DNA of 11,484 nucleotides from an uncultured Methanosarcinales archaeon (lineage in GTDB: Archaea > Nanobdellota > Nanobdellia > Woesearchaeales > CAZYIM01), in assembly GCA_964647565.1 (NCBI GenBank), contig CAZYIM010000056.1, positions 1 through 11,484 on the forward strand, given 5' to 3'. The notes below the pieces were generated by a model that saw only the letters and a list, made by a program, of their open reading frames with translations, was not told the DNA's origin and made no database searches. How positions within the stretch are numbered: position 1 is the stretch's first letter; the number at the start of each line of letters is the position of its first letter. The position numbers and the translations under genes were made by a program. Positions 1-11,484 of this stretch are shown piece by piece.

Positions 1-1
1 A

Positions 2-514
2 TATATTAAGCAGAACGATACTAATGATCAAGTATATACTTATCGCTTTGTAGATATTCCGAATTTTCCACAGATTGAGTTTGCAGAAATAACTCTGCCC
101 ATTGTCAATAATGAATATGAAAAAGGCCTTAGAAATGGTCTGGAAAACGGTCTGACCAGATATCTAAGAGCTGCAAAACTAGTTAAAATCTGGAAACCCC
201 TGCAAGAATATGGGCCTGATTTGTTCAATATCCTAATATATTTCCAAGCCCCTAAAAAGACCCAGGTTCGGCATGGCCTTTATATTCCTTTGATTGCAGA
301 TGATAGCAAGGTTCCTGAAGAAAAAAGGAACAATTTCTGGCATATCTTCTACGCTAAGTTCTTCAAAGAGAATGCCAAATCAGAGCTCTATTATCATGAA
401 ACTATAGATAGGACGCTGCTCAATTGTCATGGTCATTCCCTCTGTACTCCTGACCTGCATTTCAAGGGTTGTTTTGAGGATGCAATTCAAAAATATGGAG
501 GTCGAGAGCAATGA
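2..514 (+). CDS. Array paralog 1 (5'-truncated), hypothetical protein
   Basis: The frame of the 221..514 ORF is open back to position 2 (YIKQNDTNDQVYTYRFVDIPNFPQIEFAEITLP...KIWKPLQEYGPDLFNILIYF...GLYIPL...FWHIFYAK...AIQKYGGREQ*). It carries the family's core and C-terminal motifs, so TTG 221 is not the true start. Confidence 0.9.
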   Translation, partial: YIKQNDTNDQVYTYRFVDIPNFPQIEFAEITLPIVNNEYEKGLRNGLENGLTRYLRAAKLVKIWKPLQEYGPDLFNILIYFQAPKKTQVRHGLYIPLIADDSKVPEEKRNNFWHIFYAKFFKENAKSELYYHETIDRTLLNCHGHSLCTPDLHFKGCFEDAIQKYGGREQ

Positions 515-1326
515 GCGAGTTGATTGAAGCTGGTCCTGGAAAGATAAAGAAAAGGCCTAAGCAGCCTCCTTTCAAAACCCTTGTAGGCAGCGAGCTCAAC
601 CCGTTTGATATTGTTAATCCATTCAATACAAAATATAAATTCACTAAAGAGCTGGTTAAACTAAGAGAAGGTGAGTTGTTTGACTATCAGAGTATCAGGA
701 ATTCTGACTCTTTTGACAAGCTAGTGGAGGAATGTATGTTGCATGTTAATCCCTGTAGGTTTGCAAAGGAGTATTTCCTTGGAGATAAAGGATCTATCAA
801 TAAAGGATACGATAGTGACAGGTACACCATTGTTGATCCGAAAAGATTCCCTGGGGTGGTATGGGTAAGATTTGACATGCCTGTCGAACCTGATAGGAAG
901 AGCAGCATATATCATAAACCGCCAGAGCACTACAAGTATTTTATGAAATCTGAAGAGCTGATAAAATACATGGGTGAGGGCAATGGTCCACACCCCCATC
1001 ATTATTCTATGCAGGTCATCTTTGGCCAGGAGCCTGATAATGACCGTTATATGAGAGGTCTTTACATACCTCTAATGGTCGGCAACCATATCATGCCTGA
1101 TGAATGGCAGGGCAATCTGTGGTATATCTTTTCGACCAAGCACTATAATACCAAGCCAGTCAAGACAGAGCTGTTCTATTATCGATTGCAGGGAGGAATT
1201 GGATTTAACAAGCTGGGCAAAGAAGGTGGTGGAAGACCCACTATTTTTGCAGGGAAGACTCAAACTCATAAATTTTTCAAGAAAGGATTAGAAGATGCAA
1301 TTCAGGAATTAGGAGGGATAAGATGA
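511..1326 (+). CDS. Array paralog 2, hypothetical protein (271 aa)
   Basis: ATGA overlap with gene 1; GGAGGT at 497-502; motifs LIEAGPGKIKKR, NPF, GLYIPLM, LWYIF, AIQELGGIR. Confidence 0.92.
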   Translation: MSELIEAGPGKIKKRPKQPPFKTLVGSELNPFDIVNPFNTKYKFTKELVKLREGELFDYQSIRNSDSFDKLVEECMLHVNPCRFAKEYFLGDKGSINKGYDSDRYTIVDPKRFPGVVWVRFDMPVEPDRKSSIYHKPPEHYKYFMKSEELIKYMGEGNGPHPHHYSMQVIFGQEPDNDRYMRGLYIPLMVGNHIMPDEWQGNLWYIFSTKHYNTKPVKTELFYYRLQGGIGFNKLGKEGGGRPTIFAGKTQTHKFFKKGLEDAIQELGGIR

Positions 1327-2036
1327 CTGAAAAAGATGATATAATCGAGAATCATGAACCTGGCAAAAAGCCGAGGAGGAAGCTGAAGGCAGAGGAGAAA
1401 CAAAAAACTCTATGTCCTTTCTTGCAAGAGGGATTTAAGTGTATGTTTGATCCGAAATGGATTGATATGACTGTAAGGAGAATAACTAACGGTAAAAGTA
1501 AAGGATATTTTGGTTCGAATGACGTTCAAAATTGGCATGATGTTGCAAGTTTCCATTATGATGTTGTTGGGACTGGTAGATTGCTTGTTGATCTTGTCAA
1601 ACCCTATGATACCCAACAAAGGGACCATATAGAAATAAATAATCCTGATCATCTAGAGAAATATGTTTTTATAAATCATAGTAAAAGTTATCTTGCAAGG
1701 ATTTTTGAGCCAGAAATGCCTGATAATTTTTTTGCGTTCTCTAATGATGATATAAATAAGACAATCGAAGATTTTCAAAGATCAGAAACATCCGGGCTGA
1801 CCTTAATTGCTCTGGATGAGTTCTACCATTGTCAAAACAAAGCATGGCACGTACCATTTTTTCGGGATGATGATACTGTGCCTGAGCGTCTGCAGAATAA
1901 ACCAGGACATATCATAACCCTGAGCTACCTGCCAGAAGACAAAACTCTGAATGTGGATGATGTGCAACAATACGACCGGGACAAACTGCTTGGAGTGCTG
2001 CGTGAGACACTTGGGCTACCTGGTGAAAAAAAATAA
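1323..2036 (+). CDS. Array paralog 3, divergent 'IIEN/PRRKLK' subtype (237 aa)
   Basis: ATGA overlap; AGGAGG at 1311-1316. N-terminus MTEKDDIIENHEPGKKPRRKLK, and WHDVASFH and LIALD motifs, match genes 14/15. Confidence 0.9.
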   Translation: MTEKDDIIENHEPGKKPRRKLKAEEKQKTLCPFLQEGFKCMFDPKWIDMTVRRITNGKSKGYFGSNDVQNWHDVASFHYDVVGTGRLLVDLVKPYDTQQRDHIEINNPDHLEKYVFINHSKSYLARIFEPEMPDNFFAFSNDDINKTIEDFQRSETSGLTLIALDEFYHCQNKAWHVPFFRDDDTVPERLQNKPGHIITLSYLPEDKTLNVDDVQQYDRDKLLGVLRETLGLPGEKK

Positions 2037-2045
2037 AATAGATTT

Positions 2046-2071
2046 CCAATCAAGAATGAACCAATCAAGAA
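2046..2071 (+). repeat. Short direct repeat CCAATCAAGAA x2 at the only non-overlapping junction
   Basis: Copies at 2046-2056 and 2061-2071 bracket ATG 2056 and are followed by AAGAAAC repeats. Confidence 0.75.
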
Positions 2072-2853
2072 ACAAAGAAACAAGCCCGCTGATCGAAGCT
2101 GGAAGCGGTAAGATAAAGAAAAAGAGAAAGAACAAACCAGTGAAAACCTTCACCTCTGGCGATCGTATGATGCGAAATCCATATGAGATAGGAAGTGAAT
2201 ATCCTATTCGGCTTAAGAAAGTTCAAAAATCAGATGAAGTATTTTTTGGATCAATAGACAATAAATTCTATTTCAATCATCTTATCGAGCAAAATATTTG
2301 GTTGTTCAACCTGGAAATCATAGAAAAACTCTTTGATGCTTCAAAATATAAAAAAGTCAAGCATGATGATAATCCAACATATTATTTCTGTAATATCCCT
2401 GCTTTTCCTAATATTGAATTTGCTTCATTGTATATGCCCACCATTAGAGATGCAGATGAAAAACCGCATGATTCGTGGGATGAATCGCGGAAGAGAAAAG
2501 AGAAATTTTATTTTAAAACTCCAGATTTGGCTAAGTTATGGTATGTAATTGGTGGAGGAAGCTTTACACCCCATCTGCAGATATATTTTGAAACTTCTCC
2601 TAAGAGCAAAACCCGGAAAGGATTGTATGTTCCTATGATCCAAGGCGACTCAAAGACACCTGAAGAATCAGATGACTACCGCTGGAACATCTTCACATTG
2701 AAATTCTACAAGAAACCCAAGAAGTTCGAGATCTACAACTATGCTTCTTGTTCTAATACCTTTGACCAGCCTGCAGAACCAGGATGTGTAAGTCGAAAAT
2801 GCCTTGAGAAAGCATTGATACAAGGCATCAAGGAGGATGGTGGTATCAGATGA
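2056..2853 (+). CDS. Array paralog 4, hypothetical protein (~265 aa; start uncertain)
   Basis: Within the 1951..2853 ORF. ATG 2056 gives the family-typical length and puts LIEAGSGKIKKKRK near the N-terminus; in-frame GTG 2023 is an alternative. Motifs IPAFPNIE, GLYVPM, RWNIF, GIKEDGGIR. Confidence 0.85.
   Translation: MNQSRNKETSPLIEAGSGKIKKKRKNKPVKTFTSGDRMMRNPYEIGSEYPIRLKKVQKSDEVFFGSIDNKFYFNHLIEQNIWLFNLEIIEKLFDASKYKKVKHDDNPTYYFCNIPAFPNIEFASLYMPTIRDADEKPHDSWDESRKRKEKFYFKTPDLAKLWYVIGGGSFTPHLQIYFETSPKSKTRKGLYVPMIQGDSKTPEESDDYRWNIFTLKFYKKPKKFEIYNYASCSNTFDQPAEPGCVSRKCLEKALIQGIKEDGGIR
2089..2130 (+). repeat. 42-bp near-identical gene-start block, second copy at 4471-4512
   Basis: CTGATCGAAGCTGGAAG(C/T)GG(T/C)AAGATAAAGAAAAAGAGAAAG, 40/42 identical between genes 4 and 7. 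Confidence 0.9.
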
Positions 2854-3671
2854 ATATTATCAATGCTGGATCTGGAAAGATCAAGAAAAAGAGAAAGAAA
2901 CAGCTGTTAAATACCTATCATGGAAATTCTGTTGGTGGCAGCCCATTTGATAGTTATTACACTGAGAAATTATCTTATTTGAGGAATTCTAAACACATAC
3001 TAGAGCAAGGTGATATTGAGAATGCAGAATTCTTCCAGAGTCTGATTGGGCAGGACGCCTGGTTGTTTGATCCTCTCTTCGTTGAGAGATATTTTCTGGG
3101 CGCAAAACTAGTATTAAAAACAGATAATGAAGAACCCAAGGATTCAGAATATTATATGGAAGATATTCCTGAGTTCCCGAATATAGAGCTGGCCATTCTT
3201 AACCTTCCTAAAGTATGGGACTCTATTGAAGATAATGAGAACTATGAATACAATAAATCCCTGTACAGATATACCCAGAGCTGCATGAAGACACCTGACA
3301 TCATGAAGATATGGAGATCTACTCGTTATGGCGGAAGCGATTTTAGCCTGAAGATACATTTCAAGTCTGCTGAAAATAGTAATATCGGGAAGGCTGTCTA
3401 TGTTCCTGCTTTGCCTGGAAATGGTTATACGCATATAGACATGGATGCCAACCGCTGGAACATTCTTTCTATGGTCTATCATAAAAAACCTAAAAAGCAA
3501 GAAGTCTACAAGTATGCAACCTGTTCTAAGCATCACGAAAGCTATAAGCATCCTGACTGCGTGAAGCGAGAGTGCTTTGAAAAGACTCTTCTGCAGGCCA
3601 TCAAGGAGCAGGGAGGTTCTGAGCAACAAGTTGCTGGAACCTCGCCCGGAAAACTCGGAGGTATCAAATGA
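2850..3671 (+). CDS. Array paralog 5, hypothetical protein with 15-aa C-terminal extension (273 aa)
   Basis: ATGA overlap; motifs IINAGSGKIKKKRK, IPEFPNIE, AVYVPAL, RWNIL. Closest to gene 4 (KKPKK, C-x11-C-x4-C). Confidence 0.92.
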   Translation: MNIINAGSGKIKKKRKKQLLNTYHGNSVGGSPFDSYYTEKLSYLRNSKHILEQGDIENAEFFQSLIGQDAWLFDPLFVERYFLGAKLVLKTDNEEPKDSEYYMEDIPEFPNIELAILNLPKVWDSIEDNENYEYNKSLYRYTQSCMKTPDIMKIWRSTRYGGSDFSLKIHFKSAENSNIGKAVYVPALPGNGYTHIDMDANRWNILSMVYHKKPKKQEVYKYATCSKHHESYKHPDCVKRECFEKTLLQAIKEQGGSEQQVAGTSPGKLGGIK

Positions 3672-4465
3672 AGGTAATCAATGCAGGTTCTGGGAAGAAG
3701 AAAAAGAAGAAGAAACTCGAGTTAATCATAGAGATCACAGGTAATTATTTTGGCTTCAAAACGCCATTCGATGATATTAAGGAACATTTGAATACTATTG
3801 AAAGTTTTCGAGAGTCAACAAATGTTTTTAAACAGGGTACGATTAAGAATAAGGATAAGTATAAGAAAATAGCTGGCGAGCCAAATAAACCCTTTTTTCT
3901 TCTACAGCCAACTATTTTTGAGAAATTGTTTGAGGGTTCTAAATATAATAAAAGAGAGTATAAAAATTCAAATGTAATTGTGTATGAAATTGGTTCTATA
4001 CCGAATTTACCTCAGATTGAATATGCTTATCTATACCTTCCTACTTTTCAGGACAATATCAAATTTCCATATAAACGAAAGGGCGAAGCATTATTCAGAA
4101 GCCTTCAAAACCATATATCCCTTCCTGGACTATCAGGGATATGGAATGCGATTACTCAGGGGAGTCCAAACCACTTTAATCTTCAAGTATTCTTCAAGGC
4201 TGATAAAAAAGCACAGATCAGAGAAGGGCTCTATATTCCCTTGTTTTCAGGCGATATCAGGATCCCTGATAAAACCGTTGACAATAGCTGGCACATTTTC
4301 TATGCAAAATACTATGCAAAGGATCGAAAATCAGAATTGTATCTTTACGAGACTATCAATGGGCCGGTTGAAGATTGCTATCACGGCAATAAAATTTGTA
4401 CACCTCTAGATCATTTTGAATTTTGTTTTAAGGAAGCAGTGAAGAAGTATGGGGGCGCAAAGTGA
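3668..4465 (+). CDS. Array paralog 6, hypothetical protein (265 aa)
   Basis: ATGA overlap; GGAGGT at 3657-3662; motifs VINAGSGKKKKKKK, IPNLPQIE, GLYIPL, WHIFYAK, AVKKYGGAK. C-terminal half is closest to gene 1. Confidence 0.92.
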   Translation: MKVINAGSGKKKKKKKLELIIEITGNYFGFKTPFDDIKEHLNTIESFRESTNVFKQGTIKNKDKYKKIAGEPNKPFFLLQPTIFEKLFEGSKYNKREYKNSNVIVYEIGSIPNLPQIEYAYLYLPTFQDNIKFPYKRKGEALFRSLQNHISLPGLSGIWNAITQGSPNHFNLQVFFKADKKAQIREGLYIPLFSGDIRIPDKTVDNSWHIFYAKYYAKDRKSELYLYETINGPVEDCYHGNKICTPLDHFEFCFKEAVKKYGGAK

Positions 4466-5262
4466 AAAAACTGATCGAAGCTGGAAGTGGCAAGATAAAG
4501 AAAAAGAGAAAGATATCGCCAATATTTACTTCTAAAGGCAAGATTCCAGGTATGAAGAGTCCTTTTTCTAAAGAGCTCTTATATAGATCTCGTTTGGCGA
4601 GCGTGATGAGCAGCCAAGAAAGAATAAATGAAATCGGTTTTAGAGATGCAGAATTTTTAGAAAACTTGGCGAAAGACAGAATAATTTTCATAGATCCGAT
4701 CAAACCTGTTGAAGAGCTCTTTAAAGATGCTGTTTTTAAGGGATATACAGAATACACACATTTCAGATTTGAGATAGCAAAGATACCTTCTTTTCCACAA
4801 ATAGAGCTTGTAACATTAGGATTGCCAAGATACTTTGGAGCACACTCTTCCGATCAATCAGATAATCCTTTTGTTGAAGCAAATAGGGGTTTGTTAAAGT
4901 CAAAACATGTCTATAACATGTACCCTGCAATAAAAAATCGTAAATTAAATTTTTTAACCCTTAACATAATCTTCGAGCATGATGATGATAATCCTTCAAT
5001 CAGGAAGGGTCTTTTCATTCCTTTGATGAACGTGGACAAAAGGATCCCTGACAAAGACAAGGATAACTATTGGAACATCTACAAGGTCAGGCATTATGCA
5101 CAGCCAATAAAATCAGAGCTTTTCCCTTACATGCATTGTAATCATGATTTACTATATTGTAAAAATGGTACTTATGGACTACAGAAAAATATGTTGGCTT
5201 CGGATGACCAATTCCTTCATGCATTAGAAGAAGCCATTCTAGAATATGGAGGTAAGAAATGA
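4462..5262 (+). CDS. Array paralog 7, hypothetical protein (266 aa, GTG start)
   Basis: GTGA overlap; GGGGG at 4451-4455; motifs LIEAGSGKIKKKRK, IPSFPQIE, GLFIPLM, YWNIY, AILEYGGKK. Confidence 0.92.
   Translation: MKKLIEAGSGKIKKKRKISPIFTSKGKIPGMKSPFSKELLYRSRLASVMSSQERINEIGFRDAEFLENLAKDRIIFIDPIKPVEELFKDAVFKGYTEYTHFRFEIAKIPSFPQIELVTLGLPRYFGAHSSDQSDNPFVEANRGLLKSKHVYNMYPAIKNRKLNFLTLNIIFEHDDDNPSIRKGLFIPLMNVDKRIPDKDKDNYWNIYKVRHYAQPIKSELFPYMHCNHDLLYCKNGTYGLQKNMLASDDQFLHALEEAILEYGGKK
5248..5262 (+). promoter_or_regulatory. Representative SD plus ATGA translational-coupling junction (recurs at 14 junctions)
   Basis: GGAGGTAAGAAATGA. GGAGG/GGGGG/GGTGG/GGAG begins 10-14 nt (usually 11) before the next start at 497, 1312, 2839, 3657, 4451, 5248, 6042, 6839, 7651, 8436, 9197, 9965, 10702 and 11436. 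Confidence 0.85.
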
Positions 5263-6056
5263 GCAAACTGATCGAGGCTGGCCCTGGAAAGATAAAGAAA
5301 AAATTCAAAGATAAGACTCCAATCCACGAGATCCTTTATCACCAAGGTGGTTTCTTCAATCCGTTTACAGACATGGAAGGCTACTTAGAACGAATTGAGA
5401 AGGCAAGAACCTGTGGTGAAGAACCATTCAAACCAAAATATATTCAAGGAGTGGAGATATTCCAAAGGTCTTTTTTCTATTGGTTATGGATGATAGATCT
5501 AAAACCATTGGCAGAACTCTTCGAAGGTTCAAATTACAATTATTCAAAGCTGCCAATATCCGGTGATGAAAGAGGATTTCAGTACTTTTTTACTGATGTT
5601 CCAAAATATCCTGCGATCGAGTTAATGCAGATTACAATCCCTAAATTACAAGATGAGCTGATAATCGACAAGAATAAGAACACGACCTTTCAACAGGCAC
5701 TGCCTCAATATTTAACTAACAATAGGATGGTGCACATTTGGAATGCGCTTGAGGATTTGGGGCCGGATGCATTTAATATGCAGATCTTCTTCAAGACAGG
5801 AAAGGATAGCCAGGTCAAGGCCGGACTTTATGTACCTCTTGTGACGGGGGATCCATTAATACATGAAATTAACAGGGATTTTGACTGGCATATCTACAAT
5901 GTCAAGTTCTATGCAAATAGCAAGGCAGAAGTTTTCTATCATGATTATAATATCGGGCCTGTAGTAGGCTGCAAGAAGGTCAAGAAATGCGACCGCGACC
6001 AACATTTCTTCCACTCCTTAGATGATGCGATAATCAAGTACGGAGGCAGAAAATGA
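5259..6056 (+). CDS. Array paralog 8, hypothetical protein (265 aa)
   Basis: ATGA overlap; GGAGGT at 5248-5253; motifs LIEAGPGKIKKK, FNPF, YPAIELMQI, GLYVPL, WHIY, DQHFFHSLDDAIIKYGGRK. Confidence 0.92.
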   Translation: MSKLIEAGPGKIKKKFKDKTPIHEILYHQGGFFNPFTDMEGYLERIEKARTCGEEPFKPKYIQGVEIFQRSFFYWLWMIDLKPLAELFEGSNYNYSKLPISGDERGFQYFFTDVPKYPAIELMQITIPKLQDELIIDKNKNTTFQQALPQYLTNNRMVHIWNALEDLGPDAFNMQIFFKTGKDSQVKAGLYVPLVTGDPLIHEINRDFDWHIYNVKFYANSKAEVFYHDYNIGPVVGCKKVKKCDRDQHFFHSLDDAIIKYGGRK

Positions 6057-6853
6057 GCAAACTGATTGAAGCCGGACCTGGAAAGATAAAGAAGAAGAGG
6101 AAGACTAAAGCTCTTTATACTGTCCAGGATTGGTGGGCTGGTTTGTTTAACCCGTTTGAAAACTTAGAAGAGTATTATGATAACATAAATAATACAAAGA
6201 AAACAGAAGAAAAGGGATTTTCGTCAGACTACTTCAAAAATCTGGAATATTTTGAGCCTCTCTCACTCAATAGAGTCTGGATGATCTCACTTGCAAGAAT
6301 TGGAAAATTCTGTGAAGGTTCTGATTTTCATGACTCCCCAATAAAATTAATTGTAAATAGACTTATTGGACATGAATATTGTTTTTCAAACATTCCTTCT
6401 CATCCATCGATCGAGTTAATGCAAATCTCTGTTCCGGATGTTGATAATAAAATGAAGATTCCTAAGATGAATTCTACCTTTCAAAAAAGCTTGGAGCATT
6501 ATGTCCAGAATCCCAAATTGACCAAGATTTGGAAAGCTCTTCATGAATGGGGGCCGGGCAGGTTTAACATGCAGATATATTTCAAGTCTGATAAGAAGAG
6601 CAAGATCATAGAAGGGCTTTACATACCTCTGATGAAGGGAGATCCCAGGATACCTGAGCATAATAAGGGCAATCTCTGGCACATCTTCTATGTCAAGTTC
6701 ATGAGGAAGAAAGCAGAGATATACTATCATGATAATGGTGCTTTGGTTACCAACTGCCCTAAGGCCAGGAAGCGAGGACCTTATTGTAATCCTGATCAGC
6801 ATTTCTTCCACTCGCTAGGGGATGCGATAATCAAGTATGGAGGTCGAAAATGA
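6053..6853 (+). CDS. Array paralog 9, hypothetical protein (266 aa)
   Basis: ATGA overlap; GGAGG at 6042-6046. Sister of gene 8 (IELMQI, FNMQI, DQHFFHSLxDAIIKYGGRK). Confidence 0.92.
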   Translation: MSKLIEAGPGKIKKKRKTKALYTVQDWWAGLFNPFENLEEYYDNINNTKKTEEKGFSSDYFKNLEYFEPLSLNRVWMISLARIGKFCEGSDFHDSPIKLIVNRLIGHEYCFSNIPSHPSIELMQISVPDVDNKMKIPKMNSTFQKSLEHYVQNPKLTKIWKALHEWGPGRFNMQIYFKSDKKSKIIEGLYIPLMKGDPRIPEHNKGNLWHIFYVKFMRKKAEIYYHDNGALVTNCPKARKRGPYCNPDQHFFHSLGDAIIKYGGRK

Positions 6854-7665
6854 GTCTAGCACCACCATTCAAGTGGCCTCCTGTCCTACGTAGCAAGGGA
6901 ATAATACATAAGCCTGAATCCGGCAAGAAGAAGAAAATACCCAAAGTCTTGACGCCAAAGAACAGTAAAGTCCTTGCTGACTATATTAGGGATCTGGACT
7001 CATCGCCGCGTGGAAGCATATATCCTGAGAAAAAGTACGCTATAATGAGGGATATAGATAAAGAGGTTAGGCCCAGTTCCAGAGCGATTTTTTCTGGGTT
7101 TCCTGAATTCAAAAAAGGCAGCATAAAGGAGCATAAAAGGCTTAAACAGATGGCTGAAAAGACTCCTGAAATGTTGGATATTGTTCCCATAATAGAATCT
7201 GTATTTGCTGGCGTGCCTTACCATAGGATGGAGCGTGATGATTTTGTACATTATTACCTGCTTGAAGATAAGAGATATCCTAACTTGTCTATGGCCAGGT
7301 TCACAACCTTAGACTTTAAATGGAGAAGAAAAAAAGCAAAAAACTCAACCCTTATCTCAAACTCTTCAGGCAATAAAGTTTACGCTAGTAACCAACTTAT
7401 TTCTACTGAAAAGATGACTTTTTACATTGCTTTTGATATGCTTCCAAGTGGGAAAAGGGAGTACACAGGTAATAACATACTGATTCCGACAAATACTCTG
7501 GATGGTAGAATACCTGGAGAAGTCAGGGATTACAGAGGCCATATGTTCCTTGTCTCCTGGTTCCAGGCCAACTCCCGGATGACATATCATTCTGCTTATC
7601 GAACAGAGTCTGGTCTTGAAAAAGGCTTGGTATCTGTGCTTGAGAAATACGGGGGTGGCAAATGA
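6850..7665 (+). CDS. Array paralog 10, divergent member with N-terminal extension (271 aa)
   Basis: ATGA overlap; GGAGGT at 6839-6844; IIHKPESGKKKKI, RYPNLSMAR, ILIPTNTLDGRIP, VLEKYGGGK are degenerate family motifs. Confidence 0.9.
   Translation: MSLAPPFKWPPVLRSKGIIHKPESGKKKKIPKVLTPKNSKVLADYIRDLDSSPRGSIYPEKKYAIMRDIDKEVRPSSRAIFSGFPEFKKGSIKEHKRLKQMAEKTPEMLDIVPIIESVFAGVPYHRMERDDFVHYYLLEDKRYPNLSMARFTTLDFKWRRKKAKNSTLISNSSGNKVYASNQLISTEKMTFYIAFDMLPSGKREYTGNNILIPTNTLDGRIPGEVRDYRGHMFLVSWFQANSRMTYHSAYRTESGLEKGLVSVLEKYGGGK
6919..6938 (+). repeat. 20-bp exact direct repeat, second copy at 7746-7765
   Basis: TCCGGCAAGAAGAAGAAAAT in genes 10 and 11. Their 3' ends also share GGGGGTGGCAAATGA (7651-7665, 8436-8450). 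Confidence 0.88.
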
Positions 7666-8450
7666 CAATAATATCCCAAAAAGCCTATCAAGACGGATTT
7701 AATAAGGTTAGTCCGGATCCCAATATAATAGTCCATGAACCCAGCTCCGGCAAGAAGAAGAAAATCAAGAAGTCCAGAATTATATATGGAGAGATCATGG
7801 ATAAATACAAGAGGGTATTGACTGGCACTGGCCAGGGATTCCTCAATCCTTATCTTGAAAAGGATTTGATCTATGATTTGGTCCGTGAGATTCCGAAAAC
7901 AGGCAATGTCTTGGAAAAAGGATCGATTGAAGAGAGCCCTTTTTATGCAGCCCTGGCAAAAAGAAGACAGCTGGCTTCTCTGTGTGAAGTCTGTGAGAAT
8001 ATGTTTTTGGGGGCCAGCTATAAAAAAACAGAGACCAATGAGGCCCTTGAGTACTGTTTTACCGATGTGCCTAGATTCCCCCAGGTCAGGATTGCAAGAT
8101 TGAATCTTTTCAAGATTGCTGACTTCCAGGAAACATGGCCTGCTCTTGCAGAGACTGATTTTGTGTCCCAGTGGCAGGTCCTTAAGTTCTCCCAGGATAA
8201 TTTCACACTTAATATCCTGTTAAAGGGTAAAATGAGAGAAGGCCTGCTAATCCCCCTGGCAAGGTATGACACTCGAATACCTAGTGAGACCAAAAGCGAA
8301 TATAGTCATGTCTTCAACTACAGGTTCTATCCAGGATCAGAACACAAACCGCCCAGGATGATCCTAAGATATCATGATGTCTGTAGTTCGAGAGGCTCGC
8401 TTGAGGCAGGCATACAAAGAGCAATAATCAAGTATGGGGGTGGCAAATGA
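7662..8450 (+). CDS. Array paralog 11, with N-terminal extension (262 aa)
   Basis: ATGA overlap; motifs IIVHEPSSGKKKKI, LNPY, VPRFPQVRIAR, GLLIPLARYDTRIP, AIIKYGGGK. Confidence 0.92.
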   Translation: MTIISQKAYQDGFNKVSPDPNIIVHEPSSGKKKKIKKSRIIYGEIMDKYKRVLTGTGQGFLNPYLEKDLIYDLVREIPKTGNVLEKGSIEESPFYAALAKRRQLASLCEVCENMFLGASYKKTETNEALEYCFTDVPRFPQVRIARLNLFKIADFQETWPALAETDFVSQWQVLKFSQDNFTLNILLKGKMREGLLIPLARYDTRIPSETKSEYSHVFNYRFYPGSEHKPPRMILRYHDVCSSRGSLEAGIQRAIIKYGGGK

Positions 8451-9211
8451 ATCTGATTGAAGCTGGCCCTGGAAGGAGAAAACGCTGGAAGACGATAAAT
8501 AAGGTGAATTTGAATGGCAAGGAGGTTGCTGTTGCAGATTATAATGGCAACATGATCTGGTATAATGTCTTTAGTGATGAGACCTTCCGTATTCATGATA
8601 ATCTTATAAAGGGATTCAAGAAAAACCTGGAAAAAGATAAACAGTGGCTTTTAGCAGATGACCAGATACAGATGAATTCTACTGTCCTAGCTTGTGCCAA
8701 GAAAGAACCCAACAGCATTCTTCGATTAGATGCGCTTGCTAATGATGTTTTCAAAGACAGCGTCTATGTGGTACAGAGAGATACAATCGATGATGTTTAT
8801 TGTTTTTTTAATGTGCCTGATATGCCGCATGTTGATATGGCTCGTTTAAAAATTCCTTCAAATACAAAACCTGAATATGATTTTAAAGAAACATTCTTAG
8901 ATAAAGAAATTACTTATCGAGCAACGCGACAATCGTATTACCTGGAAATATTCTTCAAAAGGAAGCTAAAAAAACCACGTGAAATTCTTTTCATACCCCT
9001 GGACAGCTGTCATGAACTAGTTCCTGCAGAGCTGCAAAATAATGAATTCTGCATATTCTATAAGAGATATGATAAAGCTAAGGGGCTGGTTCCTGAGGAG
9101 TATCCCCACCCTACGATCTTCATTTCAATTGTAGGCTCATCGCACTTTCCAGAGAAAATGGGTCAACTGCTCAAGGATGTCATTGAGAAATATAATGGAG
9201 GCAGAACATGA
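8447..9211 (+). CDS. Array paralog 12, hypothetical protein (254 aa)
   Basis: ATGA overlap; motifs LIEAGPGRRKRWK, VPDMPHVDM, EIFFKR, LFIPL, NEFCIF, IEKYNGGRT. Confidence 0.92.
   Translation: MNLIEAGPGRRKRWKTINKVNLNGKEVAVADYNGNMIWYNVFSDETFRIHDNLIKGFKKNLEKDKQWLLADDQIQMNSTVLACAKKEPNSILRLDALANDVFKDSVYVVQRDTIDDVYCFFNVPDMPHVDMARLKIPSNTKPEYDFKETFLDKEITYRATRQSYYLEIFFKRKLKKPREILFIPLDSCHELVPAELQNNEFCIFYKRYDKAKGLVPEEYPHPTIFISIVGSSHFPEKMGQLLKDVIEKYNGGRT
8459..8492 (+). repeat. 34-bp exact direct repeat, second copy at 9220-9253
   Basis: GAAGCTGGCCCTGGAAGGAGAAAACGCTGGAAGA at the 5' ends of genes 12 and 13. Confidence 0.92.
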
Positions 9212-9978
9212 ATATTATCGAAGCTGGCCCTGGAAGGAGAAAACGCTGGAAGAAGATAACTCATGTTAATCTGGGGAATTCTAAAGTTAGTGTCAACTCA
9301 TTTAATGACAGCAGGATTTTCAATGAAGCTCTTGCTTTTGAACTTGTTGAATATCATGACAAGCTCATATCAGGTGGTAAAAATCACATTAGGAGACAAG
9401 GAAAGATTCTTGAACCAGCTAGTCAGATAAATCTGCATCCGACTGTTAAACCTTTGGTTGATCATGAATACCGTACCATATTGCCTTTAGATGAAATAGC
9501 AAAGCAAGTTTTCCAGAATGGCTACTTTGTTGAATCATATCATGTCATAAGTTCAGATTATTCTATCTATAAGATACCTGGGATGAAGCGTGTTGACATG
9601 GTTCATGTCAGCCTTCCATCTCATCGGGAGAAAGAGTATCCTTTTGATAACCTTTTTGGTCCTGAAAACTGTTTGGAGAAAGAGAAGAAAATAAGAGACT
9701 CATTCCACATGGAGATATTCTTCAAAAGAGGGCCAAAAAAATACAGGGAAAGCCTCTACATACCTTTGAGTTACTACCACAATCACATTCCTGTGCCTAT
9801 GAAAGGAAATGAATTCTGCATATTCCACAGGAAATATGAGAAATCATATGCATGCAAGAGTGGGGATGAGTATTACCTATCTGTAGTTCAATTCTCAATT
9901 GTGAATTCAACTCACTATCCAGAAAAGATAGGACCGATGCTAAAGGCTGCAATTAATGATTATAGGAGGGAAAAATGA
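9208..9978 (+). CDS. Array paralog 13, hypothetical protein (256 aa)
   Basis: ATGA overlap; GGAGG at 9197-9201. Sister of gene 12 (IEAGPGRRKRWK, EIFFKR, LYIPL, NEFCIF, SIVxSxH(F/Y)PEK). Confidence 0.92.
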   Translation: MNIIEAGPGRRKRWKKITHVNLGNSKVSVNSFNDSRIFNEALAFELVEYHDKLISGGKNHIRRQGKILEPASQINLHPTVKPLVDHEYRTILPLDEIAKQVFQNGYFVESYHVISSDYSIYKIPGMKRVDMVHVSLPSHREKEYPFDNLFGPENCLEKEKKIRDSFHMEIFFKRGPKKYRESLYIPLSYYHNHIPVPMKGNEFCIFHRKYEKSYACKSGDEYYLSVVQFSIVNSTHYPEKIGPMLKAAINDYRREK

Positions 9979-10718
9979 CTGATAAAGACAATATTATTGA
10001 GAATACTACATCTGGCAGGAAGCCGAGGAGGAAGCTAAAGGATAGAACAAAGGGACAGCCCAATTTTTTTGATATATTCCAAACTACAGGTGAAGGTCAT
10101 CTTAAAGCATTGTTCAATAAAGAGGATATTAGCATGACAAGGAAACGGATTGAGCATGATAATGATGGAACATTTGATTTAGGCATACTTGACGTGCAAT
10201 GGCATAAAGTTTCTTTATTCCATGACGCGATAGTGCCTATCGATACTTTTGCGAATAGTCTAGTATCTCGAGATTATGCTGGCGGCTATGATGTGAAATA
10301 CCTCAAGATTGTGGGGGGTTTAAGATGTGAGTATTATTTTATGGCACCTCAAAAAACGTTTGGCGACGTATTGGTTAAATTGTCTGTGCCAAAAGCAGGT
10401 AAGGATTTTCGCAATTCCAGCAATCTTGCCATAAACAGTTTTATCAAGGATTTAAACGAGAAAAATGGCCAACATAATCTGGCAATGGTGGCTCTGGATC
10501 AAGATAATACGCCACGAAAAGGTCTCTACATCCCTATGCTTAGAACTGATAATAGATTGGATGATAATCTTAAATCTAAATTTGCTAATGTTTTTCTGAT
10601 GAAATATGATGCTAATGCAGAAGGAATTGATTATTTCCACCTAGACTCCTTGAAAAATGAAGAAGAAGCCAAAGCTTTTCTTAAAAATACCTTAAAAGAC
10701 TGGAGATATAAAAAATGA
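9975..10718 (+). CDS. Array paralog 14, 'IIEN/PRRK' subtype (247 aa)
   Basis: ATGA overlap; AGGAGG at 9964-9969; IIENTTSGRKPRRKLK. RKGLYIPMLRTDNRL links it to the main family. Confidence 0.92.
   Translation: MTDKDNIIENTTSGRKPRRKLKDRTKGQPNFFDIFQTTGEGHLKALFNKEDISMTRKRIEHDNDGTFDLGILDVQWHKVSLFHDAIVPIDTFANSLVSRDYAGGYDVKYLKIVGGLRCEYYFMAPQKTFGDVLVKLSVPKAGKDFRNSSNLAINSFIKDLNEKNGQHNLAMVALDQDNTPRKGLYIPMLRTDNRLDDNLKSKFANVFLMKYDANAEGIDYFHLDSLKNEEEAKAFLKNTLKDWRYKK
9990..10024 (+). repeat. 35-bp exact direct repeat, second copy at 10733-10767
   Basis: AATATTATTGAGAATACTACATCTGGCAGGAAGCC at the 5' ends of genes 14 and 15. Confidence 0.92.
10573..10612 (+). repeat. 40-bp near-identical block, second copy at 11307-11346
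   Basis: AATCTAAATTTGCTAATGTTTTTC(T/A)GATGAAATATGATGC, 39/40 identical between genes 14 and 15. Confidence 0.88.
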
Positions 10719-11452
10719 CTGAAGACGATCAAAATATTATTGAGAATACTACATCTGGCAGGAAGCCAAGAAGGAAGCCTAAGGATGTAACCAAGGGCGA
10801 ACCTGATTTTCACGATCTGTTTCAGATTTCAGGGCAGGATCACCTTCAGGTATTGTTCGATAAAGATGATATTAGCATGACTAATCAACGACTTTACAAT
10901 GCTAATGATGGCGAGTTTAAATTAGAAGATCTTGAGGTGCAGTGGAATAAGATTGCATTATTCCATAAAGCAGTAGTTCCTATTGATAGATTTGTATTTC
11001 GCATGGTTGAATATGGGAGTCCTCCTTCCAGGTATCTTAAGATTTTAACTGATCAAAGATTAGAGTATTATCTCAAGCCGCCTTCAGATTATTATAGAGA
11101 TGTGATGGTGAAATTGTCGATGCCACAACATGGTGAGGATTTTCTAAATTCCAGTAACAAATATATCAACGAGTATATCGAAGGATTATCTGGAAAAGCA
11201 GCTCAATTCAATCTAGCTATTGTACCCTTAAATGGCAATACTCCGCAACGTAAAGGTCTTTATATCCCTATGATGAGGACAGATTCAAGACTAGAGCAAG
11301 ATTTCCAATCTAAATTTGCTAATGTTTTTCAGATGAAATATGATGCAAGGGAAGAAGGGATAGATTATTTTCATCTCAAATCCTTGAAGAACGAAATGGA
11401 TGTGATAAGATTTATTCAAAATACGTTGCAAAAATGGAGAAATAAAAAATGA
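10715..11452 (+). CDS. Array paralog 15, 'IIEN/PRRK' subtype (245 aa)
   Basis: ATGA overlap. Close sister of gene 14 along its length (SKFANVFxMKYDAxxEGIDYFHLxSLKNE). Confidence 0.92.
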   Translation: MTEDDQNIIENTTSGRKPRRKPKDVTKGEPDFHDLFQISGQDHLQVLFDKDDISMTNQRLYNANDGEFKLEDLEVQWNKIALFHKAVVPIDRFVFRMVEYGSPPSRYLKILTDQRLEYYLKPPSDYYRDVMVKLSMPQHGEDFLNSSNKYINEYIEGLSGKAAQFNLAIVPLNGNTPQRKGLYIPMMRTDSRLEQDFQSKFANVFQMKYDAREEGIDYFHLKSLKNEMDVIRFIQNTLQKWRNKK

Positions 11453-11484
11453 CTGATAATGATAATAAAGATATTATTGAGAGT
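11449..11484 (+). CDS. Array paralog 16 (3'-truncated)
   Basis: ATGA overlap with the gene 15 stop; reads MTDNDNKDIIES, matching MTDKDNIIEN of genes 14/15. Confidence 0.8.
   Translation, partial: MTDNDNKDIIES

Follow-up and report, generated by a model that had tools for sequence, protein, structure and literature searches.

Several described systems combine many paralogs with a conserved N-terminus or a tandem gene order. The RxLR proteins of oomycetes and the PEXEL proteins of Plasmodium form sets of at least 100 paralogs in which a short N-terminal motif is the best-kept part and the sequence is strongly diverged on one fold. In mycobacteria, the PE/PPE families number more than 100 paralogs and occupy several per cent of a small genome; a conserved N-terminal module leads them to one export machine. 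Tandem rows are found in the poly-immunity loci of polymorphic toxin systems, where small soluble proteins are encoded on the same strand, and in the staphylococcal tandem lipoproteins (Lpl, DUF576), which are divergent paralogs of about 260 aa. The former mix many families and lie beside toxins, toxin cassettes or recombinases; the latter, with about ten copies, have a signal peptide that ends in a lipobox. We analysed a locus of an uncultured, small-celled, marine DPANN archaeon. The DPANN have very small genomes and are thought to live on other cells.

The window (the whole stretch of 11,484 nucleotides that was analysed) is the complete contig C56 of a DPANN-type archaeal genome bin. An earlier note, made from its letters alone, had described a tandem array of at least 16 paralogs on one strand, with a period of about 715-820 bp and no obvious pseudogene. 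This description holds: the window contains 14 complete and two cut paralogs on the plus strand (Table 1), the complete ORFs encode 237-273 aa each, the gene-to-gene period is 714-822 nt, and none of the copies is broken. For one gene we chose the ATG at 2056 as the start (the first in-frame ATG is at 1951). The 14 proteins align over their full length with 13-28% identity to the first one, and the motifs that had been picked out by eye (PxFPxIE, GLYIPL..D.RIP, WHIF and AIxxYGG) are all present in the alignment.

Table 1. Genes and an example junction in the window (contig C56).
Feature	Position	Strand	Details
Cut paralog, 3' part, 170 aa	2..514	+	Profile match E 2.4e-41, profile positions 95-249
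Paralog, 271 aa, tail MSELIEAGPGKIKKRPK	511..1326	+	ATGA overlap at both ends
Paralog, 237 aa, second tail type MTEKDDIIENHEPGKKPRRK, stop TAA	1323..2036	+	
Paralog, 265 aa, start ATG 19 nt past the preceding stop	2056..2853	+	Cys residues in the C-terminal insert
Paralog, 273 aa	2850..3671	+	
Paralog, 265 aa	3668..4465	+	
Paralog, 266 aa, GTG start within GTGA overlap	4462..5262	+	
Paralog, 265 aa	5259..6056	+	
Paralog, 266 aa, modelled copy	6053..6853	+	pLDDT 90.2, pTM 0.88
Paralog, 271 aa, tail motif 16 residues inward of the N-terminus	6850..7665	+	
Paralog, 262 aa, closest window copy to the outside relatives	7662..8450	+	
Paralog, 254 aa, tail variant IEAGPGRRKRWK	8447..9211	+	
Paralog, 256 aa, tail variant IEAGPGRRKRWK	9208..9978	+	
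Paralog, 247 aa, second tail type IIENTTSGRKPRRK	9975..10718	+	
Paralog, 245 aa, second tail type, modelled copy	10715..11452	+	pLDDT 86.6, pTM 0.83
Next (16th) paralog, first 12 codons MTDNDNKDIIES, cut by contig end	11449..11484	+	
Example junction module, KYGGRK end then tag codons MSKLIEAGPGKIKKKRK	6036..6118	+	

The array was expected to leave the window at both edges, and the family does go on in five further contig segments (C1, C14, C68, C69 and C36). Together, the six segments hold 111 family ORFs of at least 150 aa, all on the same strand, and all of their ORFs belong to this single family. Chance similarity is excluded because a profile built from the 14 proteins of the window recovers 106 of the 111 ORFs at E<=1e-3, and all of them in a second iteration. 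The whole array comprises about 114 genes in about 91 kb, or 3.4% of the assembly, and is to our knowledge far larger than the same-strand paralog arrays described in prokaryotes. A six-frame search of the whole genome gave 118 matching open frames, all 118 inside the six segments, and hence no family copies elsewhere. The four contigs that contain only the family were placed in this genome by binning, by the family copies on C1 and C36, and by bridging records: the public protein record P0043 spans the join between C69 and C36, and the public protein P0098 ends in the residues that open C68. The cut paralog at the start of the window probably completes a 91-aa N-terminal fragment at the end of C1. 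The array is flanked by housekeeping genes (a HAD hydrolase and a purM-like gene), and none of the toxin, recombinase, secretion or viral genes that the earlier note had thought worth looking for lies beside it.

Two of the systems described above were considered for the array and rejected. A poly-immunity locus of a polymorphic toxin system does not fit a single family that has no toxin, housekeeping flanks and no match to a known immunity family in Pfam (111 members) or PADLOC (seven window proteins). Tandem lipoproteins of the DUF576 type do not fit proteins that have neither a hydrophobic N-terminus nor a lipobox signal peptide and no Pfam match.

Neighbouring genes, all on one strand, are tightly coupled. 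Of the 13 junctions in the window, 12 are 4-nt ATGA or GTGA overlaps, and the remaining one is a TAA followed by a 19-nt spacer. Across the array (n=105), there are 58 overlaps of 4 nt, 34 other overlaps and 12 spacers of 0-38 nt, the longest being 38 nt when the broken copy is left aside. A Shine-Dalgarno-like 5-mer occurs at -18 to -4 of 54 out of 110 starts, versus 4.7% of 2000 random positions. The site sits in the final codons of the preceding gene: in the example junction of Table 1, GGAGG lies inside the codons of the C-terminal KYGGRK, 5-8 nt 5' of the ATGA overlap. The conserved C-terminal YGG is thus largely the Shine-Dalgarno site of the next gene. A TATA box (TTTATAAA) stands about 50 nt 5' of the first gene, and TATA-like octamers on the sense strand are sparse within the array (0.19 per kb vs 0.56 per kb elsewhere in the genome). 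These are indirect hints of co-transcription on one message, and the array, with its roughly 114 coupled genes, may be transcribed and translated as a unit.

The family had been called unrecognised, and we found no match to a characterised family in Pfam, NCBIfam, PHROGs or PADLOC. The Pfam scan of the 111 members gave one chance match (E 0.009), and PADLOC gave none for the seven window proteins scanned. A search of 1.84 billion representative proteins returned only about 14 distant outside relatives, which keep the body, differ in their N-termini and have no basic tail. Two of them could be seen in their genomic context and are single-copy. One outside relative, P0070, has a PADLOC Cas11a row at chance level (E 0.013). 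The proteins appear soluble, as previously proposed: the highest 19-residue hydropathy of each ORF has a median of 0.79, and only 1 of the 111 ORFs exceeds 1.6 in the 19-residue Kyte-Doolittle scan, which agrees with the reported lack of signal peptides, lipoboxes and transmembrane helices.

Two AlphaFold models from separate alignments (pLDDT 90 and 87; 17 sequences in the alignment of the 10715..11452 protein) show one alpha+beta fold with the same order of secondary-structure elements, as the proposal of one shared scaffold implied. The 6053..6853 protein was the query for the fold searches. Foldseek gave no row at E<=0.001 against the PDB for either model and no row against BFVD for the 6053..6853 model. 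The best VIA-wide rows have Z 4.3 (rmsd 4.9, 98 aligned) for the 6053..6853 model and Z 5.6 (rmsd 4.0, 114 aligned) for the 10715..11452 model; all best rows are below Z 6, and the tool gives 7-8 as the typical best chance Z. On these models, the family is best read as one previously unseen fold, confidently predicted and with no match above chance level in solved structures.

Several inhibitor and immunity proteins are among the best structural rows, all under the noise level of the tool: AcrIIA11 (Z 5.6, rmsd 4.0, 114 aligned), Rv3902c (Z 5.0, rmsd 3.0, 88 aligned), TriTu (Z 4.8, rmsd 4.4, 87 aligned) and PsiB (Z 4.8, rmsd 3.7, 103 aligned) for the 10715..11452 model, and TriTu (Z 3.3, rmsd 4.2, 85 aligned) and TipC2 (Foldseek prob 0.28) for the 6053..6853 model. 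Because immunity loci typically show small, soluble alpha+beta proteins in long arrays, the array might be an intracellular repertoire of inhibitors or immunity proteins, in which every copy neutralises its own toxin or viral protein within the archaeal cell. We regard this as improbable. The Z values of these rows stay below 6, against a typical chance best of 7-8, and no known immunity family was matched by the 111 members in Pfam or the seven window proteins in PADLOC. Moreover, the array is a single family; toxin genes, toxin cassettes, recombinases and mobile genes are absent from it and from its flanks, it has neither young copies nor turnover, and the conserved N-terminal tag described below is not known as a feature of immunity proteins.

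The coupling signals at the junctions would also suit subunits of one large homo- or hetero-oligomer with a stoichiometry set by translational coupling. The homodimer test of the modelled 6053-6850 protein scored 0.49 (runs 0.49, 0.52 and 0.02; best of three controls 0.01), with runs that share at least 2% of contacts and a partner pLDDT of at least 59. In the calibration, 20 of 30 solved one-chain pairs and 1 of 23 solved single chains reached the mark, counts that are only rough because our own alignment was used. The homodimer model supports binding without demonstrating it. It has about 400 contacts, and strand 91-98 pairs with strand 104-112 of the other chain; since the same strands form an intramolecular hairpin in the AlphaFold model, the interface may reflect a contact map that was swapped or wrongly assigned. 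One of the three runs failed, and a sequence divergence of 64-85% between copies is hard to square with a common interface. An oligomer of this kind seems very unlikely to us.

The copies differ widely in sequence: identity to the nearest paralog ranges from 22 to 66%, with 36% as the median, and there are no young duplicates or signs of copy turnover in the array. The 14 closest pairs have dN/dS of 0.10-0.46 and dS of 0.55-2.5, and dS is saturated in most pairs. Only one of about 114 copies is broken; the other 113 frames are open in DNA of 38% G+C. Four metagenome runs contain the window, without any variant. The copies are old and are best explained as selectively maintained. Here the earlier interpretation has to be divided. 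Soluble proteins on one scaffold, tightly coupled and of no known family, are what we find; a role in conflict or an arms race finds no support, given the lack of toxin flanks, young duplicates and metagenome variants and a dN/dS of 0.10-0.46.

The best-conserved part of the family is a tag, a lysine-rich polybasic peptide of 20 residues at the N-terminus. It consists of two hydrophobic residues, 3-5 further residues and the motif S-G-[KR]-[KI]-[KP]-[KR]-R-x-K, which a loose pattern finds in 98 and a strict one in 95 of the 111 ORFs. The mean entropy of residues 1-20 is 1.86 bits, versus 2.7-3.4 in 11 of 12 other segments. These N-termini are polar and basic. In the 10715..11452 model the tag is disordered (pLDDT 46-71); in the 6053..6853 model its pLDDT is 80-94, as if it lay against the body. 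An HMM built from 16 residues of the tag matched 112 array frames and, with marginal significance, three N-terminal sites of unrelated open frames outside the array (E 0.0017, 0.0096 and 0.03 among 11,151 frames), one of which has no ATG, GTG or TTG start. In hhalign comparisons with these frames, the tag alone aligns, over 17-20 residues. The tag may therefore be portable and also head two or three unrelated ORFs, a marginal result. A search of 200 further genomes of the order did not recover it (two chance-level matches, E around 0.01), so any partner of the tag would also be lineage-specific.

Codon usage in the motif is skewed relative to the body (ATC 64% vs 29%, GGA 81% vs 34%, AAG 68-84% vs 37%), and the 5' ends of paralogs have exact runs of 29-64 nt in common, so that the conservation of the tag lies partly in the DNA, and gene conversion or a constraint on translation starts contributes to it. 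Together with the C-terminal GG codons that serve as the Shine-Dalgarno site, this could point to a neutral or selfish amplification with no repertoire function, whose ends are preserved solely through gene conversion and the requirements of translation re-initiation. Such an origin appears highly improbable: dS is mostly saturated, yet nearly all frames are open and dN/dS is below 0.5; the tag codons show synonymous variation; and the tag sites on unrelated ORFs have no similarity to the array in the flanking DNA.

The basicity of the proteins is not restricted to the tag. Whole proteins have a median pI of 9.3 and their bodies one of 8.9, with a net charge of about +5 in residues 1-30 and about +5 in the remainder. 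A nucleic-acid-binding family fits this as well as a tag does: tail and body would contact DNA or RNA, and the preferred sequence or structure would vary from copy to copy. The tail variant SGRKPRRK resembles AT-hook-like basic arms. No AT-hook (PF02178) was matched by Pfam, however, the tails read SG[KR]K[KP][KR]R and have no G-R-P core, and no known domain of this kind was found in Pfam, NCBIfam or PDB sequences. The basic tail is also missing from the outside relatives, and the need for about 114 copies is hard to see. We therefore think nucleic-acid binding a rather unlikely role.

Our preferred, tentative reading is an old, lineage-specific and maintained repertoire: about 114 specificity variants, all of them soluble, basic alpha+beta proteins, that share an address tag. 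One chromosomal head-to-tail array would give long, translationally coupled messages. The tag would act as an address or docking peptide and direct all copies to a shared partner or location, whereas the target would differ from copy to copy, as set by the diverged body and above all by its two variable inserts. In what is most likely its concrete version, favoured by the DPANN lifestyle, the variants would be cargo of a common machine, delivered out of the cell or to a host cell in an effector-like manner. We identified no secretion or transfer machinery, partner or target for the array proteins, and we know of no polybasic export signal in archaea. A bolder version is unlikely on present data. 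The tag would then be a targeting signal of a new kind in archaea, and the array would be the first repertoire of effector-like proteins in a DPANN archaeon: more than 110 tagged proteins, made from a single giant coupled transcription unit and delivered to a partner cell, where each would have a different host component as its target.

This archaeon devotes 3.4% of its assembled DNA to a single orphan family, and the dealings of DPANN with their partner cells are largely obscure. A portable tag of 20 residues could mark a new route of sorting or docking in archaea. Even if the function proved mundane, the array would be a natural experiment on how far one fold can diverge (best-hit identity 22-66%) with nearly every copy intact.

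Compared with known systems, the array resembles RxLR and PEXEL proteins in its way of working only: in the number of paralogs, in the short conserved N-terminal motif, which is the best-conserved part and appears on two or three unrelated ORFs, and in one fold with a diverged body. Those proteins belong to eukaryotes, have a Sec signal peptide ahead of the motif and are encoded in dispersed clusters, whereas the array is archaeal, lacks a signal peptide, has a polybasic motif and forms a single head-to-tail coupled array, with export only putative. It shares with PE/PPE more than 100 paralogs, a similar share of the genome and a conserved N-terminal module; PE/PPE differ in having helical modules of 110-180 aa and dispersed genes, and the array family has no Pfam match to PE or PPE. 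Finally, the 4-nt stop/start overlaps with a Shine-Dalgarno site in the upstream gene are those of translationally coupled operons with termination-reinitiation at ATGA, but unlike ordinary operons of this type, the array runs through about 114 consecutive genes and 91 kb, all of one family.

The uninterrupted tandem array of at least 16 divergent paralogs proposed in the earlier note is confirmed. The plus strand of the window, which makes up all of contig C56, carries one ORF cut at its 5' end, 14 complete ORFs (237–273 aa) and 12 codons of a 16th gene. The 14 complete proteins align end to end, at 13–28% identity with the first of them, and the alignment recovers the core motifs that the same note had listed. 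Their junctions are 4-nt ATGA overlaps in 12 out of 13 cases (GTGA once); the remaining one consists of a TAA, 19 nt and the ATG at 2056. The G+C content of the window is uniform (36–41%), and neither Rfam families nor inverted repeats were found in it or in its flanks. Five ORFs (100–161 aa) lie inside paralogs, either antisense to them or in a different frame, and chance is their likeliest origin (see table).

The genome bin has 2.68 Mb in 86 contigs (86.9% complete, 1.85% contaminated), and the genomes listed from the same order have 0.6–2.1 Mb. Its contig C15 encodes a full-length archaeal SSU rRNA (1405 bits), and an archaeal LSU rRNA begins on it. The number of tRNA genes detected in the 2.68 Mb ranges from 8 (ARAGORN) to 10 (Rfam tRNA model), several of them 84–123 nt long; many tRNA genes of this genome may be split, intron-rich or unassembled. 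Runs from two studies of marine and seawater metagenomes contain the window, as identical low-depth pieces; the runs listed as containing it included none of RNA.

The array is about eight times the size of the window. Using a profile of the window proteins, we found the family on all 59.6 kb of contig C14, on the entire contigs C68 and C69, and at the start of C1 (4.25 kb) and of C36 (2.17 kb). ORF calling with a 150-aa minimum gave 111 ORFs, all on the same strand within a segment; 106 of them matched the window profile at E ≤ 1e-3 and all 111 in a second iteration. Searching the genome in all six frames returned 118 matching open frames, all within these six segments. C69 adjoins C36, as shown by the public protein record P0043 (315 aa), which aligns both with the last part of C69 (124 aa, 98.4%) and with the first part of C36 (197 aa, 100%). 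Another record, P0098, continues the gene truncated at the C14 end into the residues with which C68 begins. We infer the joins C1–C56, C56–C14 and C68–C69 from gene fragments that complement each other and from ends that are nearly identical. Provided that every join is right, the locus has 91,254 nt and about 114 genes, i.e., 3.4% of the assembly.

At its head, the array is preceded by a divergently transcribed gene for a HAD-type hydrolase, and at its tail a purM-like gene starts 22 nt after the last copy. The earlier note had proposed checking the flanks for linked genes of conflict or mobility; neither an integrase nor a toxin, secretion or viral gene adjoins the array. Genes with a MazE/AbrB-type domain lie near both ends (292 and 296 aa, unusually long for this type of domain), the one at the head beside a Fic-domain gene.

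Several signals bear on the expression of the array. A TTTATAAA box is found about 50 nt upstream of the ATG of the first gene, with GGGGAG and GAGGG after it. Across the 91-kb array, the sense strand has 0.19 TATA-like octamers per kb and the antisense strand 0.36, compared with 0.56 elsewhere in the genome. Of the 17 on the sense strand, 15 have a called start downstream, and only one of these 15 is within 100 nt upstream of that start. This scarcity looks like selection against internal promoters. The 105 junctions of the whole array comprise 58 overlaps of 4 nt, 34 other overlaps (the long ones partly due to taking the first in-frame start), 12 spacers of 0–38 nt and one of 161 nt. The latter separates the sole broken copy of the array, in which homology continues through one TAG and one TAA in frame, from the next called ORF. 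Of 110 starts, 54 have an SD-like 5-mer upstream, versus 4.7% of random positions. In the window, the codons for the conserved C-terminal YGG read TAT GGA GG, which places GGAGG 5–8 nt upstream of the next ATG, and only 26 of the 111 proteins have GG near their end. The kept C-terminus is therefore largely a ribosome-binding site, and we dropped a ubiquitin-like C-terminal GG on the same grounds. We also dropped a read-through polyprotein made by -1 slippage at A-AAA-TGA, because the slippery run is absent from many junctions and an SD followed by ATG fits re-initiation. Together, the TATA, SD and overlap signals suggest long polycistronic, coupled expression.

The family proteins show no transmembrane or signal segment. 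They are basic (median pI 9.3, or 8.9 without the N-terminal tail), and a set of nucleic-acid binders is one rival reading of the array. Pfam, PHROGs, NCBIfam and PADLOC gave no match above chance, the best sequence profile hit in the PDB was a partially covered dioxygenase that we take as chance (E 0.0017), and the best score in the ESM Atlas (0.84) was under its lead level. AlphaFold models were obtained for the window protein at 6053–6850 from the 111-sequence alignment (pLDDT 90.2, pTM 0.88) and for that at 10715–11449 from a separate alignment restricted to 17 sequences of the second tail type (pLDDT 86.6, pTM 0.83). In both models the chain runs from three helices through a three-stranded meander and a helical insert to four strands and a C-terminal helix. 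The predicted fold is therefore common to subfamilies that are 14% identical, and the single scaffold assumed in the earlier note is borne out by the agreement of the two models. Six paralogs of the window (2056–6853) have a second variable insert (residues ~226–246) with two or three Cys and often His, e.g., C-x10-12-C-x4-C, possibly a disulfide-closed loop or a small site for a metal.

Foldseek searches of the PDB and BFVD gave no match for the models at E ≤ 0.001. The best rows of the VIA-wide structural comparison had Z 4.3 (rmsd 4.9, 98 aligned) and Z 5.6 (AcrIIA11, rmsd 4.0, 114 aligned), against a chance level of 7–8 for this tool. Small inhibitor and immunity proteins are recurrent among these sub-chance rows, which is at most a lead for the rival reading of the array as an inhibitor or immunity set. 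Another rival makes the paralogs subunits of one assembly. The predicted homodimer passed the mark of the test (score 0.49 vs 0.01 for the best control), a mark reached by 20 of 30 true pairs and 1 of 23 single chains in a calibration that is only rough here because our own alignment was used. The runs had a contact agreement of at least 2% and a partner pLDDT of at least 59. We gave this result little weight because the interface copies an intramolecular hairpin.

The N-terminal tag (residues 1–20) is by far the best-conserved segment of the family, with an entropy of 1.86 bits versus 2.7–3.4 in 11 of the 12 other segments; the twelfth, the second insert, has 2.16 bits at 28% occupancy. The most gapped parts are the two inserts (residues 129–171 and 226–246). 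The tag has two hydrophobic residues, then 3–5 residues, then S-G-[KR]-[KI]-[KP]-[KR]-R-x-K, and comes in two flavours, AGSGK(K/I)KK and ENxxSG(R/K)KPRR. A 16-residue HMM of the tag matched 112 array frames and the N-termini of three otherwise unrelated open frames outside the array (see table), in which the tag alone aligns by hhalign. We discarded recent copying of junction DNA onto these three ORFs, since the DNA similarity is limited to 17–39 nt of the motif. A search of 200 other genomes of the order did not find the tag, save two matches at E ~0.01, the chance expectation. A nuclear-localisation signal was also dropped, this being an archaeon of a symbiont-type order with no sign of a eukaryotic host.

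Features of the array, its flanks and the tagged frames elsewhere in the genome
Feature	Location	Strand	Remark
Tagged unrelated frame (L063)	C7:4333-4998	-	tag HMM E 0.0017
Tagged unrelated frame (L061)	C1:57047-58321	+	tag HMM E 0.0096; 424-aa orphan, TTG start
Tagged unrelated frame (L062)	C2:70634-71221	-	tag HMM E 0.03; no ATG/GTG/TTG start
Broken copy	C14:51490-52320		
MazE/AbrB-type domain gene (L031)	C1:7855-9861		
MazE/AbrB-type domain gene (L032)	C36:4985-5875		
ORF within paralogs	window 3144-3629	-	
ORF within paralogs	window 3978-4409	+	
ORF within paralogs	window 4428-4757	-	
ORF within paralogs	window 6416-6811	-	
ORF within paralogs	window 7366-7668	-	

The conservation of the tag has a DNA-level component too. 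The codon choice of the motif is skewed, and 48% of the 20-mers common to paralogs fall around it, in a stretch that makes up 9% of the gene length, with exact runs of 29–64 nt. Because these runs are shared there, the contigs of four DNA runs break at the common 5' ends of the paralogs. A functionless amplification with homogenised ends is the rival to be weighed here. The 14 closest pairs of paralogs have dS of 0.55–2.5 and dN/dS of 0.10–0.46; synonymous distances in the array are mostly saturated. The identity of the best hit among paralogs has a median of 36% (22–66%); this hit is a neighbour in 43 of the 111 copies and at most three genes away in 66. No young copies were found in the array, where near-identical collapsed copies would escape a short-read bin, and the four DNA runs show no variants of the window, only identical low-depth contig pieces. 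The paralogs are an old, maintained set, not one in rapid turnover. An arms-race reading of the array is thereby weakened, given the lack of young copies, the one broken copy and the lack of variants.

An exhaustive profile search of 1.84 billion representatives returned 115 proteins. Among them, 96 match this genome across the greater part of their length with ≥98% identity, and P0043, P0055, P0107 and P0108 are near-identical partial or variant records. About 14 are distant outsiders (23–36% identity, E 1e-30 to 1e-6). We regard P0115 (1242 aa, E 3.4e-6) as probably spurious because its match consists of four short stretches on a repeat protein. The outsiders keep the core motifs H.NP, LF.GG.Y, IP..P.vE.A.L.LP, DLSLDI.LK, SLRIPL..D.RIP and GH.F.V.Y and differ in their N-termini: four (P0087, P0091, P0100, P0109) have a doubled Cys motif, GGIxPC ... 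GGIxPC, instead of the polybasic tag, and P0095 and P0104 have another motif in common, HD.CMRPL. The same domain thus carries lineage-specific heads.

Both outsiders read in genomic context are single-copy. These two loci, L059 (contig C16 of G292, another genome of the order) and L060, lie next to small winged-helix-like ORFs, followed in L059 by an ORF resembling an integrase N-terminus (all read by eye). In the tree, the outsiders cluster together with two label changes (a long branch accounts for one), a pattern that fits a single expansion in this lineage. None of 40 relatives and none of 400 other genomes sampled for the phylum had a match; among 400 other genomes from the order, only G292 did (single copy, E 9e-12). 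Scans of IMG/VR and GTDB contigs with a four-protein alignment had no matches, a metagenome scan had one single-copy locus, and a word-indexed protein search gave no proteins beyond this genome's own.

Our favoured reading, held tentatively, is that the array is an address-tagged repertoire. The N-terminal peptide would be an address or docking tag on every copy, read as such because it is short, disordered, portable, lineage-specific and better kept than the fold behind it. The body would provide specificity variants on one fold, because only structural residues are kept and the two inserts vary. The most interesting concrete form of this repertoire would have the tagged proteins delivered to a partner cell, and we consider it unlikely. 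A full-text search of the literature gave no description of this family or array. Eukaryotic parasites and mycobacteria already provide examples of tandem multigene repertoires whose members share a conserved N-terminal signal. New here, as far as our searches reach, are the family, its fold and tag, the archaeal host, and the array's scale and layout.

Follow-up and report, generated by a model that had tools for sequence, protein, structure and literature searches.

How can the genes of one tandem array share short stretches of identical DNA, silent positions included, when the proteins encoded in between differ at many or most residues? The question is posed by an archaeal DNA stretch of 11,484 nucleotides (hereafter the window), for which an earlier note listed seven such patches at gene starts, gene ends and motifs, considering homogenisation by gene conversion or unequal crossing-over, unusually fast evolution of the interiors, or function of the patches as DNA or RNA sites. 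The window is an entire contig (C56) and represents one piece of a chromosomal tandem array in a marine archaeon genome, which comprises at least 115 co-oriented paralogues spread over ~91 kb and six contigs. Within every contig all family ORFs (115 over the six contigs) point one way, and the repeating unit is ~800 bp long with one family gene each. Contigs C14 (59.6 kb, 75 family genes), C56, C68 and C69 are array end to end, both array ends are located on contigs C1 and C36, each adjoining housekeeping genes, and C69 continues at its end into the start of C36 (P0086). A TATA-like TTTATAAA precedes the first array gene. None of the RNA runs searched for the sequence carried it, and the family was found in none of the related genomes examined.

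The paralogues (~260 aa) form an orphan family: a Pfam search gave no match, and neither did a fold search with the confident model obtained for one member (g08 in Table 1; pLDDT 90, pTM 0.88). When 14 window genes are aligned, identity of the proteins to the first of them is 14–28%; body identity rises to 37–55% in the closest window pairs, and conserved positions of the body are occupied mainly by hydrophobic residues or Pro. The best-conserved element of the family, its first ~17 codons, encodes a polybasic motif with the consensus I-x-A-G-S-G-K-(K/I)-(K/P)-(K/R)-(K/R)-x-K, in which G is conserved in 99%, I in 93% and K/R at two positions in 100%; it can follow 20–60 extra residues, and its invariant G lies past residue 25 in 11 of 103 genes.

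Table 1. Family genes of the window and the seven identity patches, with positions of both copies (N motif, N-terminal polybasic motif)
Feature	Position	Strand	Length	Remarks
g00	2..514	+		5' end cut by contig start; C-terminal ...KYGGREQ
g01	511..1326	+	271 aa	N motif LIEAGPGKIKKRPK; ATGA overlap with g00
g02	1323..2036	+	237 aa	motif variant IIENHEPGKKPRRK
g03	2056..2853	+	265 aa	from ATG 2056; sole window junction without ATGA overlap; gene 4 of the earlier note
g04	2850..3671	+	273 aa	
g05	3668..4465	+	265 aa	
g06	4462..5262	+	266 aa	GTG start; gene 7 of the earlier note
g07	5259..6056	+	265 aa	
g08	6053..6853	+	266 aa	protein chosen for structure model
g09	6850..7665	+	271 aa	~20 extra residues before motif
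g10	7662..8450	+	262 aa	~25 extra residues before motif
g11	8447..9211	+	254 aa	
g12	9208..9978	+	256 aa	
g13	9975..10718	+	247 aa	motif IIENTTSGRKPRRK
g14	10715..11452	+	245 aa	mosaic: first ~160 nt nearer g13, remainder nearer the first gene of contig C14
g15 start	11449..11484	+		contig ends within N motif
exact patch	8459..8492 (g11) / 9220..9253 (g12)	+	34 nt	N motif
exact patch	9990..10024 (g13) / 10733..10767 (g14)	+	35 nt	N motif
patch, 40/42	2089..2130 (g03) / 4471..4512 (g06, non-adjacent)	+	42 nt	N motif
exact patch	6919..6938 (g09) / 7746..7765 (g10)	+	20 nt	N motif SGKKKKI
exact patch	6024..6040 (g07) / 6821..6837 (g08)	+	17 nt	3' ends; g07 encodes DAIIKY
exact patch	9041..9058 (g11) / 9808..9825 (g12)	+	18 nt	interior motif NEFCIF
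exact patch	2678..2690 (g03) / 3451..3463 (g04)	+	13 nt	RWNI

All seven patches were recovered where the earlier note had placed them, four falling into the N-terminal motif, one at a C-terminal end and two in interior motifs of neighbouring relatives (g11 and g12 are such relatives, with 37% body identity). Same codons are used at 12/13 sites in the motif versus 45/81 in the interior for g11/g12, and at 12/14 versus 23/57 for g03/g06 (p=0.0024), while in the g13/g14 pair pS is 0.27 for the N-block versus 0.60 for the whole gene. With proteins fixed and codons redrawn from family codon usage (300 redraws), the window is expected to contain on average 0.92 runs of at least 17 nt (max 4) versus 13 observed, 0.17 runs of at least 20 nt (max 2) versus five, and 0 of at least 30 nt versus two. 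For runs of at least 13 nt the respective values are 9.0 and 34, and since such runs are common by chance (max 28) the 13/13 patch is weak if taken alone, though it is in register. In the 106 complete paralogues of the genome (20 redraws), 202 runs of at least 17 nt were observed versus 21 expected (max 34), 98 versus 4.5 of at least 20 nt and 12 versus 0 of at least 30 nt; the N-terminal motif holds 164 of these 202 runs, 132 of which belong to pairs with bodies less than 30% identical. Thus the identity exceeds what protein conservation and codon usage produce together.

The reading we prefer, with a probability of roughly 0.6, is that the patches are gene junctions of the array, kept alike by nucleotide-level constraint combined with short-tract conversion or recombination. 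Stop and start codons overlap by -4 (ATGA) at 69 of 109 junctions, and within the last codons of the upstream gene a Shine-Dalgarno-like 4-mer for the next gene is present at positions -18..-5 in 67 of 106 junctions versus 8.8 (max 16) in interior control windows. GGAGG is placed 7–10 nt ahead of ATG, and the 3' end of 16S rRNA (...GGATCACCTCCT) carries the anti-Shine-Dalgarno CCUCC. In all 26 upstream proteins having GG among the last six residues, this coincides with the 4-mer, the codons of C-terminal Tyr-Gly-Gly doubling as the GGAGG of the next gene. The 17-nt patch directly precedes a Shine-Dalgarno in both copies (GGAGG of g08 for the g07 copy, that of g09 for the g08 copy), and of the 60 longest self-blastn HSPs, 43 span a gene junction. 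Coupling, together with a Shine-Dalgarno located in the preceding gene, explains why the 3' ends are conserved, the apparent "protein motif" Tyr-Gly-Gly included. For identical residues in pairs of 20–30% identity, the same-codon fraction is 0.474 versus 0.415 expected in the last eight codons and 0.495 versus 0.388 in the N-terminal motif. Codons in the latter are position-specific (ATC 41/64, GCA 42/64, GGA 53/67, AAG 54/64 and 57/68), Lys in the family as a whole being encoded by 1818 AAA versus 1286 AAG; motif A-runs of at least 7 occur in only seven genes versus 35.2 expected (min 22 in 300), and those of at least 9 in 0 versus 15.5. The proposal of functional DNA or RNA sites is therefore supported both by the Tyr-Gly-Gly codons serving as GGAGG and by the avoidance of A-runs in the motif Lys codons.

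In the mechanism suggested here, units of the array would be translationally coupled: the stop of gene i usually overlaps the start of gene i+1 (ATGA), and in many cases the ~20 nt at the end of gene i supply its Shine-Dalgarno GGAGG, read as Tyr-Gly-Gly. One source of likeness would be nucleotide-level constraint at these dual-use junctions, arising from base pairing to the 16S rRNA end CCUCC, from the context of ATGA coupling and from a preference for AAG rather than AAA, which would maintain the Lys tract without long A-runs; jointly they would result in position-specific codon use common to the whole family. The other source would be exchange among junctions in short tracts, by gene conversion or unequal recombination and more frequent among neighbours, copying a junction or motif onto a paralogue whose body is unrelated within the family.

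Vertical descent alone, with junction synonymous sites under nucleotide-level selection and conversion between paralogues not needed, takes the same constraint as its starting point, since position-specific codon use, A-run avoidance and Shine-Dalgarno signals within coding sequence are real. It also agrees with the body tree: whether a motif is of type KPRR or KKKK mostly follows the ancestry of the body (13 changes versus 29.3 shuffled), and the codon of the motif G keeps tree signal (38 changes versus 51.9, 0/300 shuffles as low), in contrast to an interior conserved Pro codon (34 versus 35.7). Under strict criteria the best N-block match reaches at least 0.85 in 18 genes, and only 2/18 are discordant with the best body match, so that very similar N-blocks are found mostly (16/18) in closest-body pairs. 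Among 2410 pairs compared for codon identity of motif over interior, none passes Bonferroni correction (best p 5.1e-5 versus 2.1e-5 needed). We nevertheless consider descent alone a rather unlikely account. When codons were permuted only among genes sharing the residue at a given position (200 permutations), in-register runs in pairs with bodies less than 30% identical numbered 118 versus 49.3 (max 71) for at least 17 nt and 56 versus 13.2 (max 27) for at least 20 nt, which implies that synonymous states of the motif are associated with each other more strongly than codon usage by position explains. Sharing of runs depends on array distance (7/66 for adjacent genes, 17/303 at 2–5 genes, 13/852 at 6–20 and 17/1276 beyond 20), and permutation of gene order in C14 gave 6.9 (max 16) versus 23 observed (p=0.0005); body identity stays flat over distance (0.237–0.241), and a slower synonymous clock in the motif together with tandem duplication could explain part of this neighbour effect. 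In 18 motif-bearing closest pairs N-block pS splits into low and saturated classes (0.10–0.38 in eight, 0.46 in one, at least 0.63 in nine) instead of being uniformly lowered. Selection for weak RNA structure, which descent might invoke, is small (0.64 kcal/mol, 64/106 genes, p=0.017).

Several genes are mosaic, their nearest relative switching right behind the motif. Informative sites split 12/0 then 48/248 for C14_00, 7/0 then 55/218 for C68_00, 27/17 then 41/118 for g14, 8/0 then 73/205 for C14_09 and 13/2 then 85/151 for C14_06 (permutation p 0.0005–0.002, the triplets having been picked after discordance had been seen); the test for g03/g06 was not significant (p=0.09). C14_00 equals the distant C14_04 over 55/55 nt, unlike its closest body relative g14, from which it differs at ~10/50 positions. 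Contigs C14 and C68 each begin with 55 nt that occur again without change, at C14:2916 and C14:58870 respectively, followed by unrelated bodies; 55 nt is a likely assembly k-mer length, and the metagenome assembly in which these repeats start contigs is of low depth. In a systematic scan, discordance between N-block and body at p<1e-3 was detected in 17/106 genes versus 4.6 (max 11), above all 100 column permutations; the summed -log10 p of 151 is not beyond the permuted values (max 159), which counts against conversion. Deletions, duplications, circles or strain differences with breakpoints in a patch did not come to light in the low-depth public-run contigs. Homogenisation by gene conversion or unequal crossing-over is thus supported indirectly, via linked synonymous states, neighbour enrichment, mosaics and 55-nt repeats, and the mosaics probably originated by conversion or recombination.

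Dedicated site-specific recombination or cassette shuffling (integron-, shufflon- or expression-site-like) moving whole genes would suit a conserved ~40–80-nt junction that recurs once per ~800-bp unit in direct orientation along a 115-unit array, and the 55-mer shared by C14:58870 and the C68 start has one assembled way in and two out, which could reflect alternative gene order in the population. This explanation appears very improbable, however: no recombinase was found among 19 array-flank proteins, the six tyrosine-recombinase matches of the genome all lie outside the array contigs, and a search for reverse transcriptase in the 86.9%-complete genome found none. Besides, the patches are translated and differ in sequence among subfamilies, inverted-repeat structure is counted as lacking (the repeat listing covers direct families only), and all units are complete genes with start and coupling rather than silent cassettes.

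Hardly more credible is the combination of ordinary junctions with interiors diverging unusually fast by diversifying selection or targeted hypermutation. The low body identity of window paralogues to the first gene speaks for it, as does conservation falling to 0.04–0.24 in several 10-residue blocks, but whole-gene pS in the 20 closest pairs is 0.57–0.80 (dS ~1 to saturated), dN/dS where computable is 0.10–0.37 (0.12–0.53 in the variable half), interior synonymous sites in pairs of 20–30% identity stay at codon-usage expectation (same-codon fraction at identical residues 0.427 versus 0.416), and the reverse transcriptase of a diversity-generating retroelement was likewise not found in that genome. 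Given dS of ~1 or more and low dN/dS, the interiors stem from old duplications and evolve under purifying selection, not fast; the earlier interpretation is thus supported in part, for conversion and functional sites but not for fast interiors. An assembly artefact that fused paralogues or strains into chimeras at low depth, suggested by a public-run depth of only ~2–5 and by contigs breaking in or beside the motif (window end; C14 and C68 starts with repeated 55-mers), is the least probable explanation, given that contigs from four other public runs match the window with 0 differing letters (the best holder may be the source sample), that public-run contigs bridge junctions (e.g., 4337–6295, three junctions, and 9995–10767, the g13/g14 junction), that ORFs are open throughout all 106 complete paralogues, and that window patches of at most 35 nt, shorter than the 55-nt overlap, are alone unable to misjoin contigs at that k.

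The nearest known analogue of the junction-based array is homology-block recombination in esaG and tipC immunity arrays. As described by Garrett et al. (2022; PMC9484751), it operates in the tandem T7SS immunity genes esaG of Staphylococcus aureus and tipC of streptococci and in the lpl lipoprotein genes of S. aureus, esaG having blocks of high nucleotide similarity of ~55 nt at the 5' and 3' ends with variable regions between; conserved parts are proposed there to provide a framework and variable parts specificity, the key evidence being copy-number change between strains. Both are strings of co-oriented non-identical paralogues in which similar short 5' and 3' blocks flank variable regions and mosaic genes occur, and mosaic recombination anchored in blocks would be a further likeness. 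The archaeal array differs from these loci in host and in size (91 kb with at least 115 genes versus up to ~12–15 genes), its duplicates are all old (dS at least 1), and the family is without detectable EsaG or TipC homology (no Pfam match; TipC2 Z 2.9). Toxin or secretion genes were not found in the array flanks, intergenic spacers are absent, the 3' block is a Shine-Dalgarno in the upstream gene and the 5' block a polybasic motif.

In silent-cassette antigenic variation loci (Borrelia vls, Neisseria pilS, Anaplasma msp2) conserved ends guide segmental gene conversion, and arrays of diverged copies with conserved ends are common to both; the archaeal units, however, are complete genes (106 complete ORFs) with their own start, coupling signal and stop, under purifying selection and without a separate expression site, signal peptide or surface features. 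Integron cassette arrays are very long and one-directional with a short conserved element per unit, as here, but the archaeal array has no adjoining integrase, its element is coding and direct instead of an attC hairpin, and its units are all mutually homologous. Translationally coupled operons can have stop and start overlapping in ATGA and the Shine-Dalgarno placed within the preceding gene; they resemble the array in overlap, GGAGG spacing and anti-Shine-Dalgarno, the difference being that here more than 100 such couplings follow one another and link members of a single family. Oomycete RxLR and Plasmodium PEXEL proteins offer a functional analogy only: they too are expanded families whose bodies have diversified behind a short, conserved address at the N-terminus, and in either case a very large, diverged family is conserved best in a short invariant N-terminal motif. 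The archaeal proteins lack a signal peptide, and their motif is polybasic and sometimes stands behind 20–60 extra residues. The archaeal motif may serve as a common address or binding tail, with the bodies carrying diversified specificities.

All seven patches of exact DNA identity that the earlier note had described between paralogues of the window (34/34, 35/35, 40/42, 20/20, 18/18, 17/17 and 13/13) were found in place, and the statement that this identity exceeds the needs of the proteins was confirmed by a chance control in which every protein was kept and each codon was redrawn from the codon usage of the family (300 redraws for the window). Exact runs of at least 17 nt between different genes of the window numbered 13 versus a mean of 0.92 after redrawing (maximum 4), those of at least 20 nt 5 versus 0.17 and those of at least 30 nt 2 versus 0, while runs of 13 nt (34 versus 9.0, maximum 28) were much nearer to chance, so that the 13/13 patch carries little weight alone. 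Across the whole genome, the 106 complete genes of the family share 202 runs of at least 17 nt versus 21 (maximum 34) and 12 of at least 30 nt versus 0. A polybasic motif in the first ~17 codons (N motif) holds 164 of the 202 runs detected between different paralogues, 132 of these 164 belonging to pairs with bodies less than 30% identical and 79 to pairs from different contigs. Among the 60 longest HSPs of a self-comparison by blastn, 43 cross a gene junction, typically extending from the last 5–40% of one gene to the first 5–25% of the next. Thus, the conserved DNA unit is the junction, comprising the stop of one gene together with the Shine-Dalgarno sequence and the start and N motif of the following one, rather than separate gene starts and gene ends. 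The array accordingly has blocks of closely similar DNA at the ends of its genes, with variable regions between them.

Inspection of the junctions revealed signals of translation. If each start is taken as the one closest to the stop of the preceding gene, 69 of 109 junctions have a 4-nt ATGA overlap and most others fall within a few bases of it, with the consensus ...atGGagg.a.AAA ahead of the ATG. Shine-Dalgarno-like 4-mers were registered at positions -18 to -5 of 67 among 106 junctions versus 8.8 in interior windows (maximum 16 in 200 draws), and in all 26 upstream proteins having Gly-Gly within the last six residues (26/26) the two features coincide. The end of 16S rRNA (...CACCTCCT / ...GGATCACCTCCT) offers an anti-Shine-Dalgarno sequence matching that of the junctions. 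Since the 4-mers both coincide with Gly-Gly ends and match the 16S end, the C-terminal “KYGGxK” is largely the Shine-Dalgarno of the next gene read as protein, which accounts for patches at the ends of genes, such as the one at 6024 and 6821. Overlap, Shine-Dalgarno inside the upstream gene and matching anti-Shine-Dalgarno together make up the layout predicted from sequence for a translationally coupled operon. Codon choice within the N motif is position-specific family-wide (ATC 41/64, GCA 42/64, GGA 53/67, AAG 54/64 and 57/68), and its Lys tract avoids long A-runs despite the family preference for AAA (1818 AAA > 1286 AAG): runs of at least 7 occur in only 7 genes versus 35.2 expected (minimum 22 in 300) and runs of at least 9 in none versus 15.5. 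A small effect of selection for weak RNA structure (0.64 kcal/mol) is detectable near the start. These junction and codon constraints raise the fraction of same codons at identical residues, which reaches 0.495 in the motif where 0.388 is expected and 0.474 in the last eight codons where 0.415 is expected; the interiors, at 0.427 versus 0.416, are saturated. Shine-Dalgarno sequences, predicted start coupling, slippage-safe Lys codons and the conserved polybasic motif thus bear out the proposal that the patches are functional DNA or RNA sites.

For the same patches, gene conversion or unequal crossing-over had been offered as one of the alternatives. For estimation of this contribution, codons were swapped only among genes with an identical residue at the given motif position, thereby keeping position-specific usage. 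In pairs with bodies less than 30% identical, in-register runs of at least 17 nt numbered 118 versus 49.3 (maximum 71) and those of at least 20 nt 56 versus 13.2 (maximum 27), both observed counts lying above every one of 200 codon permutations. Motif sharing also depends on array distance, being found in 7 of 66 adjacent pairs, 17/303 at 2–5 genes, 13/852 at 6–20, 17/1276 beyond 20 genes and 64/2512 between contigs; permutation of the gene order in contig C14, the largest piece of the array, gave 6.9 (maximum 16 in 2000) versus 23 observed. Body identity of the same pairs is flat with distance (0.237–0.241), and interior synonymous sites are saturated. Of the 20 closest pairs, 18 have the motif in both genes, and pS of the N block is 0.10–0.38 in eight of them, 0.46 in one and at least 0.63 in nine, whole-gene pS being 0.57–0.80 throughout the 20. 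Two such classes would not be expected from uniform constraint.

Mosaic structure was addressed with triplet tests, in which the nearest relative of a gene (named here by contig and order) switches behind the motif. At informative sites, C14_00 gave 12/0 and then 48/248, C68_00 7/0 and then 55/218, C14_09 8/0 and then 73/205, C14_06 13/2 and then 85/151, while the window paralogue g14 is at 27/17 like its neighbor g13 and then at 41/118 like C14_00. Permutation p for these five triplets, picked after inspection, is 0.0005–0.002. A systematic scan with a fixed N block of 19 codons identified discordance at p<1e-3 in 17 of 106 genes versus a mean of 4.6 (maximum 11 in 100 column permutations), with its summed score inside the permuted range. 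Two contig starts contribute further: C14:1-55 is an exact copy of C14:2916-2970 in the N motif of C14_04, and C68:1-55, in array orientation, is an exact copy of C14:58870-58924 at the junction of C14_73 and C14_74, the sequences behind both 55-mers being unrelated within the family; this length is a plausible assembly k, and the assembly is low-depth.

Several results point the other way. None of 2410 pairs passes Bonferroni correction in per-pair Fisher tests of motif-over-interior codon identity (best 5.1e-5 versus 2.1e-5), and the pair g03/g06, which supplied the 40/42 patch between non-adjacent genes, does not reach significance in the mosaic test (p=0.09). In 16 of 18 cases the pairs with very similar N blocks are also closest in body, motif type tracks the body tree (13 changes versus 29.3), and tree signal is retained by some motif codons. 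Because of the Bonferroni result, this co-inheritance, the scan sum, the post hoc choice of triplets and the nature of the 55-mers, gene conversion or recombination between paralogues is regarded as likely but not proven, linked synonymous states, the neighbor effect and the mosaics being in its favor; conversion and unequal crossing-over are not separable on these data. The third possibility raised, that interiors evolve unusually fast, finds no support: among the 20 closest pairs dS is about 1 or more and dN/dS, where computable, 0.10–0.37, the closest pair in the whole family being 56% identical, so that the interiors are old duplicates kept by purifying selection. Of the earlier interpretation, then, fast interiors fall away, and the patches are functional sites which probably serve in addition as anchors of short exchanges between paralogues.

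The 55-mer shared by the C68 start and C14:58870 is entered by one assembled path and left by two, which could reflect either a repeat or a second gene order within the population. In public sequencing data the window sequence occurs, always as contigs, in eight runs of marine or seawater origin that come from two studies; no RNA run is listed among them. Contigs of four runs, at depth 2–5, have no differing letter relative to the window and bridge several junctions (e.g., 4337-6295). Three contig “joints” against the window, with short sides of 21–33 nt, and loose ends at 1323-1372, 2098-2130, 5268-5301 and 9971-10031, running into other paralogues of the same genome, were rejected as rearrangements, being graph branches into other paralogues at shared patches.

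The window encompasses 16 co-oriented ORFs of about 245–273 aa, 14 complete and two cut by contig ends, whose products are only 14–28% identical to the first one. It is an entire contig of a 2.68-Mb genome assembled in 86 contigs, with the same G+C content (38.4%), completeness of 86.9% and contamination of 1.85%. The genome is archaeal according to an SSU_rRNA_archaea match of 1405 bits, and the 40 nearest sampled relatives all fall into the same order but another family and have genomes of 0.6–2.1 Mb; from this rRNA and the sizes of the order relatives we infer a lineage of DPANN type. At 2.68 Mb and 86.9% completeness this genome exceeds all 40 of them. An HMM iterated over all genome ORFs collected 115 family members, about 3.4% of the genome, on six contigs with one strand per contig (see table), protein P0086 spanning the joint of C69 and C36. 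Contigs C1 and C36 run on into ordinary chromosomal genes and therefore hold both ends of the array. Encoded in the flanks are a HAD hydrolase, metallophosphatase, AbrB-type regulators, Fic, a CBS protein, a PurM-like protein, acetyl-CoA hydrolase and diphthamide synthase. Ahead of the first array gene lies an AT-rich spacer with TTTATAAA. Read most simply, the six contigs are pieces of a single locus that has at least 115 genes and spans about 91 kb. If it is as assembled, this is to our knowledge among the largest tandem paralogue arrays known in a prokaryote.

Pieces of the array and accompanying features (window features in window coordinates; L010–L012, array flank loci)
Feature	Coordinates	Strand	Content
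Contig C14	1-59641 (59.6 kb)	one strand	75 members, wall to wall
Window (contig C56)		one strand	15 members and a 12-codon stub; about one eighth of the array
Contig C68		one strand	9 members, end to end
Contig C69		one strand	8 members, end to end; its end joins the C36 start
Contig C1	1-4254, one contig end		5 members
Contig C36	1-2166, one contig end		3 members
Damaged-looking unit, the sole one	C14:51490-53210		193-aa truncated paralogue, 161-nt gap, paralogue with 38-residue N-terminal extension
Within that stretch, apparently broken unit	C14:51490-52320		two stops (one TAG, one TAA)
Long ORF	C1:11750-23293 (L010/L011)	-	3847 aa; about 7.5 kb from array start
Fic/DOC-domain protein	L010:8833-9861	+	near array end
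Proteins with N-terminal AbrB/MazE-like domain	L010:7855-8733; L012:4985-5875		~290 aa; near two array ends
Antisense ORFs of the window	721-1002; 1410-1652; 3144-3629; 4428-4757; 6416-6811; 7000-7251; 7366-7668; 8018-8293	-	80-161 aa

Searches with Pfam, PHROGs, NCBIfam and PADLOC gave no family for 7–8 window proteins, nor did Pfam for all 91 rows of the family alignment A2, where a single match to DUF3782 (E 0.0093, in only 1/91 rows) was discarded; the family profile had no match among PDB sequences (best E 0.1). An earlier protein search with alignment A1 had returned three proteins, all from this genome, and a profile search over 1.84 billion representative proteins gave 96 matches. Of the 97 proteins thus collected, 85 are at least 98% identical to ORFs of this genome, three are near-identical fragments or variants and nine are distant (22–35% identity), sharing the body and lacking the N-terminal motif. 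P0049, P0067 and P0072 are such relatives without the polybasic motif and not encoded in this genome. At the start of several distant proteins a short duplicated motif (type MVGTGG(I/L)xPC ... GG(I/L)xPC) takes its place, and the body therefore may be combined with other N-terminal tags in other organisms. The family was found in 0 of 40 order relatives and, across the phylum, in 0 of 400 sampled genomes, and a search for related loci (queries A4, A5, P0082 and P0043) among contigs of metagenomes, genomes and viruses gave no relative.

The N motif is the best-conserved part of the family (I 93%, G 99%, K/R 100% at two positions, K 88%). In 11 of 103 genes its invariant G is placed after residue 25, so that a free N-terminus beside the motif is not required. 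The body is conserved mainly at hydrophobic residues and Pro (P128 91%, P192 96%), among which no catalytic set is obvious. AlphaFold2 with a 91-row alignment returned a confident alpha+beta model (pLDDT 90.0, pTM 0.88), for which Foldseek against PDB and BFVD gave 0 matches at E <=0.001, a wide VIA-align search a best Z of 5.0 (2vck_A, rmsd 4.9, 130 aligned), under the usual noise level, rechecked Foldseek matches a best Z of 3.6 (TipC2 2.9), and ESM Atlas a best score of 0.84 (recognition 1889) with no lead. The predicted fold is thus not recognized by these searches, and a new fold is not claimed. As a working guess of low confidence, the motif may serve all members as a polybasic address or binding tail, the bodies being diversified binding modules.

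The closest known parallel is offered by tandem immunity genes, which recombine between short homology blocks at their ends, as described in firmicutes for esaG and tipC and also for lpl (PMC9484751). Compared with esaG and tipC, the archaeal array is likewise a string of co-oriented, non-identical paralogues (here 115 ORFs on six contigs) and likewise has mosaic genes with breakpoints at the blocks, our triplets being post hoc; unlike them, it resides in an archaeal host, is about ten times larger, and has coding, dual-use junctions in place of intergenic blocks (PMC9484751). The array appears esaG/tipC-like in layout and mosaics and is probably not a member by homology: a check for EsaG and TipC homology through Pfam, NCBIfam, PHROG and PADLOC found no family, TipC2 reaching the Z of 2.9 only, and no toxin or secretion component was found among 19 flank proteins. 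Full-text literature searches turned up no account of an archaeal array of this kind. A silent-cassette locus of antigenic variation has one expression site and promoterless, truncated donor cassettes; it was rejected because 106 ORFs here are complete and carry both a start codon and coupling signals, a single unit appearing broken. Integrons possess an adjacent integrase and attC-type imperfect inverted repeats between cassettes; this origin was rejected, as no recombinase was found among the 19 flank proteins and the conserved elements are direct and coding. Six tyrosine-recombinase matches are present in the genome, none on array contigs. The target of a diversity-generating retroelement, a system with reverse transcriptase and a template/variable repeat pair, is dismissed by the lack of an RVT_1 match in the 86.9%-complete genome and by old divergence under purifying selection.

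It might further be supposed that the junction design itself is adaptive, in-frame dual-coded junctions serving as universal homology arms for a coupled repertoire of at least 115 proteins, which we regard as rather improbable. Diversified proteins, each with the same polybasic address or binding tail, would then be produced from one coupled array, and any two junctions could recombine, whereby whole genes would be added, deleted or re-paired with the reading frame intact. If so, it would be a built-in archaeal cassette turnover, the array content would differ between cells of a population, and the 55-mer entered by one path and left by two would be a first trace of it. Apart from that, an array of at least 115 genes with predicted translational coupling is a more striking result than the patches, its family having no name, no recognized fold and almost no relatives (nine distant ones among 1.84 billion representatives). 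Apparent “protein motifs” such as the C-terminal Tyr-Gly-Gly can be disguised translation signals, and dual-coded junctions can serve also as recombination anchors, which would extend the mechanism of bacterial immunity gene strings to archaea at ten-fold larger scale. The locus is a target for long-read metagenomics and for studying the role of a universal polybasic tag in these small-genome archaea.

The antisense ORFs of the window are treated as chance ORFs of the AT-rich antisense strand. On C1, the long ORF is adjoined by a 629-aa CBS-domain protein, and its beginning resembles what we take to be the active-site region of a subtilisin-type protease.
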